DNA from: a virus
DNA length: 64,000 nt
Virus genome (UHGV): UHGV-1380027
Strand: one strand, 5' to 3'
Shown: piece by piece, positions 1-64,000 of the stretch
Layout of the letters: each line of letters starts with the position of its first letter
How positions within the stretch are numbered: the first letter of the stretch is position 1
Position numbers and translations under genes: made by a program
The notes under the pieces: model-generated
Databases searched by the model: none
Seen by the model: the letters and a program-made list of their open reading frames with translations, nothing else
Told to the model about the DNA's origin: nothing

Positions 1-18
1 ATTTATCAACGAGAAGGT

Positions 19-498
19 GTGAATATGGACTACAGCTACTGCGGAGAAGAAGTACCTTTTAACTACAGCAATCTCACCACGAGCAATCCATATGAGACTC
101 GTCACGGCACGCATATCATTGCTATTGACTTTGATGGAACGTTTAATGCGAGCCCTTTCATCTTCTCCCGCCTTATTAAGGACCTGAAGAAGGAGGGGTG
201 GACAGTCTATCTTGTGACTTTCCGATTCATCACTCAAGACAACGTGGACATCGAATACTGGCGCAAGGAGCTCGATGTTGGAGTGTTTTATACTGGAGGC
301 GTTCAGAAGGCCGCTTATCTGGCGCAGTTTGATATCTACCCAGACATCTGGGTTGATGATTCTCCAGCTTGCATTCCGGCTAAGAATCAGTTAGAGTTTG
401 CAATGAAGGAGATTGAGTATAAGTCTGACGCTAAGCGTAACGGATGGCCCTTTATTATTGAAGATTACCCAGATCCTGAACCGGAGAAAGAACCATGA
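19..498 (+). CDS. HAD-superfamily phosphatase/nucleotidase-like protein
   Basis: ORF of 159 aa; N-terminal motif IAIDFDGTF matches the HAD DxDGT phosphoryl-acceptor motif; size fits small phage 5' nucleotidases or 3' phosphatases. Confidence 0.45.
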   Translation: MNMDYSYCGEEVPFNYSNLTTSNPYETRHGTHIIAIDFDGTFNASPFIFSRLIKDLKKEGWTVYLVTFRFITQDNVDIEYWRKELDVGVFYTGGVQKAAYLAQFDIYPDIWVDDSPACIPAKNQLEFAMKEIEYKSDAKRNGWPFIIEDYPDPEPEKEP

Positions 499-695
499 AA
501 CGAAGATACCATTACGTGATGTGGAAGTTATATCATGGTGCTGCTAAGGCTTATCGAGCCGTGTTTGGTAATGACAATCACTGCATTATGTTACACCTTA
601 CATCCATTGAGCATCACAATGAGTGGATTCGTGAAATCGTAATAGGTGACAAAGACTTTAAGTAAAGTATGGCTTTCTAGATGGAGACTGACTAA

Positions 696-1076
696 ATGTG
701 CAAGTGTAAATCTTATAATTGGAAAGTGAAAGGTGCCAAGCATCCAAATGTTATCGTTGATGTGCCTAAAAAGCTCCGTGACGGCAAAAAACGTGTGTGC
801 CTTGATAAGTGCATGGCTAAACCTATCATGAGTCTATGGGCGGCAGGATTGAAAACTCTAAACTGCTGCTGTGGTCATAACAAAGATGTTCCAAGCATCA
901 TTATCCCAGAGGATGCAGACCCTAAAGCTTATGCCAAAATACTGACTCGCTACCCCAGCACCTTTCTGATCGGAAAATGGTGTCACGATGAACTTCAATG
1001 GTGGATAGCGTACGGTAGTGTAGGTGCTGCTTTTGGCTTCCCAGCTTTGTCAGAGCGCTACGTCAAATCGTCATAA
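696..1076 (+). CDS. hypothetical Cys-rich protein
   Basis: ORF of 126 aa with clustered Cys/His (CKCK, CLDKC, NCCCGH, WCHD) suggesting metal binding; no family recognised. Confidence 0.3.
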   Translation: MCKCKSYNWKVKGAKHPNVIVDVPKKLRDGKKRVCLDKCMAKPIMSLWAAGLKTLNCCCGHNKDVPSIIIPEDADPKAYAKILTRYPSTFLIGKWCHDELQWWIAYGSVGAAFGFPALSERYVKSS

Positions 1077-1180
1077 TCTGTTTTAAGGCCTCAAACGAGG
1101 CCTGTGCCTTCATAAACTGCCTACCTCTGTGTGATTACCTCTCTAAATAAAATACCCTCTCAAATTGCTTAAAATTAAGC

Positions 1181-1209
1181 TTGACATCAACACCAGATTT
1201 ATATATATG
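1181..1209 (+). promoter_or_regulatory. sigma70-like promoter candidate upstream of the 1242 gene
   Basis: TTGACA at 1181-1186 followed after 15-17 bp by TATATA/TATATG; RBS GAGGAG lies 6 nt before the ATG at 1242. Confidence 0.4.
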
Positions 1210-1241
1210 ATTATCTCATCAACCAAGCAGAGGAGATTGTC

Positions 1242-1649
1242 ATGGATAATCTTGCAAGTGTGAACGTCGAAATTGTTAAACTAAAGTTCTTGGGCTTTCG
1301 AGACCCTAATTCTCTAACAGCTATACTGATGGATACCCACTTCACACCTGGGAAAGAGTACACTGCCTTCCGTTATATTTGTGGAGATCACGAATCGGCC
1401 TATAGTGTGAATACAAACCTCGGCGAGGGGTATTTCATCAAAGATATCACAGATCACTTGTGGGGTATGTGGGAATTGGTGGAAGAAGAGAATAAATCCC
1501 TTCCCAAAGAGATTTGGGTGCACACCTTCCACACAGGTAAGTTCGGAGGTACGGAACATAAGTCTATCCACTATGAAGAAGAAAGTGCCATCAAACAACA
1601 AGCTGTGCTTGGTGGATCTGTAGAAAAATTTGTTAAATGCGAGGACTGA
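1242..1649 (+). CDS. hypothetical protein
   Basis: ORF of 135 aa with good RBS, co-oriented with neighbours; no motif recognised. Confidence 0.4.
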   Translation: MDNLASVNVEIVKLKFLGFRDPNSLTAILMDTHFTPGKEYTAFRYICGDHESAYSVNTNLGEGYFIKDITDHLWGMWELVEEENKSLPKEIWVHTFHTGKFGGTEHKSIHYEEESAIKQQAVLGGSVEKFVKCED

Positions 1650-1652
1650 GAA

Positions 1653-1853
1653 ATGGCTGATTTTTGTAAAGATTGCTCTGAAGAGTTGTTTGGCTTTGAC
1701 TGCAAAGATTTGGAAGGTCTGATCACTGAGGATCAGTGGAAGGAAGGCTATGCAGCACCTGTTATTTGTGAAGGTTGTGGCTATACCTATGTTGACCATA
1801 AAGGTAAGCGCGTCAAGCCGTCTGAAGATGGGGCATGTTGGGAGTATTACTAA
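1653..1853 (+). CDS. small zinc-ribbon protein
   Basis: 66 aa with paired CxxC motifs (CKDC ... CEGC); start 4 nt after the upstream stop. Confidence 0.4.
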   Translation: MADFCKDCSEELFGFDCKDLEGLITEDQWKEGYAAPVICEGCGYTYVDHKGKRVKPSEDGACWEYY

Positions 1854-1866
1854 CTATAAAAAGAAA

Positions 1867-1891
1867 GGGGCCATTTGGCCCCCCTTTTTTT
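1867..1891. terminator. bidirectional rho-independent terminator between convergent blocks
   Basis: GGGGCC-ATTT-GGCCCC hairpin (1867-1882) followed by a T-run on plus and preceded by an A-run (T-run on minus); lies between plus gene end 1853 and minus gene end 1904. Confidence 0.7.
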
Positions 1892-1903
1892 ATCTACTAC
1901 TTG

Positions 1904-4900
1904 TTAAAGAGAGAAAGTCGCGTAGGCTCCCAGACGATACTGCTGGTCACCAGGGAACATAACACCTATAGAGGCTGTCCCTAGAATCCTGCCTTCCTTT
2001 CCAGACTCCATTCTGAACCCTACCCATCCTGAACTCCTTGCAGCCTCGATGTTGTCGCTATACCCGAAAGTGGCAAGATCGTCAACACCAGCCCCAAACA
2101 GCAACTGAAGCTGACTTCTCGGAAGCCCTATAATTTCAGGAATATATGCACCAAAGTACACCATCTGCCCTACCTTAGGACCGCTGCCGTACTCCATCGG
2201 CTTGCTTGTAGCAAAAGTCTTCATACCAGAAGTCCCTGCCGGATTAGGGTATGCCCCGTTTGTTGCTGTACCTATCCACATTCTCCACTGTGGTGTCATC
2301 TGTTTGACAGTAAAAGATGTTGAAGACGTTTTGCGACCTGCATCATCAGTAGCTACAAACTTTATAGTGACATTACCAGGAGCTTTAAATGTTACCAGCC
2401 CTGTGGTAGCATCCACTGTTGCAATGTTGGTATTACTGCTTTCCCAAGTCTTTCTAATCCCAGACACATTGGAAGGGGTAATAGAAGGTTCCTGCATCTG
2501 CAGTTTACCACCCACAATCCCTATGCCGTTACCTGGGTTATACAACGCACCAACTTCATCTATAATGTTACCTGCCTTGAGACTGTACTTCCTTGAGAAG
2601 TTGTAAGTTCCGTTATAAGCGTGTGTCCCTGAGAAGGTGACATCTGCTTTTCCGTAAGAGATGCAAACCAAAGCATACTTCCTGTCAGGCAACGTTTCTC
2701 CAGTCTCTGGGTGAGTTTTACCTACCTGGAACACACTCGGGTCAGTGGAGTCGTGGCTATCACTAACGGAGCTTGGACCACCCATCAGTTGTGACAAGCA
2801 ATTCCTTACCCATGTCCAGTTATTGTCACTGGAGAAGTCTACGGTCAAATCAAACACAACCCACTCATTTGGCTTCCACACAGGTGTTGTGATCAACTTA
2901 CCAACACCCCCACCCTGAAGAGTAGGAGATTGTTCAGTGATCAGGGCAGAGTATGCCAGAGTGCCCAACTGCATAGTCTGGCTTGCTGTCCTCACTACCT
3001 TAGAATCAGCATCTGTGAAGTTGTTGATGATCTGGAATGTGCCATAAGTGTTTTTACAGGTAATTCTGGCGTTCAGTGTGTCAATCTTCCTCACATCTGC
3101 CATAGCAGTGTTAGACACAGAGAAGTCAGAAGCTTTAGCTGAGTTTGCCGCAACAGCAGGATCAACGTTAAGAGTTGCGTTGAACTGACAAGCAGGGGTA
3201 ACCAGCAGCTTGTTATCACCTATTTGCTTCCATGAAACACTTTGAACAGGGAGATTCCATTTAATACCTGAGAAAACTTTAGCAACCCTTGGTCCCAGGG
3301 CTCCAGTCCTGTTGTCTTTACAGCACATGGACATGGTGATCGTTGACGGAGTTGCCTGACCAAACAATTGCTGTGCTTTTACAGAGGACATAGTGTAGAA
3401 ATTGTCCTTAACAAACTCATCAGCCGCTAACGATCCGTCAGATCTCCACCATTGTACCTGGTAGCCTGTCTTATCCCAGCCACCAACCTGCTTCAAGTCC
3501 TCCCAAGAGATTTCCAGATCCCCAGTGGTAGGGTTGATTGCCGCAGTTCCTGGTGTTCCAGATGACCATATTGGGATATCGAACCACGCTGGTTTAACAG
3601 ACTGCACTGCGTTAGGTCCTATTGCAGCAGCAAGTTGTTGACCCATCAATACGCGAGCATCTTTCACCAGGCCCCGCTCAATCATAGATCCAGAGTAACC
3701 CTCTTTCTTATATGCAGAGGACCCGTTCAAATGGATGAGCCTGCTGCAGTCGAAGCCATACGCTCCACCACCATTAGGGTCTGCGAAGTTAGTTATGATT
3801 CTATCCCTAATATTTTTCCATGCCCTACCCCCAATCTCGTAGTCATGGTCATAACATCTTTGCAGCGTTGTCCAGCAAATGATTGCCATTCTTCTGCCAC
3901 CTGTAAACCCGAAAGCGCCGTCATTCAACTCTTTCCACAGGTAGCAGTTAGTTGTCCACATAGCTCTGTGAATGTTGAACCAGTTTATGGACTTGGCTGA
4001 GTTATCCCACTGAGTCCCAGGTAATTCAGGCCACACTGCATTAACCAGCATGTCTTCTGTTCCTGCATCAACCAAGAACCCTCTTACCTTTTTACCCATG
4101 CCTACCCTGTCTTTTGCAATCCAACTGCCAAACAATCTCAGTTTTGGACCGTAAACAACATCTTCCGGATGCTCAAAAGAGACATACTTTAAGTAGATTG
4201 TTGGGTCACCGTAGGTGCCATCACAAACACTTTTGTGCATGTTTTCGCCAAGATCTAGACGAAGCCCTGTCACCACTTTAGACGTGTCAGTGAATTTGTC
4301 TGTTAAATCAAATTCATACCACCACCATCCACCACCAAGCATAAATTTCTTGCATCGAGTATTGTCTGTATCAGATATTCTCTTATCCCCTGCAAAAGGT
4401 GAATCAGCAAACTGATAATGCAGAGCAGTCTCGAATAGATGTGTTGAGGTTCCGTTTTCTGCAAGAACTTGCTTACCTATTAAGTCGCACTTAATGATCA
4501 TCACAACACGTTTGTACCCGTTTGTTACTGGAACTTGCATAGATATGGATGTTCCGTCCATGTTCGATCTTAGTGCTGTCATGATGATATATGGGTCAAC
4601 AGCGTTGCCTAAAGTTTCAGGCCCTGGGATTATCTTGTACTTCTTAACCTGCCCCATGAACCTGTCACTGGCGTAAGTTGCAGCCTCAAAGCAAGATCCT
4701 CCATTAGGCAGTTCGCCAGGACCCCAGAAAAATGCGCCATAACAGTTATAAAACCACTTGTTAGGGTCGTATTTGTTCTTGAAGGTCTGAACCTCGTTAG
4801 CCTGTTTTGTCAAGAAAACCTGCGTATCTGTAAAGATTGCAGGATTTACTCTCGCCTGACGTGGAGGGTACCCTGTCGATTGGTTAAACCACTGATTACA

Positions 4901-7540
4901 AGAGTAATCTCTCATATAGTCATAATCAGAGTATTTGTTTGCATCTTCGTTCCAACACATATTTAGGTTGGTACCGCCCATGCACACAATGTATTCTGCG
5001 ATATACTTATCGCTTCTGGTAGGAATACCTATGAACCATCTATTAACAGGCTCATCCCAAGCTGTGCGCTCATCTTTAACGCAGATAGCAATCCAGTCAT
5101 GTGTTCCTGTTTTCTTGCATACATCTCGCTTCATACCGTAGTAGAACTCTTTAGTATTCGGCTCAGGTGCATTTATCAGGTAACTCCATGCCTGATTTGC
5201 ATAAGTTCCATTGGTTCGCGGGTCATGATCAAAGGCATACATGATGATCCTTTCCCCACCAAGATGTTCGCCAAGAGTAACTTTGACATTCACATCGCCG
5301 TAACCATTGCGAACAACATCCATATTATCAATAGAGATGCCCCTAGGGGTGTAGGCAATTTTCAGAGAGCTATCTTCACTGGTGCCTCCAAGTGTAATCC
5401 CTATGTTGTTTGTTGTCCCGTCGGCATATCTTACTGTGGCTTCCCAGCGTATTCCGAAATATCCTGCATCATGGCTGACAATTTTCAGTGTACGAGCACC
5501 TGGGTGAGGTTTTCCAGGATCAGGCCAAGGGTCTGGGTGTTCGTGGACAGTCAACGACGTTCCGTTTTGCTCGTTAACCTGCAACATTTTACCGCCTCTG
5601 CCGTTAGGGTTGAACTCCCATACGGCCTGTGTCTGCACTAAGTTGTTGTAGGTATTTCGTCTCTGATCATAAATCTCTTGGGTAACATCATAGGTGACTG
5701 ATCCAGCATCCATTCTGTGGAGTCGGACCATATACGATGTATCTCCTTCTACCGCAGGCTGAGTCCCATTCAGCCCGAAGTATACAGTATCGTTAACATG
5801 GAACTGCTTGTTTCTACCAACGGTATGCCACTTACCGTCAGAAGGATACGCAGGAACTATGGTGTTCCAGTTCAAAGTCCTTGTCGTGTGAGTTCTTCCT
5901 GTGCCATGTTTGTCATGATAGGTTATTTTTACAGAGTACAGGCCACGTCTGTTAACATTCCTGTTATACTGAGTAACAACAACTTCGTTGGCCCCGCCGT
6001 GGTTCCAGTTGGTGGAGAATTGGTAATTTGCATCTGTAACAACCGTACCCGCAGCATTTACCAGTTCAATCTTGTCAATAATGAACGTAGCCCCCTCTGG
6101 CTGAGGCTTCAATTTCATCTTGACCGTGTCACCAATGTAAATATTGCTAACACTGCTAACACCGTTAACGTCAAAAATATCATCAACACCCCAACTGTCT
6201 ACTGGGACATTTTTATACCAATTCTCAGGAACCTCTGTGAACCCCTGACTATTAAGTCTGCCGCCAAACAGGTTGTTAGAGCCTGCAAAACTTCCCCTTG
6301 GGATGCCTGACCACCAAAGTTTACCATTAACAACAGTAAAGGTACCTAAAAAACCTTCTCTGTGAATGCCCTGGAAATAAACACTCTCTGTCCAGCTAAC
6401 TGGGAGGCGTTGCTCAACGTATTTGGCTGTGGCAAGAGCTTGATAGTGGATAAAATTGGCCCTAGGGTTATTGTTTGCAGATTGTGCGCCAATATCATTA
6501 CATAAGTTGCGAGAGAATCCGCGATACTGCTTAGTGCCATTATTGAAGAAAATGCCACTTGTTCCGTACCCACGAGCCATTATTACTTCATGGGTGTAGG
6601 TAATATTTAAGGAACGCCATGTATCATCTCCCCAGACATCTTGCCCGTAGAATACGTTAACAAGCTGCTGATCATTAGGCTTGTGCATCCTCTGCGTTGC
6701 AATTATCGCCCCGTTCGGACCACACATGAATCCTTTCCACTCCTCCTCTGCAGGAATGCCTTTCAAATCGTTGCGAGTAATCTGAGCAGGGGGCCAAACA
6801 AGGTCGTTTCTACTGTTGTTTCTCAGAAAGTCGTATCCAGCAATCCAAAAACCTCTGGGCCCACCGAAAATAACAGAGTTGTCATGCACCTCGCAGTTGA
6901 TACTTGGGTTTTTCCAAGGGCCTGTTTCAGGATTTTCCGATGTTTCACCAATCTTTACAGGGGTTGCATGCTGGTTCTTATCTACATGTAAAGATCCGTA
7001 GGTGTTGTTACCAGACCCGTACAGGTGTAAAATGCCGTCACCCTCAGCCTCTGCCATAACCCAAACAGTGTTGTTAATACCGCCCATTACCTCGATAAGG
7101 CGCTCTGGGTGGGTGTCAAGGTGCAATCCTTGAACAATCTGTTCCGGAAGAGGTGTCCACTCGTTTACGCAAACATCGTTACCACCTGCCGCAGTGGATC
7201 CGATAAGACCTGCAGTGCAGCCGATGTAGAAAAACTGGTTATCAAAAGTCCGGATCACAAACGCACGGTCTGCTCTCCACACATGATCAACATTCCAGGC
7301 CGTCTCGCTCGGGTAGTTTATAGGGTTACGATCCCCAGTGCGACACTCCCCGAACTTGTTATAGCCAGTAATATTAAGCTGACCATCGTCAAAAAGTATA
7401 GCTAAGCTATTTACATAAGCTACTGTAGTGCTTGTACCGTCACTGTTGTCTATTGGGTATGACAGAACAGCAAGTTCCTTAACTCCACCCCTCTTATCGA
7501 GGAAATGACGACCAAGTTTTAGCAAAGGGATTGGAAGCAT
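1904..7540 (-). CDS. giant multidomain tail fiber/adhesin-like structural protein
   Basis: 1878 aa ORF, last gene of the late operon; Gly/Asn/Thr-rich repetitive beta-type sequence; C-terminal stretch resembling bacterial Ig-like domains; position downstream of the fiber genes. Confidence 0.5.
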   Translation of the reverse strand: MLPIPLLKLGRHFLDKRGGVKELAVLSYPIDNSDGTSTTVAYVNSLAILFDDGQLNITGYNKFGECRTGDRNPINYPSETAWNVDHVWRADRAFVIRTFDNQFFYIGCTAGLIGSTAAGGNDVCVNEWTPLPEQIVQGLHLDTHPERLIEVMGGINNTVWVMAEAEGDGILHLYGSGNNTYGSLHVDKNQHATPVKIGETSENPETGPWKNPSINCEVHDNSVIFGGPRGFWIAGYDFLRNNSRNDLVWPPAQITRNDLKGIPAEEEWKGFMCGPNGAIIATQRMHKPNDQQLVNVFYGQDVWGDDTWRSLNITYTHEVIMARGYGTSGIFFNNGTKQYRGFSRNLCNDIGAQSANNNPRANFIHYQALATAKYVEQRLPVSWTESVYFQGIHREGFLGTFTVVNGKLWWSGIPRGSFAGSNNLFGGRLNSQGFTEVPENWYKNVPVDSWGVDDIFDVNGVSSVSNIYIGDTVKMKLKPQPEGATFIIDKIELVNAAGTVVTDANYQFSTNWNHGGANEVVVTQYNRNVNRRGLYSVKITYHDKHGTGRTHTTRTLNWNTIVPAYPSDGKWHTVGRNKQFHVNDTVYFGLNGTQPAVEGDTSYMVRLHRMDAGSVTYDVTQEIYDQRRNTYNNLVQTQAVWEFNPNGRGGKMLQVNEQNGTSLTVHEHPDPWPDPGKPHPGARTLKIVSHDAGYFGIRWEATVRYADGTTNNIGITLGGTSEDSSLKIAYTPRGISIDNMDVVRNGYGDVNVKVTLGEHLGGERIIMYAFDHDPRTNGTYANQAWSYLINAPEPNTKEFYYGMKRDVCKKTGTHDWIAICVKDERTAWDEPVNRWFIGIPTRSDKYIAEYIVCMGGTNLNMCWNEDANKYSDYDYMRDYSCNQWFNQSTGYPPRQARVNPAIFTDTQVFLTKQANEVQTFKNKYDPNKWFYNCYGAFFWGPGELPNGGSCFEAATYASDRFMGQVKKYKIIPGPETLGNAVDPYIIMTALRSNMDGTSISMQVPVTNGYKRVVMIIKCDLIGKQVLAENGTSTHLFETALHYQFADSPFAGDKRISDTDNTRCKKFMLGGGWWWYEFDLTDKFTDTSKVVTGLRLDLGENMHKSVCDGTYGDPTIYLKYVSFEHPEDVVYGPKLRLFGSWIAKDRVGMGKKVRGFLVDAGTEDMLVNAVWPELPGTQWDNSAKSINWFNIHRAMWTTNCYLWKELNDGAFGFTGGRRMAIICWTTLQRCYDHDYEIGGRAWKNIRDRIITNFADPNGGGAYGFDCSRLIHLNGSSAYKKEGYSGSMIERGLVKDARVLMGQQLAAAIGPNAVQSVKPAWFDIPIWSSGTPGTAAINPTTGDLEISWEDLKQVGGWDKTGYQVQWWRSDGSLAADEFVKDNFYTMSSVKAQQLFGQATPSTITMSMCCKDNRTGALGPRVAKVFSGIKWNLPVQSVSWKQIGDNKLLVTPACQFNATLNVDPAVAANSAKASDFSVSNTAMADVRKIDTLNARITCKNTYGTFQIINNFTDADSKVVRTASQTMQLGTLAYSALITEQSPTLQGGGVGKLITTPVWKPNEWVVFDLTVDFSSDNNWTWVRNCLSQLMGGPSSVSDSHDSTDPSVFQVGKTHPETGETLPDRKYALVCISYGKADVTFSGTHAYNGTYNFSRKYSLKAGNIIDEVGALYNPGNGIGIVGGKLQMQEPSITPSNVSGIRKTWESSNTNIATVDATTGLVTFKAPGNVTIKFVATDDAGRKTSSTSFTVKQMTPQWRMWIGTATNGAYPNPAGTSGMKTFATSKPMEYGSGPKVGQMVYFGAYIPEIIGLPRSQLQLLFGAGVDDLATFGYSDNIEAARSSGWVGFRMESGKEGRILGTASIGVMFPGDQQYRLGAYATFSL

Positions 7541-7588
7541 TGTGTTCTCCAGATAAGAAAACCGCCCCGTCAGGAGCGGTCAGATATA

Positions 7589-9334
7589 TTAACGTTGTGC
7601 AATAACCACATCCACAATATCACCAACACCACAATATGTCAATTGTAGCAAGGTGACACTGTTGGCTTTGTTGTTAATAACAGGAGTAGCCGACAGTATG
7701 GCATATTTATCGTGTAAAGTCACGTTGTGGCCTACAGCATCCTGAATGACATAGATGATTGCAGTGAACGGGTAAGGTTTATCTTCAGCCGATGTTCCAG
7801 GCCATTGCCCTATTGTAAAATCCCCTTTCGCGTGGACAACATACATATTGGCCTGCCCGTTAGGTGTCCATGTCCCACTAGATGCGTCAGCCTCCTCTAA
7901 GTCAAACTCCACCTTCCCTGCATGGAAAGCAGGGGCAGTAATAGTTTTACCAGCTTCAATTTCTTGAGAGGTGGTTATCTTGCCACTAGAGTTAATGCCA
8001 TTACAGACAAAGTTGACATTAGAGAAGTCTGGCAGCCACCCAGTCACTGTACCTGATATTTCAAGGTTGTGAAGGTGGGTGGTGCCAGTCCCTGCTGCGT
8101 TTAAACTAACATCTCCATTTACCTGCAAGTTTCTGGTAACGTTGCAGTTTTCAGAGTTTGCAGTTGTTGCAGTTAAAGTGGTGGTTGTCAGCTCGGTAAT
8201 TACACCTTTGTTGGCTGTAAGTCCTTCTCCTTCAAAAGTGGCACGCTCATTCACCCTCAGAGTATTTAAAGATATGTTCTGGACAGATGCTGTGCCACGA
8301 ATGACTATAGATCCTCCAACCTCTAAATCTCCATTGATCAGTGCATCTCCCGTGCTTTCAATATAGCTAGGGTAGATCATGGTGCCATCTACAGAGTAGG
8401 TTATCCCTGTAACGGTGCCTGTCACCTCAAGGTTCTTAACCCTAGTGGTCCCATCAACCTGCAATGTCGGTTCGGTGGCTGCCTTCATGGCATTACCGCG
8501 AATGTACACGTAGTCAAAAAAGTTATTACCTAGACCATCAAAATGCACATCGTTGTTATTAGCCACTGGTTTCCCAGAAGTTATAGTGTCAGCTATAACT
8601 CTGTGAGTTGATACTTCATGAGGTTGCAGCTCTGTGCTCCTCCAGTCTGCATGCTTAGGATCGCTCCACGCAAAAGTCAGTGTAGAAGTATTTGCCGTAA
8701 GGATTAGGTTCCTGAAGCGTGCAGTAGAATCTGCTCCATTAACAGGTCCGTGTAAGGTAAGGGTACCCCCAACTATAGTGTTAGCAAGTTCTGTAAGACC
8801 TTTTACCACCAAAGATCCTACAGTAACTTTCATCCCCTCCATGGCTTTAAATATGCTATCCACATAGTCAACAACAAACTCTGTGTTTGCTATAGACTCG
8901 GACTTATCATCCATTGGAGGTGTAGGTACTCTCGGGTCACCTTCGAACCTTGGGCTGTTAAGTTTTGCGTAGTATTTTGCCATTACTGCAGAGTCGGTGT
9001 ATAATCTCCAGTTCGGAGATTGTGAAGGATCTGCTGGCATCCTAACCGGGTTAGATTTTGACGCTGCTGGAGCGTACCACCACTGAGGGCCTGTATCTCC
9101 TTTAAACTCATACAGCTGGTTAAAAACTGTTGTGGATGCACCATACGCCCAAGGGATCGGTGGCGTTTTAAAATAAAGGTTGTCAAGCATGGCTTTTCGT
9201 ACCGTAGGGATAGTGGTCCCATCCTCTACGACAACTTCATCCACAGCGTTACCGTTGACAACCAAGTGCAAACGTTCAGAATCAACAATTACTTGATCTA
9301 CCGCCTGCTCGAAGCTTGTCATGTCTTGCGCCAT
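7589..9334 (-). CDS. tail fiber/tailspike protein
   Basis: 581 aa, Thr/Gly/Asn-rich repeats typical of beta-helical fibers; co-oriented within the fiber cluster. Confidence 0.45.
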   Translation of the reverse strand: MAQDMTSFEQAVDQVIVDSERLHLVVNGNAVDEVVVEDGTTIPTVRKAMLDNLYFKTPPIPWAYGASTTVFNQLYEFKGDTGPQWWYAPAASKSNPVRMPADPSQSPNWRLYTDSAVMAKYYAKLNSPRFEGDPRVPTPPMDDKSESIANTEFVVDYVDSIFKAMEGMKVTVGSLVVKGLTELANTIVGGTLTLHGPVNGADSTARFRNLILTANTSTLTFAWSDPKHADWRSTELQPHEVSTHRVIADTITSGKPVANNNDVHFDGLGNNFFDYVYIRGNAMKAATEPTLQVDGTTRVKNLEVTGTVTGITYSVDGTMIYPSYIESTGDALINGDLEVGGSIVIRGTASVQNISLNTLRVNERATFEGEGLTANKGVITELTTTTLTATTANSENCNVTRNLQVNGDVSLNAAGTGTTHLHNLEISGTVTGWLPDFSNVNFVCNGINSSGKITTSQEIEAGKTITAPAFHAGKVEFDLEEADASSGTWTPNGQANMYVVHAKGDFTIGQWPGTSAEDKPYPFTAIIYVIQDAVGHNVTLHDKYAILSATPVINNKANSVTLLQLTYCGVGDIVDVVIAQR

Positions 9335-9343
9335 GATTTCTCC

Positions 9344-9610
9344 TTAAGCTTTTTGCTCTTCGTTTTTAACGTGGTCAGGGTGCTGGCAACCCCACCGGAG
9401 CGAGATGAATTTGCTAATAAGCTGGGGGCAGGCTACTGAAGGTGCGTATATCCACGCATACCATTCAGGAAGCGTATCATTGTACCCCATATGAATAAAC
9501 ACCCCAGTCATCACTGCCATGCCTATGTTTGACCATAGCTTAGATTGGGACACTTTCGTAGGGTCATCCGATGCCGCAACCAACCCCCATAAAAACTGAG
9601 TTAATTTCAT
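9344..9610 (-). CDS. small membrane protein (holin-like or exclusion-type)
   Basis: 88 aa with two or three hydrophobic segments (FLWGLVAA, IGMAVMTGVFIHM, WYAWIYAPSVA) and a charged C-terminus; lies directly after a fiber gene. Confidence 0.3.
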   Translation of the reverse strand: MKLTQFLWGLVAASDDPTKVSQSKLWSNIGMAVMTGVFIHMGYNDTLPEWYAWIYAPSVACPQLISKFISLRWGCQHPDHVKNEEQKA

Positions 9611-9619
9611 TTACCCTCT

Positions 9620-10666
9620 TTAAGCATAAGATATAGTGATCCATTGACCGTTTACAAATTTTTGAATGGCACCAGTCCAATAGTCGCCTTGATACGGGTG
9701 TTTATAGGCGTAATTGCCGGAGCACATTACATGCCCAGGGTATACTCTTGATTCTCTGTAGGTGGTTCTGAAACGGTTTGCTATCCTTACATCTTCAACA
9801 CCCCTACTAGGCATAGGAATAGTAAGGTTACCACTGCTATCTGCGCTGCTACCATTTACCCTGCGGACCACGTTTCTCCCACCAACTGTTGCATATTGAC
9901 CCCTGGCGGTGTTATCGTTACAATCCACTCTTCCACCTATTTGAGCGCTGCCGCAGGATTGTTGTCCATTAACAGTGGCTCTTGGTATCGTTACCGCATT
10001 AGCATTTGCAGAGGAGCTTTTTGCATCATTGCATTCAAGATTCCCTTGGATAGCCAGTCTTGCACGGTTGGCAGTTATAGCATTAAGCTTCATAGCCGAA
10101 AACACAGGCTGCCCACCAGAAGGTTGAAATCTCCAACGGAAACCGTCTATTTGGTGAGAAGGATCATCAAGGTCTGTGCCGTCAGCGCCGCCGATGTTGT
10201 CCATAATCCAGAAATCCATCATCGTTTTGTCTGGAGTTATGGTGGTGTATATCGCTGCATTGTCTGTTGACGCGGATGCAAACTCGATTCTTTGAAGACC
10301 CAAAGTTTGAGTCTGGGTCATTGTGTCCCCAGTCTTGTCAACATACAGGTCATCCATTTCTTCAGGCGAGTATACATTGAGGACTTTACGTGCAGCAGCT
10401 TTGTCTGGAACGTCTGCCAGATTATTAGTGACCCTTAAGAATCTATTATCCCATCCAGGGACAACATCTTCTGTTAAATGCTTTAGCCACGCAGAGAGCA
10501 TGTGGAGTTCAAAGTTAACAACTTCACATGCTATCCTTTGTGTCATATCCCAACCTTTCAATCTCTCTTCTTTGTTCGGTTGAGACTTGTTCAACTCTCC
10601 TGTATTTTCAAGCACAACATCCTGATTGGCCCAAATATCGAGAGGGATAACTGGTTTAGTCATCAC
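9620..10666 (-). CDS. tail fiber protein (paralog B)
   Basis: 348 aa; N-terminus (PLDIWANQDVVLENT...) and C-terminus (KFVNGQWITISYA) parallel the 11679-12719 product, centre diverged; C-terminal motif resembles phage P2 gpH-type fiber tips. Confidence 0.5.
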   Translation of the reverse strand: MMTKPVIPLDIWANQDVVLENTGELNKSQPNKEERLKGWDMTQRIACEVVNFELHMLSAWLKHLTEDVVPGWDNRFLRVTNNLADVPDKAAARKVLNVYSPEEMDDLYVDKTGDTMTQTQTLGLQRIEFASASTDNAAIYTTITPDKTMMDFWIMDNIGGADGTDLDDPSHQIDGFRWRFQPSGGQPVFSAMKLNAITANRARLAIQGNLECNDAKSSSANANAVTIPRATVNGQQSCGSAQIGGRVDCNDNTARGQYATVGGRNVVRRVNGSSADSSGNLTIPMPSRGVEDVRIANRFRTTYRESRVYPGHVMCSGNYAYKHPYQGDYWTGAIQKFVNGQWITISYA

Positions 10667-10753
10667 ATTCTCCTGAGAAAATTCCTTAAGGACTATTTTA
10701 ACACTTTAGAGAACAAAATGCAAGAACGGCATCCTTACCGTTCTTACCTTTGT

Positions 10754-11068
10754 TTACCTTTTACTATGCTCTACAAGCATGTGCAAAATCTTTTGTACAT
10801 CAGCTCGGATACCGGAGACATCTGTCCTGACATCTTGCTTAAGGTCGTTAATATCGGCCTCTAGCTTACTTAACCGGGTCTCGATAATGGAATCAAGTCT
10901 ATCTTTTGTAACCATGCTATTTTTCACTAAAATGAGGTCTTTCTCCAGCTCATCCAACCTCTTGGAAATGCCTTTCCATTTGGTGTGCCACTGGTTGAAA
11001 GCCCATACACAGATCGGGACAACGGTACCCATGCAGATACCGTACAATGCCGCCAAATCCAACTCCAC
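10754..11068 (-). CDS. membrane-anchored coiled-coil protein
   Basis: 104 aa: one N-terminal hydrophobic helix (LAALYGICMGTVVPICVWAF) then a heptad-like charged region; function not assignable. Confidence 0.3.
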   Translation of the reverse strand: MELDLAALYGICMGTVVPICVWAFNQWHTKWKGISKRLDELEKDLILVKNSMVTKDRLDSIIETRLSKLEADINDLKQDVRTDVSGIRADVQKILHMLVEHSKR

Positions 11069-11079
11069 AACACCTCCTC

Positions 11080-11664
11080 TTAGAGGGTAGGTCGTTCCGG
11101 GAAGAAAATGTCAGGGGCTTTAGATGTATCTATTTCAAGAAGTTTTACCCTGTACATTTTCAAATCTCTGATGTTGCGTTTTTGGTCATCAGTAAGATCG
11201 TATTCAAGGTCAATCATGTCTTGATAGGCACCAATTCTAGCAGTAGCCCAAGCAAGTTCTGTCTCTATGACACCCTCTGCCTGTTGAACAAAGAATTCAT
11301 TGTCTGTGACAAATTCATCACCAACTAAACGCAAAGCGTCGTGGTGGAGCATAATGTTTTCTGGTACCTCTTCTTTTTTGGCGATAACCACACGAAGACC
11401 TGGAGCAGGCCACAAGGCATCAGGTTCTTCTGTAGATGTCTTAAGAATACCCTTCTCGTCAACAAGTAAGAAGATACAGCCGGGATTTTCTTGTCGCAGT
11501 GTTCGTGATTGCACATACCAATCGCCATCATCATTACGTAAAAAATATCCAGTGTATGCTGTGTAATCCTCAACCTCCTGAGGAGTCAGCTCCTTGGTCT
11601 CCTTGTTGGTGTAGTATTCGCCAGATCCCGGTTGGTAAAGTTTAAACTCTTGAAGTATTTTCAT
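11080..11664 (-). CDS. tail fiber assembly chaperone (Tfa-like)
   Basis: 194 aa directly downstream of a fiber gene; size and C-terminal region (MYRVKLLEIDTSKAPDIFFPERP) consistent with Caudovirales fiber assembly proteins. Confidence 0.45.
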   Translation of the reverse strand: MKILQEFKLYQPGSGEYYTNKETKELTPQEVEDYTAYTGYFLRNDDGDWYVQSRTLRQENPGCIFLLVDEKGILKTSTEEPDALWPAPGLRVVIAKKEEVPENIMLHHDALRLVGDEFVTDNEFFVQQAEGVIETELAWATARIGAYQDMIDLEYDLTDDQKRNIRDLKMYRVKLLEIDTSKAPDIFFPERPTL

Positions 11665-11678
11665 GCTAGTCCTCCGAT

Positions 11679-12719
11679 CTACGCATAATTAACAGTGATC
11701 CATTGACCATTTACAAGTTTTTGTAAAGGTCCTGCCCAGTAGGTTGAACCACGCATCTCTTTTTTATCACCAAAATGCCAACCTGTGACAACGTAGCCGT
11801 TGCGAACTGGAGATTCAGAAACACCATCAACAAGTCTTGCACCGATTCTGATATCCTGTACCCCTGTCTGCGGGATGGTGATCGTTACATCTCCGTTACC
11901 GTTAGCCGTCACTCCATTCACAGAGCGCACCACATTTCTGTTACCGACAACACAATGCTGGCTTCTTACAACCATACTGTCACAACTTGCACCGCCATCA
12001 ACATATACGGACCCAGCTGTCAACTGACTAGCCACATTACAGTTGGTGAATGTTGCTGTGCTGCTGATGGTAAGGTTGTTACACCGCATGTTATCGACAA
12101 CTTCAACATTACCTACCACTTTCAACAGCGCACGGTTAGCCGTGATCGCGTTCAGGTACATCAAAGTGAACTCTGGATTAATGTCTGGCTGAGTTGGCTG
12201 GAATCTCCAACGAAACGCATCTACTGTAGATGTGCCACCATCATCAAACGCCCCAGTGTTATCACTTAACCCAAAGTCGAGAGTTGTCTTATCTGGACCA
12301 ATAGTTGTCTCTATCCAAGCCTTATCTGTCTCGGCAGCTTTAAAGTTGATACGCTGCAAACCTAAGGGGCCTGTCATTGTATCGCCTGTAACTTTTACAT
12401 ACCTGGCGTCTGCCTCTTCCTTAGTGATAATCCCAAGGTTTCTACGGGCAACAGGAATGTTCAAAAGATCGCTCAGGTTATTATCACGTACCAGATAACG
12501 GCCCTCTTGGGCAGGGATCTGCTCGTCAGCAATATATTTTGCCCAAGTCCCGAGCATATTGAAAATATAGTTAAGTTCTTCACATGACGGCTTTTGACCA
12601 AGATCCCAACCTTTTCTCCACAAATCATCAATCGGGCGTAGCCTGTTCTGTCTGTGGGTGTTAGGCAGAACCTGATCCTCCTCTGCCCAAATCTCTAATG
12701 GAAAACTAGGTTTTGACAT
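11679..12719 (-). CDS. tail fiber protein (paralog A)
   Basis: 346 aa; shares N- and C-terminal modules with the 9620-10666 product (C-terminus KLVNGQWITVNYA). Confidence 0.5.
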   Translation of the reverse strand: MSKPSFPLEIWAEEDQVLPNTHRQNRLRPIDDLWRKGWDLGQKPSCEELNYIFNMLGTWAKYIADEQIPAQEGRYLVRDNNLSDLLNIPVARRNLGIITKEEADARYVKVTGDTMTGPLGLQRINFKAAETDKAWIETTIGPDKTTLDFGLSDNTGAFDDGGTSTVDAFRWRFQPTQPDINPEFTLMYLNAITANRALLKVVGNVEVVDNMRCNNLTISSTATFTNCNVASQLTAGSVYVDGGASCDSMVVRSQHCVVGNRNVVRSVNGVTANGNGDVTITIPQTGVQDIRIGARLVDGVSESPVRNGYVVTGWHFGDKKEMRGSTYWAGPLQKLVNGQWITVNYA

Positions 12720-12731
12720 TTTATCTCCTGA

Positions 12732-14804
12732 TTATGAGAAGTCTGGCGGAACAACATCTTCTACATACCCTTTCAGAGCAACCTGCCCCATATGCAGAAC
12801 AGTAGAATCTCTGGCGGTAACAGTGATGCTGTCAGACATTACTTGCGGGTATGCCCACACATACTGTTTTACCTCAGGGTATCTATACTCTATGGTTGCC
12901 ATGTTTCCGCAAATACATCTCCATAAAAATTCTTGGTAATTCCTGGTTGGGTCGTAGCCATATACCGGAGCAAGCTCTTTGCTAGGAACGAACCCTGCAA
13001 GGTATTGTATTTCAGACGGTTTCCAACCTAACTTAACGATAGGTATGTTTACAGACTCTTTTGCCTTTTCAATACCTCCCTGCATCACCCAATCGTAGCA
13101 CTCAGTGCAGAAGAAATCAAGAGCACCTGCTTCCTTTTTATATTGGTCAGCAAGGTTCAGTTTTTGCGTAAGCTCGGTTTCCATAATAGTGGGGAAAAAC
13201 AGTAAAGCTGTCATCTGAGCCGATGCAGCGTGTGCTTTTATTGCCTTTGAAATGGCTGCAATACGAGCGCCAAGCTTACCACGACAAAATGCTACATACT
13301 TGTCATAAACACCGCCAGTTTTAGGATCGTCAATAGTCCCAATGTCTAGTGCATATTCACCAGTCTCATCATAAAACGCCTGCTTTGTAGGGTAGTCATA
13401 AATACAAGGCTTACGAGTATCGGTATTGAACCACCACCACGGTTCACCAATCTGCATAATCACTGGTAGGTTGTTTCTCATAGCGGCTGATGCAAAATTC
13501 TTAAATACTGCAGTAAGGAAATTCATGCCCTCTTCAATGGTTGGAGACAGGAGGTAACTACAAGGCGTATAGCCTGTTTTAGCATAGTTATCGTTCCAGT
13601 CTCTCTGGGTCCATTCCAACGGACAGGCATCGCTATAAAGCTCAAAGCTTACAGACTGCATAACGTCGAAGTCATGTCGTTTGGCATTGTACATAAAATC
13701 ATCATGCCATTTATAAGCTGCAGCGTTTAGAGCTCCTGTTTTGTTTATAGACCATTGGGTTCCTGACCATGTGTAGTCATAATAATGGCTCATACCAACA
13801 TAATGGTTTATGGTTCCTGTATAGCCCAGACGCTTGATATTGCTCAACACCCTTAAAGGGGATACGTTCCACATATCGTCATATGCTGTGCAGATCCCAA
13901 CATCGTGTTCTTTCACCTGAATATTGTTAAGTTGCATCATTTTCCAGCCTGTGTCCGGCTGAAGAAGATCTAGACGCAACTCACACTCTACATTTTCCGT
14001 TCTCGGGTCTGTGCTATTACCTACCCAATCTTTAGGCATAAGTGGTATTAGAATCCTTCTCACCTGCCGAGGATCAACACCCATCATGTTGTTGTTCTGG
14101 TCCATCCCGACGCAGTCCTCGAAATCAATATGAATTTCTGCAACATTCTTATCCTCTGAGATGCTGACAGCATATTGAGCTAAAGGAACATAGATGATTG
14201 TACCATCAACAAGGTCTACAGGCATAATCATCTTTTCAGGGGTGGAGAAGTTGCTGGCATTGGTTATTGACATTCTGAACCAAAGCTTGGTGTTTCTCAT
14301 CTCGTAGTGATCATCAAATCCAATGCCGAAATGGTCATACTTGTCAACTGTTTCCCAAATGCACCCAGCCATGCCCCCATATGTTCTTGACACTAAACGG
14401 TTAATACAGCAGTTATTATCCGCAACAATACAGGTGCTTTCAGTCTGCTGTGTGGTTGTAACCCAGTATCTTGGGTGAAACATTCTCTCCTCAACTGTAT
14501 CCCAAGATATTCTGTCAAGATTCTCATCTGAAACTATTGTACATTTCGCTCTTTGTGTTCCAATCATAACCCCTTGGGAGTTTGATGAAAACTCCATAAA
14601 GAAGCTCCTTGGCAACCTGTTTGGCAATTTGTCAACAATTTCTACAGGGATCTCGATACTGGTTGCCCCAACCGGGATAGTTACATCGCCCTCAACATGA
14701 TCATAATCCCTACCCGGAACTGCAGTATCTTGAACTGTGCGGTAATGAAACCGTGCAGCCATTGTAGAGTAATCACGGTAAGGTTTAAAAACAGCTGTTG
14801 CCAT
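12732..14804 (-). CDS. tail-associated protein, possibly enzymatic
   Basis: 690 aa between baseplate-like genes and fiber genes; Trp/Tyr/Asp-rich sequence suggestive of a carbohydrate-active fold; no specific motif confirmed. Confidence 0.35.
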   Translation of the reverse strand: MATAVFKPYRDYSTMAARFHYRTVQDTAVPGRDYDHVEGDVTIPVGATSIEIPVEIVDKLPNRLPRSFFMEFSSNSQGVMIGTQRAKCTIVSDENLDRISWDTVEERMFHPRYWVTTTQQTESTCIVADNNCCINRLVSRTYGGMAGCIWETVDKYDHFGIGFDDHYEMRNTKLWFRMSITNASNFSTPEKMIMPVDLVDGTIIYVPLAQYAVSISEDKNVAEIHIDFEDCVGMDQNNNMMGVDPRQVRRILIPLMPKDWVGNSTDPRTENVECELRLDLLQPDTGWKMMQLNNIQVKEHDVGICTAYDDMWNVSPLRVLSNIKRLGYTGTINHYVGMSHYYDYTWSGTQWSINKTGALNAAAYKWHDDFMYNAKRHDFDVMQSVSFELYSDACPLEWTQRDWNDNYAKTGYTPCSYLLSPTIEEGMNFLTAVFKNFASAAMRNNLPVIMQIGEPWWWFNTDTRKPCIYDYPTKQAFYDETGEYALDIGTIDDPKTGGVYDKYVAFCRGKLGARIAAISKAIKAHAASAQMTALLFFPTIMETELTQKLNLADQYKKEAGALDFFCTECYDWVMQGGIEKAKESVNIPIVKLGWKPSEIQYLAGFVPSKELAPVYGYDPTRNYQEFLWRCICGNMATIEYRYPEVKQYVWAYPQVMSDSITVTARDSTVLHMGQVALKGYVEDVVPPDFS

Positions 14805-15490
14805 TAACCCTCCTGTCTAGTTGCGTTTACTGTAATACTTTCACAATAAATGGTTGTAGTGTCCCAATCAGGTCTTACGTCAGGAACATATAACAAAGTA
14901 GCCAGCCCACCAACCCCGAACTGATTTTCTTCCCACACTGATCCAAAGCCGAGAGCTGTAGAGTCCCCTTCAAAACCAAAAGCTTGTCCTTGCGACTCCG
15001 TAAGACGCAAATGACAAGGCAATGGCAGCATATCTAAGATTTGGTCGATAGACTGCAATATGTCAAAGCAAGTTTTTCTAATGTTTATGTCAAACCTGAA
15101 ATTGTCACCTTTCCACGTATCGAAATTATCTCTTCCGAACAACTGTCGTAAGGTGGAGATGACATCTTCGCGAGTACCACCTCTTGATGATGCTGCCTGC
15201 TGAATAATCAGCGTAGCACGAAAATCCGCGTCTGAAAGACCATTCCTAAGAATACCAAGTTGATTACCAACTTCGTCAAGGTATCTCCCGCTGGCATTGT
15301 TAAGCAATCTTCCTTCAGCCAAGCCTACCAGCATTTTATCAACATTCTTCAACCTTTTAAGGTACACGGTTAAGAATGTGACTAAATTAACCTTCTCAGC
15401 CAGAAAATCCCCAGGGAGGTAATCAAGACCTCCCTGAACAAAATCTGGCAGAGTGTGGATGTGGTTGACATCCGACTTAATCTCTGCCAT
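14804..15490 (-). CDS. baseplate protein (P2 gpI / Mu gp48-like by position)
   Basis: 228 aa immediately after a baseplate J-like gene; order matches J-I-H-G of P2-type baseplates. Confidence 0.35.
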   Translation of the reverse strand: MAEIKSDVNHIHTLPDFVQGGLDYLPGDFLAEKVNLVTFLTVYLKRLKNVDKMLVGLAEGRLLNNASGRYLDEVGNQLGILRNGLSDADFRATLIIQQAASSRGGTREDVISTLRQLFGRDNFDTWKGDNFRFDINIRKTCFDILQSIDQILDMLPLPCHLRLTESQGQAFGFEGDSTALGFGSVWEENQFGVGGLATLLYVPDVRPDWDTTTIYCESITVNATRQEG

Positions 15491-15501
15491 ATCTCACCGC
15501 C

Positions 15502-16992
15502 TTAAATAGTTTGTTGGAAAGTTATATTACTTTCGTCTAGATCAAACACCTCAGTCATGTTTGCAACAATATCGTTTGTGGTGTAAGCTTCATCAGAGGC
15601 CCCCACAGGTTTGACTTGAATTACAAGTCTGTTAAATCTGCCTATTGACACAGCAGCCGATGCAGCACCAACCAATTGGATATTGTACAACGTATCTGCA
15701 ACATCCAGTCCGTTAACAACCTGCAAAAGAGCCTCTACAATGGCATCTTTTTCTGTTGTGGAAAGCGCAGCACCTGAGTAGGTAATTCTTACATCTAGGC
15801 GGTAGGTATTTGCCTTGGAGTAATAAATCCTTTCAGTCTGACCGTCTGATGTGGTAATATCGTAGAAGATATTCCCATAAGTTCTATTTGTGCAAGCTAT
15901 GGTTTGATACAGCGCCTGACAGATATCCTCTGTTGCACCACCAAACACCACCACTTGAAACTTATAAGGTGGTATACCTTTCGCATCCGTTTTATCGGTG
16001 TTGTTAGAGAACACTCTTACTTTCTCAACACCTTTCACCTCGCTTACAGCGCTAAGGATTGCAGGACGGGTAGCTTTAGATGTCAGCTGTTTAGTGCTGG
16101 AAGCTCTTAAGCGATACTCAGAGTCTTTCTCAACATCCCTGCCCTCATTGAATCTTTCTCGGTTGGTAAGCTTGATAAATCCACTGGGAGTAGGTGACAT
16201 TGTTGTCACGGTTTCTGCCCCTCTTGACAGCTCACCAGCCTCGTTAGCGATAACATCTAGGGTGATAGTTCTTTCCCCTACAATCGGGGATACTCTGAAA
16301 TCTACCCTGCTATTAAGTCCAACTTGATAAAGATTCGAATTGTACCCTATCCACAACGTCCCTGTCAACATATCTATCTGAATTAAATCATCATTCAGCA
16401 GGGTTGTATTATCGACAATGAATTGCTTAATCTCGCCGTAAAAGCTTGGCAAATCAGAAGAGTCCAGAGCCTTATCTGTTAAAACCAGACTTTTTGTTTT
16501 GATACTTCCGTCTGTCTGGTTGGTAATTTGAAAGTTGTATTTCCCAATTCTTAGGTCTGGAGCGTTTATTCTGTGAGCAATAAGATTTCCCGCCACCTGC
16601 ACATCGTTGCTAAGAACAAAGTTGCCACTGTCCAGCGTATAAGTTTTGGAATCATAAATCATATTGTACGGCACAGTTGTGTTGATTGTCAACTGGCAGG
16701 TACCTGATGATTTAGAACGGCCTCTTCGGTAAATACCCTGTCTTCCAAGAAGCTCATCTAGGTAAATACCTTCTGCCCCGTACAGCGTCTGCGATGCGTA
16801 TACAGATGCTGCCATAAGAATAAGTTGATACTCTCGCTCGTTGAAGATAGTGGTCAGCTTATCTGCAACGGAGTTACTCTGTACGTTGAAGTTTTCGCCA
16901 AAAGCACGGATCAGGCTTTGCTTAGTTTCAACGATTAGGTCATTTAGGGTTGGTATAACGAAACCAGCCTCTGTCAATCCATACTTAGCCAC
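15502..16992 (-). CDS. baseplate J-like protein
   Basis: 496 aa; N-terminal region (YGAEGIYLDELLGRQGIYRRGRSKSSGTCQLT) resembles baseplate J / T4 gp6-family wedge proteins; gene order. Confidence 0.4.
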   Translation of the reverse strand: MAKYGLTEAGFVIPTLNDLIVETKQSLIRAFGENFNVQSNSVADKLTTIFNEREYQLILMAASVYASQTLYGAEGIYLDELLGRQGIYRRGRSKSSGTCQLTINTTVPYNMIYDSKTYTLDSGNFVLSNDVQVAGNLIAHRINAPDLRIGKYNFQITNQTDGSIKTKSLVLTDKALDSSDLPSFYGEIKQFIVDNTTLLNDDLIQIDMLTGTLWIGYNSNLYQVGLNSRVDFRVSPIVGERTITLDVIANEAGELSRGAETVTTMSPTPSGFIKLTNRERFNEGRDVEKDSEYRLRASSTKQLTSKATRPAILSAVSEVKGVEKVRVFSNNTDKTDAKGIPPYKFQVVVFGGATEDICQALYQTIACTNRTYGNIFYDITTSDGQTERIYYSKANTYRLDVRITYSGAALSTTEKDAIVEALLQVVNGLDVADTLYNIQLVGAASAAVSIGRFNRLVIQVKPVGASDEAYTTNDIVANMTEVFDLDESNITFQQTI

Positions 16993-17061
16993 GTCACTCC
17001 TCCGGTATGAAAATCTCTACAAGGTATTTTACCAAATTTTGTAACAATAGTCAATCTGAGC

Positions 17062-17088
17062 ATAAAAATAAACCCCGCCGAAGCGGGG
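17062..17088 (-). terminator. rho-independent terminator after the J-like gene
   Basis: minus-strand hairpin CCCCGCTTCGGCGGGG (17073-17088) followed by TTTATTTTTAT. Confidence 0.65.
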
Positions 17089-17096
17089 CTTTACTG

Positions 17097-20000
17097 TTAG
17101 CCATGAGACTCGTTCCAAGGTCCCTGGAAGCTAGAGTTTGAACGACTAACTATTACGGTTGGACAAGATATTGTAACTCCTGTCACGCTTGACCTTGGTG
17201 TGTATATCTCGACGATAATGTCTATGGTTTGTTCACCGAGACCAGTTATCCCTACCGCACACATGCCGTTGTTGTCGTTTCCGTACTTCTTGCCTGCAAG
17301 GATTTGATGTCCGGCTATCCAAACGTTGAGCTGGGAGCCAGACAAGGTTCCGTTTAGTTTAAAGAAGAATGTTACGTTCTTACCTTGCCCTGAAACGTTG
17401 TCCACATATCTCCACCTCCAACGGCAAACCCCCTGCTGCGAGTTATATACCGGAGGACAGTCACCATAGGTCCTATGTGCAACGATTGCACCTTCGAACT
17501 GGTCAGCACGGATAACGGAAGCTTCTACACGTCCACGGAATGTACCTCCTGTTGCATCTATGGTGCCTCTAAAGCTACCATTATTGGCATAAACATCCCC
17601 ACGGAAAGTGCCACTGGTAGCGTTAACTGCCCCTGTGAAGTTACCTGCACTAGCGTTGATGTTACCTTTCACCCACACATCCATAAACTGGGCGTGTCCG
17701 TTCTTGTTAATATACCAACCGTATTTATGGTACCCGTTGCCATCGTAGTTGTTAGACGAAATTTCTTGTGCAATCTTGGCAGAAGAGATCGTCCCGTTCT
17801 CTATAAAAGCATCTTTCAAGAACGCTTGGTTGTTCTTGATTGCGAAAGCAAGGGTTGCTGTTCCATTTCCGGGGTTGTATACCGCAAAGTTGTTTGCACT
17901 AACCATGAAGTATGATTGAACTTGGCCTCCAGAGCCTTCCATGCCCAATTGGATACCTGCCACATACTTATTCCCTGCGGAGTCTACCTGTATTTTTGTG
18001 CCCCATTGAGCATTTACTTTGCCCTCTAAGTCTGTCACAGCCTTAGATGTTGTAGCTACTGCAGCTCTAAGCTCTGACACATCACCGACATCATCAATGA
18101 TCTCCTGCTTAGCAACAGCAAGTTCTTGACGAATAGCTGACGCTGTGCCGTTAATAAGATCCACGGTTGCTTTGTTGGTATCGGAGATTGTAGCGTCCAG
18201 TGCTGTTTTTGTGGAGGTCAGCTTACCATCCAAATCCTTAATCGCCTGTTTGTTGGTAGAAATTTCTCCACGTGCAGAAGTTATCTGCTCCGACAGTGCA
18301 GAGGTTTTCTGATTCAACAAATCTGTGGTGGCCTTGTTGGTATTGGCAATCAAGGTATTGAGATCAGTTTTTGCGGTAGTTATCTTACCATCAAGGGTGG
18401 TATAGTTCTTAGATACCGTCGCGTTTGTCTGACTGATCTTTTGATCCAGAGTTTCAGATGTCCTGTTGAGAAGATCCACTGTCGCCTGGTTGGTGCTTAA
18501 GATGCTTGCATCAAGTTCCGTTCTCTGAGTATTGATCTTGCCATCTAGAGTTTTATCTCCGGCAAGGTATCCGCTCTCCACACCACTTATTTGTTCTACC
18601 AACTCCCCTTTGGCTGCAACCAATTTCTCGTCTAAAGCCTCTGTCTTTTTGTTCAGAAGATCAGTGGTTGCTTTGTTGGTTGTCTCGATCAGGGATGCCA
18701 GTCTTCCACTTTCAGTGTTCAGATCGTTGGTGAACTTGTTCTGTGCAGCAACAAGTTTCCTATCCAGAGCTGTGATATTACCATTGACATCCTCAAACTT
18801 CTGAGTTGTCTCTGCAACTACTGCACCTATCCTATCTCCAAGTTGTTGGAATGCCTCATCTACCCTTCCGTCCATGTACTTGTTAAGCTCTGTGACACGA
18901 TTTTCAACCTCCTCGATAGAGGAATCTAAAGTGCTCATCAACTCTTTATAAGTTTCTGTCTTTTTAAATTCAGCATCTATCTGAGGCATCAAATCTTCAA
19001 TAGAGGTGTAGCAGCGTGCAGCGCATTCTACAAACTGAGAACTACCAAAAGCGTTTGTGGTTCGAATATACCAATAATAAATCTTATCGTTCTGCAGACC
19101 TTCAGATGTCCAAGTTGAACCAACACCCATACGGGTAGCTTTTGAAGTAACGGTTGCATCACTTGTGTCCGGCAACCTTGTCATACCAGATGTCCAAAAA
19201 TCATACTGGGTGCTTACACTTGCTAAGTCCCTGCTGTGCGGAATCAAGGTGATAGCAAAGTATCCCTGCTTAACTTCTACAGAAACAGGAGCTTCAGGTG
19301 CTTGAATGTTGAACTCGCAGTAGGCTTCTGGAGATACACCACCCTTATAAGATGTTGCAACCACGGTTGCTGTGTATGACCCTTTGGTCAATCCTTCTAC
19401 GCGGACAAACTGCTCGACTGTTTGTGCTGTCCAAATAATCTCTCCGTTCTTTCTTACCTGCACAATATTTTGAGCATAAGTTCCAACGTTGTCCCAAGCC
19501 AAAACACCATGAGTTACTTCCCCAGCTTGAAGAACAGAGTATCTGAAGTTTTGCGGTTGAGCTACACCGGACGGGGATATCGGAATATCCACATCTCCAG
19601 AATCCGGAAGTTGCCCTGTGGCATCATTCCACTCTTTAGCATCTTGACGGAGTTTTACCTTGACACCGCCCTTTTTGGTGAACTCCCATTCAAGAACCCT
19701 CATTTCTTGGCCCACTATACCAATACTTGGGAGGTCCATCGTAACGTAACGCCCAGGCTTAAATTTAAAACCCCGCATATTGCAGGTTACTTCAATAATC
19801 CTGCCAGCTCTGGCACGTCTTAAGAATATTGCGGAAACACGCTGAGCCTGATAAGGACTGGTAACAAAACGATAATCTATATCAATTATCTTTCTTTCTC
19901 CGTCCTTCTCTACCCATTCAGGTACGAACACCGATGGGAAGTCTGTTTCAGAATACCCTTTGGTTGGACTGGTGAATCTCCCAGTTATTGTGTTTGATCT

Positions 20001-20930
20001 TTTGTCGAAGGAGGCTTCAGGATAGATCTTAACCTCACCGCAAACACAGTCCTCACTCAGTGTCATTGTTGCCGGGCCATAGTATGCACCTACCAGCAGA
20101 CCGTATTTGCCAGCTACATAGCTAAGGTCTGCACCACAAGCCTTCAGCATTTCTGCCATAATACTTGCTGGTGCTTCGTCCATGTCGAACTCACCATTAA
20201 TAGTGTAACGGCGCTCACTGGTTCCGTCCGCGTTTTTTACAGCCTCGTCGCATATGTTGGCAGCTTCCTTGAAGGACTCCCAGTTGATGGTTTCGTCAGG
20301 ACATTTAAGGTACGTTCTTAGATAGTCCAGAATCACCAAGGCAGCGTTGTTGGTATACACCTCTTTACTGATACGAGGATCATAACATTTTTTACCAACC
20401 TTGACAAGTGTAACGTTTGGCAACCCAAAAGGAAACTTGTTAGGGTCAAACTTAAAGCTGGCACGTAGCCAACTGATCCCTCTACCTATCATGTCTGGTG
20501 ACCACGAAGGGCAGTGTGTGCCCATGAAAGGATCAGAGGTTTTCCTGTCGTTATGCAACTCCCACGATACCAAATCCCCATACGAGGAAATAGGATTACC
20601 GTCGATAAGTATATCTTCTATACCTTCCAAGGGATGATTGGCAAGAACAATAGCACAATGAAGGGTTCTGTCCCTGTCCTGCTCCAAAAACGCAAGCAAT
20701 CCAGATGTGCGTGTCTTCCCATACACTACAGAGCAAGGTGCAGCAGAAGATCTGAGAAGCTTTTGTCTATCTTGTGGACTTCTGTAAGATTTGTTGCCTT
20801 CGAAAATCTTATCAAGGGTTCTGGTGGTAACAGTGTTCAGGCTGTCAGCCAGAGCTGCCTTGGATGCGTTCCAGTCATAGCTCGAAGATCTTGCAGAAGC
20901 AACGATGTTATCAATCATTGCAATTGGCAT
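17097..20930 (-). CDS. lambda gpJ-like central tail fiber / host specificity protein
   Basis: 1277 aa; segments GYFAITLIPH, KIYYWYIRTTNAFGSSQFVE and KYVAGIQLGMEGSGGQVQSYFMVSANNFAVYNP align to conserved lambda J blocks as recalled; internal repeat region. Confidence 0.65.
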   Translation of the reverse strand: MPIAMIDNIVASARSSSYDWNASKAALADSLNTVTTRTLDKIFEGNKSYRSPQDRQKLLRSSAAPCSVVYGKTRTSGLLAFLEQDRDRTLHCAIVLANHPLEGIEDILIDGNPISSYGDLVSWELHNDRKTSDPFMGTHCPSWSPDMIGRGISWLRASFKFDPNKFPFGLPNVTLVKVGKKCYDPRISKEVYTNNAALVILDYLRTYLKCPDETINWESFKEAANICDEAVKNADGTSERRYTINGEFDMDEAPASIMAEMLKACGADLSYVAGKYGLLVGAYYGPATMTLSEDCVCGEVKIYPEASFDKRSNTITGRFTSPTKGYSETDFPSVFVPEWVEKDGERKIIDIDYRFVTSPYQAQRVSAIFLRRARAGRIIEVTCNMRGFKFKPGRYVTMDLPSIGIVGQEMRVLEWEFTKKGGVKVKLRQDAKEWNDATGQLPDSGDVDIPISPSGVAQPQNFRYSVLQAGEVTHGVLAWDNVGTYAQNIVQVRKNGEIIWTAQTVEQFVRVEGLTKGSYTATVVATSYKGGVSPEAYCEFNIQAPEAPVSVEVKQGYFAITLIPHSRDLASVSTQYDFWTSGMTRLPDTSDATVTSKATRMGVGSTWTSEGLQNDKIYYWYIRTTNAFGSSQFVECAARCYTSIEDLMPQIDAEFKKTETYKELMSTLDSSIEEVENRVTELNKYMDGRVDEAFQQLGDRIGAVVAETTQKFEDVNGNITALDRKLVAAQNKFTNDLNTESGRLASLIETTNKATTDLLNKKTEALDEKLVAAKGELVEQISGVESGYLAGDKTLDGKINTQRTELDASILSTNQATVDLLNRTSETLDQKISQTNATVSKNYTTLDGKITTAKTDLNTLIANTNKATTDLLNQKTSALSEQITSARGEISTNKQAIKDLDGKLTSTKTALDATISDTNKATVDLINGTASAIRQELAVAKQEIIDDVGDVSELRAAVATTSKAVTDLEGKVNAQWGTKIQVDSAGNKYVAGIQLGMEGSGGQVQSYFMVSANNFAVYNPGNGTATLAFAIKNNQAFLKDAFIENGTISSAKIAQEISSNNYDGNGYHKYGWYINKNGHAQFMDVWVKGNINASAGNFTGAVNATSGTFRGDVYANNGSFRGTIDATGGTFRGRVEASVIRADQFEGAIVAHRTYGDCPPVYNSQQGVCRWRWRYVDNVSGQGKNVTFFFKLNGTLSGSQLNVWIAGHQILAGKKYGNDNNGMCAVGITGLGEQTIDIIVEIYTPRSSVTGVTISCPTVIVSRSNSSFQGPWNESHG

Positions 20931-21367
20931 TAATACCTCCAGACATCAACAACGATAGAATCTTTCATGTCGAACATAAAGATCCCTTTATCACCTTTCG
21001 CCCAAATCTGGTTGTTCCAGAACACACCAGCGGTGAGCCCGTTCAGACCTTCGAAAATAACAATATCACCACGCTGAACCTGTTTAGGAGTATCCAGTCG
21101 AGTCAAAAAGAGATCAAAAATAGTAGGCAGATGTGTGGTTTTGAAACGAAGCATGCACCATCTCTTGCTTTCCAACTCTGTTTTATACGTTCCTTCAAAG
21201 TTAGAAAGAAAATCTGTTCCGTATTGGGCATCAACACACTTAGCCGCAAAAGTGCAGCAATCGTGGAATCCCCATTCAAACGGGACGGTGACTTCTTCGT
21301 CAAACACTTTCCACAATCTTTCTTGCCAGTCCACTAAACGAGGGTGTGTGCTCATTAAACCTCCCAA
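20930..21367 (-). CDS. tail tip assembly protein with NlpC/P60-like domain (gpK-like)
   Basis: 145 aa; EWGFHDCCTFAAKCVDAQYG resembles the catalytic Cys region of the lambda gpK NlpC/P60 domain; immediately upstream of the J-like gene. Confidence 0.4.
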   Translation of the reverse strand: MGGLMSTHPRLVDWQERLWKVFDEEVTVPFEWGFHDCCTFAAKCVDAQYGTDFLSNFEGTYKTELESKRWCMLRFKTTHLPTIFDLFLTRLDTPKQVQRGDIVIFEGLNGLTAGVFWNNQIWAKGDKGIFMFDMKDSIVVDVWRY

Positions 21368-21921
21368 ATGATCGGGCGGCTTGCCACCTGATCCACATAT
21401 TTAAAAAATCTGTCATTATCGTTTCTTGAGCTATGGCTCTCCTCTGTGTATCGATAAGGAAAACCTCTTAACCAGCTGTTGAAGATGGAAGATATGGATA
21501 TGGACAAAGCACTATTCTCCCCTGTCTGAATAGCCATGTCTGTTATAAGGCCGTCAAACAAGCCATTGGTTGTAACAGGTAAACCATTCTCCATAGCTGT
21601 GATATACAACGTGGCACGACAACCCGAATACTCCGTCTTCAGCAGATCACCTACATACTTGGGATCAAACCCGTTCAATGTTGCTACCACAGACCCAAAG
21701 TTGGTGGCATCTTTCTCAGATACAGCAGTCAATGTTGCTGATCCACCTATCCCTATAAAATGCTGCCCCTCAATCACCACAACACCAGTGCCTGAGCACA
21801 CCCTGACAGTTCCTGTTGGCAGCTCTAGCTTTGCGGCAATTAAGATCTCAACACTATCAAGCTCTAGCTTTTCAAGAAATAAATTATCTAATGGCGCTCT
21901 TATCATCTTAGAAATCCTCAA
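21355..21921 (-). CDS. minor tail protein
   Basis: 188 aa, co-oriented and overlapping neighbours in the tip-complex cluster; assignment by position only. Confidence 0.3.
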   Translation of the reverse strand: MRISKMIRAPLDNLFLEKLELDSVEILIAAKLELPTGTVRVCSGTGVVVIEGQHFIGIGGSATLTAVSEKDATNFGSVVATLNGFDPKYVGDLLKTEYSGCRATLYITAMENGLPVTTNGLFDGLITDMAIQTGENSALSISISSIFNSWLRGFPYRYTEESHSSRNDNDRFFKYVDQVASRPIIWEV

Positions 21922-22501
21922 AAAAGTTGATAACTATATTATCACCTTTCTGCATAGCATCAACCTTTTGCTTAATCTTATAGAGATCCCTGATATGAAA
22001 TCTACCCTTCGGAGATTGAGTTATTATCTTCATAGTATCCCCTGCGGCAATAGGTTTTCTAAGTCTTGGTGATATGTTTATAACAGCTGCCCCCACACCA
22101 TCACTTCGCACTGAGGATGTCACAACTTTCAACTCATCATTGACAGATATTTTATCCCCAGCCCTGACTATATCTCTGTTCGGTTCCCAACCAACCGTCT
22201 TCAAAAAATCGTCATTACCAGTTGGTCCTAGAGCGATTGGTTCATTGGAAGTAACTGAATGACCATAAGCCTTGATAAGAAAAATGTTTCCATCTTTGTA
22301 AACCTGATCAACAAAACTTTTAAGCTCCAATAGCTGGGACTCACTTATATTGGAAACCGTCAAAGTTCCTTTCCAGTTGGGCGTGGCATAGGTTACTTTT
22401 TGCGTCTTACCTGTAAACGGGCTTTTAAACGTAACAATATCTGCCAGCAACTCCAATCTAATATCTGGAAGATATCTAGGTCTTTCCCATAAAAACATCA
22501 T
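21908..22501 (-). CDS. minor tail protein
   Basis: 197 aa, first gene of the tip-complex cluster after a terminator; assignment by position only. Confidence 0.3.
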   Translation of the reverse strand: MMFLWERPRYLPDIRLELLADIVTFKSPFTGKTQKVTYATPNWKGTLTVSNISESQLLELKSFVDQVYKDGNIFLIKAYGHSVTSNEPIALGPTGNDDFLKTVGWEPNRDIVRAGDKISVNDELKVVTSSVRSDGVGAAVINISPRLRKPIAAGDTMKIITQSPKGRFHIRDLYKIKQKVDAMQKGDNIVINFFEDF

Positions 22502-22560
22502 GCCTCCAGGTTAAACAATTATGATAGTTATTTTACCAGATTTTAAGTTAATACGCAATA

Positions 22561-22590
22561 CAAACAAAAAGCCCTCGCCGAAGCGAGGGC
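22561..22590 (-). terminator. rho-independent terminator
   Basis: minus-strand hairpin GCCCTCGCTTCGGCGAGGGC followed by TTTTTGTTTG; located after the 22597-22929 gene. Confidence 0.65.
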
Positions 22591-22596
22591 AATACT

Positions 22597-22929
22597 TTAA
22601 AGTGCTTCCAAGGTAGATACTGATGGGTCGAACATGTTCAACCTTATCGGATCTACAATTTTTCCGCTTTTAGAGATGATATTTTCTGCATCTTCGTCTA
22701 GAGCCAGAACGTTGACATAAAACAATTCACTTTTCTCGCAAACCGGGTAGACAACCATGTTGCCAAACTCATCCTCGGCCTCATAAGTGTCTTCAGTTTC
22801 TGTGTAAATGAACCCGACAACCTCTACAAGAAGGGTGTTTTGCAACACCTCATTCTCGTAAAAGCCGATTTCGTCCATGAAACCGTTAAAATCCTCCCTA
22901 CCAGTAAACCCAAGGGTAAAAGTATTCAT
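22597..22929 (-). CDS. hypothetical acidic protein
   Basis: 110 aa, highly acidic; stop/start overlap with the upstream 1198-aa gene suggests coupling. Confidence 0.3.
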   Translation of the reverse strand: MNTFTLGFTGREDFNGFMDEIGFYENEVLQNTLLVEVVGFIYTETEDTYEAEDEFGNMVVYPVCEKSELFYVNVLALDEDAENIISKSGKIVDPIRLNMFDPSVSTLEAL

Positions 22930-25900
22930 TATTCAACACTCTCCATCATAAGCTGGGTGTCGGTCAATGCAGAGTTCCAAACTCTTACATCTTTAATATG
23001 ACCAAACAAATGTCTTTCACCTGTCGCCGTTTGACCTCCGAGACGGATGAGAGCGCCTCCTGCCAGGAATTCCCAAGAAGATTGCGTTTCCGTACTCACC
23101 AATCCGTTAGCAAAAGAGCAGGTTTTACCGTCATCTTTTATCCTGAACCCAATTTTCAATTTACGTGTTTTAGCCATCTCATAGACACGTCTGTTTGAAC
23201 CGCCAATATCACAATATGGATAACCATCTTCTGCAATATTTGCTGCAGAGCCAAATCCCATGATAAATGCAGCACCTGATTGGTGGCCCTCTGTATCAAT
23301 AACCCTAGGAGCTGCGTTAGGAGCTTTTCCCCAACCTCTCCAGTTGGCATCCACCGTAGCGGCGATGGTGAACGGTCTAGGTGCTAAATTATCAGTCATT
23401 GGGAATTTACAAAGGTCTGCTGCCCTAGTCACTGGTGAAGACCCTGTAGGGATAAACGAGGACTCACAAGATCCTAACTCGAACTGAGGTATTGCGACGT
23501 CAACCCAATCCCCTACGGCATGTTGAGAACCATCCGGTGGGGCAATCTGGAACTGGCACCCAATATTCATGTCAGAGTCCACTGCCTCAAACGTAGCAAC
23601 AACTCTTATCCAAGCAGGTCCGGCTGTTTGCCATCTCTCAGCTTTTACTTTAATTCTCCCAGCTGCACCACCTGTTGTTTTAACTTCAAGTGTTGACAGG
23701 TTAACATAGGCATCACCCTGGAATACTGTGGTAGATCCGTTATACATGTCGAATCTTACACGCAGTCTCTGGTGAGCTTTACCACCTCTTGCAATAATAG
23801 ACCCAGTACAAAATTTCTCAGCGCCTGTTACATCTGCACCACGGGTGGCTGGAACTGTAGCCAGGTTTAACGCTGTTGTTTCTACACCGGATACGTTGCT
23901 TACTGTAAATCTTGCACCTTTTGTTCCGTTAGTGTTTGTTACAGTGTTACCGACCGTAATCTGTGACTGGGCTCCCCATTTGCTCGGGTCTTCACTGTTA
24001 AGCATCAGATTTGTCCTTTGACCTTCAATGAGCAGCCCATCTCTTTCGAAACGTGGTTGGTTTGCTTGTGCAACAGCCATAACACCGCGCTTAGTGAAAT
24101 AGGTTGCGGTAGAAGGTCTGGAGAAGATCATCTCCCCCTCACCTAACACAGGTTTCAGGTTAGAGGTTAAAGGTAGCCACAGGTCTGGCATAACTGGGGC
24201 AGTTGTACTTTCTGGGAAGCTAGTTCTCTTCCAAGGGCTCCAGTTCATTCCACTTCCAGTGTTATTATAATACCTTTCCCACGTCCCACCAAGATACATT
24301 TTATATATCTGGACACACCCAGTACCCTCGTTGGCAGAGTTTCTAAGCACGATCAGCGTACCAGCCATCTGCTGTCCTGGTGGATAGTGTCTTTCCGCTG
24401 TGGCGTTGGCATTTGCCTCTTGATGGTAAATACCTTCGCGATCAGCTTTGTAATCGTTAAGGTCACTAGTACCCAACCCTTGACCACGGTGCTGAATAAC
24501 TTTGTTCCACGCTCTGTGGTTACCCTGCTCTATGGAACGGGTGTACAGCTGATCTAAACGGCCTGCCATCTGGAAAGCATAGTTTCCAGAAAATGCCACA
24601 GACAACCCGCCAACAACCATTGAACCTTCAGGTCCGTTGACATTGCCAGCCAGTATTTTGGACGGATTATTATTCCCGAACTGATTGTTCCAATCTGCAC
24701 CAGTATGACATACAAAACCACCCGGTGCTGAGAAAGTACCATCTTTGTTGAAATTGTAGAATCTGTGAGCAGAACCTACAACATCACGAACAATAACTTG
24801 ACCAGCTTCTGGAGTAGATCTGAACTCTGCCTGGCCTTTGAGGCCAGCACCATTGCCGCATTTAGAGGTAAATGTACCGTTAGTCAGATCCTCTGTCCCA
24901 TCTGATGCACACTGGAATCCTGCATTAGAGAATAACGCCTTTCTAGGACTGCTGTAGCACAAATAGTCAATACCGTCTGCCCATAGCTCGACTTTCGGCA
25001 TGTTCATTTTGCTCATCACTGCATAGCGTTCAGCAGTGCCTATATAGTGCCACTGTGTGCCGCCGCCAGTGTAGAACCCAGAGGTGCCTTTGAAGTCAAC
25101 AATAGGTCTGGTGTTAGTAATGTTATCTCCAAGAACAGCAAGATTCAAGTCAGCTGACTGGAGAGGTGAAACGAACTTAACACCGTCCTGATTGTTTGTT
25201 ACAGAGCCGACCTGATAATCTTGCTCTCTGGTAAACACTTCGACAACATTTCTACTCGCGTATATGCTGACAGGGAAAGCACGAGCCTCCACATAGAAAG
25301 CAACATACTCTTGTTTACCCCTTGTTGGAGCAACCATCCCAAGAATTGCTTTTTCATTCTGGTAGAAATTTACTACCCCGTAGAAAGAGTCTCCTCTGTC
25401 TGTCCATCCTCCAGTTCTATAGTGACACTGTAAGGTAGCGCAGTTCATAGGGTCATTTCCAGATGACGATCTGGTAACTATGGTAATATCAGTGCCAGTT
25501 GCTGGAGCATAGTACGGATCTGTTCTAACGATGATAGGGTAGTATTTCCCATCTTCCATTCCTGCGGTTCTTGGCAGTGTTAAGAAGTCTTTTACACCTG
25601 CTGCTATAGGAACTTTGAACAGATTCTGAGCATCTGCTAAAGTTGTAGCCCCTGTGCCGCCTTGCTCTATAGCAAGAGGTTGCCACGAAGCTGTTTGTTG
25701 GTTCCACATACCCCAACGGCCTGTTGCATCAAGCTGCAAGTACCCTGCTGTGTTTAAATCATCTCCGGCACGGATAACTGTTCTTGTTGGGTTGTTTGCC
25801 TCCAGGTGTTTAAATTCGTCACGAAGTGCTATTCTTTTTGTTGTTGCTACACCGTTGGTTACTGCAATGGTATACATGGCTCCGGAGGTAGCGCCACGGA

Positions 25901-26525
25901 AAATGCCATCAACAGTTGTAGTATCACGACGAGATACCACACCGTTCAGAAATTTTTCACCCGCCGCTTCAGAAGGGTAGTTAGTAGTTCTTCCCTCTTC
26001 AATAACTGCAGGACCAACAAAGTTGACAAGGTGAATAACATCGCCTACAGTATGCACTGTGCCAAAATCTACCCGCTGTGCAAGTGCTTTAGCATCGTTG
26101 GCTGTCTGAACAGTAACATCCATTACATCCTGGACAGACTGCCCTTCGGCTGTCATGATCATAGATGCGCCAATGGTAGACTCCAGCTCCTCCCTTAAGG
26201 ACGGATCTGTATATACCATCCACGCAGCGTCAGTAATCCCACCGTCAGAATATGGTGAAGACAGTGCAGGGACAGTGTGTGGAAATTCGCCTTTCCAACG
26301 CAGGTATAGATCTTCCTCTTCGAAGTAGGCAAAATCCATTGGGCCGTTTAACTTACCACCTTCCTTAAAGGAGATTACATGAGAAACAGTCCCATCCACA
26401 TGGACAACATCGCCAATTTTTACACGACGGGTCAGGTCTGGTTGTTGAACAACCAGGTAATCATCCTCTGTCACTGCGGTAGTGGCAGGAAGAGATTCAA
26501 TTCTGACAACTTTAATATCAGCCAT
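22929..26525 (-). CDS. tailspike/tail fiber protein with C-terminal lectin-like (LamG-type) domain
   Basis: 1198 aa; N-terminal about 80 aa share a motif with the 222-aa product of 29160-29828; C-terminus (GERHLFGHIKDVRVWNSALTDTQL) resembles concanavalin/LamG-type domain ends. Confidence 0.45.
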   Translation of the reverse strand: MADIKVVRIESLPATTAVTEDDYLVVQQPDLTRRVKIGDVVHVDGTVSHVISFKEGGKLNGPMDFAYFEEEDLYLRWKGEFPHTVPALSSPYSDGGITDAAWMVYTDPSLREELESTIGASMIMTAEGQSVQDVMDVTVQTANDAKALAQRVDFGTVHTVGDVIHLVNFVGPAVIEEGRTTNYPSEAAGEKFLNGVVSRRDTTTVDGIFRGATSGAMYTIAVTNGVATTKRIALRDEFKHLEANNPTRTVIRAGDDLNTAGYLQLDATGRWGMWNQQTASWQPLAIEQGGTGATTLADAQNLFKVPIAAGVKDFLTLPRTAGMEDGKYYPIIVRTDPYYAPATGTDITIVTRSSSGNDPMNCATLQCHYRTGGWTDRGDSFYGVVNFYQNEKAILGMVAPTRGKQEYVAFYVEARAFPVSIYASRNVVEVFTREQDYQVGSVTNNQDGVKFVSPLQSADLNLAVLGDNITNTRPIVDFKGTSGFYTGGGTQWHYIGTAERYAVMSKMNMPKVELWADGIDYLCYSSPRKALFSNAGFQCASDGTEDLTNGTFTSKCGNGAGLKGQAEFRSTPEAGQVIVRDVVGSAHRFYNFNKDGTFSAPGGFVCHTGADWNNQFGNNNPSKILAGNVNGPEGSMVVGGLSVAFSGNYAFQMAGRLDQLYTRSIEQGNHRAWNKVIQHRGQGLGTSDLNDYKADREGIYHQEANANATAERHYPPGQQMAGTLIVLRNSANEGTGCVQIYKMYLGGTWERYYNNTGSGMNWSPWKRTSFPESTTAPVMPDLWLPLTSNLKPVLGEGEMIFSRPSTATYFTKRGVMAVAQANQPRFERDGLLIEGQRTNLMLNSEDPSKWGAQSQITVGNTVTNTNGTKGARFTVSNVSGVETTALNLATVPATRGADVTGAEKFCTGSIIARGGKAHQRLRVRFDMYNGSTTVFQGDAYVNLSTLEVKTTGGAAGRIKVKAERWQTAGPAWIRVVATFEAVDSDMNIGCQFQIAPPDGSQHAVGDWVDVAIPQFELGSCESSFIPTGSSPVTRAADLCKFPMTDNLAPRPFTIAATVDANWRGWGKAPNAAPRVIDTEGHQSGAAFIMGFGSAANIAEDGYPYCDIGGSNRRVYEMAKTRKLKIGFRIKDDGKTCSFANGLVSTETQSSWEFLAGGALIRLGGQTATGERHLFGHIKDVRVWNSALTDTQLMMESVE

Positions 26526-26560
26526 TCTTTCTCCTGAAAGGGGGCAAACAGCCCCCTATG

Positions 26561-29158
26561 TTAAAGGTACAATCCACGGTATTGAGCATAAAGTCCCAGA
26601 CCGCGAAGGATTTCGCCAGAGTGATAGCCTACCGGATCAGAAACTGCCCAGCAGCCGTTTAAAACATTATCCCCGTTAATGAAGTGGTGCTTTTGCAGTA
26701 ACTTCACACAGGCTTCTACAACAATATCTATTTGAGGTATTGTCTCTGAATACCCGCAAAGACCTAGCCAGCAGCAACCTGCAAGCCATTCACCTACCAC
26801 CCACATCCTGTCTCCTCTGTCCTGATAAGAGTATCCTCCAGAGGTGTTAAAGTCTGTAGGTAGATTTCCTGAATGAGATGACCGGAATCTGTTGAGGAAC
26901 CATGCCCATTTCTGGCAGAACAGGAACAGTCTTTCATCAACAGGTTCTTTATGTTTCTTGAGCTCATATATTGTGCGGCACGCAGCAACAAAAGATCTTG
27001 ACTGGAGCTTAGAGTTATCTACCATCTCCCACCAACCAGTCAACCCTTCATTACCTCTCTGCCATACATAACGTGAGGCAACTGGACCCTCTGTCTTAAA
27101 TGTATTGTTATACCAGACTTGAGAGTCATACAGAAAGCCTATTGTATTTGACAATCTATGGCGGTCTATGTTTTCTGCCCCCATGCAGTAGACTGCTGGG
27201 TATTGCATACCAGGATAGGGCCAACTTGGCCTTTCCTCTAAGAGATAATTTTCCTTATCTATCACCTTTCCAGCAGGGAACACACCCGGCGTGTGCCTGT
27301 ATGCACCTTGCTTGTAGTTTCTGACATAACAATCGCCAACCTTAGCGGTTGATTCTGTCTTGCTTGCCATCCATACACTAAACCAAATTAGGTAAGCATC
27401 TCTATCTGCAACATAAAATTGCGGTAGCGTGTTGACGCAATACAGATCAAACAAGCCATTACCTATCTGCCTGTCGCTCAGACTGAAATCTACAGAGGTG
27501 ATCCCTTTGGTGTTAGCAAAGAAAGGTTTAATCTCCTCTTCGGTGTGATGAGGTTGTGTAGGGTCTAGTTTAAAATCTCCCAGAGTAAGAGTTTCTGTTA
27601 TCCATTGTCCATTAGTGGCATATAGATCAGCATACCATAACCAACGGTCTTTGTCAAGAAATTTGACCCTTACCATCTCATCATCTGATCGATAAGTTAC
27701 TGAGTTTAAAGAAATCTCTCTTCCAAAATTGAAAGTTACCTTGCCTCTTACTATGTTGCAACGGGTGAAGTTGTCAGAGTGGTTGTAAATGTCGGTATCA
27801 TACTGCATACTAACACTAGCGCCACCGCTTACGGCAATGTTTTCCTCTTTTGGCAAGAGATACGGGTTACCGTCTTTACCAACCACCTCTACAAAATCAG
27901 TAACCTTGGCAACTGTTTCTGTTACCTCTGCCCCTCCAAAAGGTACACCTATTCTGTACTGTTTTTTGTTATTGTTGCCATCATTAAGGATGAAATGTGG
28001 CTGGAACAGAACCCCTTCTCCTCCGAAATTCATAACAATTTCAGCATCTCTGCCTATTTTGTATGTAGTCCCTTTTTGGATTATTTCGCAAGGCTGGCGT
28101 GCGTTCATTCTAAAATTGATATATCCGTCACTATCCCTACTCATGACAGGTACTGTTCCTGCAACTAGACAAGTACCATCTGTGAACGGGGCCTTAATCA
28201 ACGTGGTCTTTCTGAACAGCTTGTCGTAGGCATTTATATCACTAAAATTAAGCAACTTATTGTAAGACTGCTTAAACGCGGTGTAATACTTTTCCTCACC
28301 TGTCAGGGTGTAGAGTTGATAACAAGCGTCACACCACATCTCTTCCCCATCTAACTCTGGGGCTTGATTGTCTGCAACCACGTTTATAGGATTTACAATT
28401 ACAGGGGATCCAGCAGGTATCACCGATCCGCCCTGCTCTTGAGGCAATCTCACACAATAGGTAACCTTGTGGTTGCCTGTAACACCCTTATCTTGCAGTT
28501 GGATTGTGCCGAACTCTGCAGACGTATGACCACTGTCGGCTATGCTACCGTTGGCCCAATAGCGGTTACCATCCCATGCTATATACCACTCAACCAACCA
28601 ACTTAATCCGGAAGTTGTCCAATTAGGATTAGCATCTGTGCCGCCGTAAACATCAGAGTCTACAGTGTTTCTTCCTAAAACACCGTTATACGCCTGAAAA
28701 GCCTTGTCCAAGTATTCTCCCCATGTCGGGGATCCTGCTGGGATTTTTCCTCTACCTTTGTTAAAAGACACAACCACATCTTTAAACCCACCATGTGATG
28801 GAACTCCATCTGTGGATAACGGGTAGTGGGACAATCTTTGCATTTTACTTTCTACTGCATATACTCCCAGAAGATGACTGTTGTAGGCTTCCCAAGCCTC
28901 TTTGGCCCTGTCCAGATAAAAATCGCTTTTTGATGCCCTGTATGCCTCAATGTATCCCAGAATCAACACAGCTTGGGACTCATGCATTGCCCAATCATTG
29001 TTTATCTTACTCCCTGACCAACCTGACGCTATAAGTCCATCCTGGTTTACCAGTTTGTTCTGTGTAGGGAGATTGGTAATACCTGTGTTGTTATCGAGGC
29101 ACTTCCTGTGCCCCTCGATCATCTGAAATACGTTATCAATGTTGTGTTGAATACGCAT
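26561..29158 (-). CDS. tailspike-like protein, putative glycoside hydrolase
   Basis: 865 aa, Trp/Tyr/Asp/Asn-rich composition typical of carbohydrate-active enzymes; located among tail genes. Confidence 0.4.
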   Translation of the reverse strand: MRIQHNIDNVFQMIEGHRKCLDNNTGITNLPTQNKLVNQDGLIASGWSGSKINNDWAMHESQAVLILGYIEAYRASKSDFYLDRAKEAWEAYNSHLLGVYAVESKMQRLSHYPLSTDGVPSHGGFKDVVVSFNKGRGKIPAGSPTWGEYLDKAFQAYNGVLGRNTVDSDVYGGTDANPNWTTSGLSWLVEWYIAWDGNRYWANGSIADSGHTSAEFGTIQLQDKGVTGNHKVTYCVRLPQEQGGSVIPAGSPVIVNPINVVADNQAPELDGEEMWCDACYQLYTLTGEEKYYTAFKQSYNKLLNFSDINAYDKLFRKTTLIKAPFTDGTCLVAGTVPVMSRDSDGYINFRMNARQPCEIIQKGTTYKIGRDAEIVMNFGGEGVLFQPHFILNDGNNNKKQYRIGVPFGGAEVTETVAKVTDFVEVVGKDGNPYLLPKEENIAVSGGASVSMQYDTDIYNHSDNFTRCNIVRGKVTFNFGREISLNSVTYRSDDEMVRVKFLDKDRWLWYADLYATNGQWITETLTLGDFKLDPTQPHHTEEEIKPFFANTKGITSVDFSLSDRQIGNGLFDLYCVNTLPQFYVADRDAYLIWFSVWMASKTESTAKVGDCYVRNYKQGAYRHTPGVFPAGKVIDKENYLLEERPSWPYPGMQYPAVYCMGAENIDRHRLSNTIGFLYDSQVWYNNTFKTEGPVASRYVWQRGNEGLTGWWEMVDNSKLQSRSFVAACRTIYELKKHKEPVDERLFLFCQKWAWFLNRFRSSHSGNLPTDFNTSGGYSYQDRGDRMWVVGEWLAGCCWLGLCGYSETIPQIDIVVEACVKLLQKHHFINGDNVLNGCWAVSDPVGYHSGEILRGLGLYAQYRGLYL

Positions 29159-29159
29159 C

Positions 29160-29828
29160 TTAGATAGCTCCTGCGATGATCAATGCCCCGTACCAAGTTA
29201 GTCCATTATCATATGTTTCCAACTTGAAAATGTCTGTTGCACCAGCTGTAAATGTTAGGATAGGATCTCTTCCGTAGGCCCATTTAACATTGTCAGGCCA
29301 ATAAACTTTGTTACCACCAGAGGTCTGCGTTATGCATACAGTTATAGTTCTTGCCACTCCGTCGAGCCCTTCTGTTTGATTTTCAAAAGAGATTGTGGTA
29401 TTTGAAGTGAGCCGAACTTTAAACGTGTCTGCAACGTCAAGATCCATGTCAAGTTGACCACCAATAGAGCCGTAATCAACTATCCTACCTGAAGAAGTTG
29501 CAGCAAGCTCTCCAAAAACAGACCATGCTTTTGCAGACACACCTCCGGCACCCTCTACAGTGGAATCTGGGAGGATTATTTTAGGATAATCTCCATTCCA
29601 TGTGTAGTAGCGCTTAGTTTCCGGATCATAAGCAAAATCCTTCTTGCTCTTAAGATAACCGCCTTCTGTGAAATAAACTATTTTAGTAATGCTAAGATCA
29701 TTGACAACATCATCAATCTTAGCCTTTCTTGTCCCGTCAGTCTGGTTGACAACCAAGAAGTCATCACTCAAGACTGTTTCTGCATCTTCAAGATCTGGGA
29801 TTGGTATTGTAGGATAAGCTACAGCCAT
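29160..29828 (-). CDS. tail protein sharing an N-terminal anchor module with the 1198-aa tailspike
   Basis: 222 aa; N-terminus (DDFLVVNQTDGTRKAKIDDVV...FTEGGYL...DFAY) parallels the N-terminus of the 22929-26525 product. Confidence 0.4.
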   Translation of the reverse strand: MAVAYPTIPIPDLEDAETVLSDDFLVVNQTDGTRKAKIDDVVNDLSITKIVYFTEGGYLKSKKDFAYDPETKRYYTWNGDYPKIILPDSTVEGAGGVSAKAWSVFGELAATSSGRIVDYGSIGGQLDMDLDVADTFKVRLTSNTTISFENQTEGLDGVARTITVCITQTSGGNKVYWPDNVKWAYGRDPILTFTAGATDIFKLETYDNGLTWYGALIIAGAI

Positions 29829-29837
29829 GATTTCTCC

Positions 29838-30554
29838 TTAGTTAACATCAATAGCACGACCAGACTGGTTGGCAATAGCCTCATCATTAGAGGTAGCAAT
29901 AACACCAGAATATTCGCGATCATCTGGAGCAAGCGTCCAGGTATTGCGGTTAATGGTTTGTTCTGCATCAGTCATCAGCAGATCTTTATCCTGAGTCAAC
30001 AGAGAACCTACAGGGATCGGGTTTTCCATCTCAGGACCAGCATACTGGTTCCACCACGTAGCATCTCCAGTTCTAGGCAATCTGAAATTGATCAGGTAGT
30101 ACAGTTTATTAGCCCACTTAATCCAACCTTCATCATCACAAAGAGAGGTTGCCCCGTCATCAGGCTGTGGGTAGGTAAACTGATCAAGACCTACGAAAGC
30201 CAGCCTTACAATCTCGTTCTCCTTGGTAACAACCTCAAAGAACGCTTGGTATGTTCTCGATCTTCGATCCATAGTAGACTGGAAGTTTATGATGTTTAGC
30301 ACATCTGGCTCTTGTCTTGCCACTTCCATAATCTTGTTATCAAGAACAGTCTTCATGACCTTCTTACTGAGAAAGTCCATATAAGGGAAGCCAAACAACT
30401 CATCAAAGTACCAGCTCCCCTTCCATGTATTAAACCTCATCCACAGGCGCTGGCGCAGACTTACTTGGTTTGAATCTATCAACTCAAGACCTTTGTCTAT
30501 CGCCAAATCACCTGTCTGTGGGTCCATCAATATATCACTATAAAGCGTAGCCAT
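29838..30554 (-). CDS. baseplate protein
   Basis: 238 aa, directly downstream of the spike-like gene; assignment by position. Confidence 0.3.
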   Translation of the reverse strand: MATLYSDILMDPQTGDLAIDKGLELIDSNQVSLRQRLWMRFNTWKGSWYFDELFGFPYMDFLSKKVMKTVLDNKIMEVARQEPDVLNIINFQSTMDRRSRTYQAFFEVVTKENEIVRLAFVGLDQFTYPQPDDGATSLCDDEGWIKWANKLYYLINFRLPRTGDATWWNQYAGPEMENPIPVGSLLTQDKDLLMTDAEQTINRNTWTLAPDDREYSGVIATSNDEAIANQSGRAIDVN

Positions 30555-30566
30555 TCAAGCCCTCTA

Positions 30567-31244
30567 TTAGTGCGGTCCACTTGTCTCGCCATCAGGGCAA
30601 GAGTGGGTATGACCTTTATATTCTGCATAGAATGAGTCCAAATCCACACCAGCAGCCGTTATAATTCTACCTGATGGGTCTATTGTGGCACCATTCATTC
30701 TGATATTTCCATCCACAGCAGCTCGTAAATTGGCAGCCCCGTTGGTGAAAGAAAACTCCCCGCTACTGTCGCACCGTAATGTCCCACCAGGTGTTTGAAG
30801 CTCAAAATCACCAGAAGGTGTCAGCTTAAAATAAACCCTATCATTCCATAACTCCACATTATCAGGATCGATCTGTAAAGCGTTAGAGTCTGAATGAACA
30901 GAGGTTATTGCCCACCCTGGAAACAGGCCGTGAGTTTGTTGATCATCATTATTGTTTTCATTTCTCTCTGAAAACTGCAATCCTACAACATCACCAGCCT
31001 TAATAGGAAGTGTTAACCTTGCCTTCCCGCTGTTTGCAGACATCACCTGGATTGGCACATCATAGATAAGAGGGTATCTCTCAACATCCCCGTCATCAAA
31101 CGTGGTTTCAGCTATTGGCTGCACTGCTGCGGAGGGGATACTGTAATCTACACTGACAACTCTGGCCCTGATACTGGTGTGGTAGTCCCTCATTATTTTT
31201 TCTATAAAGGATCTTACAGCAGCATCTTTCCTATTAATTGCCAT
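30567..31244 (-). CDS. baseplate central spike-like protein (gpV-like)
   Basis: 225 aa; size and His-rich C-terminus (GHTHSCPDGETSGPH) are reminiscent of P2 gpV-type spikes. Confidence 0.35.
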   Translation of the reverse strand: MAINRKDAAVRSFIEKIMRDYHTSIRARVVSVDYSIPSAAVQPIAETTFDDGDVERYPLIYDVPIQVMSANSGKARLTLPIKAGDVVGLQFSERNENNNDDQQTHGLFPGWAITSVHSDSNALQIDPDNVELWNDRVYFKLTPSGDFELQTPGGTLRCDSSGEFSFTNGAANLRAAVDGNIRMNGATIDPSGRIITAAGVDLDSFYAEYKGHTHSCPDGETSGPH

Positions 31245-32245
31245 TATACCTCCTCAGTTTTGTCAACAACTCCACCCACTGTTTCCCCAAGGCCAAGCTC
31301 TGTAGTGTAATCACCACCTTCTATGGTGCCCTTATGATGGACTGTGATCACCTTATAGAAGCCTGTGTATTGCCTACTTTTAAGATAAATGGTGGACTCT
31401 GGGAGGATAGCCCCGTTAAGACATGTGGTTACAGTAAGACCAACATCCTCTCTCGGGTTTTTCTTTTTCTTCTTACTTGTGCCACCTTTCGCAGCAGCTT
31501 TAGCTTTTCGTTTTTTAGCAGGTTCTGGGTTTTTAGGTGTGGGTGAACCGTGCATCCCAGACTCTGCACTTATTTCAAACACAGAGTCCTTGAACCTTTT
31601 TCCAACCTTGGTCCAATATAAAGCCCCGTCCTGAACGCTAAATGTTGAGTTTGTCAGCCTTGCAAACCTGCGCAGGTTCTCTGCGGTGTTTCCGGAGAAA
31701 GCCATAGAGTATTGCAAAGTTTGGTTTCCAAAACCAACAACCCTCCCTTTTGGCAAGTTCATATCCTTCAGCAGGTCATTAAGCACAGAGTTCAGAGGTG
31801 TACCTTTCTGATAAGATCTTGTGCTTTGGCACTTAATGATGTTCTCAGTGCCATCCCCAAAGATGAACTTAGTTTTTCTGGTCGGGCCTTCCCATCTGTC
31901 CTCAACAAACTCTACAGTTCCAGAGAATATCAACTGGTTCTCATTATCATAGCCAGCCTCAAACATAACTGCAAGAGCATCAGCTTGATGCATATCTAGA
32001 TAGTTAACTGTATCGTCAGACAGGTTGTAAACTGTCACATAGCCTTTGTTTGGCTCTTTGGTATTGTCCTTTTGTATGTCAAACTCTATATTGGCAGCAC
32101 CAGTGTCCGAGCTAATCTCATAAACTCCGGAATCACTTTCTCCTTTCTTTTCAACAGATTTCGGGATATTGGTTTTTGATTTACCACCATGCTCTACAGG
32201 GCGACCAAATAACAATCGCCATGTTCTACGTCTGTACTCTGCCAT
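31244..32245 (-). CDS. tail/baseplate protein with Lys-rich segment
   Basis: 333 aa; contains a poly-Lys stretch (KKRKAKAAAKGGTSKKKKKN); position after tape measure. Confidence 0.3.
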   Translation of the reverse strand: MAEYRRRTWRLLFGRPVEHGGKSKTNIPKSVEKKGESDSGVYEISSDTGAANIEFDIQKDNTKEPNKGYVTVYNLSDDTVNYLDMHQADALAVMFEAGYDNENQLIFSGTVEFVEDRWEGPTRKTKFIFGDGTENIIKCQSTRSYQKGTPLNSVLNDLLKDMNLPKGRVVGFGNQTLQYSMAFSGNTAENLRRFARLTNSTFSVQDGALYWTKVGKRFKDSVFEISAESGMHGSPTPKNPEPAKKRKAKAAAKGGTSKKKKKNPREDVGLTVTTCLNGAILPESTIYLKSRQYTGFYKVITVHHKGTIEGGDYTTELGLGETVGGVVDKTEEV

Positions 32246-32625
32246 TATTCTAACCCTTGCTGTTCCTTGTAAAGATCAACTGGAGTACCGTATACAAGTT
32301 GCAACTCAGATCTTGCTCCAAGGTTGTATCTTCCAACTCTCCCCCAATATTGATCGTCTTTAAACGACAGCGCCATCAATCTACCTTTCGGTAAATCGTC
32401 TCTGTAATGCAGTCCGTCTAGAATATCTTGACAAGCTGTTACTTTTCTGGTTACTAAAGGGCTGTCACCTACCGGACCAAGAGATAACCACCAGGACTCA
32501 TCCCTCTCATTCCATTGCATACGCATTTCATACGTCTCATTGTCTAAAACAACACGCATGGTTTGATCAGGAAAGCCGTCAATGTCCCACACAAAGGTGA
32601 TTATGCACCAATCTTTAAGCTCCAT
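32245..32625 (-). CDS. tail protein
   Basis: 126 aa, overlapping stop/start with neighbour; position between tape measure and baseplate genes. Confidence 0.3.
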   Translation of the reverse strand: MELKDWCIITFVWDIDGFPDQTMRVVLDNETYEMRMQWNERDESWWLSLGPVGDSPLVTRKVTACQDILDGLHYRDDLPKGRLMALSFKDDQYWGRVGRYNLGARSELQLVYGTPVDLYKEQQGLE

Positions 32626-32636
32626 TGCACGCCCCC

Positions 32637-33548
32637 TTATTTTCCGTTAACTTTGTTGTAGTTTCCCTGCTCAGATGGGACTATGGTAGAAGGTCTTCCA
32701 TATTCCTGATAGTACCAATCCGCAGCAGATTGGGTGACACCGTTTTCATCTGTCCACATCATAGATTTGTATGGCTGCCACTCTTCTGCGGCATTTGTGG
32801 ATGCAGTGTCTGCAAATGCCCCTGTGTCCCTCTTGTTACCTACGTTACTGCCATTCTTACAGTCGTTGACAGCACCTTTTTGCTGGGTCTTGCCTACTTT
32901 CTTAGGGTTGCTGTATACAGTTGCATTAACAACCTTGTTCAAGTAGAATGTGCGGAACTCTGTAAGTTCTACATCAAACACCATCGCAGCACCTTCACCA
33001 ACAGACTTGTTGGCAGAAAGGCTGGTTATAATGTAGTTCTCAAGGAGTCTTTCCTCGGTAACCAAAGAAACCAACTGGCGCTTATTAATGATCTCAGTCA
33101 AAGCCTCCAGTGCAGCGCCTGGTCGCATAGATGCTGCAGGATTTTTAGAGTCAGTATTCCTGTCAATGTAGTTTTGCTCATAGATTATATGTGGTGATGT
33201 ATTTACCCTACCAGTAAAAGAAAATACACCATCTTTAATTACAGCGTGGTCTGACAGGGTAGATTTATCTTCCACCGCAAACCCAGTTTTATCAACAGAA
33301 TGTTTGAAAGAGTAGTTCTCAACCTGATCGAAGATAATGGCAAGATCGTTAGTAAAGTTTTTACCCTTCATCTCTATATTGCGACCACCATAGTTAAGAC
33401 CGCTGACAAACATAGTGTACTTTACATCGCTTTCAGTTTGCTGCTCTGCCTTTTCAGCCTTTGGAGATTTAACCTCTTGAGGCTTGTACAGGTCTTTTTC
33501 ATCAACTATATTGCTTGGCATAACCTCTCCAGGACACTCCGATACCAT
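32637..33548 (-). CDS. tail protein (distal tail or DNA-circulation type by position)
   Basis: 303 aa, first gene after the tape measure gene. Confidence 0.3.
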   Translation of the reverse strand: MVSECPGEVMPSNIVDEKDLYKPQEVKSPKAEKAEQQTESDVKYTMFVSGLNYGGRNIEMKGKNFTNDLAIIFDQVENYSFKHSVDKTGFAVEDKSTLSDHAVIKDGVFSFTGRVNTSPHIIYEQNYIDRNTDSKNPAASMRPGAALEALTEIINKRQLVSLVTEERLLENYIITSLSANKSVGEGAAMVFDVELTEFRTFYLNKVVNATVYSNPKKVGKTQQKGAVNDCKNGSNVGNKRDTGAFADTASTNAAEEWQPYKSMMWTDENGVTQSAADWYYQEYGRPSTIVPSEQGNYNKVNGK

Positions 33549-33589
33549 CTAGATATTGTATCATAAAATAGCCGTTTTTACAACACCGA

Positions 33590-33614
33590 TAAAATAAAGG
33601 GGGCCGGAGCCCCC
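33590..33614 (-). terminator. rho-independent terminator after the tape measure gene
   Basis: minus-strand hairpin GGGGGC-TCCG-GCCCCC (33599-33614) followed by TTTATTTTATC. Confidence 0.5.
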
Positions 33615-33627
33615 TATGTGCCGTTTA

Positions 33628-35964
33628 TTACCAAAGATCTGTTGACATAAAGTTAATATCTTTGTTGTTCTCCCACTCAAGTTTTGCATCAATTATTTTG
33701 TTAAACTCGCCCTCATTTATTGAAATAGTGATTTTCCCATCACTGATCTCTAAAGGTAGCATTTCCATAGTTCTTAATTGAGAAGCAAAACCAGGGCCAC
33801 CTGGCAACGGAAGAGTACCGCCAGGTAAGGTGTCCAAAGGATCAACAAACCCGTTACCTCCCGATATGATATCTTTGCGAATCATATCGCTGATAGTATC
33901 CAGTTGCTGATTTCTCTCACTCAGTGGGTTGAAACGGTCATTAAATAACTCTCCGGCGCTCAATATTGTACCGATAATACCCAGCTTACCAAGCAGGCCA
34001 ACTTTACCACCAGGTGTCTTGAGGCCACCTCCACCTTTTCCTGCCGCGCCACCACCACCAGATCCTTCTGCAGTAGCTGCACCTGCTGCTCCAGCTGCGC
34101 CTCTTATAGAGCTAAGGAATTTAAAGGTTTTTACAAGCATAGATGCCATGACAAAACCTTTTGTTAGGGCGTTGACGACCAGCATGATGGCAGCAGCAAA
34201 ACCTGCCCATTTAGCATAACTAAAGGTGTCATGAAGCTCTTCAGAATATTCCTTCGTCTTAGCTGTTATGAATCCCCATTTAATCCCCCATTCAAGGAAA
34301 AACAGGCGGATCTTGACTATGGTATTGTTTAGTTCACCAACTACCAAGTTGAGGCCTCTCACAAACCCGCTAACAAAATCACCAGAGGCATCCCACACAA
34401 ATTGCAAAGTCTCACCAGTGCGAATCAGTGTATAATAGAACTCTGTTAGTTCGTCAGCCCAACGGGTGAACAGTTTCTGACGGGACAGTTCGATGAAGGT
34501 TTTCAGCCTGTTTTCTGCCAGCACGTTAGACTTCTGCATTCTCTCATAACCAGCTGCAGATGCCTCGTTCATGTACTTAGCCACATACTTCATGATCTTG
34601 GCTGTTTTAACCTCGCCTTTCTTCATCATGTCCATGAACTGATCCATGGAGAGTTCAGAAAGACCAAAAGCCTCTTTGGTGGCCTTGATAAAAGGTTCAT
34701 ATGCCCCAGGTAACGCTTCAGCAAGCTGTTGCTTAAGTTCTTCGGACATTACCTGCCCTTTACCGAGCATTTGCTGGATTGCCATAATACCGCGCTGGTA
34801 TTTTACCTCATCAGCACCATAAGCAGCAGCATACTGGGAGTATGCAGAGAATAGCTCATGGACCTCTTGGTTTGTCATCTGGTTTTTGGCGTTTACCGCC
34901 ATCTGGGCGTAACCTTGAAGACCAGATTTGAGATCAAAACCAAGACGCATAGCCTCTTGCTGGACAAACGCAACCTCACTGTTGGCTTTGTTTGGATCTC
35001 CAGTAACAGCAGTAAGAGCAGCACTTGCCCCCTCCATCATGTGACCAGATCTGTTCACAGCAGTAAATCCAGAGAAAGCCGTATACGCAGCTGTTGCATT
35101 AATAACAGATCTACGTAAGTCTCTCATGGCATCGCCTAGTGTAAGCGTTTGGCTGGTGGCGCTTTTAAATCCAGACTGCAGCGCTGACAGGTGGGCGTTA
35201 AAGGTTGACTTTTTCATCTCTCCGCGAGCAAACCTAGACTCTAACTCTGAGTATCCAGGCAAGCTTCCACGGAATCCGGCTCCATACTTGGCAGAAAGTC
35301 TTATTGCAGAGTTGTAGAGGTGGGTTCTCCTTGCCTCACGATCCGACATAAGCCTATTATCCATACCAGCTTTACTGTCCCTTCTTAGCTGTCTATGATA
35401 ACGATTCATAGCTGCTGTCTGAGCTTTCACAAGGTTAGGGTCGGAAGCCACACCACCCATATTAGGGTTACCGGGGATATACTTGAAGGATTTGGCATTA
35501 GCCAAAACTCTTGCCTTAGGTGCCTTATAACCGCCGTAAGACACTGGTGCAGATTTGGCAGCCTTTTTGGCCTCTTTAGCTTGCTGCTGGTAGAACTTAC
35601 GCATCCTAGCCATTTCTGGATTTTTAGCGGTAAGATTACCTACAGCTTGTTTACGTCTCGCGTTCTCCCTACGTTCTATTGCAGCCCTTACTGCAGCCTC
35701 TTTCTTGGCTTGTGTTACGCTCTCCCTGTGCAGTTTAGCATTTGCCTGAGATTGCTGTCTGGCAACCCGCTGCATTGTTTGCTGGGTTTTAACAGCCACT
35801 GCCTGCCATCTACTCATTGGGTTGGCTGAGTTAAAATCCTCGCCCAGTTTCCTGAACTCCCTCCCAATACTGCGAATTTTCTCTACAGCTTTTTTGTAGG
35901 AGGAGTTCTCTATCTCAAAGCCAATCTTGTTGACTGTTGTGGCAACTATTTTGTTTGTAGCCAT
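33628..35964 (-). CDS. tail tape measure protein
   Basis: 778 aa; N-terminal half predicted highly helical and rich in A/K/Q/R, Gly-rich segment, hydrophobic segments near the C-terminus; follows the frameshifted chaperone pair. Confidence 0.75.
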   Translation of the reverse strand: MATNKIVATTVNKIGFEIENSSYKKAVEKIRSIGREFRKLGEDFNSANPMSRWQAVAVKTQQTMQRVARQQSQANAKLHRESVTQAKKEAAVRAAIERRENARRKQAVGNLTAKNPEMARMRKFYQQQAKEAKKAAKSAPVSYGGYKAPKARVLANAKSFKYIPGNPNMGGVASDPNLVKAQTAAMNRYHRQLRRDSKAGMDNRLMSDREARRTHLYNSAIRLSAKYGAGFRGSLPGYSELESRFARGEMKKSTFNAHLSALQSGFKSATSQTLTLGDAMRDLRRSVINATAAYTAFSGFTAVNRSGHMMEGASAALTAVTGDPNKANSEVAFVQQEAMRLGFDLKSGLQGYAQMAVNAKNQMTNQEVHELFSAYSQYAAAYGADEVKYQRGIMAIQQMLGKGQVMSEELKQQLAEALPGAYEPFIKATKEAFGLSELSMDQFMDMMKKGEVKTAKIMKYVAKYMNEASAAGYERMQKSNVLAENRLKTFIELSRQKLFTRWADELTEFYYTLIRTGETLQFVWDASGDFVSGFVRGLNLVVGELNNTIVKIRLFFLEWGIKWGFITAKTKEYSEELHDTFSYAKWAGFAAAIMLVVNALTKGFVMASMLVKTFKFLSSIRGAAGAAGAATAEGSGGGGAAGKGGGGLKTPGGKVGLLGKLGIIGTILSAGELFNDRFNPLSERNQQLDTISDMIRKDIISGGNGFVDPLDTLPGGTLPLPGGPGFASQLRTMEMLPLEISDGKITISINEGEFNKIIDAKLEWENNKDINFMSTDLW

Positions 35965-36018
35965 GCTTTCCTCATAATAAAAAGGGCCAGATCCCAGAAA
36001 AGGAATCCGGCCCTTAGA

Positions 36019-36267
36019 TTATCCTCTCCTGCGCTTAGCTTTCGCAGCAGCTGCGGCAGCCTTCTGCTCCCGCTCCATTTCCCTGTTTTGGACGGTATCT
36101 AGGAATTCTTCGATATCAAGATACTCACAGAGCTTCAGGAAATACGCCATATCTGCAAGATTTAGCGATTCAAAATTTTCCCCTTTGAAATTCTTGAGCA
36201 CCCTGCACCAAAGAAAGTCGAACCAGTTAAGTGAGCTGTTCTTGGCTGCCCACTCACTGGCCCTCAC
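36019..36267 (-). CDS. tail assembly chaperone, -1 frame extension (T part of a G/GT pair)
   Basis: Frame open from 36393 to 36019 in the -1 frame relative to the 36279-36752 gene, overlapping its 3' end; the listed ORF start here is GTG. Confidence 0.5.
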   Translation of the reverse strand: MRASEWAAKNSSLNWFDFLWCRVLKNFKGENFESLNLADMAYFLKLCEYLDIEEFLDTVQNREMEREQKAAAAAAKAKRRRG

Positions 36268-36278
36268 AACAACCTTGC

Positions 36279-36752
36279 TTATTCCTGCTCTTCCGGAGTC
36301 TGATCCAGATTGTTCACCTGCTGGATCATACCCATCTGCTGTAACATCTCCAGAAGGCTTCCTAAACCGTCTTGTGTGAAAAAACAGCCGTAGTTAACCT
36401 CCAGAACCTTACCTGCCAGCTTAATCATCTCCAGCAGATGCCCTGCAAACACAACATCGGGGTTAAGCTTATCCACACCATCCACGGTAATATCTTCGAA
36501 CAAGATTTTAAATAACTCTTCAATAGAGCTATCATCAAGTTCTTGGAACAGGTAAGCCAGGGCTGTAGGAAGTACCTCTGCCATATTCTGACCACCTGAG
36601 AGAATAGATCCGCCGACAGCTCCTAGCGGGACAGCTACAATCTTACCGATTTTAGGCATGTTTTTCATTGCTTTCATCGGTCCCCAGTGGGTGATCACAA
36701 AGTTGTGCCCTGCTAAATCAATCTCTGTTGTAGGTCTAAAGTTTATAGCCAT
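36279..36752 (-). CDS. tail assembly chaperone (G-like)
   Basis: 157 aa directly upstream of the tape measure gene; contains the slippery site and is followed by the -1 frame extension. Confidence 0.55.
   Translation of the reverse strand: MAINFRPTTEIDLAGHNFVITHWGPMKAMKNMPKIGKIVAVPLGAVGGSILSGGQNMAEVLPTALAYLFQELDDSSIEELFKILFEDITVDGVDKLNPDVVFAGHLLEMIKLAGKVLEVNYGCFFTQDGLGSLLEMLQQMGMIQQVNNLDQTPEEQE
36378..36384 (-). promoter_or_regulatory. candidate -1 programmed ribosomal frameshift slippery heptamer (T TTT TTC)
   Basis: Minus strand reads TGT TTT TTC ACA (protein CFFT) in the chaperone frame; heptamer T-TTT-TTC fits X XXY YYZ; the -1 frame stays open to 36019. Confidence 0.45.
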
Positions 36753-36861
36753 TTTATAGCATCCTTATTAGTCATGTTGTGCACCATATTTGTGTATTTT
36801 ACCATGATTATAATGCATTGTCAATTTAACCTTTCAAGCAATCCAAAAAGGTGTGTCAAAA

Positions 36862-36897
36862 CCATAAAAGCAAAAAGCCCCACCCGAAGGTGAGGCT
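36862..36897 (-). terminator. rho-independent terminator after the tube-like gene
   Basis: minus-strand hairpin AGCCTCACC-TTCG-GGTGGGGCT followed by TTTTGCTTTTATGG. Confidence 0.6.
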
Positions 36898-36914
36898 TAT
36901 ACTAAAGTGTGCCC

Positions 36915-37388
36915 TTAGATAATACCTGCAAGACCTGCGAGGCCAGTGAGAGCACCAGTGATGTTGTCACGGTTGAGCCATGCATCCAGAATACCGATAT
37001 CCCAGTCCAGCTGACCTACTTCGGTTCCGTAAGTAAGGTCAGGCTGTTTCTGGATCCAACCGATTGTAGCAATACCGGGGCCCTGGCTACCTTCCAGCAG
37101 AACCGGGAAGAATACAAGACCAGTAATAGATGCCTGTTTCTGCCAGTCAGAAAGGTAGGCGTTCCATACAGAAGTGTTCTGCAAAGACACAGTCATAACA
37201 CCAGATTGGTTACGAGACAGGGCTGCAGACATTTCGCCATCCACACCAACATGAGGGTAGATGTTGTCTTCGTTTCTTGAAACAACGATCTTGGTGTCAG
37301 CAGCGAAGCCAGTGACACGCTGCTGCATCAGGTACAGTTTGACCTTTTTAGGGTCATAAGCATAAGGAGTTAAAATTTGAGTTTCCAT
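36915..37388 (-). CDS. tail tube-like protein
   Basis: 157 aa between the large tail protein and the chaperones, matching sheath-tube-chaperone-tape measure order; followed by a terminator. Confidence 0.45.
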   Translation of the reverse strand: METQILTPYAYDPKKVKLYLMQQRVTGFAADTKIVVSRNEDNIYPHVGVDGEMSAALSRNQSGVMTVSLQNTSVWNAYLSDWQKQASITGLVFFPVLLEGSQGPGIATIGWIQKQPDLTYGTEVGQLDWDIGILDAWLNRDNITGALTGLAGLAGII

Positions 37389-37398
37389 CTAGTCTTCC

Positions 37399-38775
37399 TT
37401 ATTCAGTCATTGCAACAGCATTGGTGGATTTAGAACCAACTTTGTCCAGAAGGACGTTGATCCGGATACGAACGAAGTGCAGGGCGTTGTTATACACCAG
37501 TTCTACTTTCACACCTTCCAGAACACGAGCAGCCAACTGATTGGTTGGGATCTCTGCACGTTTAGGAACTGTGATGATCGGGTCGTAGAACACATTGTTG
37601 TCTTCGTCAAAACCTGTCAGGATCGCGCCATTCTTAATGCCAGTATTGATCGGGTTGTTCATCAGAACAGACTTGATAACCGGAAGATCATCATCAGACA
37701 TCTTCATGCTTAAACCCATATTGGAGCGGCGATGCATGTACCCAAACATGGATTCTTCAGATCTGAACTTGATCCAGTGTGCAAAACGAATAGCGTCTGC
37801 ATACTGACCTGAAGCACACTTACCTTCCCAGAAAGCGCCAACACCGTTAATCATTCTGTAGAAGTTAACGTGGTTTTCCCAAATCGCCATACGCTGAGTT
37901 AAAGTCAGAGATGGTGCAATCACACCGGGCATCTGTTTTAAGTGCAAGCTGTCACCGTAGGACGGATCGTTGGATGCCATAGCACCTATGATACCACCCT
38001 CCGGGAAGTCCTTATCTGCACGAGGATCGTACATGCCAACACTGTCATATTGTGCAGCTTTCAGTTTGGTAGCGATGTTACTATCTTTGCCAGTCACATC
38101 TTCTGCAGTAGAGTAGACGTGCAGCTTGTAGTTGGCCTGAGCCCACTTAGCACATGCTTCAATGTCGGTGTGGTCTTCATGGCACAGGAAGTACCAATTG
38201 TCCCGCTCAGCATTGATCTTATCAACTACTGTAGAAGGTTTTTCAGAATTGGCGATATTCTTGATTGTATAGTTACCAGTATGATAACCAACAGTGCAGT
38301 TACCAGTGATGGTGATAACACCTTCTTCAGCCTCTACAGTGATACCGTCCAAATTATCATCTGCTTCGATTTTAGTCTTCATTGACTCTGCAATCTGAGT
38401 TGCACCTGTTCCACCAGAGATAGGCACTATCAGAGAGGTATTGTAGCCACCTTTTGCAATAGTCATTACGACATCGGTATCGGCTGCGGCAGCAATACCT
38501 TTAAAGTCTACAGTGGTTTTTTCTTTGGCCTGTCTGCCGATCATAACATATTGTGGAGGGAATACACCACCAAAAGCTTTTGCTGCAAACTCATACGCTG
38601 CAGAGCCTTGTGCGAAACCATCTTCCACCATCTGATCCAGCTCAGCATATACGCGAGCTCGCTCAGTAAAGTTGTTGTGGATAGCGATGAACAGGGGAGT
38701 TTCGAAACCTACAGTGTCAATAGGTTGGGTTCCGAGGTTAACTGTAACATCTACCACTTTATCTAAATATGGCAT
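37399..38775 (-). CDS. tail sheath-like / major tail protein
   Basis: 458 aa directly upstream of the tube-like gene; strong RBS; could instead be a large siphovirus-type tube protein. Confidence 0.45.
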   Translation of the reverse strand: MPYLDKVVDVTVNLGTQPIDTVGFETPLFIAIHNNFTERARVYAELDQMVEDGFAQGSAAYEFAAKAFGGVFPPQYVMIGRQAKEKTTVDFKGIAAAADTDVVMTIAKGGYNTSLIVPISGGTGATQIAESMKTKIEADDNLDGITVEAEEGVITITGNCTVGYHTGNYTIKNIANSEKPSTVVDKINAERDNWYFLCHEDHTDIEACAKWAQANYKLHVYSTAEDVTGKDSNIATKLKAAQYDSVGMYDPRADKDFPEGGIIGAMASNDPSYGDSLHLKQMPGVIAPSLTLTQRMAIWENHVNFYRMINGVGAFWEGKCASGQYADAIRFAHWIKFRSEESMFGYMHRRSNMGLSMKMSDDDLPVIKSVLMNNPINTGIKNGAILTGFDEDNNVFYDPIITVPKRAEIPTNQLAARVLEGVKVELVYNNALHFVRIRINVLLDKVGSKSTNAVAMTE

Positions 38776-38847
38776 TTGTTTCCTCTTAATATCTGTGCAC
38801 GGATATCAAACACGCAGTGTAATCATTACACTACACAATTATAACGA

Positions 38848-39399
38848 TTACTGACCACTGTCTGTAACCGCTTTACCAGAATTGGGTGAAGGGAAGTGTG
38901 TGGTTATTTCAGCCTTAATTCCCTGAAGATCCTCAAAAGCCCCAATGTCTGTCTCAACAAACCTTACGTTAAATGTCAGCATTACGGTGGCTCTATTTTC
39001 ATACGTCTGCTTATTCAACGGCACCCTTTGAGGTGAAATTGTTGAATTGTTAGAGTAGGCAAAGCACGATCCCAGAGGGAAATACTTGTCATAAAACATT
39101 GGAAGGTTTATTGCTTGCAATACTCTGCTAAGTGCAGCATATGCCCTGCCGCGATAAGCTGTTAACAGATAAGTGACAGTGTAACTGTGGGTGACGTAAG
39201 CATTACCCTCCGCATCTTGAAACTCATTATCTTCCCAAGTGGTGGGATTGATTGCCAGGGTTTGCAAAAGTACAAACTCACCTTCCGGCTTCGGTATGGT
39301 AGAGCTTTCTGCCAGAACTACAGTTCTTCCTGTGGCAACCTTGACAAGCTTAGCGATGGTTGTTTCAAGATCAGAAAAAACTTTTTCGAAAGCTTCCAT
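38848..39399 (-). CDS. tail completion/terminator-like protein
   Basis: 183 aa between head-completion genes and the major tail gene; position only. Confidence 0.3.
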   Translation of the reverse strand: MEAFEKVFSDLETTIAKLVKVATGRTVVLAESSTIPKPEGEFVLLQTLAINPTTWEDNEFQDAEGNAYVTHSYTVTYLLTAYRGRAYAALSRVLQAINLPMFYDKYFPLGSCFAYSNNSTISPQRVPLNKQTYENRATVMLTFNVRFVETDIGAFEDLQGIKAEITTHFPSPNSGKAVTDSGQ

Positions 39400-39824
39400 C
39401 AGTTTTCTCCTTCAGGCTCTTCTACCACAAAAAATCTGTATCTTCCACCACCAGACGTGACATAAGAATCGCATTTTAAAACGGTAAACCACTTCAGGTC
39501 ACCACGGATGTCAGGCAGTTGAATTTGATCAGCCATTGCATATGTTCCTTCGTCTGGACTATACAACTTGGTTGAGGAGTAAACTGTAAAAGCCTCGTAC
39601 TGTCTGCCACCCTCAGGATTTATCTGGGAGGAGTAATCTTTAGCTGCTCTTCCTGTCAACGGCTGCACAACACACTCTAAGACATCAAACTCTTCATACT
39701 CAAGTTCTAACCCCTCGTTAGCAAAAGGACTGCCAACTGTTTTGTTATACACTCTGTGGCGACCTTTGAATGTTTTACGAGGTATTAGCCTGTTCTTTCC
39801 TATCAGCTTATAACCTGCTGCCAC
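39399..39824 (-). CDS. head-tail joining / neck protein
   Basis: 141 aa; position only. Confidence 0.3.
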   Translation of the reverse strand: MAAGYKLIGKNRLIPRKTFKGRHRVYNKTVGSPFANEGLELEYEEFDVLECVVQPLTGRAAKDYSSQINPEGGRQYEAFTVYSSTKLYSPDEGTYAMADQIQLPDIRGDLKWFTVLKCDSYVTSGGGRYRFFVVEEPEGEN

Positions 39825-39843
39825 TCAACCACCCCCTTATTTT

Positions 39844-40314
39844 TTACTGTCCAATTTTAAAGGTTGCAGATTCAAGCAGCACATCGTAATGCCGCATAGC
39901 CTCGTTGAAGCCCTTCTCTTGTGCCCACTGCTCACTAACAGTAGGGTTACTAAACTGACCAGCCTCAATAACAAACTGGATAGCTTTGGCCCCTGTGTCC
40001 CCCATCTGCCTAAGAACAGCCTCTGCACTTGATCCTCTAGCCATAGCTCTCAACAATTTTTCTGTCAAGGTCTGTAGTTGCGTGCTGTGAAATGCAAAGG
40101 CCGTCTCCATGAAATTGCGAACAGGCAGCCCGTTCCAACCGAAGTTGTGAATAGCTGCCAATGTTGCCATATTTAAGCCTGACGGGTGAGGTTCATCATA
40201 AAAGCCGTAGGTTATTGTTTTGCTTTCAAGTTTCACAAGGTCTTTATAAAAGCGATCTAAACGCTTTAGGTTGAACCTTGTTTGACATTTAACCTTTAGC
40301 ATTATATTCCTCAC
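39844..40314 (-). CDS. head completion / virion morphogenesis protein
   Basis: 156 aa; position only. Confidence 0.3.
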   Translation of the reverse strand: MRNIMLKVKCQTRFNLKRLDRFYKDLVKLESKTITYGFYDEPHPSGLNMATLAAIHNFGWNGLPVRNFMETAFAFHSTQLQTLTEKLLRAMARGSSAEAVLRQMGDTGAKAIQFVIEAGQFSNPTVSEQWAQEKGFNEAMRHYDVLLESATFKIGQ

Positions 40315-40355
40315 TAATGTATTTTACCACAAAGATACATCAAAAGCAACAATTT

Positions 40356-41033
40356 TTAAAAACTGCGTTTGCGTCTTGGGTGGCGAGGAGGTTGATTATT
40401 TAGACCACTAATAGGTGTAATCCCCTGAACATCGAACGGGCCGTTACTGTTTTCATTAAATTTAACCCGAATTCCCTCGTCTACACGAACACCACCGATG
40501 ATAATCATTCTGCTATAAGCATCTAGCTCAGAGTCTACATAATCTGGGTGTGCCAGCAGCCAATCAAGAAAATCTTTCCACTGGGCGTAGGAAGATCCAC
40601 CACGAATCTCTATGGTCTCATCACCTATTTTTTCCAGACGAGAAGTTATACTTGCATTACCACTAGAAACTTCCTGCATCATCAGCCACCGCACAAGCTG
40701 CACAAGCACATTGTACTTAAGCAGGGGTAGCTTATCGGGGTCTGCTGGATAGTTTAGTTTCAGCTTCTCCATGTCAAGGAATGTTTTAATTACCTCGTCA
40801 GGGAGTGTTTCCTCATCAACATTGCCAAGCAATAACCTCATAATATCAATAAGAGGTTGGTCTGGATCAGGTTCCGGAGGCACAGGATCTTCTTTTGGTG
40901 GTTCTTCTGGGGTATCGACTACACCATCATGGTTAGGCGGTGACGGGATAATCTCTTCATCTTCATACCATGCCATTTGAAAATACCTCGTAAAAATAAA
41001 GCCCCATTCCTGATTTGGAAGGGGCCTTAACAA
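40356..41033 (-). CDS. head-tail connector or adaptor-like protein
   Basis: 225 aa with a Pro/Glu-rich N-terminal region; true start may be the internal Met (MAWYEDEE); position only. Confidence 0.3.
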   Translation of the reverse strand: MLRPLPNQEWGFIFTRYFQMAWYEDEEIIPSPPNHDGVVDTPEEPPKEDPVPPEPDPDQPLIDIMRLLLGNVDEETLPDEVIKTFLDMEKLKLNYPADPDKLPLLKYNVLVQLVRWLMMQEVSSGNASITSRLEKIGDETIEIRGGSSYAQWKDFLDWLLAHPDYVDSELDAYSRMIIIGGVRVDEGIRVKFNENSNGPFDVQGITPISGLNNQPPRHPRRKRSF

Positions 41034-41035
41034 AA

Positions 41036-41890
41036 TTATGCCAGTGCAGCCTCAAAATCTTTCATCATATTTTGGAAAGTTTTTGCCTTACTTAAGGTAA
41101 CACCGTGCTCTTTAGCGAAGGTTTGGAGTGCATCTTTCGAACCACTCTTGTCATCTTCGTTGTTAAGAGCTGCGGCTTGCTGCAGTATGGCATCAATATC
41201 ATTACCGGAAGATCTTGATTCTTGTGCCTGTTCAGGATCCTGCTCAGTGCCTTCCGTACCATCCGGTGCGGTAGGGCCTGGTGATTCCTCACTGCCACCA
41301 CCAGGTTCAGTAGGGCCTACAGGTGGCTCCGGCTCTGGTTCAGGTTCTGGGGCTACTGTAGAAGTCAGCCCAAGATTTACAACCTGAGAACGTTTCTTAG
41401 GCCACTCAATGGTGAAAGTCTGGGTATCTTCTGCATAAGCAACATCGCATTGCTCATCGTTTATGGTCACTTTTTTGGGCATCCCTTCAGGGTCCCACAG
41501 ATGACCTTCTGCCACTGAAACTTTGAAAGCGGCATCTACCTCTTTAAACACTGACGGGGTGAGTGTGATATTGACATCACCGCTTTGCAGTGTTAAAGTG
41601 CTTTCATCAAGGTTCTCTGTGAAGAACAGAAGAATAACACCCATACGGATAGTTGAGATACCAGTATCAATTGGCAGGCCTGTGTGTTTTGCAATCTTCT
41701 CGAAGAAGTCTACAATCGTTCTGCACGGATAGTGAACACTGCCAATAACGAATTCTGTTGGTGGCAGCAGGGCTGATAAACCAACATTGATTTCTGGATT
41801 GTATTGTGCTAAAAATTGATAAAAACTTAACTGATTGTTGAAAACTCTTAATAGAGGATCATACTCGACTGGATATACGGCTCTCTTCAC
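41036..41890 (-). CDS. capsid-associated protein with Pro/Glu-rich linker
   Basis: 284 aa immediately downstream of the major capsid gene; contains PEPEPEPEPPVGPTEPGG linker. Confidence 0.3.
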   Translation of the reverse strand: MKRAVYPVEYDPLLRVFNNQLSFYQFLAQYNPEINVGLSALLPPTEFVIGSVHYPCRTIVDFFEKIAKHTGLPIDTGISTIRMGVILLFFTENLDESTLTLQSGDVNITLTPSVFKEVDAAFKVSVAEGHLWDPEGMPKKVTINDEQCDVAYAEDTQTFTIEWPKKRSQVVNLGLTSTVAPEPEPEPEPPVGPTEPGGGSEESPGPTAPDGTEGTEQDPEQAQESRSSGNDIDAILQQAAALNNEDDKSGSKDALQTFAKEHGVTLSKAKTFQNMMKDFEAALA

Positions 41891-41910
41891 GGGACACTCC
41901 TGTTAAACCC

Positions 41911-41946
41911 TAATAAATAAAAAGGGGAGGGGAGAACCCCCTCCCC
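41911..41946 (-). terminator. rho-independent terminator after the major capsid gene
   Basis: minus-strand hairpin GGGGAGGGGG-TTCT-CCCCTCCCC followed by TTTTTATTTATT. Confidence 0.7.
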
Positions 41947-41970
41947 ATATGGGATGAATCACCTTAGTGA

Positions 41971-42978
41971 TTAGGCACCTTTCAGAGTTGCTTTAACAAC
42001 CAGCTCTGGGCGGGTGTTAACTGCCAGCATTGAAGTTTCAGATTCAATCTTCTCTTCACGCAGGTATGCAGAGTGTTTATACCACATGTACAGTTCCTGT
42101 GCAGGGGTGTTTGCTTCGTTAACATCATCTGCCGGAGCAAAGTGCAGCTGGAACATCTGATCAATACCCATCGGCAGGATGCGAGCCTCTTTCTTAGGAA
42201 TATTGCCAGAGATATCTTCGATAAAGGTGATACCTTTATGTTCAAACACACGGTATACGCTGTCTTGACCGCCAGCACCCAGACGGCGACGCAGAGGTTC
42301 CTGAGCAGAGCCGTAATAGGTGTATGCCAGTTCTACCAGCGGGTGATGGGTAACAGCACTGAAGAACTCCGGTGAGCACAGAGCTACGATGCGATAGCCA
42401 GCTGCGTTATCACCAGCTTGCAGCGCGATGTGCAGACGAGCCTCTTCCAGAACCTCCATAGGATCCTGATCTGCTTTTGCAGGGTCAATCTCAACAGATT
42501 TCTGTTTAACACCCCACAGAGTGTAGTAGTCATACTGACAGGTGGTGTCACCAGGTGCATAGGATTTACCCAGAATAGCCTGGAACAGCGCTTTCTCACG
42601 CAGTGCTTCATGAGAAACACGGATACGGCGAACAACGCGGGTTACTACGTCCTGAACAGTTTTCGGAGCATCAGGGGTGAAGTAACGACGGAAGTTCTGA
42701 ACATCTGCGGCAGTGATGCCTTTGTCCAGAGGGAAGAACGGGATGTTCAGGTTTTTAACCTGGGCACGTTCACTACCAACGTAGTTACGCTCACCACCAC
42801 GACGGCGTGCCGGAATGTCGGTTACAACTTCATCAACACGCTCGATCTGAGCAATCGTTGAGGTGCCGAGACGGGTTTCGAACAAATCCATACCAGTAAT
42901 CAGTCGGAATTGGCGCGGAACAAGTTCCAGAGTAGCACCTAAATCAACAATGCCAAATTCATCTTTACGAGTAATCAT
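41971..42978 (-). CDS. major capsid protein
   Basis: 335 aa; position after terminase-portal-protease-scaffold-decoration (lambda-like order), strong RBS and a strong terminator immediately downstream. Confidence 0.6.
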   Translation of the reverse strand: MITRKDEFGIVDLGATLELVPRQFRLITGMDLFETRLGTSTIAQIERVDEVVTDIPARRRGGERNYVGSERAQVKNLNIPFFPLDKGITAADVQNFRRYFTPDAPKTVQDVVTRVVRRIRVSHEALREKALFQAILGKSYAPGDTTCQYDYYTLWGVKQKSVEIDPAKADQDPMEVLEEARLHIALQAGDNAAGYRIVALCSPEFFSAVTHHPLVELAYTYYGSAQEPLRRRLGAGGQDSVYRVFEHKGITFIEDISGNIPKKEARILPMGIDQMFQLHFAPADDVNEANTPAQELYMWYKHSAYLREEKIESETSMLAVNTRPELVVKATLKGA

Positions 42979-43025
42979 TTATTTCTCCAAAGTAAAACTT
43001 AAATATTTCCCGAACAATTTAGGGC

Positions 43026-43415
43026 TTACTCATCACCAAGGGTCTGGACTTGAACCTTGTTACCAAGGGCCTCAAGCGTGTCTAACACAGCCTGTGCTGC
43101 TTTAGCGCCACCAGTTGCCAGCAATTTATCCTTGGCAAAAGTAACACCACGTACAGCAACAACCAGTTTATATTTCTTTGTGCCAAGAGGTTCAGCGATA
43201 TGCACTTTACCAGCAGAGTCTGGAATTAAAGCACGATCCACCAGAACGCCGTAAGCGTCTGAACCGTCCTGATTGGCAATGCTACCATCTTTGGTCACAA
43301 CCGTGCCAGCGTGGTGATGCTCTGTCAGTGTAATTTCCATCTCTTTAAAATTGTAGCCAGCATCGCTAGAATCAACTTTGCCGAGCACGATATCAGAATA
43401 TTGAGCGGTAATCAT
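43026..43415 (-). CDS. head decoration protein
   Basis: 129 aa between scaffold and major capsid genes, the position of gpD in lambda-like head modules. Confidence 0.4.
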   Translation of the reverse strand: MITAQYSDIVLGKVDSSDAGYNFKEMEITLTEHHHAGTVVTKDGSIANQDGSDAYGVLVDRALIPDSAGKVHIAEPLGTKKYKLVVAVRGVTFAKDKLLATGGAKAAQAVLDTLEALGNKVQVQTLGDE

Positions 43416-43435
43416 TTATTTCCCCCGTTAATGTC

Positions 43436-44413
43436 TTATTTGGTAGATTCTGCACGTGCACGAGCAAGTGCTTTTGCAACGTTTTCAGCAAGAATTTCTT
43501 CTGCGGATTTTGCAATATCATCCACAACAGGTTCGCCATCATTACCATGTTCAGTGGTGGCAAACTCTTCTTTGGTTTTATGCACCTCTGCTTCCAGCTC
43601 TTTAATTTTGGCTTGAGCTTTCTCCAGCATAGCTACGATAGGTTCGTTAGCTTTTTCCAGCATGAAGTCAACCAGGGTTGCATGATCTTCTTCACCAACA
43701 AAGCTTAAAGCTTGAGCTTTAGCCAGCATTTTAGCTTTTTCAACTTCAACCTGGGCCTTGATGATTTCTTCAGCTTTACTCTGGGTTGCTTTCAGCTCTT
43801 CTACTTGCTTCAGCAGATCCAGATACTCTTTAGTTTTGGTTACGTCCACCGGATTCTCCTCGGTATTTGCGGATTTTGCAACATCATCCACCTCGGTAGT
43901 TTTATCCACCTCAGCAGGTTCCTGTACCGCCTTGATCAGGTTCCCTTCTTTATCGAAGAGATCAGCGGTTACTTGTTCAAAAATCTGTTGTGTTTTTAAC
44001 AGACTGTACTGATCTACCACGCTAAGCTGCTTGCCTTCTTTTGCAGCTTTATGAATGGTCACGTTATCACAACGCTCTTCCAGCCATGCAATGCAAGACT
44101 CTGCGTCAGCTTGCGCCCATTCCCAATCAGGATGCTCTTTAGCCCAAGCTTCCTCTTCAATCTCAAAACCAAGCATGTGTGCGAGTGCTTTGGCATCGTC
44201 ATACCACATATCGAAGAAACGACGCAGGTATTCTTCAAAACTCAGCTCCACAGTAACTTGGCGAAGTGCCTTAACAATATCGTCTGTTAACTGCTCAGGC
44301 TGAAGATCACTCTTCATCAAAAGAGATACAGGTCTGTTGTTAGCGCTATAGCCTTGCGCCTTATGGCACAGGGCAATCCCCTTCTCTTTAATAGTGATTG
44401 TTTTTTCAGACAT
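43436..44413 (-). CDS. scaffolding protein
   Basis: 325 aa, strongly helical and rich in E/K/A, located between protease and capsid genes. Confidence 0.5.
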   Translation of the reverse strand: MSEKTITIKEKGIALCHKAQGYSANNRPVSLLMKSDLQPEQLTDDIVKALRQVTVELSFEEYLRRFFDMWYDDAKALAHMLGFEIEEEAWAKEHPDWEWAQADAESCIAWLEERCDNVTIHKAAKEGKQLSVVDQYSLLKTQQIFEQVTADLFDKEGNLIKAVQEPAEVDKTTEVDDVAKSANTEENPVDVTKTKEYLDLLKQVEELKATQSKAEEIIKAQVEVEKAKMLAKAQALSFVGEEDHATLVDFMLEKANEPIVAMLEKAQAKIKELEAEVHKTKEEFATTEHGNDGEPVVDDIAKSAEEILAENVAKALARARAESTK

Positions 44414-44844
44414 TATTCATTGCCCTCTTCTACAACACTGATCCCGAAATTTACGTTGGTAATTTCGCCCGTCTCTTCATCAACATTGCCTGTTGCCTGA
44501 ATGCTTAGGCCACCAACAATGCCAGCCTTCTTAGCTTCCCATAATTCAGGATTATTGTATTTAACTTTAGCAACCCAAGAGCCAGCCTTGATGACCTGCT
44601 CAGTACCAATTACTACAACATCAAACTCTTCTTGAATCCACGTCTTTTCAATAGTGAAAGCATCTGTAGAGGTCAAGTGGAAAAGGTTTTCAGAAACTAG
44701 GCCTGCGGCGTATGCTGCGTCCCAATTATCTTTAGCCTTTTTGATGGTGTCTTTACTCATCCACTCACCGTGAGCGTCTTTAGTGTCCGGTTCGTAGATG
44801 ATTTCGTAGGAAATCATTTCTTCCTGTGGCATCTTATTCCCCAT
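44413..44844 (-). CDS. prohead protease-like protein
   Basis: Position between portal and scaffold; listed ORF extends to 44985 over the portal 3' end, so start trimmed to an internal ATG at 44844 or 44832; protease call is positional. Confidence 0.3.
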   Translation of the reverse strand: MGNKMPQEEMISYEIIYEPDTKDAHGEWMSKDTIKKAKDNWDAAYAAGLVSENLFHLTSTDAFTIEKTWIQEEFDVVVIGTEQVIKAGSWVAKVKYNNPELWEAKKAGIVGGLSIQATGNVDEETGEITNVNFGISVVEEGNE

Positions 44845-44899
44845 GTGGATTATTTTATCACGCCAAAGGAGGTTTTGCAACCCCCTGTGTTGATAATTT

Positions 44900-46456
44900 T
44901 TAATTTTCCATGTTGGATATGGAATTATCTCTGGTTGATGACATCTTAGAAGTGCCGTTGCCAGTGGATCCTGCAGCCATTCCATCGCCAGCCCTACTGA
45001 TGTCCTGGCCCAAGAGCTTCATTAGCTCTTCCTGATCCATGTCCTCGTCAAATCTTTCATCAAACCCACCTACTTCAAGAATCTTATTAATTACTGCAGG
45101 AGTTTTTGGCAAGTAACCTACAGCACCGATCCTCTGGACAAACTTGGAGAAGCTCTCCATGTCCACCTCTTCAATCAGGCCAGGTTTCAGTTTAGGCATA
45201 TCATCATCTTCAAGGATGATACCATTCAATGCCAGAAGCTGTGGAATAAGATCTTTATTGAAGGCCTCAGTGATAATATCTATATCACGCTGAACAAAAT
45301 GACCATGGATAGACTGTTTTGACTCAGACAGAGAGAAGGATCCAACGTTATCGTTACCGAGGTTAATAAAGCCAGCACCGAAACGGTCAAGAATCGCCTT
45401 CTTACGGGCATCAATCAAATCTTTAGTGGAATACTGCTTACCCATACCGTCAACCCCCTTCAGGGTCATGGAGTAAAGCTCTTTACCAGACTTATCTCTA
45501 TCAGACGGAAGTATAAAGAAACTTTGCTCCCCACTATGGGCGTTTGCTGCGTCCAACATAAGATCTGCAACCATTCTCCCTTCCATCGAATTCGGGTCAA
45601 TGCTGGCCTTGTTCAAAATATTGGAAGGAATTTTCAGCTCAAGCACACCACCAAGGTCTTTGGAGCAGCCAACAACCTCAAGGTTTTCAATCAAAACTTT
45701 CTCACGGAAAGATCTGTAGCAACCTATCATCGGTGACACACCTGCAGGATTAGATTCTGTTCCTGACAGAGTCATGAGCATAAGCTTTTTAGCAGGGATG
45801 AAAATTTCAGGCTCATTAAAGCCTTTTGAAGGCATTGCAGCGAGAGGTCCAGCCCAGCGTGCATTCTGAGTGTTTAGAAATGCATTAGGTGACTGATAAA
45901 TACCTGTCAGTGTTCTGCTATTCTTGTCAAAGACAAACGGCTCTGATCTGGACAAACTGGCCTGTGGTCGGAATGCAATTTTATCAATAAGAAGCATCCC
46001 GGCATATTTACCTTCTTTCTCTCTGCGGTATACTTTCTCAAACAGTGAAAAACCATACTCGTTAAAGGTAGCTGCGCTTCTTGCAATATCTCGAAGAGTT
46101 TGTTGGTTTGCCAAATTACGCAAAGAATACTCTATAAGCTCGGCGGCTTTCTTAGAGTCTTCACTTTTAACATTATAAAGGATCTTAAAATCATTGAATG
46201 CTTTCGTGATGAAAACATATTTTGTATCTAAGGCAGTAGCAACTGTGGAATCACATTTCATAGTCTCCACTGTGGCAATCAGCTGAGGCCAACGCAATTC
46301 CTCAACCATCATAGATTGTGATTCTGCCATAATTTGGGAAAGTGCGCCAGAACCGATCTCACTCATACGAACATTATGAGTTGGTGCGCCTGCGTTCCCA
46401 GATTTATTCACAGTTTTGGCTGTGGCGTTGTGTTTCCTGCGGTTCTTTTTGGACAC
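44900..46456 (-). CDS. portal protein
   Basis: 518 aa immediately downstream of the large terminase gene; size and position typical. Confidence 0.65.
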   Translation of the reverse strand: MSKKNRRKHNATAKTVNKSGNAGAPTHNVRMSEIGSGALSQIMAESQSMMVEELRWPQLIATVETMKCDSTVATALDTKYVFITKAFNDFKILYNVKSEDSKKAAELIEYSLRNLANQQTLRDIARSAATFNEYGFSLFEKVYRREKEGKYAGMLLIDKIAFRPQASLSRSEPFVFDKNSRTLTGIYQSPNAFLNTQNARWAGPLAAMPSKGFNEPEIFIPAKKLMLMTLSGTESNPAGVSPMIGCYRSFREKVLIENLEVVGCSKDLGGVLELKIPSNILNKASIDPNSMEGRMVADLMLDAANAHSGEQSFFILPSDRDKSGKELYSMTLKGVDGMGKQYSTKDLIDARKKAILDRFGAGFINLGNDNVGSFSLSESKQSIHGHFVQRDIDIITEAFNKDLIPQLLALNGIILEDDDMPKLKPGLIEEVDMESFSKFVQRIGAVGYLPKTPAVINKILEVGGFDERFDEDMDQEELMKLLGQDISRAGDGMAAGSTGNGTSKMSSTRDNSISNMEN

Positions 46457-46470
46457 AAGCTTTACCCCTC

Positions 46471-46507
46471 AAAACAGTATAACAAAATAGCCCTCGTGTT
46501 AGAGGGC
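46471..46507 (-). terminator. hairpin/attenuator between terminase and portal
   Basis: minus-strand hairpin GCCCTC-TAACAC-GAGGGC followed by a T-rich stretch (TATTTTGTTATACTGTTTT). Confidence 0.4.
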
Positions 46508-46558
46508 CAGTATCTCCGATTACTCTATTCTACCACATCTAATTAAGATTGGCAACAC

Positions 46559-48106
46559 TTAGATAAAACGCTTGAACATAGAAGGTGATGAGATTGATGG
46601 AATCACACAAGGCAGCGCTACCTCCTCTTTCTCCAGGAAATTAATCGCAGAAGCTACACAGTCGGCCCAGTCGTCTTTTCTGTTAAATGTTGATCTTTCC
46701 CCGTTGAACTTTTCAAGTTCAGTTAGAAATGCTTCCAGAGTGTCAGGATGGAAACTGGATTTTACAATCCTCACCATTCCTTGTTGGGCAAGATTGGCAA
46801 AGGGTGAGAACCTTGTCAGTTTAGATTTGTTGGAAGGCATTGGATCTTCTTCAACCCTGAACCCTTCGGCGAGCAAGGATCTGGACGAGGTTAAGAACTC
46901 ACTCTTACCTGCCTGACCGGGGTCCACAGAAAATACGATTATGCAATCATCTCCATCAAACTGCGCCTGTTTCCTGATGATCACATCTCGTTCCCCAGCC
47001 TTTTTACAGAACTTTCCTTCCAGACCTGTGGAATACCTACCGTCATCCACGTTCTCAGGACAATAATCCCCGGACAGGTAATAAAAGCCGTCGCTATCTT
47101 TACTTACCTTAACACTGGCGGTAAAGTCAGGAAATTTATTACCGGAAGTTCTCTCGGTTCCTGCTTTATCCCATGCCCTGCAAGATACTGATCCAAGAGG
47201 TACTCTATCGGCATCACGAAGGAAAGATCTTTGGAAATAGTTTGCACCCTCAGGTTTGGCAAACCAGTTGCCATGAAGAAGCTGGGCTTTTTCAAGCTCG
47301 GGTAGACCTTCAAGGAAAGCAAGGTATTCCGGGTTGTCTCTCAAACAGACAGGATTATCGAAAATTGTTGCGCCTATAAACGAGAATGACAACGGTCTTG
47401 GCTTGATCTCCACACCCAGTCCGTTAACCGTGGTGTATTTCTCTATTAACTCTTCTTTAGAGTCTCCCCAAATAAATTCACCGTCGCGTCGGATAAAATA
47501 TCTTTTCTTACCACATTTCTCCGGATCTGGATACCCTTCATCGTCCAACCACCACCTAACCAGTTTGGCAAGCATGTGTTCTGAGTCGGGGTTACAGCTG
47601 ATAACCATTCTTGATGGATACTTTGACTGAGATCGCAGACGAGACATCAAATAGTCTATCTGCTCCCATTCGAATTGCGTGCCTTCATCGAAGCAAACCA
47701 TGGTGTACTCAAGGCCTTGATGGTTAAGCTTATCTTGGACATACTCCATGTGGCAGTATTTTACAACGGCCCCCTTTTTGCTCCTGTCCCACTTGCCAGT
47801 GCTCGGATCAAACCGTGGAAAAATAAACTTATGATCCTTCTCTCTGAACTTTGGTTTAATGTTTTCAGGCAGATCACTGTAGATAGCTACTGCTTTAGGC
47901 CATAGCCCACCCTCACCTTCCAACTGGGGAGTTGTTCTTCGGAACATAACCACAGAGCTGTGCGGGTCATCAATAATTTTAAGCGGCATTAGCTGCAAGA
48001 GGAACGACTTGCCAGACCCAGCTGCACCTCCGATCACCAAAATATCTGCATCGTTCTCTAGGATCATCTTCTGCTTTTCAGAACACGGTCCGTAAATCTT
48101 AGACAT
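46559..48106 (-). CDS. terminase large subunit
   Basis: 515 aa; Walker A motif GGAAGSGKS near the N-terminus; position ahead of portal. Confidence 0.85.
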   Translation of the reverse strand: MSKIYGPCSEKQKMILENDADILVIGGAAGSGKSFLLQLMPLKIIDDPHSSVVMFRRTTPQLEGEGGLWPKAVAIYSDLPENIKPKFREKDHKFIFPRFDPSTGKWDRSKKGAVVKYCHMEYVQDKLNHQGLEYTMVCFDEGTQFEWEQIDYLMSRLRSQSKYPSRMVISCNPDSEHMLAKLVRWWLDDEGYPDPEKCGKKRYFIRRDGEFIWGDSKEELIEKYTTVNGLGVEIKPRPLSFSFIGATIFDNPVCLRDNPEYLAFLEGLPELEKAQLLHGNWFAKPEGANYFQRSFLRDADRVPLGSVSCRAWDKAGTERTSGNKFPDFTASVKVSKDSDGFYYLSGDYCPENVDDGRYSTGLEGKFCKKAGERDVIIRKQAQFDGDDCIIVFSVDPGQAGKSEFLTSSRSLLAEGFRVEEDPMPSNKSKLTRFSPFANLAQQGMVRIVKSSFHPDTLEAFLTELEKFNGERSTFNRKDDWADCVASAINFLEKEEVALPCVIPSISSPSMFKRFI

Positions 48107-48393
48107 TAACCTCTCTCCTTTGGAAACAGTGTTCTTATATAGTCTTGCAAAATGATCAATTTAGCTCTATCATTACTACAAGACAGGTTATTATCCCTCA
48201 TAATGCCAGAATTCACCGCATCTGGCGCACCTTTCTTCAAAGGGATAGCCTTAGCAGGAGGCTTCATAGCACCCTCGGGAGGTTTAACAATCAACCTTCC
48301 TACATCCGGAGGGTCAATCCTGTATTCTCTCTCAACGCTGGTTGCACACCCACACAATAACAAGCACAAAACAACCAGTGCAGTAACTCTCAT
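48106..48393 (-). CDS. outer-membrane spanin-like lipoprotein (Rz1-like)
   Basis: 95 aa; signal peptide with lipobox-like LLLCGC; Pro-rich mature region (DPPD, KPP, KPPAKAIP); start overlaps the stop of the upstream membrane coiled-coil gene. Confidence 0.55.
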   Translation of the reverse strand: MRVTALVVLCLLLCGCATSVEREYRIDPPDVGRLIVKPPEGAMKPPAKAIPLKKGAPDAVNSGIMRDNNLSCSNDRAKLIILQDYIRTLFPKERG

Positions 48394-48788
48394 TGAACCT
48401 CCTGATTGATACTCTCATTATAAATATCTATTAGCTGATCAGGAAGTGTTGACTTCTTACCTTCAGGTGATTGGAGGTAGATAATCTGCTTTTCTTTACC
48501 TGCCTTCTCAGCCATATTTAATTTATCCTGTAGATCAGAAAGAGATTTTTCAAGGTTTTTAACCTCCTCTGCGTGGCCCATTTTAATTTTGTCGGCCTGC
48601 TTTTGTTGTTGGTCAAGGATCCGTTCCCACTTTAACTCTGTTGCTGACACACCTTCCTGATAAGCATCATTGAGCTTAGAGTTAAACCAATACACGGCAC
48701 CAAGATAAGCCATACCTATAGCCGCTGCAAAAACTAAACCTTTTATGATCCCTCTGTATTTACTCATCAATGTTAAAACTGAAATCAT
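48390..48788 (-). CDS. inner-membrane spanin-like protein (Rz-like)
   Basis: 132 aa; N-terminal transmembrane helix (GLVFAAAIGMAYLGAVYWF) then charged coiled-coil region; overlaps the downstream lipoprotein gene. Confidence 0.55.
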   Translation of the reverse strand: MISVLTLMSKYRGIIKGLVFAAAIGMAYLGAVYWFNSKLNDAYQEGVSATELKWERILDQQQKQADKIKMGHAEEVKNLEKSLSDLQDKLNMAEKAGKEKQIIYLQSPEGKKSTLPDQLIDIYNESINQEVQ

Positions 48789-48802
48789 TTTAAGGCTCCA
48801 GA

Positions 48803-48840
48803 AACGAAAAAACCCCGCAGCTATACAGCTAACGGGGCGG
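48803..48840 (-). terminator. hairpin with T-run (terminator/attenuator)
   Basis: minus-strand CCCCG...CGGGG hairpin with internal AGCT palindrome followed by TTTTTTCGTTTC. Confidence 0.4.
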
Positions 48841-48893
48841 GTTAAAATTGAGTAACCTAAATAGATCGAAACTAACTAAAAGGAGACTAATAC

Positions 48894-49163
48894 TTATCGA
48901 GGCACTCGGTGGATGATTCTGACAGTAACCGCATTCTCATTCATCAAGTAAGCATCCACATCTCTGTAAATATAAAACTTCTGCTCGCTATCAACAACAC
49001 AAGCTACTGCCCCTTCAGAGTTGTCTTCAAAGAAGACCACAACTGCATCGCAGCTTAGTTCATGATACGACTCTCGAAGATTTACAGCAAGAGGGTTGAA
49101 ATCTTCACGAAGATCTAAAGTATGGGTTGGATTTACACGTTCTACAATTTTAAGTGTATACAT
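48894..49163 (-). CDS. hypothetical protein (possible small terminase by synteny only)
   Basis: 89 aa, first protein gene downstream of the tRNA cluster; RBS AAGGAA; no motif recognised. Confidence 0.3.
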   Translation of the reverse strand: MYTLKIVERVNPTHTLDLREDFNPLAVNLRESYHELSCDAVVVFFEDNSEGAVACVVDSEQKFYIYRDVDAYLMNENAVTVRIIHRVPR

Positions 49164-49209
49164 TTTAAAGGTTCCTTTTGTGTGTATATATTTAAAGTAT
49201 AACTAAAGG

Positions 49210-49286
49210 TGGTCTCCACGGAGTGATTCGAACACTCGACCTCCTGATCCCAAATCAGGCGCTCTACCAAGCTGAGCTACGCGGAG
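49210..49286 (-). tRNA. tRNA-Pro (anticodon TGG)
   Basis: Hand-folded cloverleaf: acceptor CTCCGCG/CGTGGAG (one G-U), T arm GAGTG-TTCGAAT-CACTC, anticodon loop TTTGGGA, encoded CCA. Confidence 0.7.
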
Positions 49287-49297
49287 TATTTATTATT

Positions 49298-49372
49298 TGG
49301 TGGCCCTGGGTGGAATTGAACCACCGTCTGGCGATTATGAGTCGCTTGCTTGAACCTTCCAGCTACAGGGCC
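49298..49372 (-). tRNA. tRNA-Met or Ile2 (anticodon CAT)
   Basis: Acceptor GGCCCTG/CAGGGCC, T arm GGTGG-TTCAATT-CCACC, anticodon loop CTCATAA, encoded CCA; CAT cannot distinguish Met from lysidine-modified Ile. Confidence 0.65.
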
Positions 49373-49373
49373 A

Positions 49374-49449
49374 TGGTGCTGATGGCAGGACTTGAACCTG
49401 CAACCTATTGATTACAAATCAATTGCACTGCCAATTGTGCTACATCAGC
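49374..49449 (-). tRNA. tRNA-Thr (anticodon TGT)
   Basis: Acceptor GCTGATG/CATCAGC, D stem GCAC/GTGC, anticodon stem ATTGA/TCAAT with loop TTTGTAA, T arm GCAGG-TTCAAGT-CCTGC, encoded CCA; 1-nt spacer from the previous tRNA. Confidence 0.75.
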
Positions 49450-49453
49450 AAAA

Positions 49454-49552
49454 GGTGCTAGGTGATGGAATCGAACCATCTATGTATTCAACGACTACCT
49501 CGTCTATTTTCAGGATTAAAAATCCTCGCCCTTGCCAAAGGGCTTACCTAGC
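49454..49552 (-). tRNA. atypical tRNA-like gene (about 99 nt; anticodon loop TTTTTAA, possibly TTT)
   Basis: Perfect 7-bp acceptor GCTAGGT/ACCTAGC, D arm GCCC-TTTGGCAA-GGGC, T arm GATGG-TTCGATT-CCATC, but about 31 nt between anticodon stem and T arm; no encoded CCA. Confidence 0.35.
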
Positions 49553-49650
49553 TCAGTATGTTGACCATGTTGCTAGTCGGCGATGACGACTGTAACATTT
49601 GATAATCCGGTTCTGCTTCCGGCTTTCGCTTAATTACAAGGTCAACAATA

Positions 49651-49741
49651 TGGCAGAGGATAATGGAATCGAACCATCATCGAGTCATCCTCAACGGGAC
49701 GGTTTTCAAGACCGCTTGAGCACCATTGCTCCCTACCCTCT
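49651..49741 (-). tRNA. tRNA-Ser (anticodon TGA)
   Basis: Acceptor AGAGGGT/ATCCTCT (one G-U), anticodon arm GCGGT-CTTGAAA-ACCGT as in bacterial tRNA-Ser, long variable arm, T loop TTCGATT, discriminator G, encoded CCA. Confidence 0.6.
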
Positions 49742-49855
49742 TTTATAAACAATACTGATAATGACACTGATTTTCGAGCAGTTAGTGACTAGTATAAACG
49801 ACGATAAATATCAATGCCATTATCTGTATGATTTATGCATTTAAAAATATAAATT

Positions 49856-49943
49856 TGGTGGTGAGTGATGGAGTCGAACCACCCGAATCGCAATGATAAC
49901 AGATTTACAGTCTGCCCCGCTACCCCTACGGAATTAACTCACC
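49856..49943 (-). tRNA. tRNA-Tyr (anticodon GTA)
   Basis: Acceptor GGTGAGT/ACTCACC, anticodon arm GCAGA-CTGTAAA-TCTGT, long variable arm, T arm GGTGG-TTCGACT-CCATC, encoded CCA. Confidence 0.7.
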
Positions 49944-50073
49944 TAAATACTAATATTTAAATTCTTTTTAAAATAGCTAGTGTTCTAACCACTAACTATG
50001 AGGTATCGGTAAAGTGGTTACCGCCACTTGCCGAAGATTTACTCTGCTAAAGTAAGCTACATTAAAAAGAACT

Positions 50074-50148
50074 TGGCACCCCGTACTGGACTCGAACCAG
50101 TGTCAACGGCTTAGAAGGCCGCTGCTTTATCCACTAAGCTAACAGGGC
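50074..50148 (-). tRNA. tRNA-Arg (anticodon TCT)
   Basis: Acceptor GCCCTGT/ACGGGGT (two G-U), D stem GCTT/AAGC, anticodon arm GCGGC-CTTCTAA-GCCGT, T arm ACTGG-TTCGAGT-CCAGT, encoded CCA. Confidence 0.65.
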
Positions 50149-50206
50149 ACTGGGTGGCTTTCTTTTACACCTGAGCCGCCAGAAAAGGTGGGAGACCATG
50201 TTTATA

Positions 50207-50235
50207 ATATTACACTGTTAGGCAAAGTTTGTCAA
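50207..50235 (-). promoter_or_regulatory. sigma70-like promoter for the tRNA cluster
   Basis: On the minus strand TTGACA, 17-bp spacer, TAATAT; lies about 50 nt upstream of the first tRNA 5' end. Confidence 0.5.
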
Positions 50236-50244
50236 GAAAATATT

Positions 50245-50583
50245 TTAACTATTGCCAACAGGCTGTATTTCTGTGGTAAATGGCATAAAAGGTGCTGGTT
50301 TTTCAGCCTCTTCCACTACCACCTCTTCCTCTTCACCAAACATCTCATCATATTCTTCCTGCATTCGGTCTGCCTTATCAAGAACATACTCTGCAATGCT
50401 TTGACGAATATTTTGTTTGGTTTTCGGGTCCAACATCAGCTCTCTTAAAACTTTGTGAGCTTCTGGAACCATCGCTATAAAAGATTCCTTCATATCAAGA
50501 ATGTTCTTCTCTAGCTGAATGGCGTTGGACTCCTCTTTCAGAGGTCTGCCTCTACGGCGACGCTTTTTAGTTGTATCCGCCAT
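50245..50583 (-). CDS. small protein with basic N-terminus and acidic C-terminus
   Basis: Start trimmed to an internal ATG (50581-50583) preceded by RBS GGAGGAAAC; N-terminus KKRRRRGRPLKEE, C-terminus EEEEVVVEEAE; the listed longer ORF runs into a non-coding GC-rich island. Confidence 0.4.
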   Translation of the reverse strand: MADTTKKRRRRGRPLKEESNAIQLEKNILDMKESFIAMVPEAHKVLRELMLDPKTKQNIRQSIAEYVLDKADRMQEEYDEMFGEEEEVVVEEAEKPAPFMPFTTEIQPVGNS

Positions 50584-50928
50584 GTTTCCTCCATTATCAC
50601 GTGATAGGTGGATTTTATCACGGCAAATACTGATTGTCAAGTTCGCCGCAGGGTGGTATTCCCTGCGACTTGCCCAGCGTCCTGGACCAGCAAGACCCAA
50701 CAAGTGGGTTACCAGATACCCATTACCGCGCTCTGGCTCGACCTTATTACAGGTTGGCTGGGGTCACATCGTCATGTGCTGGCTGCCCCTACCATTTTAA
50801 GTGTGGTGCACTATCAAGCCCTCTAAGGGGAACTCAGCCTTCTCCGAACCCTGTTTCAAAGCATCCGGAGATAAAGCCATCAAACTCATCTTTAAATTGG
50901 ATATTCATCATGATACACGAAAACAACC

Positions 50929-51171
50929 TCATTGTAAAGCACAAATAAATAAAACATACTTAATTTGTTTGTTATCAGGCTCAGGGTAGAAGTAGAAGAT
51001 CTTGCTATCACCGATCTGAACACCACCATCCCAACAGCATAACCCATAACCAGTATTCATACAAGCTAAGTCGTTGGCAAAATCTATTGCATCATCTAGT
51101 GCACGAAATTCACCTTCATCTTCTAAATAATCCTCATTCATGGAACGGAAAACGAGCTTAACCTTAAACAT
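50929..51171 (-). CDS. hypothetical protein
   Basis: 80 aa, co-oriented ORF. Confidence 0.3.
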   Translation of the reverse strand: MFKVKLVFRSMNEDYLEDEGEFRALDDAIDFANDLACMNTGYGLCCWDGGVQIGDSKIFYFYPEPDNKQIKYVLFICALQ

Positions 51172-51247
51172 AGCATTACCTGTAGACCTCGTAAGTTAAA
51201 ATTGTATCACATCATATTGCAGATCTTATCAGGTAACATTATTTTTG

Positions 51248-51436
51248 TCAACAGATTCCGGCCTTATCCCTCCTGTCTGCGTATTCTTTAATCGCAACCT
51301 CACCTGCATTGGTAACCAGATCTTCAAAGTAATTCTCAAGCTCCTCGTCAATGTCCGGTGACCAGCTCTTTTTCCTGTCAGTGTGAATTGCAGACTTGTT
51401 GAACTTATTACAATTCTTTGCTACCGGATTGTTCAT
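51248..51436 (-). CDS. hypothetical protein
   Basis: 62 aa, co-oriented ORF. Confidence 0.25.
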   Translation of the reverse strand: MNNPVAKNCNKFNKSAIHTDRKKSWSPDIDEELENYFEDLVTNAGEVAIKEYADRRDKAGIC

Positions 51437-51446
51437 TAAGCTCTCC

Positions 51447-52025
51447 TCAACGTTCGTAGTAAATCTTATTCAACATTACCTCATCGTTTGCAGAAAGGAT
51501 ATCAAGATATGCATCACCAAATCTGCCTGCAACAACCTCTGCATGATACATCACTTCGTTAACATCGTCAAGAGTGATAACCGGATGACCATATCTTTCT
51601 GAATATTGTCTCAGTGTGCGATGTAACGAGTCGTCATCATATGCAGACTTTTTAATATCACAAACACGACGAATGGCCTTGATGTCGAAAAAACCTGTGC
51701 GATACCACCCAAGAAAAAAGTTCCGTGTAGTGTCAACATCTACACCAATACCATTAAGAACCTTATCTACAAGATAGCTGTCATCCTTTGGACTAGCGTC
51801 CTTAGTGCGAATGTAGTTGCCATCTTTTCCAGGTGATAGCTCCTTCTCATCACCAACCTGCATGCCATCATTTGGCGGTGTTAGCCACTTATCAGGATGC
51901 TTACGATCACGAGCGTTAGAATGATTACGCTGGAAACCTGGCTTCCACTTGAAAGTTTTCTCCATCTGTTCTTCATTCTGATAACGTTTTGCAATCTTTT
52001 CACTGGCATCTTTGCGTGAACTCAT
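51447..52025 (-). CDS. hypothetical protein
   Basis: 192 aa, charged; first gene downstream of the origin-like region. Confidence 0.35.
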   Translation of the reverse strand: MSSRKDASEKIAKRYQNEEQMEKTFKWKPGFQRNHSNARDRKHPDKWLTPPNDGMQVGDEKELSPGKDGNYIRTKDASPKDDSYLVDKVLNGIGVDVDTTRNFFLGWYRTGFFDIKAIRRVCDIKKSAYDDDSLHRTLRQYSERYGHPVITLDDVNEVMYHAEVVAGRFGDAYLDILSANDEVMLNKIYYER

Positions 52026-52529
52026 AGCAGACTCCTCTTCAAGTTATAGAAAAACTCACTGTATCGCTTTGTAACGAGCTTTTCTATCAAACTGGTGCGA
52101 TTGCCTTACTTGGTATAGTTTATATAGCTGTGGAGCGATTTAGGGGCCTTCTTGTCAGTTTCCACACATAAACTTTATCCGAACTCGCGCGGGAGGCTCT
52201 CAACCGACTCCTTCCGGCGCTGGCAAGCTTTCGTCGGTGGTCCACATTAGTGCTCGGCCTTTGGCCTGCGCTATCGCTTCGCTCCCACACATGTTAACAG
52301 TCCTGCATGTATGCACTTCTGTTATTGTGTGCACTATGGAGGCCCGGCATCTCGCCCCTCGTAGGCGAGTGCCAATGAAGGGCCGACACTACCCATAATA
52401 AGTAATAAATTTAAAACATGGTACTTAGGATCTAGTATATTCTACATAAGTTAAGTATATGTACTTTAGTACCATAAGTACTAGATCTTTTATTTTTTAT
52501 TATTTAGTTATTTTAGTTATATTCTTTAT

Positions 52530-52612
52530 GTGTCCGTATCACGGACAGTTAGTGTCCGTATTACGGGCAGATGTGTCCGCGTGACGGACAGTAGTGTCCG
52601 TATCACGGACAG
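52530..52612. repeat. four tandem 19-bp palindromic iteron/operator units
   Basis: GTGTCCGTATCACGGACAG at 52530 and 52594 (perfect 7-bp arms TGTCCGT/ACGGACA), one-mismatch variants at 52552 and 52573; 21-22 bp phasing. Confidence 0.8.
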
Positions 52613-52686
52613 TTACTAACTTCTGTTCCAGAGTGAACATAAAACATACAAATCCTTATAGTACAGATGTTTAAGTTTTTACTGGT

Positions 52687-53037
52687 CTAACCAGTTGTTG
52701 ACATTCGAATAACTTCTTCTGGTGGCAAAACTTTGGAAAATGTGCATCTTTTACCTCTCCCTTGTGTGGATATTTCAACCACTCCTGCACATTCTAAAGT
52801 TTTAACGCACGCTGCTGCTTTTGTTTTCTTTATCCCAACATCTGCTGCAATTTTCCTTGTGCTGGGTGTGAAGCGTGAATTTTCTCCAAGCTTATACCAG
52901 TTGTGCAGGTAGCAGTATACGATCTTGTCATATAAGTCAAGAACAACAACCTCCCCAGTTGTGTCATTCAAAACTTTTGACATAGACAGTATTTCAAGGG
53001 GGACTTTAAGATATAGCAGCTTATCCCCATCTTTCAT
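52687..53037 (-). CDS. small helix-turn-helix DNA-binding protein
   Basis: 116 aa; segment TRKIAADVGIKKTKAAACVKTLECAGVV resembles a helix-turn-helix; gene ends 75 bp from the palindrome array. Confidence 0.35.
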   Translation of the reverse strand: MKDGDKLLYLKVPLEILSMSKVLNDTTGEVVVLDLYDKIVYCYLHNWYKLGENSRFTPSTRKIAADVGIKKTKAAACVKTLECAGVVEISTQGRGKRCTFSKVLPPEEVIRMSTTG

Positions 53038-53084
53038 ATCTCCTGATTCTCCTTGTGTGGCAATTTTCTTTAAAATAGCAGGGA

Positions 53085-53639
53085 TTACTCCCCGCTGTCA
53101 ATAGCAAGACTCATTGCAATACGGTATGCCTCTTCTAATGGTAAGAGTCTCCCCCACACATCCCAACCGACATCAAACTGCCTGCCAAACAACTGCTGTG
53201 TGGTTCCGTGAGCATGACCGAACAGTTGGACTGATCCGTGAGGCTTTCTGTTCCACTTTGCAAACTGGTAATGGCTCATACAGATCAAATTCTTGTTGTG
53301 GCGAAGCTCGTAATAATCTACAACCTCATGACCGAACTCTTTCATAATTCTGACAGTCGTCCTTGTGTCATGGTTACCACGAACAAGAATAATATGTCCG
53401 TTCAACATATTTAGAACATCTGGAAGCAATTTGTTGATATTCTTATCATTAGTGCACGCAATATCCCCCAAGTGAAACACAGTGTCTGCAGGTGACACAA
53501 CAGAGTTCCACTTGGTGATGATTCCCGCATTCATACTGTCAAGATTGTGATCATACTGAGATCTGTGTTTTTGACATGAGTCGAACTCCATTACCCGCTG
53601 GTGGAGAAAGTGTGTGTCGCTTGTTACAAAGTATTTCAT
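53085..53639 (-). CDS. calcineurin-like metallophosphoesterase
   Basis: Motifs SDTHF (DxH), GDIACTNDKN (GDxxDxG-like), LVRGNHD (GNHD/E), GHAHG; start trimmed to internal ATG 53637-53639 that matches motif spacing. Confidence 0.6.
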   Translation of the reverse strand: MKYFVTSDTHFLHQRVMEFDSCQKHRSQYDHNLDSMNAGIITKWNSVVSPADTVFHLGDIACTNDKNINKLLPDVLNMLNGHIILVRGNHDTRTTVRIMKEFGHEVVDYYELRHNKNLICMSHYQFAKWNRKPHGSVQLFGHAHGTTQQLFGRQFDVGWDVWGRLLPLEEAYRIAMSLAIDSGE

Positions 53640-53646
53640 ACATTCC

Positions 53647-54057
53647 TCATTTAAGTTTAATGCAGTTTTTAAGCTGGCGTTCCATACGATCCACAACCCT
53701 GTCTGGAACATCCTGAATGCTTTTATTACCATGGCGGTTTTCAACCACGATCACGGTATAACTATATCCATGACTGATCGCCATGTCAATATATTCTTGC
53801 ACATGTTTTTCTTTTGTAAACGTATTACTTACCACGATACGGTCGTAGCCCATACGCATCATATCTTCTACGTTATCTTTGCACCATTTTGCTGCAAGTG
53901 TTACTTTACTTGCATCCCAGTTGTAATTGCCGTCATCGTCGTACCAGAACATATCGTTCTCAAAATGTGGATACAGACCTTCTAAAGATAGCGCATTTGC
54001 CAGTGTTGATTTGCCAGACCCTGGTAGACCACGCACGATATATAGCATTTTAGACAT
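53647..54057 (-). CDS. P-loop polynucleotide kinase-like protein
   Basis: Walker A GLPGSGKST at residues 11-18 from the trimmed start; ATG at 54055-54057 preceded by RBS GGAGGG and a sigma70-like promoter; listed longer ORF would overlap the divergent plus gene. Confidence 0.55.
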   Translation of the reverse strand: MSKMLYIVRGLPGSGKSTLANALSLEGLYPHFENDMFWYDDDGNYNWDASKVTLAAKWCKDNVEDMMRMGYDRIVVSNTFTKEKHVQEYIDMAISHGYSYTVIVVENRHGNKSIQDVPDRVVDRMERQLKNCIKLK

Positions 54058-54085
54058 AGTAACCCTCCGTTTTAATTTTAACGAT

Positions 54086-54114
54086 AGTATACCTAACTGT
54101 TTTGTTAATTTCAA
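54086..54114 (-). promoter_or_regulatory. sigma70-like promoter for the kinase/phosphoesterase operon
   Basis: On the minus strand TTGAAA, 17-bp spacer, TATACT, about 30 nt upstream of the kinase ATG. Confidence 0.5.
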
Positions 54115-54148
54115 GTGTTGACACCAGGTTATTTGTGTGGCAGGATAA

Positions 54149-55093
54149 ATGGACAAAATGACAAATGAGGAATGTATGATGAAGTATTTTAATGCAGACG
54201 ACCTGGTTGACAAAGGTCTTGTAACCAGTCGGTATTATCCAGATCTTGGATTAAAGATCTACAAATACGCCAGAAAAGTATTCTACAACAACTTATGGCA
54301 CTTATCTCCGCGTTTACTTGAGTGCCGAGGCATTGTTGTTGGTAATGAAGGGAATGTTGTGGCATGGCCCTTCACAAAAGTATTTAATTTGGGAGAAAAC
54401 TCCACCAACCTGCCTGACAATAAGCTTGTGACGGCGGTAGAGAAAAAGAACGGATTCCTTGGTGTGGTATCATCTCATAAAGGTGAGCTATTGTTCTCAA
54501 CAACCGGGTCTCTTGATTCTCCATACTGTAACCTCGCAAAGGAAACAATCCAGGAGCAATGTGGTAATTTAGATCTCATCAAAAAGGTTATGGGCCATGA
54601 AAACATGACATTCATGTTTGAAATTTGTCACCCTTCAGATCCGCATATTGTTCAGGAAGACCATGGCGCATATTTGATAGGTTGCAGATATAATGATTCT
54701 GGAATAATGCTACCAGAAGCAGCTTTAGATGGGATTGCCAAATACCTTGGTGCAAAACGTCCTCACACTGTGCGTGAAATTCCGTTCAGCTATGCAAAAG
54801 AATTAGCTGCAGAAACAAGAGGTGAAGGGTATATGATTCGTAAGCCTTACTACCCTTATGATCTGCAGCTGAAGATCAAGTCTCCATACTATTTGGCACG
54901 GAAGGCCGTAATGAGGGGTAAAGCTTGGAAGATTTGGGATGATGATATCTTTAAACGTATTGACGAAGAGTTTTACGGCATGGTAAACTTCATTCGTAAC
55001 AATTACACAGAAGATGTGTGGAACTGCCTCCTAGAGCAGGAACGCCGTGAGATACTTGACTGCTATTTCCACAACGAGGACTATATGCAATGA
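54149..55093 (+). CDS. RNA ligase-like nucleotidyltransferase
   Basis: 314 aa; candidate ligase motif I in VEKKNGFLGVV (KxNG); true start probably ATG at 54176 or 54179 after RBS GAGGA; divergent from the kinase/phosphoesterase genes. Confidence 0.4.
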   Translation: MDKMTNEECMMKYFNADDLVDKGLVTSRYYPDLGLKIYKYARKVFYNNLWHLSPRLLECRGIVVGNEGNVVAWPFTKVFNLGENSTNLPDNKLVTAVEKKNGFLGVVSSHKGELLFSTTGSLDSPYCNLAKETIQEQCGNLDLIKKVMGHENMTFMFEICHPSDPHIVQEDHGAYLIGCRYNDSGIMLPEAALDGIAKYLGAKRPHTVREIPFSYAKELAAETRGEGYMIRKPYYPYDLQLKIKSPYYLARKAVMRGKAWKIWDDDIFKRIDEEFYGMVNFIRNNYTEDVWNCLLEQERREILDCYFHNEDYMQ

Positions 55094-55440
55094 AGAAGTT
55101 GATCGTGTGGCTGGATGACTTGAGAGATCCGTCAAATTATGGGATCCCCGATGCTATTTGGCTAAAGAATTCCTCTGAGTTTATGGATTTTATTAACGAT
55201 AAGGGAAAGCTCTACAGGCGCGTTTCTGAGTGGCACATGGACAACGACCTTGGAGAGGTATTTGAAGGGTACGATTGCCTATCTATGCTGGAGGAAAAAT
55301 TTGTATTTGGTAAGCCTCCTGTAGTTGACAACGTGAAGATTTTCGTGCATACTTCTAACCCATCAGCGGCTCGTAAATTCATGCTTGCTGCTGACTCGTT
55401 TAAAAAGTTTGGAATAGAGATTAAACAAAACATCTACTGA
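55090..55440 (+). CDS. receiver-like (CheY-fold) small protein
   Basis: 116 aa; LIVWLDD beta-strand start, acidic cluster HMDNDLGE, HTSNP and RKF spaced like receiver-domain landmarks; inference only. Confidence 0.3.
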   Translation: MKKLIVWLDDLRDPSNYGIPDAIWLKNSSEFMDFINDKGKLYRRVSEWHMDNDLGEVFEGYDCLSMLEEKFVFGKPPVVDNVKIFVHTSNPSAARKFMLAADSFKKFGIEIKQNIY

Positions 55441-55448
55441 GGACACTT

Positions 55449-56210
55449 ATGCGACGACTGATCATTATCTCCGGTGCTGGTTTGAGCGCTGAATCTGGTA
55501 TCCCAACTTTCCGATCTGGTGGCACTGCAATGTGGGAGAATTTCAGCATCGATGAGGTGTGTAACATCCACACCTTTGCCAAGAACTACTATAAGGTTCA
55601 TGACTTTTACAATGCACGGCGTGTAGCTCTTGGCAGTGTTGATCCTAACCTTGCACATCTCCGGATCGCTGAGTGGTATTCCCGCTGGTCTGGTCGTGTG
55701 ATCAACCTGACCACCAATGTAGATGATTTGCTGGAGCGTGCTGGTGTAAAACATGAAGATATTTTACATGTCCACGGATATTTGCCAGAAATAGTCTACG
55801 AGGATGATGAAGGGAGTAACGTCATTAAAGACATTGGATACTCTGAGGTAGATGCAAGCAAGTATACTTGGGTTAAGCCTAATGTAGTGTTCTTCGGAGA
55901 AGTAGCTCCAAAGTATACAGACATGTATGACCTGTTGACTTCTCTGACGAGCAATGATATGGTTATCCTTGTAGGGTGCTCCAACACAGTTATCAATTTT
56001 AACTGGGAGCTATTCCCTGCCTGTAATAAGGGGACCAAACTGCTGATCGTTAACAAATACGACTCACAGCATTTAGGGGAGAATGGCATTTCACGTAGTG
56101 ACATTTACCAGTATGAGGATCGCGGCATCCCAGTTTGGTTTAACGGGGCTGTTGACGCTTTCTCTGATAAAACATTCATTGACATCGTAGAAAACTTTAT
56201 GGAACTGTAA
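55449..56210 (+). CDS. Sir2 (sirtuin)-family protein without zinc-ribbon cysteines
   Basis: GAGLSAESGIPTFR (sirtuin NAD-binding signature), TTNVDDLLERAG (TQNIDxL-like), HVHG (catalytic His-Gly); no CxxC pairs; RBS GAGGA. Confidence 0.75.
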   Translation: MRRLIIISGAGLSAESGIPTFRSGGTAMWENFSIDEVCNIHTFAKNYYKVHDFYNARRVALGSVDPNLAHLRIAEWYSRWSGRVINLTTNVDDLLERAGVKHEDILHVHGYLPEIVYEDDEGSNVIKDIGYSEVDASKYTWVKPNVVFFGEVAPKYTDMYDLLTSLTSNDMVILVGCSNTVINFNWELFPACNKGTKLLIVNKYDSQHLGENGISRSDIYQYEDRGIPVWFNGAVDAFSDKTFIDIVENFMEL

Positions 56211-56224
56211 GCGGAGGCCTTTTA

Positions 56225-56938
56225 ATGCTGAATACTAAACTGATTGACAACCTGGAAAAACTGTCTCAGCCTGAAAACTACCTTTGGTCTGCCAACTGGG
56301 TGGAAAATTGGAACCGTGTAGCAGCTAAAGTGAAAAAATCATACACACCATTCGAACTTCAGCTGAGTTTCATTGAGGAAGAGTTCAATGAAGTTTTGGA
56401 AGAGTTGGAGAAAGGTGATGGTGGGGATCATCTCCTAAAAGAGGCCTGCGATCTTCACGTTGTCACAAGTTATGCCGCTTATCTTGTTAACGATAACCAT
56501 GAAAAGTGGTCAAACTTGTTTGATAATCCGCGAGGTCTTAAGTTTAAGATCGGTGAATTTTATGATACGCTGATCGCTGCGAAAAATACCTCTAAGCAAA
56601 GAGCGTCTGCTTACCGCTTAGCAGAGTTGTCAACAGCTTTGCTGTTCCAGCTTCGCGGTGATGTGTGCGGGATGATGCGGAAGGTTCTAAAATCTAATGA
56701 CAGCAAGTTTGCACGCGTCAACCATCTGCGGTATTCACACGGTGCCAGTGCAGATATGCCTGCTGAACAACTTATCGAGTTGGAGATTAAAGATCTTGAG
56801 CGACGCTTTGATGGTCGCTATGAAGGTTTTGTTGCTAAAGAAGAATTCTACAACGGAAATAAAGTTATCATATTCCTCGACAGTAAAGGTAAGATTATGA
56901 AGCCTTCAAGCTTTAAGGATGTAACAGAATATATTTAA
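56225..56938 (+). CDS. MazG-like all-alpha NTP pyrophosphohydrolase
   Basis: 237 aa; acidic helix pair IEEEFNEVLEELEKGD ... LLKEACDLHVV resembles the MazG EExxE...D metal-binding motif. Confidence 0.35.
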   Translation: MLNTKLIDNLEKLSQPENYLWSANWVENWNRVAAKVKKSYTPFELQLSFIEEEFNEVLEELEKGDGGDHLLKEACDLHVVTSYAAYLVNDNHEKWSNLFDNPRGLKFKIGEFYDTLIAAKNTSKQRASAYRLAELSTALLFQLRGDVCGMMRKVLKSNDSKFARVNHLRYSHGASADMPAEQLIELEIKDLERRFDGRYEGFVAKEEFYNGNKVIIFLDSKGKIMKPSSFKDVTEYI

Positions 56939-56944
56939 TAACAT

Positions 56945-56973
56945 AGCCGGGGCGATCCCGGCTTTACTTGTTT
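56945..56973 (+). terminator. rho-independent terminator
   Basis: AGCCGGG-GCGAT-CCCGGCT hairpin followed by TTTACTTGTTT immediately after the MazG-like stop. Confidence 0.55.
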
Positions 56974-57002
56974 AGGAAAGTATGCAAGTGAGGTAGAAAG
57001 TT

Positions 57003-57311
57003 ATGTACAAGCACTCCAGAGATCTTGAAAACGATGATGTGTTTGGGGATCAGATGAAAGAATTGGTTAAACTTATAGGTAGGATAGAGGATAAGTTTGA
57101 CACTAAGATCTACATCGACAGCAAAGTATTCAACCACAAAATATGGACAAATCTGTGTGTTGGACTGCATGGAGATAAAGATGTGGTAAATTTGGTTGTA
57201 ATTAAGTTCATAGTGTGGCAGAATAAAACTATAAATTATTACGATCCACACCTACTTGTTTACCCGATAAAAGACCTATTAGAGAAGGAGGACTGCAATG
57301 CCGTTATTTAA
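57003..57311 (+). CDS. hypothetical protein
   Basis: 102 aa co-oriented ORF. Confidence 0.3.
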   Translation: MYKHSRDLENDDVFGDQMKELVKLIGRIEDKFDTKIYIDSKVFNHKIWTNLCVGLHGDKDVVNLVVIKFIVWQNKTINYYDPHLLVYPIKDLLEKEDCNAVI

Positions 57312-57567
57312 TCTTGCTAAACCTGTAGAAGCACACCAGTTTGACGGAAGCTCTTCATCAGTATCTGATCTGCAACGGTGGATTGATACAGGTGTGTTTA
57401 CACCGTCACCTGTTCGGACCAGAGATATTCTTCGCATGTGTGAGCTTGTCGAGCCGTTTGGTAACCTGGTCTTGTACCAAGGGGATTGGTTAGTTGACTT
57501 TATGGGAGACTGGTTGGTAATGAGCAAAGAAGAGATGTTTAAAATTTTTAAGGAAGAGGCTGAGTAA
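57298..57567 (+). CDS. hypothetical protein
   Basis: 89 aa; RBS AGGAGGA upstream; stop overlaps the ligase start. Confidence 0.3.
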   Translation: MPLFNLAKPVEAHQFDGSSSSVSDLQRWIDTGVFTPSPVRTRDILRMCELVEPFGNLVLYQGDWLVDFMGDWLVMSKEEMFKIFKEEAE

Positions 57568-58850
57568 TGCATCAGATCAAAACAACACTGTACGCACTGA
57601 ACAAAGATGGCAGCTACCAACAGTGGAAAGTATTCACGGATGGTGATAAGGTTATCGTAGAGTTTGGCAAGCTTGATGGTAAACTGCAATACAAAGAGAC
57701 GATCTGTACACCTAAGAACGTGGGCCGTGCCAATGAAACTACAGCTGAGCAACAGGCTGAGCTGGAAGCGATCAGTAAGTGGGAAAAACAAGTCCGTCTG
57801 GGGTATGTTGAAAATATGGAAGATTGCGAGCAGGGGGTTGACCTTTTACCCATGCTGGTGCATGACTACCTGAAGCGTGGAAAGGCACTTAAATTACCTT
57901 GCTGGATCTTGCGTAAGTTAGATGGCCTTCGTCTACTGGTTGTTTTCCAAAACGGTGAGCCTAAATTTATTTCCCGTGGTAATAAGTCCTACCCTATTCA
58001 AGGAAAGCTTCTGGAGCAACTTCGTTCTTTCCACTTCACCACCGGGATTAAACAGCTCGACGGAGAGATCTATATTCATGGTCTGCCTCTGCAGAAAATA
58101 GTGTCTCTTGCTAAACGTTGGCGCACACAGGAAGAGATTCAGGCCGAGATCGATAAAGACTACGAGGCAGATAAAAAACGCCGTCATGCCGCAATTAAGG
58201 CAGGCTTATCAACATACAAAAACTTCAATAAGGTAGATATTCCTGTTGATGTTGAGCCTGTTCGTGATGATTTGCGTTACGGAGGGTACTGTAGCTATGA
58301 CTTAGAGTATCATATTTTCGACATCCCTAGTGACAAGGTATGGTGGGATCCGGAAACAGAATCTGGACGATGCAAGGATCTTATGGATGCAGAAGATACC
58401 ATTACCACTCTGATGCTTGACCATATCAAGGTTGTTGACGCAGAGCTTGCGTACACAGTTGATCATTGCGAAGAATCTGTTGGTGTATTCATGTCCGAAG
58501 GATATGAAGGTACTATCATGCGTAACTTCTGTGGTAAATACGAATACGGTCAGCGAACATCTGAAGCATTGAAATGGAAAAAGTTCAACGATGCTGAGGT
58601 GAAAGTTATTGACGTTGAGAAAGATAAGAATGATGAAGGTGTTCTTATCTGTGTTGACAAGGAGGGTATCGTTGTTAAAATGAAGATGAAAGGTACGCAC
58701 GAGGAGCGTAGCTATGACAGGATGCAGGAAATGATCGGCAAGTTTGTCACCTTCAAATATCAAGCAAGGACAGAAGACAACAACTACCAATTCCCTGTCG
58801 GCATCTGCGTCCGAAATGTTAACCCGGACACTTGGGAGGTTCTGGAATGA
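57567..58850 (+). CDS. ATP-dependent DNA ligase
   Basis: 427 aa; motif I RKLDGLR (KxDG adenylation lysine) with downstream Gly-rich ligase-like blocks. Confidence 0.65.
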   Translation: MHQIKTTLYALNKDGSYQQWKVFTDGDKVIVEFGKLDGKLQYKETICTPKNVGRANETTAEQQAELEAISKWEKQVRLGYVENMEDCEQGVDLLPMLVHDYLKRGKALKLPCWILRKLDGLRLLVVFQNGEPKFISRGNKSYPIQGKLLEQLRSFHFTTGIKQLDGEIYIHGLPLQKIVSLAKRWRTQEEIQAEIDKDYEADKKRRHAAIKAGLSTYKNFNKVDIPVDVEPVRDDLRYGGYCSYDLEYHIFDIPSDKVWWDPETESGRCKDLMDAEDTITTLMLDHIKVVDAELAYTVDHCEESVGVFMSEGYEGTIMRNFCGKYEYGQRTSEALKWKKFNDAEVKVIDVEKDKNDEGVLICVDKEGIVVKMKMKGTHEERSYDRMQEMIGKFVTFKYQARTEDNNYQFPVGICVRNVNPDTWEVLE

Positions 58851-58975
58851 TGTAGGAAGGTTTAGTAGGTAACGGTAGCCAATTGAATGATGGTTTTTTC
58901 AATTGGCACCTGCATAACCACATTATGCAGTGTTGTTGATCGGGTTAGTTATGAGTAAATTGGAGAGTATGAAAA

Positions 58976-59446
58976 ATGAAACTTGATAAAAATGTTCAAC
59001 GAAAAGCTTTCTTGGATATGATCGCATATTCAGAAGGTACAGATAACGGTAGACAACCTACCAAGGATCGGGGCTATGATGTCATAGTCGGTGGCAAGCT
59101 GTTTAGCGATTACAGCAAGCATCCGGGTGTGTACGTTAAGCTAAATGCTAAACTTACCTCCTCTGCTGCGGGGCGCTACCAAGTTTTGGAGAAGTTTGCT
59201 AAACACTATATGAAACAGTTAGGATTACCAGATTTTGGCCCTGCCAGTCAGGATAAGATCGCACTACAATTGATCCGTGAGTGCAAGGCGCTCGATGATA
59301 TTGATGAAGGTCGTATTCATCAGGCCATCCATCTTTGCAGATCCCGATGGGCAAGCCTTCCTGGTGCAGGGTATGGTCAGCACGAACAGAAGATCGAAAA
59401 GTTGATCGAGGTGTTTAAAAAGTCAGGCGGTGTTGTCCTAGATTAA
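58976..59446 (+). CDS. endolysin, lambda R-type lytic transglycosylase
   Basis: 156 aa; near-colinear with lambda R as recalled: NVQRKAFLDMIAYSEGTDNGRQ, GYDVIVGG, AGRYQ, WASLPGAGYGQ; RBS GGAGAG. Confidence 0.85.
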   Translation: MKLDKNVQRKAFLDMIAYSEGTDNGRQPTKDRGYDVIVGGKLFSDYSKHPGVYVKLNAKLTSSAAGRYQVLEKFAKHYMKQLGLPDFGPASQDKIALQLIRECKALDDIDEGRIHQAIHLCRSRWASLPGAGYGQHEQKIEKLIEVFKKSGGVVLD

Positions 59447-59449
59447 TCA

Positions 59450-59478
59450 TTGACATGACCACATGGATGTGGTATTGT
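59450..59478 (+). promoter_or_regulatory. promoter candidate with embedded palindrome
   Basis: TTGACA (59450-59455), 17-bp spacer, TATTGT; spacer contains perfect inverted repeat ACCACAT-GG-ATGTGGT (59458-59473). Confidence 0.35.
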
Positions 59479-59509
59479 TACCCAGTAAAATGTTAAGGAG
59501 AGTTTAACC

Positions 59510-59716
59510 ATGAAAGATTTTCTGTTGGCAATTTTATTCATGGCAGCATGCTTTGCCTGTGGTGTCGTGTTTGCAGGTGAAACAGCGTATCTTGTAGATG
59601 TATATCGGGACAATGGTAAACGTATTTGCCTTTATGAAACAAGCCAAGGTGAGCTCTACGAGCTTGTGAAACAAGGCGAGGCTGGATCTTGTCCTCGGAC
59701 TCACTTCTTCGAATAA
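59510..59716 (+). CDS. small secreted/lipoprotein-like protein
   Basis: 68 aa; N-terminal hydrophobic segment with lipobox-like FMAAC; RBS AAGGAG; adjacent to endolysin; holin or o-spanin role not established. Confidence 0.35.
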   Translation: MKDFLLAILFMAACFACGVVFAGETAYLVDVYRDNGKRICLYETSQGELYELVKQGEAGSCPRTHFFE

Positions 59717-59726
59717 GGGTGGTAAT

Positions 59727-59945
59727 ATGGCTTTAGAAGGCACTGATTATATTCACGATTATCGTGGGAGTGCAGTGTATGTGGGAGATACTGTTGCAGT
59801 ATACTACGGTTATGGTTCCCTAGAAACAGCGAAGGTCATACAGATCAAGAATGACCGTGCTAAGCTTGAAGTTTATTACTCTAATGGCGAAAGATCGATT
59901 TCTAAGTGGAAAGATGGTTATTGTATGGTCAAATTGGAGGGCTGA
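59727..59945 (+). CDS. hypothetical protein
   Basis: 72 aa co-oriented ORF. Confidence 0.3.
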   Translation: MALEGTDYIHDYRGSAVYVGDTVAVYYGYGSLETAKVIQIKNDRAKLEVYYSNGERSISKWKDGYCMVKLEG

Positions 59946-60409
59946 TGGAAGACGGACGTTTAATGAAATCTGAACGCAGGCTTATTGTACAGCTGATCCC
60001 GGAGACAGCTTGGTATAATAATCTCCGAAACGCTGTGAAGAAGAGTGAGTGGGATAAGATCCGTAAGAAGTGCTACAGAGAAGCCAACTATACTTGTGAG
60101 GTGTGCGGCGGTAAAGGCAGCAAACATCCGGTGGAGTGTCATGAACTTTACACTTTCGAAGAGGGAGTGATCCGGCTTGTCGGACTGATAGCGTTGTGCC
60201 CAGATTGTCACACATCGGTGCATCCTGGGTTAGCAAATATCCGTGGAAAGTATGCTCAGGCAGTTAATCAGTTGGCTAAGGTGAATAAGATCACCAAGGG
60301 TATGGCAGAGGCGTATTACCGAGACTGCTTTGCAGAGTGGCGTGAGCTTAGTAAAGTTCCAGAATGGAAGACTGACTTTTCGTGGATAGAGGGTTACCTT
60401 GATGGCTAA
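59906..60409 (+). CDS. zinc-finger HNH-like protein
   Basis: 167 aa with CEVCGG ... HPVECHELY ... CPDCH, a C-x2-C/H/C-x2-C arrangement typical of HNH nucleases; 5' end overlaps the previous ORF so the true start may be internal. Confidence 0.35.
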   Translation: MERWLLYGQIGGLMEDGRLMKSERRLIVQLIPETAWYNNLRNAVKKSEWDKIRKKCYREANYTCEVCGGKGSKHPVECHELYTFEEGVIRLVGLIALCPDCHTSVHPGLANIRGKYAQAVNQLAKVNKITKGMAEAYYRDCFAEWRELSKVPEWKTDFSWIEGYLDG

Positions 60410-60692
60410 GAAACCTGTAAAAGAGAAATTCGATAAGACAGCTTTTGTATTTGATACGCCTCTGGACGACATTATCAGAGGCATGCAAGCACTGTATCGA
60501 AAGGCTGAATCTGAGCAGTTGTCTGAATCAGAACTTTACTGGCTTGGTTGGTGGGAGTTAAACCTGCCTAAAGCTGAAAGTTCTTGTCTGAGAACTGTTA
60601 AAACGTGCGCCCAAGAAAACGCCGCACTTGGAATCTACCACAAAAGGAAAAGATCAACAAAAAGCTCTCCAAGAAAGACTAAAAAGTCTTGA
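60399..60692 (+). CDS. hypothetical protein with basic tail
   Basis: 97 aa; C-terminus KRKRSTKSSPRKTKKS. Confidence 0.25.
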   Translation: MMAKKPVKEKFDKTAFVFDTPLDDIIRGMQALYRKAESEQLSESELYWLGWWELNLPKAESSCLRTVKTCAQENAALGIYHKRKRSTKSSPRKTKKS

Positions 60693-60718
60693 CAAAAGTG
60701 CTATTAATCTGATATTAT
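60689..60718 (+). promoter_or_regulatory. sigma70-like promoter with overlapping inverted repeat
   Basis: TTGACA (60689-60694), 18-bp spacer, TATTAT; CTGATA-TT-ATCAG palindrome overlaps the -10; RBS AGGAGA before ATG 60752. Confidence 0.45.
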
Positions 60719-60751
60719 CAGTCAGATATTTATAAACTAGGAGAACTAGAC

Positions 60752-61060
60752 ATGCTTAAAATTTTTATTGTTGAAGATAAAGATATTGTCCAGTTGTATG
60801 CAAACGAGAATCATAAAGGTATGATCCTGAAGAAGGCAAGCAACCTTCATGAAAACACCATTCAACCTGGCGATGTAATTAAGATCTGTGGCTATCTGAT
60901 ACCAGACTCCTTGATGAAAATAACCCACCACTGGGGGTCTAATCCGTTCCTTTTTGAAAAATATTGGGATGTTGAGTCGCTTATTGCAGAGAGTGATGAT
61001 GCATTCCATTACAGCATCCAACCATCTTGCAGAATAACTAACAGGAGGGTCTTTGAGTAG
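60752..61060 (+). CDS. hypothetical protein
   Basis: 102 aa with promoter and RBS immediately upstream. Confidence 0.35.
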   Translation: MLKIFIVEDKDIVQLYANENHKGMILKKASNLHENTIQPGDVIKICGYLIPDSLMKITHHWGSNPFLFEKYWDVESLIAESDDAFHYSIQPSCRITNRRVFE

Positions 61061-62192
61061 AGAATATCCGCTTATTGAGTCCATAGATTGTCTAGCTGAT
61101 CTTCTTGAACCTGACGCTATAGTTTATTATGACTTCGATCAGGTTGCATACCAAGCTGCAGCAAGTTGTGAAAAAAGGACAATTGAGGTAACACATAAAG
61201 CCTCCGGACGTAAGAAGGTGTTTAAAACACGAACAGAATTTTGGGGGAGGCAGAAGAACGCAGTTGGCGGTTGGTTAAAGGCTGAGAACACCAACCGTGA
61301 AGCTGCATGTAAAAAAGCTGGCAAGGAGTTTATTCCGTGGACACGCGAAGATTTTGATGTCTTGGATATCCAAACCCCTGATCCTGTAGAGAACTGCTTG
61401 CACACAATTAAGTGTAAAGCTAATGCAGTCCTTAACTATCTCGGTATTCCTGAAGATCGGTGCGTAGGGGTGCTTGGAGGAACAGGCAATTTCAGACTAG
61501 ATCTTCCCATGCCGGAACGATATAAAGCCAACCGTAACAATACTCTTCGACCACTGTTGCTCGAAGATGCAAGACAGTATCTACAAAAGCAATATAACGC
61601 TCAAGTGATCAACGGTATTGAAGCTGACGACTGGTTAGCTATCCAGCAATTTGAAGGTTGGAACCACTACCAGAAAACAGGAAAGTTCAACAAGTTTATT
61701 ATCTCTATAGATAAGGACCAGCGAACACTTCCTGGGCTTGTATTCGATCCGATGAGGAACGATAAAGGTGATTTTGTAAGAGAGACACCTATGCTCATTG
61801 ATAACGGTATGGGTAACATATTCATGAAACCAAACGGCGATGTTGGTGGGTATGGAATGTTGTTCTTCGGTTATCAAATGCTGTGTGGTGACTCGGCTGA
61901 CAATATTAAGCCTTACCAAGGGCTTATTGGTAAAGGAAAGTTTGGAGATGCATCTGCATTCTCCTTACTGTCTCAGTGCAGCACACCGAAAGAGATGTGG
62001 TTAGCAATTATTGATCAGTATAAAAAATGGTTTCCGAAAGGTGCCGTTAAGTATACTGATTTCAATGGTATCGACCGTAGGATTTCCGTAGGCCAGTGGA
62101 TGAGTATAATTTTTGACTGTTTGTATATGAAGCGAACATTCAATGATCAAACAAAACTTGTTAACGTTCTTAGAAATGTTGGAGCAATTTGA
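61053..62192 (+). CDS. 5'-3' exonuclease / flap endonuclease (T5 D15 / T4 RNase H family)
   Basis: GIEADDWLA (GxEADD), ISIDKDQRTL (cf. STDGDWDTL), CGDSADNIKP...GLIGKGKFG (cf. GDxGDNIxGVxGIG) in the order seen in T5-type 5' nucleases, as recalled. Confidence 0.6.
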   Translation: MSREYPLIESIDCLADLLEPDAIVYYDFDQVAYQAAASCEKRTIEVTHKASGRKKVFKTRTEFWGRQKNAVGGWLKAENTNREAACKKAGKEFIPWTREDFDVLDIQTPDPVENCLHTIKCKANAVLNYLGIPEDRCVGVLGGTGNFRLDLPMPERYKANRNNTLRPLLLEDARQYLQKQYNAQVINGIEADDWLAIQQFEGWNHYQKTGKFNKFIISIDKDQRTLPGLVFDPMRNDKGDFVRETPMLIDNGMGNIFMKPNGDVGGYGMLFFGYQMLCGDSADNIKPYQGLIGKGKFGDASAFSLLSQCSTPKEMWLAIIDQYKKWFPKGAVKYTDFNGIDRRISVGQWMSIIFDCLYMKRTFNDQTKLVNVLRNVGAI

Positions 62193-62515
62193 TGACTAAA
62201 AATTCTGTAGATAGTGCAATTATGGAAGCTGTTTTTGAGGATGATCATACAACAGGCACCATTAAAACAAAAAATACATTTATTGTTGCCACAGGTATGT
62301 GGCGATTGTATGAAGATGATACTATTGCATACATCTTGTACACTGATGATTACGCAGATGATCGTGTATGGTCTGCTGTTTTAAAAGAGGACTGTGAGCT
62401 GATCGAGGGCGAGCGGTTATGCATGTTTACCAGTGTGGAAACAGATGTTAAGCTTTGCTCCCTTGTGTTGTTCAAAGACAAAGCTTATGCCCCAGATGAA
62501 GAGGAAACAGCATGA
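62189..62515 (+). CDS. hypothetical protein
   Basis: 108 aa, translationally coupled to neighbours. Confidence 0.3.
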   Translation: MMTKNSVDSAIMEAVFEDDHTTGTIKTKNTFIVATGMWRLYEDDTIAYILYTDDYADDRVWSAVLKEDCELIEGERLCMFTSVETDVKLCSLVLFKDKAYAPDEEETA

Positions 62516-63141
62516 GAGAAAGACTGCTGTCTATAGACCAGTCTCTTACCCACACGGCCTGCGTTGTATGGGACGATGGTAGGCCTGTTCATAAGGTTGT
62601 GTTACGAACCCAAAGCTCGTCTGCAAAAGAGAAGAAACCAGGGACGGTTTCTTTTGCAACAGCTGCTGAGCGTATTGACTGGATCTGCAAACAGGTTAGA
62701 TATTATATCCACACGCACGGCGTTGACACCGTGGTTATGGAAGGGCTCTCCTTCGGATCGCGAGGAGATGCCACACGTGAACTGGCTGGGTTGTTTTACG
62801 GTCTTGAAGTTATGCTTTGGGATGCTTTAGCAGATTGTGAAAATGACGGCCTGTTTAAGGTTCACACAGTGACACCAACAACTGCCAAAAAGTTTGCTCG
62901 TAGCCATCTTCCTGAAGAACTTGCTTTTGAGGAGAAGAAAAAGCTTGACAAAAGGACAGGTAAGGAGCATACTGTGAAGAAACCTGTTACGATGGATAAA
63001 AAGTTGATGGTTAAGGCCTGCGAAGTATCTGAACCGGGGTTCCTAGATGGGATCAACTTGGTACAAGGTAAGGCCGATCTCGCAGATGCTTATTGGATAG
63101 GCAGGGCGCATCTGGAGGGATTATCGCAAAGCGTAAAATAA
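62512..63141 (+). CDS. RuvC-like Holliday junction resolvase
   Basis: N-terminal LSIDQSLTHTACVV (cf. RuvC GIDPG..TG), central VVMEG acidic residue, C-terminal KADLADAYWIGRAH (cf. RuvC D...D...H). Confidence 0.45.
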   Translation: MRERLLSIDQSLTHTACVVWDDGRPVHKVVLRTQSSSAKEKKPGTVSFATAAERIDWICKQVRYYIHTHGVDTVVMEGLSFGSRGDATRELAGLFYGLEVMLWDALADCENDGLFKVHTVTPTTAKKFARSHLPEELAFEEKKKLDKRTGKEHTVKKPVTMDKKLMVKACEVSEPGFLDGINLVQGKADLADAYWIGRAHLEGLSQSVK

Positions 63142-63698
63142 GAAAGAAAGCTGTCAAAGCCCCCGTTCATAGCGGGTGGCTAAAAGATTCTAAGGACATA
63201 GCTAACTTTCGGAAAGAATTGTCAGAAGAGCAGGATGGTCTTGATCCGATCTTGTGCGAACCACTTCGTAAGCCTTGTTTAGATCATGATCATCTGACTG
63301 GTCGTTGTAGGGGTGTTTTGTCCCAATGCACTAATACCTTTGAGGGGTATGTGCTTAAATACTGGATGAAATACTGTAACGAGTATACAGATTGCAGTTT
63401 ATCAGAGGCGTTGCGCCGGATGGCTGACTATCTGGAGAAAGACTACAGCGACTTCCCGCTCCACAAAAACTACAGGGACGATATGACAAAGTTCTTGAGG
63501 AGATGCTCTAAAGCTACGATTATTGCACGGGCAGAATCGGATCTAGATCTTGTCATTAATTCAGAGTATACCAAGCATGAGGCTATTGAGGCCTACATGC
63601 AGGAGTTTATAAAGAAAACTGAGGAGAGAGATTTCTATGGAGATGAAAAAGGTATTCAATCCTTGCGATTCAGTTCTGATCAGGATGAAATACCGTAA
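63093..63698 (+). CDS. endonuclease VII-like (T4 gp49-family) junction nuclease
   Basis: CEPLRKPCLDHDHLTGRCRGVLSQCTNTFEG matches the endonuclease VII zinc-binding/HNH-like core; 5' end overlaps the previous gene so the true start may be downstream. Confidence 0.6.
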   Translation: MDRQGASGGIIAKRKIRKKAVKAPVHSGWLKDSKDIANFRKELSEEQDGLDPILCEPLRKPCLDHDHLTGRCRGVLSQCTNTFEGYVLKYWMKYCNEYTDCSLSEALRRMADYLEKDYSDFPLHKNYRDDMTKFLRRCSKATIIARAESDLDLVINSEYTKHEAIEAYMQEFIKKTEERDFYGDEKGIQSLRFSSDQDEIP

Positions 63699-63858
63699 CT
63701 GGAAAGGTGTTGTTGCAGATCGCTGCGTTACTGAGCCTAGTTTATGGTTTGGCTCTACAGATTATCATAAAGAAGATCAGTGGTTGATGCATGCATTTGA
63801 TGTAGACAAGGGCGAATATCGTGACTTCGCTTTAAAAGACATTCTTCAGTTTTACTAA
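63637..63858 (+). CDS. hypothetical protein
   Basis: 73 aa ORF overlapping the 3' end of the endonuclease VII-like gene. Confidence 0.25.
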   Translation: MEMKKVFNPCDSVLIRMKYRNWKGVVADRCVTEPSLWFGSTDYHKEDQWLMHAFDVDKGEYRDFALKDILQFY

Positions 63859-63870
63859 GGAATCTTAACG

Positions 63871-64000
63871 ATGATGACAAAGTTAACTCTTGAGCAAATT
63901 TTAACACTAAAGCAACAGGGATACACTAATAGACAAATTGCTCGTGAATTTTTAGGTCGTGAGTCACGTGAGAGCTGGATCCGGCTACAGCTTAAACGTG
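63871..64000 (+). CDS. helix-turn-helix protein, 5' partial (runs off the window)
   Basis: ATG at 63871 after RBS AAGGAA; translated MMTKLTLEQILTLKQQGYTNRQIAREFLG contains an HTH-like segment; 3' end not in window. Confidence 0.3.
   Translation, partial: MMTKLTLEQILTLKQQGYTNRQIAREFLGRESRESWIRLQLKR

Follow-up and report, generated by a model that had tools for sequence, protein, structure and literature searches.

A conserved hairpin element beside a candidate replication origin of rV5-like coliphages and its relatives in 13-kb plasmids

The origin of phage lambda consists of four iterons followed by an AT-rich tract and then a palindrome, and in the oriV regions of plasmids RK2 and RSF1010 GC-rich segments adjoin an AT tract. 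Structured elements are also known in the form of the ssi and primosome assembly hairpins, among them the G4 oric, the phiX174 pas and ssiA/ssiB of RSF1010, the ssi signals having been defined functionally. Vequintaviruses are widely used as therapeutic and biocontrol coliphages. To our knowledge, neither the replication origin nor any function of the non-coding DNA of these phages has been described, and we know of no satellite that depends on them.

We analysed a stretch of 64,000 nucleotides (the window) that belongs to a Vequintavirus, that is, an rV5/FV3-like coliphage. Its segment 50500-52700 is 99.9% identical to Escherichia phage vB_EcoM-ECP26 and at least 90% identical to about 120 Vequintavirus records, including rV5, FV3 and Murica. 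The initial annotation had singled out 52130-52390 (the island) as an ORF-free segment of about 250 bp much richer in GC than its surroundings, placed it between the gene at 51447-52025 and an origin-like AT-rich tract, and proposed that it encodes a structured RNA. Its composition and location were borne out by our analysis. With a GC content of 0.563, where the window averages 0.441 (sd 0.032; z = 3.75), the island ranks highest of all 261-bp windows in the 64 kb, and no ORF of 60 aa or more overlaps it, the longest being 56 aa (52120-52290, minus strand) and 53 aa (52237-52398, plus strand). To its left lies the 192-aa gene 51447-52025 on the minus strand, and to its right the AT-rich tract (GC 0.32 over 52400-52599). 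The elements of the region are the following.

52042-52093, minus strand: conserved leader hairpin of the 192-aa gene, located between this gene and the island (fold z -2.5), its sequence kept even in the IMG/VR lineage
52139-52387: conserved GC-rich non-coding core, beginning with TTTAGGGGC and ending with GGCCGAC, 90-100% identical in 119 Vequintavirus records
52187-52199: left flank of hairpin H1, GCGCGGGAGGCTC, common to phage and plasmids and kept even in plasmid CP134895, where the hairpin is replaced
52203-52238: hairpin H1, with stem ACCGAC (52203-52208) / GTCGGT (52233-52238) and the 24-nt loop TCCTTCCGGCGCTGGCAAGCTTTC (52209-52232)
52241-52247: right flank of H1, TCCACAT, likewise common to phage and plasmids
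52256-52266: small hairpin GGCC-TTT-GGCC (GGCCTTTGGCC), invariant in 15 of 15 phage-lineage sequences, with zero covariation
52295-52324: variable hairpin H3, TAACAG ... CTGTTA, with inner TGCA-TGTA-TGCA
52341-52384: hairpin H2, pairing GGCCC/GGGCC, GGCA/TGCC and CTCGCC/GGCGAG, with loop CCTCGTA and internal loop AATGAA
52395-52529: AT-rich tract, GC 0.32, with the oriC-type 13-mer GATCTTTTATTTT at 52484-52496 on the plus strand
52530-52615: four iteron- or operator-like repeats of 21-22 bp, each with the palindrome TGTCCGT-N3-ACGGACA
52687-53037, minus strand: gene of a 116-aa winged-helix protein (Pfam HTH_36/DUF6945; PHROG 12838, "replication initiation protein")

The core was recovered by blastn from about 119 phage records, and the island matched no phages other than Vequintaviruses. 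Most of these records carry no annotation beneath it, and a few show two tiny hypothetical ORFs. A custom covariance model of the island recognised just this one copy in the window and did not detect a second island at 50585-50930, which the initial annotation had connected to the first by a shared motif. The motif GTGTGCACTAT does exist at 52327-52337, but it is the sole resemblance between the two islands and, as a 12/13 match with BLAST E = 0.48, is at chance level; kinship of the islands is not supported.

We aligned 15 phage-lineage sequences, 11 taken from records and 4 from metagenomes. The island carries 1-nt indels in V18, phita32 and Alma, and insertions of 3 nt and 1 nt in the IMG/VR lineage. 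The longest open frame (84 codons, plus strand) is interrupted by a stop codon in Aya and by frameshifts in V18, phita32 and Alma, and none of the reading frames is conserved with the plasmid copy described below. On these three grounds we reject a protein-coding gene. Accordingly, we consider it very improbable that one or two tiny proteins are encoded here, as suggested by the two small CDS (ORFs of 31-56 aa) annotated in some records and by the plus-strand frame that stays open for 78-91 codons in several lineages, IMG/VR among them. From base composition, we estimate a probability of about 0.2 that an 84-codon open frame arises by chance in any of the six frames at 56% GC, and Pfam returned zero matches. 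Moreover, all six H1 stem substitutions that separate phage from plasmid would be non-synonymous in the open frames, and not one substitution falls in the 24-nt loop.

The core of the window and that of the most divergent lineage, IMGVR_UViG_3300010279_000001, agree at 87% of positions (216/248), compared with 61% at fourfold-degenerate sites and 66% at third positions of the adjacent 192-aa gene; to the right of the island the two sequences are unalignable. On these figures, the core evolves about three times more slowly than the fourfold-degenerate sites of the neighbouring gene, which supports purifying selection. We conclude that the island is a genuine non-coding element, unannotated and maintained by selection.

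The inverted repeats cited by the initial annotation are present at 52256-52266 and 52346-52373, although the end coordinate given for the latter was 2 nt short. The second of them is the inner part of H2 (GGCATCTCGCC/CCTCGTA/GGCGAGTGCC). The whole of H2 (44 nt) folds with -28.1 kcal/mol on either strand (z = -3.4 on plus, -3.0 on minus) and has a bulge and an asymmetric internal loop; H1 is thermodynamically unremarkable, with a z of about 0. Apart from one C/A polymorphism (TTCCGG/TTACGG), the H1 loop is the same throughout the phage lineages and across six of seven plasmid-type sequences. The plasmid H1 stem, by comparison, reads GCTGCC/GGCAGC, with three of its six pairs altered on both sides and all of them Watson-Crick, and H2 of plasmid NZ_CP020521 (GTCA/TGAC and CTCTCC/GGAGAG) differs from that of the phage by two compensatory pairs. 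In alignment A1, 95.7% of the cells pair and six pairs are altered on both sides; its covariation score was reached by none of 500 shuffles, and sliding the partners by 1-3 columns gave a score of 0. Compensatory support is limited to H1 and H2. Hairpin H3 is dispensable, since positions 52308-52325 (18 nt) are deleted in A6-1 and in Pr121LW, the latter with a further 3-nt deletion, and the plasmids hold other hairpin modules at this place.

Folding of the whole island was only moderately better than that of shuffled sequences (z = -2.8 on plus, -2.5 on minus). When the whole-core MFE folds of either strand were mapped onto the variants, 26-32 of the 30-36 varying pairs turned non-canonical, and RNAalifold found no coherent consensus for the island. 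Of the idea of a structured RNA with extensive hairpins, the hairpins are therefore borne out as far as H1 and H2 are concerned, both conserved and both with compensatory changes among relatives, and a single, extensively folded RNA is not supported, as the same relatives do not preserve the whole-island folds. The element is thus a series of local hairpins whose loops and linkers are conserved, and not one global fold. Hairpins in unwound DNA would account for the covariation just as well as hairpins in RNA. The covariation also rests on few independent events within a narrow family, one phage genus and one plasmid family, which limits confidence.

To the right of the island, the sequence resembles an iteron-type origin in two respects. 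There are four repeats, starting at 52530, 52552, 52573 and 52594 and hence spaced by about two helical turns, and they adjoin a candidate AT-rich unwinding element, in which GATCTTTTATTTT, alone within the 64 kb, matches the oriC 13-mer consensus GATCTnTTnTTTT exactly. The 116-aa winged-helix protein encoded next to them also matches PHROG 8102 weakly and nothing in NCBIfam, and it is called a transcriptional regulator in many records. Seven DnaA boxes (TTWTNCACA) were found in the window, none of them within 52139-52387. The rV5 paper reports that the origin of that phage was not definable from skew (PMC3606486).

The arrangement is retained when its parts are exchanged. In the IMG/VR lineage, unrelated repeats (AAATCTGATGCA) and a non-homologous 143-aa HTH protein take the place of those in the window, and the island and the genes on either side are kept. 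In the plasmids, the hairpin modules are followed by the 13-mer-like GATCTATTAATTT and then by iterons, in the same order and polarity as in the phage. The succession of island, AT-rich tract and repeats is thus found with the same polarity in three lineages whose repeats are unrelated. The iterons differ among the plasmids, those of CP134895 matching the P22 origin inside gene 18. Overall, H1 stands alongside at least five repeat types (three kinds of iteron in the plasmids, two kinds of repeat in the phages) without ever changing side or orientation, and would therefore be independent of initiator specificity.

Blastn against E. coli chromosomes gave no match to the island; matches were confined to unannotated DNA of small circular plasmids of 13 kb, and a host origin of the island was rejected on this basis. 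These E. coli plasmids form a family that encodes capsid, baseplate and tape-measure genes, the capsid and tail genes being Vequintavirus-like, together with a 303-aa wHTH protein that weakly matches O-like initiators. Phage and plasmids have two blocks in common, 52186-52252 and 52338-52390, with 85-87% identity. The island is the only nucleotide-level similarity that we found between the non-coding DNA of the plasmids and Vequintaviruses, the rest of this DNA giving no match to the phages. Hairpin modules are shuffled among otherwise near-identical plasmid backbones. Plasmid CP134895 lacks both H1 and H2 and retains the H1 flanks (GCGCGGGAGACTC ... TCCACAT), which here enclose another hairpin, GTCCGGAT/ATCCGGAC; where H2 would sit, three plasmid types carry a hairpin of a different, terminator-like kind; and in NZ_CP020521 H2 came in with an inserted segment that includes an AT-rich tract and three direct repeats as well. 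We regard this plasmid family as the most interesting by-product of the analysis.

Further searches added few relatives. A scan of IMG/VR with three DNA patterns and one protein anchor yielded one contig, and a scan of metagenomes yielded four phage-like and two plasmid-like contigs, the remainder being chance matches. Species-representative genomes scanned for relatives of the island gave nothing, and tblastn matches of both flanking proteins were confined to Vequintavirus. As a separate observation, the motif YCCACACA is enriched in the window (14 occurrences, 5.8 expected), with two copies in the island, and is repeated in the plasmid modules.

Considering all the above results, our preferred explanation, to which we assign a probability of roughly 0.4, is that the island is a hairpin module that flanks a lambda/oriC-like origin and is recognised through its loops. 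It would form the left flank of an origin composed of the AT-rich unwinding tract with its 13-mer, the four repeats and the gene of the small winged-helix initiator. H1 and H2 would be the working parts, with stems free to vary as long as pairing is kept and with invariant loops. Upon opening of the AT-rich tract, or upon transcription of the region, the hairpins may form in single-stranded nucleic acid, and their loops could be bound by a factor that is independent of initiator and iteron specificity. A host or phage replication protein, such as primase, a helicase loader or the primosome, would be a candidate for this factor. As a result, the start site of replication priming or loading might be marked, or origin firing modulated. 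We favour such an initiator-independent role at the origin flank because H1 keeps its side and orientation beside at least five types of repeats. We infer that the phage repeats and AT-rich tract act as an origin, that the hairpins form in vivo, what kind of factor binds them and that they are linked to priming or loading.

Several observations speak against an origin-flanking module. The four palindromes upstream of a small HTH gene fit the operators of an autoregulated repressor equally well. Since CP134895 does without H1 and H2, the hairpins are inessential for plasmid replication. In three plasmid types, the module is set apart from the AT-rich box by about 60-100 nt and a terminator-like hairpin, an arrangement that looks more like the end of a transcript. 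In addition, a signal for priming or loading would be rather long at 250 bp, H1 is not outstanding thermodynamically and a strict DnaA box is absent from the island.

The main rival of the origin-flanking module is a small structured RNA, with its own transcript or released by processing, that acts in trans or as a regulator. The H1 and H2 loops would then serve as interaction surfaces, for example as kissing-loop or protein sites, and the plasmids would carry related RNA arrays for their own control or for cross-talk with the phage. We consider this possible, if somewhat doubtful. A GC-rich patch in a 44% GC genome is what the tRNA region also presents, with a comparable GC content; covarying stems with invariant loops are a classic RNA signature; and the swapping of hairpin modules in near-identical plasmid backbones recalls the specificity determinants of antisense RNAs. 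Moreover, in three plasmid types the array is bracketed by a weak plus-strand promoter (TTGTCA-16-AATTAT) and a terminator with an 11-bp stem and a U tract, a hairpin with a U-rich tail follows directly after H2 on the plus strand of the IMG/VR lineage, and most Vequintaviruses have an extended -10, TGGTATAGT, just upstream on the plus strand (52111-52119). However, this -10 is lost in Aya and in the IMG/VR lineage, the two most divergent lineages. No convincing or conserved sigma-70-type promoters bracket the phage island, ATTTAGRGG is not enriched as a phage promoter motif, and no canonical intrinsic terminator occurs in 50400-53100 on either strand, H2 being followed by GACACTACCC. The global fold is unsupported as well. 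Comparison with covariance models (Infernal/Rfam), which the initial annotation had named as a check on its proposal, went against it: of the 4227 models of Rfam 15, only those for tRNAs passed the gathering threshold in the whole window, a permissive scan of 50400-52700 returned just a sub-threshold rli43 (24.6 vs 100 bits) located mostly in the AT tract, and the plasmid gave nothing, so that the island matches no Rfam family at any threshold. Neither the window nor the plasmid contains a sequence of at least 9 nt complementary to the H1 loop. Finally, the strand signals conflict: two changes in phage lineages, GTCGGT to GTCGGC in H1 and CTGTTA to CTGTCA in H3, leave a G.U pair on the minus strand but an A.C mismatch on plus and so favour minus, whereas the plasmid features favour plus. 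The same two substitutions, wobble-compatible on the minus strand only, count in favour of a structured 5' leader or an internal cis-acting RNA of a long leftward unit comprising the 192-aa gene, small genes and the tRNA cluster. Such an RNA would resemble in its action the put or nut sites of lambdoid phages, or it would serve in mRNA processing or stability. The genes neighbouring the island and the tRNAs are all on the minus strand and no terminator separates the HTH gene from the 192-aa gene, and therefore minus-strand read-through is the default expectation; the left neighbour of the module is, in phage and plasmids alike, the start of a leftward operon. We nevertheless think this unlikely. 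The strong leftward promoters of the plasmids (TTGACA-17-TAAGAT, TAAAAT) are situated between the module and the operon, downstream of the former, and the module is therefore outside the leader of that operon. In the AT-rich tract we found no promoter for a leftward transcript, and no known antitermination motif was demonstrated.

The inverted repeats might also be double-stranded sites for dimeric DNA-binding proteins, since symmetric changes in half-sites mimic compensation in a stem. Other protein-binding repeats adjoin the island, and the enrichment of YCCACACA, its two copies in the island and its recurrence in the plasmid modules could be read in the same sense. We judge this improbable: the pattern is the opposite of that of operators, with variable half-sites around an invariant 24-bp spacer, the bulge and asymmetric internal loop of H2 are typical of folded single strands, and there is no strict DnaA box. 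The fact that the island is the only nucleotide-level similarity between plasmid non-coding DNA and Vequintaviruses would also suit a packaging (pac/terminal) site common to a satellite plasmid and its helper phage. This explanation is largely refuted by the Vequintavirus Gotham, which has defined ends with direct terminal repeats of 459 bp (PMC7471380). The terminal repeat is identical at both ends of the Gotham record, and the two copies lie about 96 kb (left end) and 41 kb from the island; it does not occur in the window and has no similarity to the plasmids. More speculatively, and in our view rather unlikely, H1 and H2 could be interchangeable recognition modules of RNA or single-stranded DNA that are traded between a virulent rV5-like phage and the satellite-like 13-kb plasmids. 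Through the invariant loops, a plasmid would tap a factor of the helper phage or host and thus sense or exploit infection in the timing of its replication or genes, or the phage would interfere with the plasmid.

Whichever of these explanations applies, the island offers a concrete, mutable target beside the best candidate for an origin in these phages, and its similarity to the plasmids points to an unstudied relationship between phage and plasmid, possibly one of helper and satellite. If the loops are recognition sites for a replication or transcription factor, they would constitute a new class of cis-elements, mobile between replicons with different initiators. If instead the modules are traded, a new type of helper-satellite interface at the level of nucleic acids would emerge, involving a family of 13-kb plasmids not previously described.

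Among known systems, the small stable RNAs of T4 are those to which the locus had initially been likened on account of a nearby tRNA cluster. The island is non-coding, GC-richer than its genome and part of the same broad leftward unit as the tRNAs, as are species 1 and 2 (rnaC/rnaD) in the tRNA region of T4. The analogy nonetheless fails, as the island is separated by 2 kb and four ORFs (112, 80, 62 and 192 aa) from the tRNA cluster at 49210-50148, neither ARAGORN nor the Rfam tRNA model detects a tRNA-like fold, and blastn reveals no counterpart in T4-like phages. With the C4 RNA of P1 and P7 and the CI RNA of P4 (Rfam C4 family), the island has in common that these are hairpin RNAs of phage or satellite replicons that function through their loops and change specificity by hairpin swaps; unlike them, it has no Rfam match, identified target or defined transcript. 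The nut sites of lambda and the put sites of HK022 likewise present two stem-loops, act in cis and lie in the leader of an early operon, but no similarity of the island to boxA/boxB or put was demonstrated, and the promoters of the plasmid operon are downstream of the module.

Iteron origins such as those of lambda and RK2/RSF1010 are comparable to an origin-flanking hairpin module. They combine repeats, an AT-rich tract and, at its far side, a GC-rich palindromic segment that is initiator-independent and whose function is poorly understood. The island differs from them in its length of about 250 bp, in having at least two distinct hairpins with long invariant loops and in belonging to a candidate origin only, and it shows no sequence similarity to lambda or P22. 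For the ssi hairpins, too, no sequence similarity to the island was detected. Like the elements described here, however, they lie near origins and are common to unrelated replicons, and it is their structure and loop bases, not the sequence of their stems, that the primase or primosome recognises.

Escherichia coli plasmids of 13.2-13.9 kb form one family, to which the following sequences were assigned, a larger plasmid and two plasmid-like metagenome contigs being listed with it:

NZ_CP020521.1 (L007): 13,689 bp, circular, family member
CP148565.1, NZ_CP035869.1, CP134895.1 and NZ_CP178698.1: further family sequences
NZ_CP043822.1: 39.6 kb, with the block of the GC-rich island matched three times
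L132 and L152: metagenome contigs

Genes for major capsid, baseplate and tape-measure proteins are carried by the family; some of them share 48-57% protein identity with genes of the window (32835-33371 and 39874-40215). An O-like initiator and iterons are present as well. No terminase is annotated on the 13-kb plasmids, and their capsid has no relative among 185,579 species-representative genomes. In our view, these plasmids resemble either satellites of rV5-like phages or miniature relatives of them. We found no paper on this family in the literature.

Two further observations concern the non-coding sequence of the plasmids. The iteron region of CP134895.1 (L066 2728-2786) is 80-82% identical to the replication origin of P22, which lies inside gene 18. 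Moreover, a stretch of about 1.2 kb without annotated genes (L007 13560-13689 plus 1-1250) is near-identical in four plasmids, while its neighbours differ among them; this stretch had zero matches in the phage collection.

Phage and plasmids also have promoter hexamers in common. Sigma-70 promoter sequences lie at these positions:

50612-50640, minus strand: near-consensus, extended -10 (window)
51223-51251, minus strand: near-consensus, extended -10 (window)
11869-11897, minus strand: hexamer pair ahead of the leftward operon (plasmid L007)
12060-12088, minus strand: hexamer pair ahead of the leftward operon (plasmid L007)

The hexamers of the phage region are TTGACA-17-TAAAAT and TTGACA-17-TAAGAT, and both pairs recur before the leftward operon of the plasmids. 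The promoter at 50612-50640 falls within the second GC-rich island (50585-50930).

The same island contains a 45-nt stretch (window 50717-50761), TACCCATTACCGCGCTCTGGCTCGACCTTATTACAGGTTGGCTGG, which matches intergenic DNA of more than 500 T4-like phages at 89-96% identity. Its counterpart in T4 is found in the space separating denV from the next leftward gene, and that in T2 occupies the gap preceding ipIV. This stretch is a conserved non-coding piece common to two unrelated coliphage groups.

Among the short motifs, YCCACACA occurs 14 times in the window against 5.8 expected, with 11 of the 14 copies on the plus strand; it forms the linker between the plasmid hairpin modules and is also present in the terminal repeat of the Vequintavirus Gotham (L218 1-459). 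An exact copy of d(GCGAAGC), an unusually stable DNA mini-hairpin reported for some phage origins, lies on the minus strand at window 52276-52282. The copy is changed to ACGAAGC in Aya and to GCAAAGC in the IMG/VR lineage.

Two genes in the tRNA cluster of the window were noted:

49454-49552, minus strand: aberrant tRNA-like gene of 99 nt, called 'tRNA-???' by ARAGORN with a 4-base anticodon (Rfam, 37.5 bits)
49859-49943, minus strand: second tRNA, matched by Rfam, with none called by ARAGORN; annotated as Tyr in relatives

In phage pangalan the 99-nt gene carries the annotation tRNA-OTHER.

As for the relatives themselves, 18 records of the phage collection (MG0656xx) are labelled 'Campylobacter phage'. 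They are at least 95% identical to these E. coli Vequintaviruses across the region, and this host label looks doubtful.

Finally, the divergent Vequintavirus-like contig of the IMG/VR lineage, IMGVR_UViG_3300010279_000001 (L062, positions 1955-2770), retains the island and the flanking genes, but its AT-rich tract, repeats and HTH gene have all been substituted by unrelated sequence, namely a pyrimidine-rich tract, AAATCTGATGCA repeats and an HTH protein of 143 aa. This replacement is a module exchange, comparable to the O/ori swaps of lambdoid phages.

Follow-up and report, generated by a model that had tools for sequence, protein, structure and literature searches.

The window, a 64,000-nt stretch of DNA from a Vequintavirus (an rV5-like E. 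coli myophage with 99% identity to deposited genomes), carries a gene island that probably serves as an RNA end-healing and sealing module, in which a core trio of kinase, phosphoesterase, and ligase is joined by an accessory cREC/Sir2 route. Profile searches of the island proteins were run, and the six open reading frames named in a preliminary description of this DNA are all present, each with a significant family assignment. The features are as follows.

53085..53639, minus strand: binuclear metallophosphoesterase of 184 aa, presumed to heal 3' ends (Pfam, PHROG)
53647..54057, minus strand: stand-alone polynucleotide 5'-kinase of the T4 Pnk type, 136 aa (Pfam, PHROG, profile against PDB)
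54058..54175, no strand: putative divergent control region separating the kinase operon from the ligase operon (promoter/GC-skew scan)
54176..55093, plus strand: Rnl1-family ATP-dependent RNA ligase, 305 aa; alternative starts at 54149 and 54158 (Pfam, PHROG, profile)
55090..55440, plus strand: cREC (cyclic-phosphate-processing receiver) protein, 116 aa (Pfam, PHROG)
55449..56210, plus strand: class III (CobB/SIRT5-like) sirtuin without zinc ribbon, 253 aa (Pfam, PHROG, AF2/Foldseek)
56225..56938, plus strand: all-alpha NTP pyrophosphohydrolase, "MazG-like," 237 aa, structurally closest to dimeric dUTPases (PHROG)
56945..56963, plus strand: terminator-like G+C-rich hairpin after the ligase-cREC-Sir2-MazG-like run (terminator scan, consensus match)

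The preliminary description had read these genes as a calcineurin-like phosphoesterase and a separate Walker-A kinase that diverge from a KxNG nucleotidyltransferase taken for an RNA ligase, followed by a receiver-like protein, a Sir2 enzyme, and a MazG-like gene, together forming an RNA repair island. The individual assignments are borne out by the family matches below, and the receiver-like protein falls in a more specific family than had been noted. The heal-and-seal reading stands for the core trio, based on its families, whereas the membership of the MazG-like gene is doubtful.

The phosphoesterase matches Pfam Metallophos and Metallophos_2 above cut-offs, as well as phrog_547 "phosphoesterase" (5e-51). 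All five metallophosphoesterase motifs are invariant across 29 homologues (D8, H10, G58-D59, G88-N89-H90, H123, and G141-H142-x-H144). Among solved structures, Aquifex aq_1665 (1XM7; 6e-22) is closest but is itself without assigned function, and the phosphoesterase is not near the CthPnkp or lambda-phosphatase clade, which counts against a core healing role. Judging from context, it is presumed to be a 2',3'-cyclic phosphodiesterase/phosphomonoesterase. The kinase matches Pfam AAA_33 (9e-11), phrog_2071, and phrog_505 "polynucleotide kinase." The best PDB match of its family profile is T4 Pnk (1LY1/1LTQ; 4e-13), followed by PSTK, Pnkp1, the CthPnkp kinase domain, a Mucorales Trl1-type kinase, and mammalian PNKP; it thus groups with T4 Pnk, CthPnk, Pnkp1, and mammalian PNKP and not with the NMP kinases. 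The Walker A residues G10, G15, and K16 and also Asp35 are invariant among its homologues, and its ATG at 54057 is preceded by a GGAGGG ribosome-binding site.

The ligase covers the entire Pfam RNA_lig_T4_1 model (positions 1–227 of 227; 8.5e-15) and matches phrog_562 (2e-66). Its best profile match is T4 Rnl1 (2C5U/5TT6/9DO4; 7e-15), which places it in that family and not in a DNA-ligase or capping family. The invariant residues K90-x-N92-G93 (motif I), E149, E217-G218 (motif IV), and K233-x-K235 (motif V) align to K99, E159, E227-G228, and K240/K242 of T4 Rnl1. Because it scores only 39 bits against the NCBIfam T4 RnlA equivalog (cut-off 242), it represents a distinct subfamily. The start is probably at 54176/54179 (MMKYF/MKYF) and not at 54149, given the homologue consensus, a GAGGAA ribosome-binding site, and the BASEL annotation of the relative JeffSchatz.

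The cREC protein matches Pfam PF20274 cREC_REC (2e-14; 54 bits, cut-off 27), which is why the receiver-like reading was right, and also phrog_1479. Three motifs, WLDDLRDP, HxDNDLGE, and VH(T/S)SNPSA, are conserved among 14 homologues and correspond to a receiver-like acidic pocket; the domain is predicted to open cyclic phosphates. The cREC family is defined by its RNA-repair context. The sirtuin matches Pfam SIR2 (1e-26) and phrog_2162 (9e-109), and its AF2 model (pLDDT 89) has E. coli CobB, Af-Sir2, and SIRT5 as top Foldseek matches (TM about 0.75). Invariant residues include G9-A10-G11, F21-R22, N90, D92, H109-G110, and F148-F149-x-E151. Furthermore, Y54 and R57 are invariant in all 54 sequences and align with Y102/R105 of SIRT5, a Tyr-Arg dyad that binds succinyl/malonyl carboxylates. 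The Sir2 clade lacks the Cys4 module, since the catalytic His and the KPNVVFFGE motif are separated by 31–37 residues with 0–2 Cys. The sirtuin scores under the CobB equivalog cut-offs and has no match among defence-type Sir2 models.

For the MazG-like protein, a Pfam search of the protein itself gave no match, and the assignment comes from phrog_671 "nucleotide pyrophosphohydrolase" (5e-22). Among the 56 family members, 42 are matched by PRA-PH and 12 by MazG. In relatives this gene lies beyond the DNA ligase gene and so may belong to DNA-precursor metabolism instead. JeffSchatz, a carefully annotated relative, has ribonucleotide reductases and thymidylate synthase; its annotation includes no dUTPase, and none of the hypothetical ORFs next to thyA matched one. 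A phage dUTPase outside the repair pathway is as likely as an enzyme that disposes of nucleotide by-products.

The kinase and ligase operons diverge from an intergenic region of 91–118 nt. A promoter-like TTGAAA-17-TATACT (10/12 consensus matches) is predicted on the minus strand at 54114..54086, and a candidate plus-strand TTGACA lies at 54118–54123, for which no good -10 element was found in the intergenic region. The GC skew changes sign between the 52–54 kb and 54–56 kb bins, and the region thus coincides with the strand and GC-skew switch of the window. The ligase and cREC genes overlap by 4 nt, and the next two gaps are 8 nt (cREC-Sir2) and 14 nt (Sir2-MazG-like). The terminator-like hairpin, AGCCGGGGCGATCCCGGCT followed by a T-rich tail, begins 7 nt past the MazG-like stop codon; it has eight pairs, six of them G-C, and was called on the minus strand too.

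Among 83 phage loci that carry the ligase clade of the window, 72 have a kinase and 65 a phosphoesterase no further than 7 kb from the ligase. The order of the trio varies (phosphoesterase-ligase-kinase 27 times, kinase-ligase-phosphoesterase 10 times), and in 12 loci the kinase and ligase form one polypeptide of about 420 aa. Both proteins of the window also match phrog_8238, a profile of 737 positions that is annotated as RNA ligase. By comparison, cREC and Sir2 occur in only 13–14 of these loci. The kinase, ligase, and phosphoesterase are therefore a widespread phage core, and cREC and Sir2 are lineage-restricted additions. The Vequintavirinae keep all six genes in differing orders: in the window, phosphoesterase and kinase on the minus strand diverge from ligase-cREC-Sir2-MazG-like, whereas Seunavirus-type relatives have phosphoesterase-ligase-cREC-kinase-Sir2-DNA ligase, with the MazG-like gene further on. 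A cluster of eight tRNA genes, including tRNA-Lys(UUU), lies 3.5–5 kb upstream of the module; this proximity fits a translation-protection theme.

In the pathway that we infer, which extends to all substrates, the step order, the sirtuin chemistry, and the anti-defence purpose, a host ribonuclease would cut tRNA or other RNA to leave 2',3'-cyclic-phosphate and 5'-OH ends. The Pnk-type kinase would place a phosphate onto the 5'-OH, the metallophosphoesterase would free the 3'-OH of its cyclic or terminal phosphate, and the Rnl1-family ligase would reseal the break with ATP. This predicted function of the core trio is well supported by homology. For ends or junctions beyond the metallophosphoesterase, cREC and the sirtuin may provide a second, KptA/Tpt1-like route: cREC would open the 2',3'-cyclic phosphate (or an ADP-ribose 1'',2''-cyclic phosphate), and the sirtuin would transfer ADP-ribose from NAD+ onto the RNA 2'-phosphate, leading to its removal. 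The MazG-like pyrophosphatase would clear nucleotide by-products, if it acts in the pathway at all. Several observations count against the 2'-phosphate route. The ligase profile has no match among fungal Trl1 ligase structures, and T4 Rnl1, which the window ligase resembles, needs no 2'-phosphate. Moreover, the kinase, phosphoesterase, and ligase already make a complete pathway, which leaves no obvious need for a second way of processing 3' ends. The module may plausibly act against host defences, but it is no general shield against tRNA nucleases, as Vequintavirinae remain subject to defence by Retron Eco2, a system that nicks tRNA acceptor stems (PMC12916289).

A somewhat unlikely alternative is that the repair pathway consists only of the core trio and that the remaining three genes are neighbours without a functional connection to it, in an early region for nucleic-acid metabolism. 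The sirtuin would then be a CobB/SIRT5-like lysine deacylase (e.g., a desuccinylase) that reprograms proteins of the host or phage, the MazG-like protein would be the phage's dimeric dUTPase, and cREC would have some other role. The sequence and fold matches of the sirtuin and its invariant dyad agree with this, as do the position of the MazG-like gene after the DNA ligase in relatives and the lack of an annotated dUTPase in JeffSchatz. In addition, cREC, Sir2, and MazG accompany only 13–17 of the 83 ligase loci. Among 76 Sir2-clade loci, 33 have none of the profiled repair genes within 7 kb; in Phapecoctavirus-like contigs, about 31 kb separate Sir2 from the ligase module (L012 versus L126), and in T5-like phages the ligase clade was not found within 7–8 kb of Sir2. 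On the other hand, across unrelated phage groups this Sir2 clade repeatedly has different RNA-end or cyclic-phosphate enzymes as neighbours. The partner is cREC in the window, HAD_SAK_2 (a "Swiss Army Knife RNA repair" HAD) in 28 of the 76 loci including T5-like phages, and 2H plus Nudix enzymes in jumbo phages. The whole clade has also lost the Zn ribbon, the module from which deacylases form their small, peptide-binding domain. The ligase/cREC overlap and the start of Sir2 8 nt after cREC further argue for a joint function, and the cREC family is confined to RNA-repair or ADP-ribose contexts (PMC9503650).

It is quite improbable that cREC, Sir2, and the MazG-like protein, perhaps with the phosphoesterase, instead scavenge NAD+/ADP-ribose or cyclic-nucleotide signals to counter Thoeris, CBASS, and similar defences. 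In jumbo phage SE_PL, the Sir2 homologue is immediately preceded by a gene that matches the anti-CBASS Acb1 family (a 2H/Acb1-like phosphoesterase; 1.7e-16), and the second gene after Sir2 encodes a Nudix enzyme; NAD-salvage genes are near the module in relatives (Nampt and PRPP synthetase in L005, NMNAT and NAPRT in SE_PL), and nucleotide signals of the cyclic or pyrophosphate kind are possible substrates of cREC/MazG-type enzymes (PMC9503650). However, cREC and Sir2 sit between the RNA ligase and, in relatives, the polynucleotide kinase, family searches found no 2H, Nudix, or Macro gene in the island, and the six proteins gave only weak P-loop matches to defence/anti-defence models. A sirtuin also consumes NAD+, and how it would remove an immune signal is not obvious. 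Healing of DNA ends by the kinase and phosphoesterase for the separate ATP-dependent DNA ligase (57567–58850), in a general nick-repair region, is very improbable. T4 Pnk also acts on DNA, 43 of the 83 loci have such a DNA ligase no more than 7 kb from the RNA ligase, and the phosphoesterase has a very weak match (20 bits) to PdeM, the ligase-associated DNA-damage-response phosphoesterase. Yet in about half of the loci no DNA ligase is near the trio, the kinase fusions in 12 loci all involve the RNA ligase and never the DNA ligase, and the PdeM match is far under the cut-off of 150. Maturation or maintenance of the phage's own tRNAs is hardly probable at all: the tRNA-Lys(UUU) is unusual at 97 nt and one of the eight has a 27-nt variable region, but the extra sequence is in the variable arm and not the anticodon loop, none of the phage tRNAs showed an intron or a permutation, and the trio is present in many loci.

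The combination had been suggested to be undescribed in this form, but the same neighbourhood appears in Iyer et al. 2022 (PMC9503650, section 3.7.3) with "Escherichia phage V5," of the same phage lineage as the window, as its prototype. That computational analysis independently reached the same model, for phage V5, and proposed that the sirtuin strips RNA 2'-phosphates using NAD+, like KptA/Tpt1; this is the most likely role of cREC/Sir2 here. The gene neighbourhood has thus been known since 2022. A literature search found no experimental papers on the island enzymes, and the island is a good experimental target.

Compared with known systems, the core logic is that of T4 Pnkp and Rnl1. However, T4 Pnk fuses kinase and phosphatase, whereas the window kinase has no fused phosphatase. 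The domain set of bacterial Pnkp (kinase, metallophosphatase, and ligase) is likewise split over three genes. The fold and active site of the sirtuin resemble those of an ordinary CobB/SIRT5-type deacylase, including the Tyr-Arg dyad, and cREC together with this zinc-ribbon-less class III sirtuin appears to be an insertion into the cassette in Vequintavirinae.

The island comes from a phage lineage that is well sampled and already in the databases (rV5-like myophages of the genus Vequintavirus, Vequintavirinae), as indicated by its matches to deposited Vequintavirus genomes. The 6.9 kb around it share 99.1% identity with Escherichia phages ECP2303 and ECP2309, and 94-95% identity with numerous genomes of Vequintavirus, among them those of BASEL phages JeffSchatz and JohannBauhin. 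This 6.9-kb query matches 123 phage records, 113 of which cover at least 80% of it, and the island is common to 123 database genomes at an identity of at least 90%. All open reading frames named in the preliminary description are present at the positions given there, each with a significant family assignment. The genes considered here are:

53085-53639, minus strand: calcineurin-like metallophosphoesterase (both Pfam models above cut-off; phrog_547, 5e-51)
53647-54057, minus strand: P-loop kinase (AAA_33, 9e-11; phrog_505 'polynucleotide kinase')
Open reading frame ending at 55093, plus strand: RNA ligase (Pfam RNA_lig_T4_1, 8.5e-15, full model)
55090-55440, plus strand: cREC (PF20274 'cyclic-phosphate processing receiver domain', 2e-14)
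55449-56210, plus strand: SIR2 protein (SIR2, 1e-26; phrog_2162, 9e-109)
56225-56938, plus strand: MazG-like protein (no Pfam match; phrog_671 'nucleotide pyrophosphohydrolase', 5e-22)
57567-58850: ATP-dependent DNA ligase, a separate gene

Comparisons of the lone ligase, kinase, or MazG-like sequence with PDB sequences gave nothing useful, and family profiles were required. For the KxNG nucleotidyltransferase, which had been read as an RNA ligase, the match to the T4 Rnl1 family (PF09511) spans model positions 1-227 of 227 at 55.6 bits (cut-off 28.3). A profile of 46 ligase sequences has T4 Rnl1 as its best structure match (7e-15), with 8UCE (deposited as an ATP-dependent DNA ligase; 9e-4) and the Rnl3-type PAB1020 (7e-3) far behind; this profile found no match among Trl1 ligase structures. 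The residues looked for in such an enzyme, namely the lysine of motif I (KxxG), the glutamate of motif III/IIIa, the EG of motif IV, and the KxK of motif V, are present as K90-x-N92-G93, E149, E217-G218, and K233-x-K235, which are invariant in the 46 sequences and align with K99, E159, E227-G228, and K240/K242 of T4 Rnl1. The T4 RnlA equivalog (NCBIfam TIGR02308) is not reached (39 bits; cut-off, 242). Alignment with T4 Rnl1 stops at about residue 249 of 374, at motif V, and the C-terminal (tRNA-specificity) domain of T4 Rnl1 is absent from the 305-aa phage protein. On sequence grounds, the ligase is a distinct Rnl1 subfamily. Its start is most likely at 54176 or 54179 rather than 54149, given the homologue consensus (MKF...), a GAGGAA ribosome-binding site before these ATGs, and the JeffSchatz annotation. 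The KxNG enzyme is not the phage's DNA ligase, as an ATP-dependent enzyme of that kind is encoded separately.

The kinase likewise falls among enzymes of polynucleotide ends. A 29-sequence kinase profile matched T4 polynucleotide kinase best (4e-13), followed in the PDB by PSTK, Pnkp1, the kinase domain of C. thermocellum Pnkp, a Mucorales Trl1-type kinase, and mammalian PNKP; adenylate kinases appeared at 1e-3 or worse. The Walker A residues G10, G15, and K16 and the residue D35 are invariant. The protein thus has the P-loop GxxxxGK(S/T), the catalytic aspartate for 5'-OH activation, and the polynucleotide-kinase rather than NMP-kinase relatives of the T4 Pnk and CthPnk clade. With the ligase assigned to neither the DNA ligases nor the capping enzymes and the kinase not assigned to an unrelated NMP kinase family, the profile searches favour RNA repair. 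No 3'-phosphatase domain is fused to the kinase, which at 136 aa consists of the kinase domain only; as had been proposed from the sequence, an adjacent metallophosphoesterase gene stands in place of the fused T4 Pnk-type phosphatase. This phosphoesterase retains all five binuclear metal-binding motifs (DxH, GD, GNH(D/E), H, and GHxH), and 29 sequences show no variation at D8-x-H10, G58-D59, G88-N89-H90, H123, or G141-H142-x-H144. Among solved structures, that of Aquifex aq_1665 is the nearest to it, and it gave no significant match to CthPnkp or lambda phosphatase, the enzymes for which 2',3'-cyclic phosphodiesterase and 3'-phosphatase activities on RNA ends have been demonstrated. Its substrate is therefore judged from context: in 65 of 83 related loci it is linked to the ligase and kinase genes, which suggests that it acts on RNA ends.

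The receiver-fold protein of the preliminary description is cREC, which scores 54.3 bits against PF20274 (cut-off 27). It has a conserved receiver-type acidic pocket, formed by WLDDLRDP (the DD pair), HxDNDLGE (DND), and VH(T/S)SN, and its neighbours are the RNA ligase and the sirtuin, with no histidine-kinase partner. The next protein is a Sir2 enzyme, as first supposed (Pfam score 94 bits, cut-off 24). Its predicted structure (pLDDT 89) superposes best on E. coli CobB, Af-Sir2, and SIRT5, with a TM score of 0.75-0.84 to CobB. The NAD-binding motifs (GAGxS...FR and xNxD), the catalytic H109, and VxFGE are invariant in 54 sequences. A Y54/R57 dyad, present in all 54 clade members, aligns with 'FYHYRR' of SIRT5 (Y102/R105; Y92/R95 in CobB). 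In SIRT5 and CobB, this Tyr-x-x-Arg dyad recognises acidic acyl groups. In contrast to CobB and SIRT5, the Cys4 zinc ribbon is absent from all 54 sequences, in which the interval from the catalytic histidine to the KPNVVFFGE motif (H109 to K143) comprises only 31-37 residues with 0-2 cysteines. The CobB deacylase equivalogs are not reached either (121 bits against 243 for NF001753; 102 against 320 for NF040867). The defence-type Sir2 NADases (ThsA, DSR, SIR2-HerA, and others) gave no PADLOC family match at E <= 1e-3, and no match to the KptA/Tpt1 family was found among the island proteins. The phage sirtuin could at most be a functional analogue of KptA/Tpt1, as hypothesised previously (PMC9503650).

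For the MazG-like gene, the family assignment held, and its place in the module is doubtful. The protein qualifies as a member of the MazG/all-alpha NTP pyrophosphohydrolase superfamily, judged by a four-helix core that bears the EExxE...(E)xxD motifs for metal binding and by matching models or structures of MazG, HisE, or dimeric dUTPases. In relatives, its gene lies 2-3 kb beyond Sir2, after the DNA ligase, and it is the least tightly linked member. It may simply be the phage's dUTPase. The whole genome of JeffSchatz (L001 and L090-L092 among our loci) encodes class I and class III ribonucleotide reductases, glutaredoxin, and thymidylate synthase, but none of its genes is annotated as a dUTPase. 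The sole dUTPase candidate seen in JeffSchatz is the dimeric-dUTPase-like 'MazG-like' protein; among the hypothetical ORFs beside its thymidylate synthase gene (thyA), no trimeric dUTPase was found, only an NT5C-like nucleotidase. A small ORF lies 3' of the MazG-like gene (57003-57311, plus strand; 102 aa, phrog_7684, no Pfam match). In 11 related loci (L005:4335, L007:106, L011, L014-L018, L020, L021, and L066), homologues of it lie immediately upstream of the phosphoesterase, and the module may include it as a seventh, hitherto unrecognised member.

The kinase and phosphoesterase genes diverge from the ligase, as originally described. Both the GC skew and the coding strand (minus to plus) switch in the kinase/ligase intergenic region (about 54000-54200), which is the major strand and skew switch of the genome, whereas in relatives of other genera all genes lie on one strand. 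The divergent layout is thus attributed to a rearrangement at this switch. On the plus strand, the ligase stop and the cREC start overlap by 4 nt, and the next two gaps measure 8 and 14 nt. Consensus matches identified a G+C-rich hairpin with a T-rich tail 3' of the MazG-like gene (56945-56963) and a promoter-like site on the minus strand before the kinase (54114..54086). The ligase operon showed no convincing sigma-70 promoter, its TTGACA hexamer lacking a matching -10 element. Just downstream of the phosphoesterase, a gene with its own promoter-like site (53101..53072) encodes a 116-aa HTH protein (52687-53037, minus strand; DUF6945/HTH_36; phrog_12838 'replication initiation protein'). Convincing homologues of this protein were found only in the Vequintavirus JeffSchatz, with a marginal match (E 7e-4, first search) in the Seunavirus locus L005.

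A tRNA cluster is located near the island. The tRNA gene at 49456-49552 (minus strand; 97 nt) has an anticodon loop of sequence UUUUUAA (UUU, Lys), and its variable region spans about 27 nt; it was reported by ARAGORN as 'tRNA-???' with a 4-base anticodon, and its JeffSchatz counterpart is annotated as tRNA-Lys. This tRNA-Lys(UUU) gene is 3.5 kb from the repair island, and tRNA-Lys(UUU) is the classical target of PrrC. An intron-containing tRNA was considered as a ligase substrate and rejected, since the extra 27 nt of the tRNA-Lys are in the variable region and not in the anticodon loop. A further tRNA (49859-49943, minus strand; 85 nt, anticodon GUA, Tyr-like, with a long variable arm) was found by Rfam at 39 bits and missed by ARAGORN, such that the cluster at 49210-50148 contains eight tRNA genes rather than six.

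Gene neighbourhoods were surveyed with iterated profiles in 80 viral contigs carrying this ligase clade and three annotated phages (83 loci in total). Within 7 kb of the ligase, the kinase was found in 72 loci and the phosphoesterase in 65, compared with 17 for the MazG-like gene, 14 for Sir2, and 13 for cREC. The most common orders are metallophosphoesterase-ligase-kinase (27 loci) and kinase-ligase-metallophosphoesterase (10 loci), and in 12 loci the kinase and ligase form a single polypeptide of about 420 aa, which agrees with both window proteins matching phrog_8238. The fusions are from metagenomic viral contigs (L053:6527-7822, plus strand; L048, L051, L052, L054, L056, L057, L059, and L061-L064), with the Pnk-type kinase N-terminal and the Rnl1-type ligase after it; no phosphoesterase was detectable within 7 kb in any of the 12. 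The linkage counts, gene orders, and fusions indicate that the kinase/ligase/phosphoesterase trio is a widespread phage cassette. The cREC and Sir2 genes are additions confined to phages of roughly 135-150 kb. All six genes are kept in Vequintavirinae, in variable order, and Seunavirus-type phages have a one-strand arrangement of metallophosphoesterase, ligase, cREC, kinase, Sir2, and DNA ligase, with the MazG-like gene further along. In these Seunavirus-type relatives, cREC is located between the ligase and kinase, and no gene separates the kinase from Sir2. In three relatives of about 147 kb (L015, L017, and L021), no cREC was detected near the ligase, and a 161-aa protein (L015:8322-8807, plus strand; phrog_652, no Pfam match) is encoded between the kinase and Sir2. 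Its interpretation as a NADAR domain was dropped, as it has no Pfam match and matches only PHROGs families of unknown function.

A separate survey examined genes detected within 7 kb of Sir2 in 76 loci of the Sir2 clade. In 28 of these, from T5-like phages, Sir2 is accompanied by a Pfam-confirmed HAD_SAK_2 'Swiss Army Knife RNA repair' phosphatase. Another 12 have the ligase of this clade (10 loci), or the kinase and/or MazG-like gene without the ligase (2 loci), and three have the phosphoesterase only. The remaining 33 have none of the detectable genes; this number is an upper bound, because the 2H and Nudix profiles seeded from the jumbo phage SE_PL found no partners in the 76 loci and are probably too divergent. 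In SE_PL itself, a 2H/Acb1-like phosphoesterase is encoded just upstream of the Sir2 homologue and a Nudix enzyme two genes downstream. Phapecoctavirus-like phages of about 149 kb carry a cREC-metallophosphoesterase-ligase-kinase module and Sir2 in one genome, about 31 kb apart (L012 and L126, two loci of contig IMGVR_UViG_2974717474_000001). Some relatives also have NAD-salvage genes a few kb from Sir2, namely Nampt and PRPP synthetase in Seunavirus EspYZU15 (L005:256-3328, minus strand) and NMNAT and NAPRT in SE_PL (L009:2557-5739, plus strand). Such genes fit an NAD+-consuming enzyme; none were seen in the approximately 10 kb of the window examined.

The best-supported part of the mechanism is the kinase/phosphoesterase/ligase core, for which the family assignments, the preserved active sites, and the recurrent linkage and fusions all support the heal-and-seal reading proposed at the outset. 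The kinase would convert 5'-OH to 5'-PO4 ends, the metallophosphoesterase would convert 2',3'-cyclic or terminal phosphates to 3'-OH, and the Rnl1-type ligase would seal the ends with ATP; the substrates and purpose of these steps are probable rather than observed. For the two added proteins, the published proposal (Iyer et al., 2022) is adopted as most likely: cREC would hydrolyse cyclic phosphates (a 2',3'-cyclic phosphate or ADP-ribose 1'',2''-cyclic phosphate), and a 2'-phosphate would be removed with NAD+ by the sirtuin, as KptA/Tpt1 does. This choice is based on the repeated association of the Sir2 clade with different RNA-end enzymes and on the clade-wide loss of the zinc ribbon. This support is indirect, and several points speak against the proposal. 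In other respects the sirtuin resembles a deacylase of the CobB/SIRT5 kind, the core needs no sirtuin to form a complete pathway, many Sir2 homologues occur on their own, and the ligase is like T4 Rnl1 and not like Trl1, which depends on a 2'-PO4.

The Tyr-Arg dyad is open to both readings: it could serve to bind either succinyl-lysine or phosphate. If Sir2 were an RNA 2'-phosphotransferase rather than a protein deacylase, the dyad would hold an RNA 2'-phosphate in place of the succinyl carboxylate, and ADP-ribose would be transferred from NAD+ onto this phosphate, with cREC serving as a non-2H cyclic phosphodiesterase. This joint reading is considered unlikely. If true, the phage would possess, together with the kinase and Rnl1-type ligase, a non-homologous copy of the fungal Trl1/Tpt1 pathway beside a T4-type route, and the sirtuin would be the first to act on a nucleic-acid phosphate. 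The RNA 2'-phosphotransferase hypothesis has been published (Iyer et al., 2022), and only the argument from the Tyr-Arg dyad and an experimental test would be new. The module is not a universal shield, since Vequintavirinae remain subject to defence by retron Eco2, a nickase of tRNA acceptor stems (PMC12916289).

Immune effectors that cleave tRNA (PrrC, RloC, PARIS, retron effectors, and Cas13) are now seen as common phage defences, whereas phage counter-measures past T4 Pnkp/Rnl1 and decoy tRNAs are poorly charted. The island bears on whether a split kinase/metallophosphoesterase/ligase set works as a repair pathway, and on the function of cREC. The 123 genomes with the island represent a large and well-studied coliphage group and include BASEL phages that plate on E. 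coli K-12, which makes them a convenient experimental system. Participation of the sirtuin in RNA repair would be new chemistry for the superfamily, and this attractive question can be addressed directly in BASEL phages. When the literature was searched for experiments on sirtuins of phages or on RNA repair in Vequintavirinae, only computational papers were found.

Among known systems, the tRNA heal-and-seal pair T4 Pnkp and Rnl1, which counters the anticodon nuclease PrrC, shares with the island the Rnl1 ligase family, the Pnk kinase clade, the catalytic motifs, and, presumably, the three chemical steps. In comparison with T4, a separate binuclear metallophosphoesterase takes the place of the fused HAD phosphatase, the ligase (305 rather than 374 aa) matches only as far as motif V and scores far under the RnlA equivalog cut-off, and cREC and the sirtuin are additional. 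The inventory of a P-loop 5'-kinase, a binuclear metallophosphoesterase, and a ligase-type adenylyltransferase is that of Clostridium thermocellum Pnkp/Hen1 (PMC2190708; PMC3902929), whose kinase domain is among the PDB matches of the phage kinase profile. However, bacterial Pnkp is one polypeptide rather than three separate genes, its phosphoesterase is of a lambda-phosphatase-like rather than an aq_1665-like clade, and the island has no Hen1 partner, as no methyltransferase family matched any of the six island proteins. The core resembles T4 Pnkp/Rnl1 in its logic and bacterial Pnkp in its set of domains, which are distributed over three genes. KptA/Tpt1 enzymes are ART-fold proteins that move ADP-ribose from NAD+ to an RNA 2'-PO4. 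If the published hypothesis is right, the logic would also match that of fungal and plant Trl1 and Tpt1 (KptA), in which a cyclic phosphodiesterase leaves a 2'-PO4, the ends are sealed by a kinase together with an Rnl1-type ligase, and the 2'-PO4 is removed in an NAD+-dependent step (PMC10946426). Two steps would lack homology to this pathway, with cREC replacing the 2H cyclic phosphodiesterase and the sirtuin the ART-fold Tpt1. The sirtuin itself has its best sequence and fold matches in E. coli CobB and human SIRT5, with which it shares the NAD-binding motifs, catalytic histidine, and Tyr-Arg dyad; it differs in its missing Cys4 zinc ribbon, in scores of about half the equivalog cut-offs, and in its phage-genome context beside RNA-end enzymes.

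The closest known system is a sirtuin-centred gene neighbourhood, and the preliminary claim that the module was 'not described in this form' is incorrect. After cREC had been defined (Iyer et al., 2021; PMC7824862), three sirtuin-centred RNA-repair neighbourhoods were described (Iyer et al., 2022; PMC9503650, section 3.7.3). The type 2 neighbourhood, with Escherichia phage V5 and Proteus phage Mydo as prototypes (Iyer, Burroughs, Anantharaman & Aravind, 2022; Viruses 14:1977), links a phage-clade sirtuin to a T4-like tRNA ligase, cREC, a nucleotide kinase, a pyrophosphatase of the MazG superfamily, and, optionally, a calcineurin-like phosphoesterase. All six genes are found here within 3.9 kb, in the genus of the prototype and with no essential difference from that description. 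The island is thus already known as a computational prediction and, being a re-discovery of it, adds no new kind of system. Our survey refines the type 2 description in two respects: the phosphoesterase, previously 'occasional', is a regular partner of the ligase and kinase, and the MazG-like member, the most loosely linked, resembles dimeric dUTPases.

What the first reader, a model, noticed from the sequence alone, without database searches (positions are those of the whole stretch)
55449..56210. Phage-encoded minimal sirtuin lacking the zinc-ribbon module
The ORF carries the three sirtuin signatures (GAGLSAESGIPTFR, TTNVDDLLERAG, HVHG) but no CxxC pairs, so it is a minimal Sir2 core. In bacteria Sir2 domains act as deacylases, ADP-ribosyltransferases or NAD hydrolases in defense systems. 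A phage copy expressed next to RNA repair genes could modify host or phage proteins, or alter NAD metabolism. The upstream receiver-like gene ends 9 nt before it, suggesting co-expression.
Basis: partly seen in the sequence, partly recalled or inferred. Interest (0 to 1): 0.7.

Follow-up and report, generated by a model that had tools for sequence, protein, structure and literature searches.

The report
Zinc-less phage sirtuin, RNA-repair operon
The gene is a real, probably active NAD-dependent sirtuin of an rV5/FV3-type E. coli phage that has lost its zinc-binding cysteines and sits inside a tRNA-repair gene cassette. This gene family, its missing zinc site and its RNA-repair neighbourhood have already been described in the literature, and only its substrate is still unknown.

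Summary
ORF 55449-56210 (+) encodes 253 aa with the three quoted motifs, three Cys and no CxxC. It matches Pfam SIR2 (E 1.1e-26) and PHROG 2162 (E 8.7e-109).

It is not a "minimal core". It is full length and keeps part of the small-domain beta ribbon. Only the Cys ligands and one zinc knuckle are gone.

The window is a Vequintavirus (99.4% to phage ECP2303). The gene is third in an operon of RNA ligase, cREC, sirtuin and MazG-like genes. That operon diverges from a kinase and a phosphoesterase gene and lies next to a tRNA cluster.

Homologues occur in 977 GenBank phage records. Iyer et al. 2022 name "Escherichia phage V5" as a prototype of this neighbourhood and predict a Tpt1/KptA-like RNA 2'-phosphate removal. 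Skliros et al. 2016 already noted zinc-less phage sirtuins.

I found no biochemical study. I favour a CobB/SIRT5-type acyl-lysine deacylase (0.4) over the Tpt1-like reading (0.3). The finding is already known and of moderate interest.

The parts
55449..56210 (+). Sirtuin ORF, 253 aa (stop codon included)
55473..55514 (+). NAD-binding motif GAGLSAESGIPTFR (aa 9-22; G9 A10 G11 S16 G17 F21 R22 invariant in 41 homologues)
55554..55565 (+). E-V-C-N motif (aa 36-39). C38 aligns with CobB A76 and is a marker of this sirtuin group, both Zn-less and Zn-bearing members
55605..55622 (+). FYNARR (aa 53-58). Y54 and R57 align with CobB Y92/R95 (SIRT5 FYHYRR), the class-III YxxR signature
   Evidence: Y/R present in 137 of 179 aligned sequences
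55710..55745 (+). TTNVDDLLERAG (aa 88-99). N90 and D92 are kept, but the canonical Gln of TQN[IV]D is Thr89
55767..55778 (+). HVHG (aa 107-110). H109 aligns with the catalytic His of CobB (H147)
55779..55874 (+). Remnant of the zinc module (aa 111-142). A beta hairpin is kept, no Cys remains, and the second Cys knuckle is deleted
   Evidence: secondary structure of the model; alignment with CobB and Zn-bearing relatives
55875..55901 (+). KPNVVFFGE (aa 143-151), the conserved substrate-tunnel / FGE motif (F149 = CobB F190)
54149..55093 (+). Rnl1-family RNA ligase gene, first gene of the operon. Its stop overlaps the cREC start (ATGA)
   Evidence: Pfam RNA_lig_T4_1 E 8.5e-15; PHROG 562 E 1.8e-66; junction sequence
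55090..55440 (+). cREC (cyclic-phosphate processing receiver) domain protein, 116 aa
   Evidence: Pfam PF20274 E 2.2e-14; 56 stand-alone homologues, all PF20274
56225..56938 (+). MazG-like nucleotide pyrophosphohydrolase, last gene of the operon (no Pfam hit)
   Evidence: PHROG 671 E 5.4e-22; annotated as such in phages HMD-6 and FV3
56945..56963 (+). GC-rich terminator-like hairpin directly after the MazG-like gene
   Evidence: consensus scan only
53647..54057 (-). Stand-alone P-loop polynucleotide-kinase-like gene, divergently transcribed. The start is taken from the homologue annotation; the mechanical ORF runs on to 54213
   Evidence: Pfam AAA_33 E 3.4e-10, PHROG 2071/505; annotation in HMD-6
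53085..53639 (-). Calcineurin-like phosphoesterase gene
   Evidence: Pfam Metallophos E 5e-06, PHROG 547 E 4.2e-52; PDB 1xm7 E 7.1e-11
49210..50148 (-). Phage tRNA gene cluster about 3 kb from the cassette
   Evidence: ARAGORN finds 6 genes; Rfam finds 6 tRNA matches

Best explanation
The ORF encodes an active NAD+-dependent sirtuin of the CobB/SIRT5 (class III) lineage. It belongs to a large, mostly phage-borne subclade that lost the structural zinc site once.

Shown: the complete NAD site, the catalytic His109, N90/D92, the FGE tunnel motif and the YxxR pair are all kept. The fold is that of deacylase sirtuins. The gene is third in a tightly packed operon, RNA ligase - cREC - sirtuin - MazG-like, which ends at a hairpin. 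The operon lies beside a kinase gene, a phosphoesterase gene and the phage tRNA genes.

Inferred mechanism: an oxygen nucleophile of the substrate attacks C1' of the nicotinamide ribose and nicotinamide leaves. His109 then activates the ribose 2'/3'-OH to resolve the adduct into an ADP-ribose derivative.

I think the most likely substrate is still an acyl-lysine, probably one carrying a negative charge (succinyl or malonyl type, read by Y54/R57). On this view the enzyme is a phage deacylase that restores lysines on translation, RNA-repair or ligase proteins during infection. The neighbouring cREC, MazG-like and phosphoesterase enzymes could then clear the O-acyl-ADP-ribose or ADP-ribose by-products.
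For: Homology:
- About 45% identity to SIRT5 over aa 2-112 and 32% to E. coli CobB over 186 aa.
- All NCBIfam hits are CobB-type deacylase models.

Active site:
- Y54/R57 (CobB Y92/R95), F149 (CobB F190), V181 (CobB V219) and H109 are invariant across 41 homologues.

No sign of a new RNA-binding surface:
- No conserved Lys/Arg column is specific to the Zn-less clade.
- The clade is acidic: query pI 4.9 and net charge -13; median pI of 120 close homologues 5.1.

Linkage to RNA repair is not obligatory:
- In phi92-like phages of about 150 kb the sirtuin sits among genes of unknown function, while cREC, a phosphoesterase, a DNA ligase and a MazG-like gene lie elsewhere.
- In L058 the sirtuin neighbours NAD-salvage genes.

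In PMC8556138 the zinc ion is described as structural, not catalytic.
Against: - The recurrent placement next to RNA end-healing and sealing enzymes, in several different gene orders and phage lineages, is not predicted by a generic deacylase.
- The host already has CobB.
- The clade differs from canonical deacylases at substrate-proximal positions: Q to T in TQN[IV]D, CobB G217 to N, CobB P221 to N/D, and loss of the zinc knuckle.
- The protein falls far below the curated cut-offs of all CobB equivalog models (102 against 320 bits, 121 against 243).
- No deacylase activity has been measured for any member that I could find.
Confidence: 0.4

Rival explanations
1. Tpt1/KptA analogue (the published prediction of Iyer et al. 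2022). After an anticodon nuclease cuts a tRNA, cREC (or the phosphoesterase) opens the 2',3'-cyclic phosphate to a 2'-phosphate. The kinase phosphorylates the 5'-OH and the Rnl1-type ligase seals the break. The sirtuin then transfers ADP-ribose from NAD+ onto the 2'-phosphate. His109-assisted attack of the ribose 2''-OH releases the RNA 2'-OH and ADP-ribose 1'',2''-cyclic phosphate, which cREC, the MazG-like enzyme or the phosphoesterase degrade.
For: - The cassette maps one-to-one onto ligase + kinase + cyclic phosphodiesterase + 2'-phosphotransferase.
- I reproduced the association in independent arrangements. Vequintavirus loci have RNL-cREC-SIR-MazG. Mydo-like loci have PPE-RNL-cREC-KIN-SIR-DNA ligase. 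T5-like loci have SIR plus HAD_SAK_2, E 4e-20. A 607-kb phage has an Rnl1-family ligase 1.2 kb upstream. A 279-kb phage has RlaP and Thg1 2-3 kb away.
- No macro-domain partner is present.
- There are clade-specific changes around the substrate site.
- The YxxR pair could bind a phosphate.
- The kinase lacks the 3'-phosphatase domain of T4 Pnkp: it is only 136 aa.
- The prediction is stated in PMC9503650, section 3.7.3.
Against: - It requires new chemistry for the sirtuin fold, and that chemistry has never been demonstrated.
- The hydrophobic acyl-lysine tunnel residues are fully conserved.
- The protein is acidic, and no new conserved basic residues appear relative to Zn-bearing relatives.
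- A cREC plus a calcineurin-like phosphoesterase could heal the 3' end completely without any 2'-phosphotransferase (inference).
- T5-like loci show no RNA ligase within 8 kb.
- In phi92-like phages the sirtuin and cREC are unlinked.
Confidence: 0.3
2. NAD+/ADP-ribose-directed counter-defence or metabolic enzyme. The sirtuin hydrolyses NAD+, or acts on an NAD-derived signalling molecule or ADP-ribose adduct, to blunt host NAD-based immunity or to couple with phage NAD salvage.
For: - Some homologues sit beside NAMPT-like and PRPP-synthetase genes (L058). In KVP40-like Vibrio phages the gene has been discussed together with NAD salvage (PMC5107563).
- The neighbours (MazG-like, cREC, phosphoesterase) are plausible ADP-ribose-derivative processors (PMC9503650).
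Against: - No similarity to defence NADase SIR2 models (PADLOC none), and structural similarity to them is low.
- Free NADase activity would harm the phage's own NAD supply (inference).
- Retention of the acyl tunnel and YxxR is unexplained on this reading.
Confidence: 0.12
3. ADP-ribosyltransferase that tags a macromolecule, either a protein side chain as SirTM does or an RNA/DNA terminal phosphate, to modify host targets or protect phage tRNA ends.
Against: - No adjacent macro-domain gene, which is the defining partner of SirTM.
- Only 14% identity to SirTM, and much closer to deacylases.
- No candidate reversal enzyme could be identified.
Confidence: 0.1

Closest known systems
E. coli CobB and human SIRT5 (class III sirtuin deacylases)
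   Same: Best sequence and structure matches. The GAGxS, xFR, N/D, catalytic His and FGE motifs and the YxxR pair are shared. Size and two-domain fold are the same.
   Different: No zinc-ligand Cys and a shortened second knuckle. Thr replaces the Gln of TQN[IV]D. Cys sits at CobB A76. The loop after GxS is altered (VINF for VYPA). The protein scores far below the CobB equivalog cut-offs. It is phage-encoded and embedded in an RNA-repair operon.
Phage 'RNA-repair' sirtuin clade of Iyer, Burroughs, Anantharaman and Aravind 2022 (PMC9503650), neighbourhood type 2 (Escherichia phage V5 / Proteus phage Mydo)
   Same: The same phage genus (Vequintavirus) and the same neighbours: T4-like RNA ligase, cREC, nucleotide kinase, MazG-type pyrophosphatase and calcineurin-like phosphoesterase. 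No macro-domain partner.
   Different: Nothing substantive; this window is an instance of the published prototype. The published function (KptA-like) is a prediction, and I found no test of it.
Sir2/CobB of Vibrio phages KVP40, phiSt2 and phiGrn1, and of T5-like phages (Skliros et al. 2016, PMC5107563)
   Same: Homologous phage sirtuins (KVP40 44.5% identity over 79% of the query; T5-like about 58%). That paper already reported the absence of the zinc ligand site.
   Different: The genomic contexts differ: NAD salvage in the Vibrio phages (as discussed in PMC5107563), and HAD_SAK_2 beside NrdD in T5-like phages. That paper proposed activation of host acetyl-CoA synthetase.
Tpt1/KptA RNA 2'-phosphotransferase
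   Same: Proposed functional analogue only. Both use NAD+ and release nicotinamide through attack of a substrate oxygen on C1'', followed by attack of the ribose 2''-OH (established mechanism; own knowledge). The role would fit the healing-and-sealing cassette.
   Different: An unrelated fold (ADP-ribosyltransferase superfamily against sirtuin Rossmann fold), so there is no homology. The activity is untested.
Defence-associated SIR2 NADases (ThsA, DSR1/2, SIR2-HerA, SIR2-pAgo, Avs5) and SirTM
   Same: The Sir2 superfamily fold and NAD+ use.

Membership tests
Sir2/sirtuin family (Pfam PF02146) | Profile match above the curated threshold over the whole domain | tested here: met
   94.3 bits against a cut-off of 24, E 1.1e-26, profile positions 1-178 of 180
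Sir2/sirtuin family (Pfam PF02146) | Rossmann domain plus small domain fold | tested here: met
Sir2/sirtuin family (Pfam PF02146) | NAD-binding motifs GAGxS, SGIPxFR, N and D of TQN[IV]D, and the catalytic His of HG | tested here: met
   G9-A10-G11, S13, F21-R22, N90, D92 and H109-G110 are invariant in 41 homologues. The Gln of the motif is replaced by Thr89.
Sir2/sirtuin family (Pfam PF02146) | Structural Zn site formed by two Cys pairs in the small domain | tested here: not met
   Three Cys, no CxxC. None of the 120 closest homologues has CxxC. 84 of 179 aligned relatives lack the site. The feature is typical rather than universal for the family.
Sir2/sirtuin family (Pfam PF02146) | NAD+-dependent catalysis with nicotinamide release | not testable with these tools
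   Needs an enzyme assay
Class III sirtuins (CobB/SIRT5 deacylases) | YxxR pair in the acyl pocket | tested here: met
   Y54 and R57 align with CobB Y92/R95 and SIRT5 FYHYRR; Y/R in 137 of 179 relatives
Class III sirtuins (CobB/SIRT5 deacylases) | Score above the curated NCBIfam CobB/deacylase model cut-offs | tested here: not met
   Best are NF001753 at 120.9 bits against 243 and NF040867 (CobB equivalog) at 102.3 against 320
Class III sirtuins (CobB/SIRT5 deacylases) | Lysine deacylase activity on (negatively charged) acyl-lysine | not testable with these tools
Phage RNA-repair-associated sirtuin clade (Iyer et al. 2022), type 2 neighbourhood | Sirtuin gene linked to a T4-like RNA ligase, cREC, a nucleotide kinase, a MazG-type pyrophosphatase and sometimes a calcineurin-like phosphoesterase, with no macro-domain partner | tested here: met
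   All five neighbours lie within 2.4 kb. The window is a Vequintavirus, the genus of the named prototype. The paper text was read.
Defence-associated SIR2 NADases | Match to defence-system SIR2 models and a fused or adjacent sensor/partner (SLOG, HerA, pAgo, STAND, DSR C-terminal domain) | tested here: not met
SirTM (macrodomain-linked ADP-ribosylating sirtuins) | Operon or fusion with a macrodomain | tested here: not met
Tpt1/KptA RNA 2'-phosphotransferases | ADP-ribosyltransferase-fold Tpt1 domain | tested here: not met
   The protein has the sirtuin fold only. Any relation would be functional analogy, not membership.
Tpt1/KptA RNA 2'-phosphotransferases | NAD+-dependent removal of RNA 2'-phosphate giving ADP-ribose 1'',2''-cyclic phosphate | not testable with these tools
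   Needs a biochemical assay

The most novel reading that the evidence does not exclude
The sirtuin is the 2'-phosphotransferase of a phage tRNA healing-and-sealing pathway. It would be a sirtuin-fold enzyme that attacks NAD+ with an RNA 2'-phosphate instead of an acyl-lysine, and so a non-homologous replacement of Tpt1/KptA, with cREC as the matching cyclic phosphodiesterase. This was predicted in 2022, and I found no published test.
Probability: 0.3. Interest if true: 0.75.

Novelty: already known. Interest (0 to 1): 0.33.

Why it matters
The finding adds no new kind of element. The gene family, its missing zinc site and its RNA-repair neighbourhood are all in the literature and in GenBank annotation.

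What remains open is the substrate. About 2% of sequenced phage records (977 of 50,697) carry this sirtuin, and I found no published activity measurement.

If it proves to be an RNA 2'-phosphotransferase, it would extend sirtuin chemistry to nucleic acids. It would also complete a yeast-like tRNA repair pathway in phages.

If it is a deacylase, it would show that phages rewrite the host acyl-lysine proteome during infection. Either outcome can be tested with a simple in vitro assay.

Tried and rejected
- Domain fusions as a function clue. Ten longer homologues (297-528 aa) show only SIR2, one with a WG repeat and one apparently a tandem SIR2. All 56 cREC homologues are stand-alone. No informative fusion was found.
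- PDB sequence searches with the ligase, kinase, phosphoesterase and MazG-like neighbours. These were uninformative except for a hypothetical phosphoesterase, 1xm7.
- NADAR guess. In relatives L040, L051 and L054 a conserved 161-aa ORF sits in the slot between the kinase and sirtuin genes, where the Mydo-like loci have no gene and where no cREC was detected. It looked NADAR-like to me by eye. Pfam gives no hit, PHROG 652 has no known function, the PDB profile search finds nothing, and hhalign against E. coli YbiA gives probability 0.5%. I rejected the idea as unsupported.
- Experimental literature. Searches for work on phage sirtuins, or for the role of the TQN[IV]D Gln through SIRT5 Q140L/N141V, returned nothing usable.
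- Model coordinates are not exposed to the script sandbox. I therefore could not compute surface electrostatics, and used pI and conserved-basic-column counts instead.
- The Fisher test for Zn loss against Q-to-T (p about 1e-25) is not independent evidence. Both changes map to essentially one ancestral event on the tree.

Full report
**Observation.** The three motifs are present. GAGLSAESGIPTFR is aa 9-22, TTNVDDLLERAG is aa 88-99, and HVHG is aa 107-110. The protein has three Cys (38, 177, 192) and no CxxC.

These are true sirtuin signatures rather than chance Rossmann matches:
- Pfam SIR2 scores 94.3 bits against a cut-off of 24 (E 1.1e-26), over essentially the whole profile.
- PHROG 2162 'Sir2' gives E 8.7e-109.
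- SIRT5 and CobB chains in the PDB score E about 5e-21.

The start codon is supported by a GAGGA Shine-Dalgarno sequence and by homologues that begin MRRLI. The upstream gene stops 8 nt before the ATG, not 9.

**Where the window comes from.** The region is 99.4% identical to Escherichia phage ECP2303 and 98.3% to phage FV3. Over 100 related records carry it. FV3 belongs to Vequintavirus, the rV5-like phages. In those records the gene is already annotated as a Sir2-like protein or NAD-dependent deacetylase.

**What kind of sirtuin it is.**
- The best solved relatives are class III enzymes: SIRT5, E. coli CobB and Archaeoglobus Af1.
- The alignment-based AlphaFold model is confident (pLDDT 89.7, pTM 0.88).
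- Foldseek puts E. coli CobB with bound acyl peptide first (E about 1e-18, TM 0.75-0.85).
- Using the MG1655 cobB gene for numbering, the phage protein keeps the NAD site, N90/D92, the catalytic His109 (CobB H147), the FGE tunnel motif (F149 = CobB F190) and V181 (CobB V219).
- It also keeps Y54/R57 (CobB Y92/R95), the class-III YxxR pair. In SIRT5 that pair reads the carboxylate of succinyl or malonyl groups (own knowledge). All these residues are invariant in 41 homologues of 54-62% identity.
- It scores far below the curated cut-offs of every NCBIfam CobB model, so it is not an orthologue of cellular CobB.

**The zinc module.** The Cys ligands are absent, but the module is not simply missing. 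The protein is as long as complete sirtuin cores. The model has a beta hairpin at aa 110-128 and a strand at 142-146 where the zinc ribbon normally lies. Alignment with CobB and Zn-bearing relatives shows the first CxxC replaced and about 7-9 residues of the second knuckle deleted.

This state is a clade property:
- None of the 120 closest database homologues has CxxC.
- An exhaustive search gave 5614 relatives. Among the best 150 representatives, 54 have no CxxC and 73 have two.
- On a neighbour-joining tree, one clade of 84 sequences contains the query. It is 90% Zn-less and 93% lack the Gln of TQN[IV]D, which is mostly Thr, as in the query's TTNVD.
- Parsimony needs only about four changes of Zn state. 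The two changes therefore reflect essentially one ancestral event.
- The Q/T column is the only strongly discriminating column between the Zn-less and Zn-bearing groups. No conserved basic position is specific to the Zn-less group.
- A Cys at CobB A76 (the query's E-V-C-N) is shared by Zn-less and most Zn-bearing relatives, including sirtuins of a 279-kb phage.

**Genomic context.** The sirtuin is the third gene of a compact co-oriented set:

| Position | Gene | Note |
|---|---|---|
| 54149-55093 (+) | Rnl1-family RNA ligase | stop overlaps the next start |
| 55090-55440 (+) | cREC | 8-nt spacer to the sirtuin |
| 55449-56210 (+) | sirtuin | 14-nt spacer to the next gene |
| 56225-56938 (+) | MazG-like pyrophosphohydrolase | last gene |
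| 56945-56963 (+) | GC-rich terminator-like hairpin | |

Divergently transcribed from this set are a stand-alone P-loop polynucleotide-kinase-like gene and a calcineurin-like phosphoesterase gene. A tRNA cluster lies about 3 kb further on. An ATP-dependent DNA ligase follows downstream.

**Is the context conserved?** I fetched 57 viral loci encoding relatives and compared their neighbours.
- Vequintavirus loci repeat the window's arrangement.
- Mydo-like phages of about 145 kb have the same genes in another order and all on one strand: phosphoesterase, RNA ligase, cREC, kinase, sirtuin, DNA ligase. The sirtuin stop overlaps the DNA ligase start.
- About 30 T5-like loci (104-123 kb) place the sirtuin between NrdD and a replication helicase. 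A HAD_SAK_2 'Swiss-army-knife RNA repair' phosphatase (E 4e-20) lies one or two genes downstream.
- A 607-kb phage has an Rnl1-family ligase 1.2 kb upstream.
- A 279-kb phage has RlaP and a Thg1-like gene 2-3 kb away.
- The link is not universal. In phi92-like phages of about 150 kb the sirtuin sits among genes of unknown function. In a phage of that size (L061), cREC, a phosphoesterase, a DNA ligase and a MazG-like gene lie elsewhere, beside NAMPT-like and PRPP-synthetase genes.
- One locus (L058) has the sirtuin next to those NAD-salvage genes.
- Overall, 977 of 50,697 GenBank phage records encode a homologue: T5-like, Vequintavirus, Mydo-like, phi92-like, KVP40-like and jumbo phages.

[quoted passage not shown] It lists a T4-like tRNA ligase, cREC, a nucleotide kinase, a MazG pyrophosphatase and sometimes a calcineurin-like phosphoesterase, which is exactly this window. 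Their third configuration is the HAD association that I found in T5-like loci.

They predict that the sirtuin acts like KptA/Tpt1. It would transfer ADP-ribose to the RNA 2'-phosphate left after a cyclic phosphate is opened, and the neighbours would process ADP-ribose cyclic phosphate. Skliros et al. (2016, PMC5107563) had already reported that the Sir2/CobB proteins of Vibrio phages phiSt2, phiGrn1 and KVP40 lack the zinc site. They also noted homologues in T5 and other phages, and proposed protein deacetylation. I found no biochemical test of any member.

**How it most likely works.** Shown: a complete sirtuin catalytic apparatus in a conserved, probably co-transcribed RNA end-healing and sealing cassette. 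Inferred: the enzyme consumes NAD+ with nicotinamide release. A substrate oxygen attacks C1'' and His109 activates the ribose hydroxyl to resolve the adduct.

Two substrates fit this chemistry.

I give the acyl-lysine (CobB/SIRT5-type deacylase) reading 0.4:
- Every residue of the acyl-lysine tunnel and the YxxR pair is invariant.
- All close structural relatives are deacylases.
- The clade is acidic (pI about 5, net charge about -13).
- It gained no conserved basic residues.
- The linkage to RNA repair is not obligatory.

A deacylase that reactivates translation, repair or ligase proteins, with the neighbours clearing O-acyl-ADP-ribose, would also fit the module.

I give the Tpt1-like reading 0.3:
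- The recurrent and differently arranged RNA-repair contexts are its strength.
- So is the one-to-one mapping of the cassette onto ligase, kinase, cyclic phosphodiesterase and 2'-phosphotransferase.
- Its weaknesses are the conserved tunnel, the acidic surface, and the need for chemistry never shown for this fold.

NAD-directed counter-defence or metabolism (0.12) and macromolecular ADP-ribosylation (0.1) are less supported.

**Verdict.** The residual interest is the untested substrate question, which a simple pair of in vitro assays would settle.

Noticed in passing
window 49454-49552 (-), within the tRNA cluster 49210-50148: ARAGORN calls a 99-nt 'tRNA-???' with a four-base anticodon (atcc). 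Rfam scores it as a weak tRNA, 37.5 bits against a cut-off of 29. Rfam also finds a tRNA at 49859-49943 that ARAGORN missed, and it misses ARAGORN's tRNA-Ser at 49651-49741. This could be an unusual, intron-bearing or degenerate phage tRNA.
   Followed up: partly
L040:7302-7787, L051:7079-7561, L054:7090-7572: In these 146-149 kb relatives the phmmer scan detected no cREC. A conserved 161-aa ORF of unknown function (PHROG 652; no Pfam or PDB match) lies between the kinase and sirtuin genes, a position where the Mydo-like loci have no gene. It looked NADAR-like to me by eye, but hhalign against E. coli YbiA gives probability 0.5%.
   Followed up: partly
window 55713-55715 (Thr89) and relatives: Loss of the zinc Cys ligands goes with replacement of the canonical Gln of TQN[IV]D, mostly by Thr. 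The counts are 80 Zn and Gln, 76 no Zn and no Gln, 15 Zn and no Gln, and 8 no Zn and Gln, out of 179. It is the only strongly discriminating column between the two groups. The effect on NAD or substrate handling is unknown.
   Followed up: partly
L061:5376-14662 (152-kb phi92-like phage): cREC, a calcineurin-like phosphoesterase, an ATP-dependent DNA ligase and a MazG-like gene cluster next to NAMPT-like and PRPP-synthetase genes. No sirtuin, RNA ligase or kinase lies within 10 kb. So cREC also associates with NAD salvage independently of the sirtuin.
   Followed up: partly
L057:8713-12642 (279-kb phage): A Zn-bearing relative of the sirtuin is followed directly by a nucleoside 2-deoxyribosyltransferase-like gene, and 2-3 kb away by RlaP and Thg1-like genes. 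This is another RNA-repair-flavoured context, and I cannot tell whether Iyer et al. 2022 list it.
   Followed up: no
window 53647-54213 (-) versus 54149 (+): The mechanical ORF for the kinase starts at TTG 54213 and would overlap the RNA ligase start. Homologue annotation and the P-loop position indicate that the real start is ATG 54057. That leaves a 91-bp divergent intergenic region holding several promoter-like sites for the minus strand.
   Followed up: partly
and one search hit lists: 18-25 GenBank records named 'Campylobacter phage' (for example A140, 140,874 bp, host given as C. jejuni) carry this Vequintavirus region at about 92% identity. The host and organism labels of those records look doubtful.
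   Followed up: no
window 57003-57567 (+): Two small conserved ORFs of unknown function (102 aa, PHROG 7684; 89 aa, PHROG 14585) lie between the MazG-like gene and the DNA ligase. They travel with the cassette in Mydo-like phages, though at different positions.
   Followed up: no
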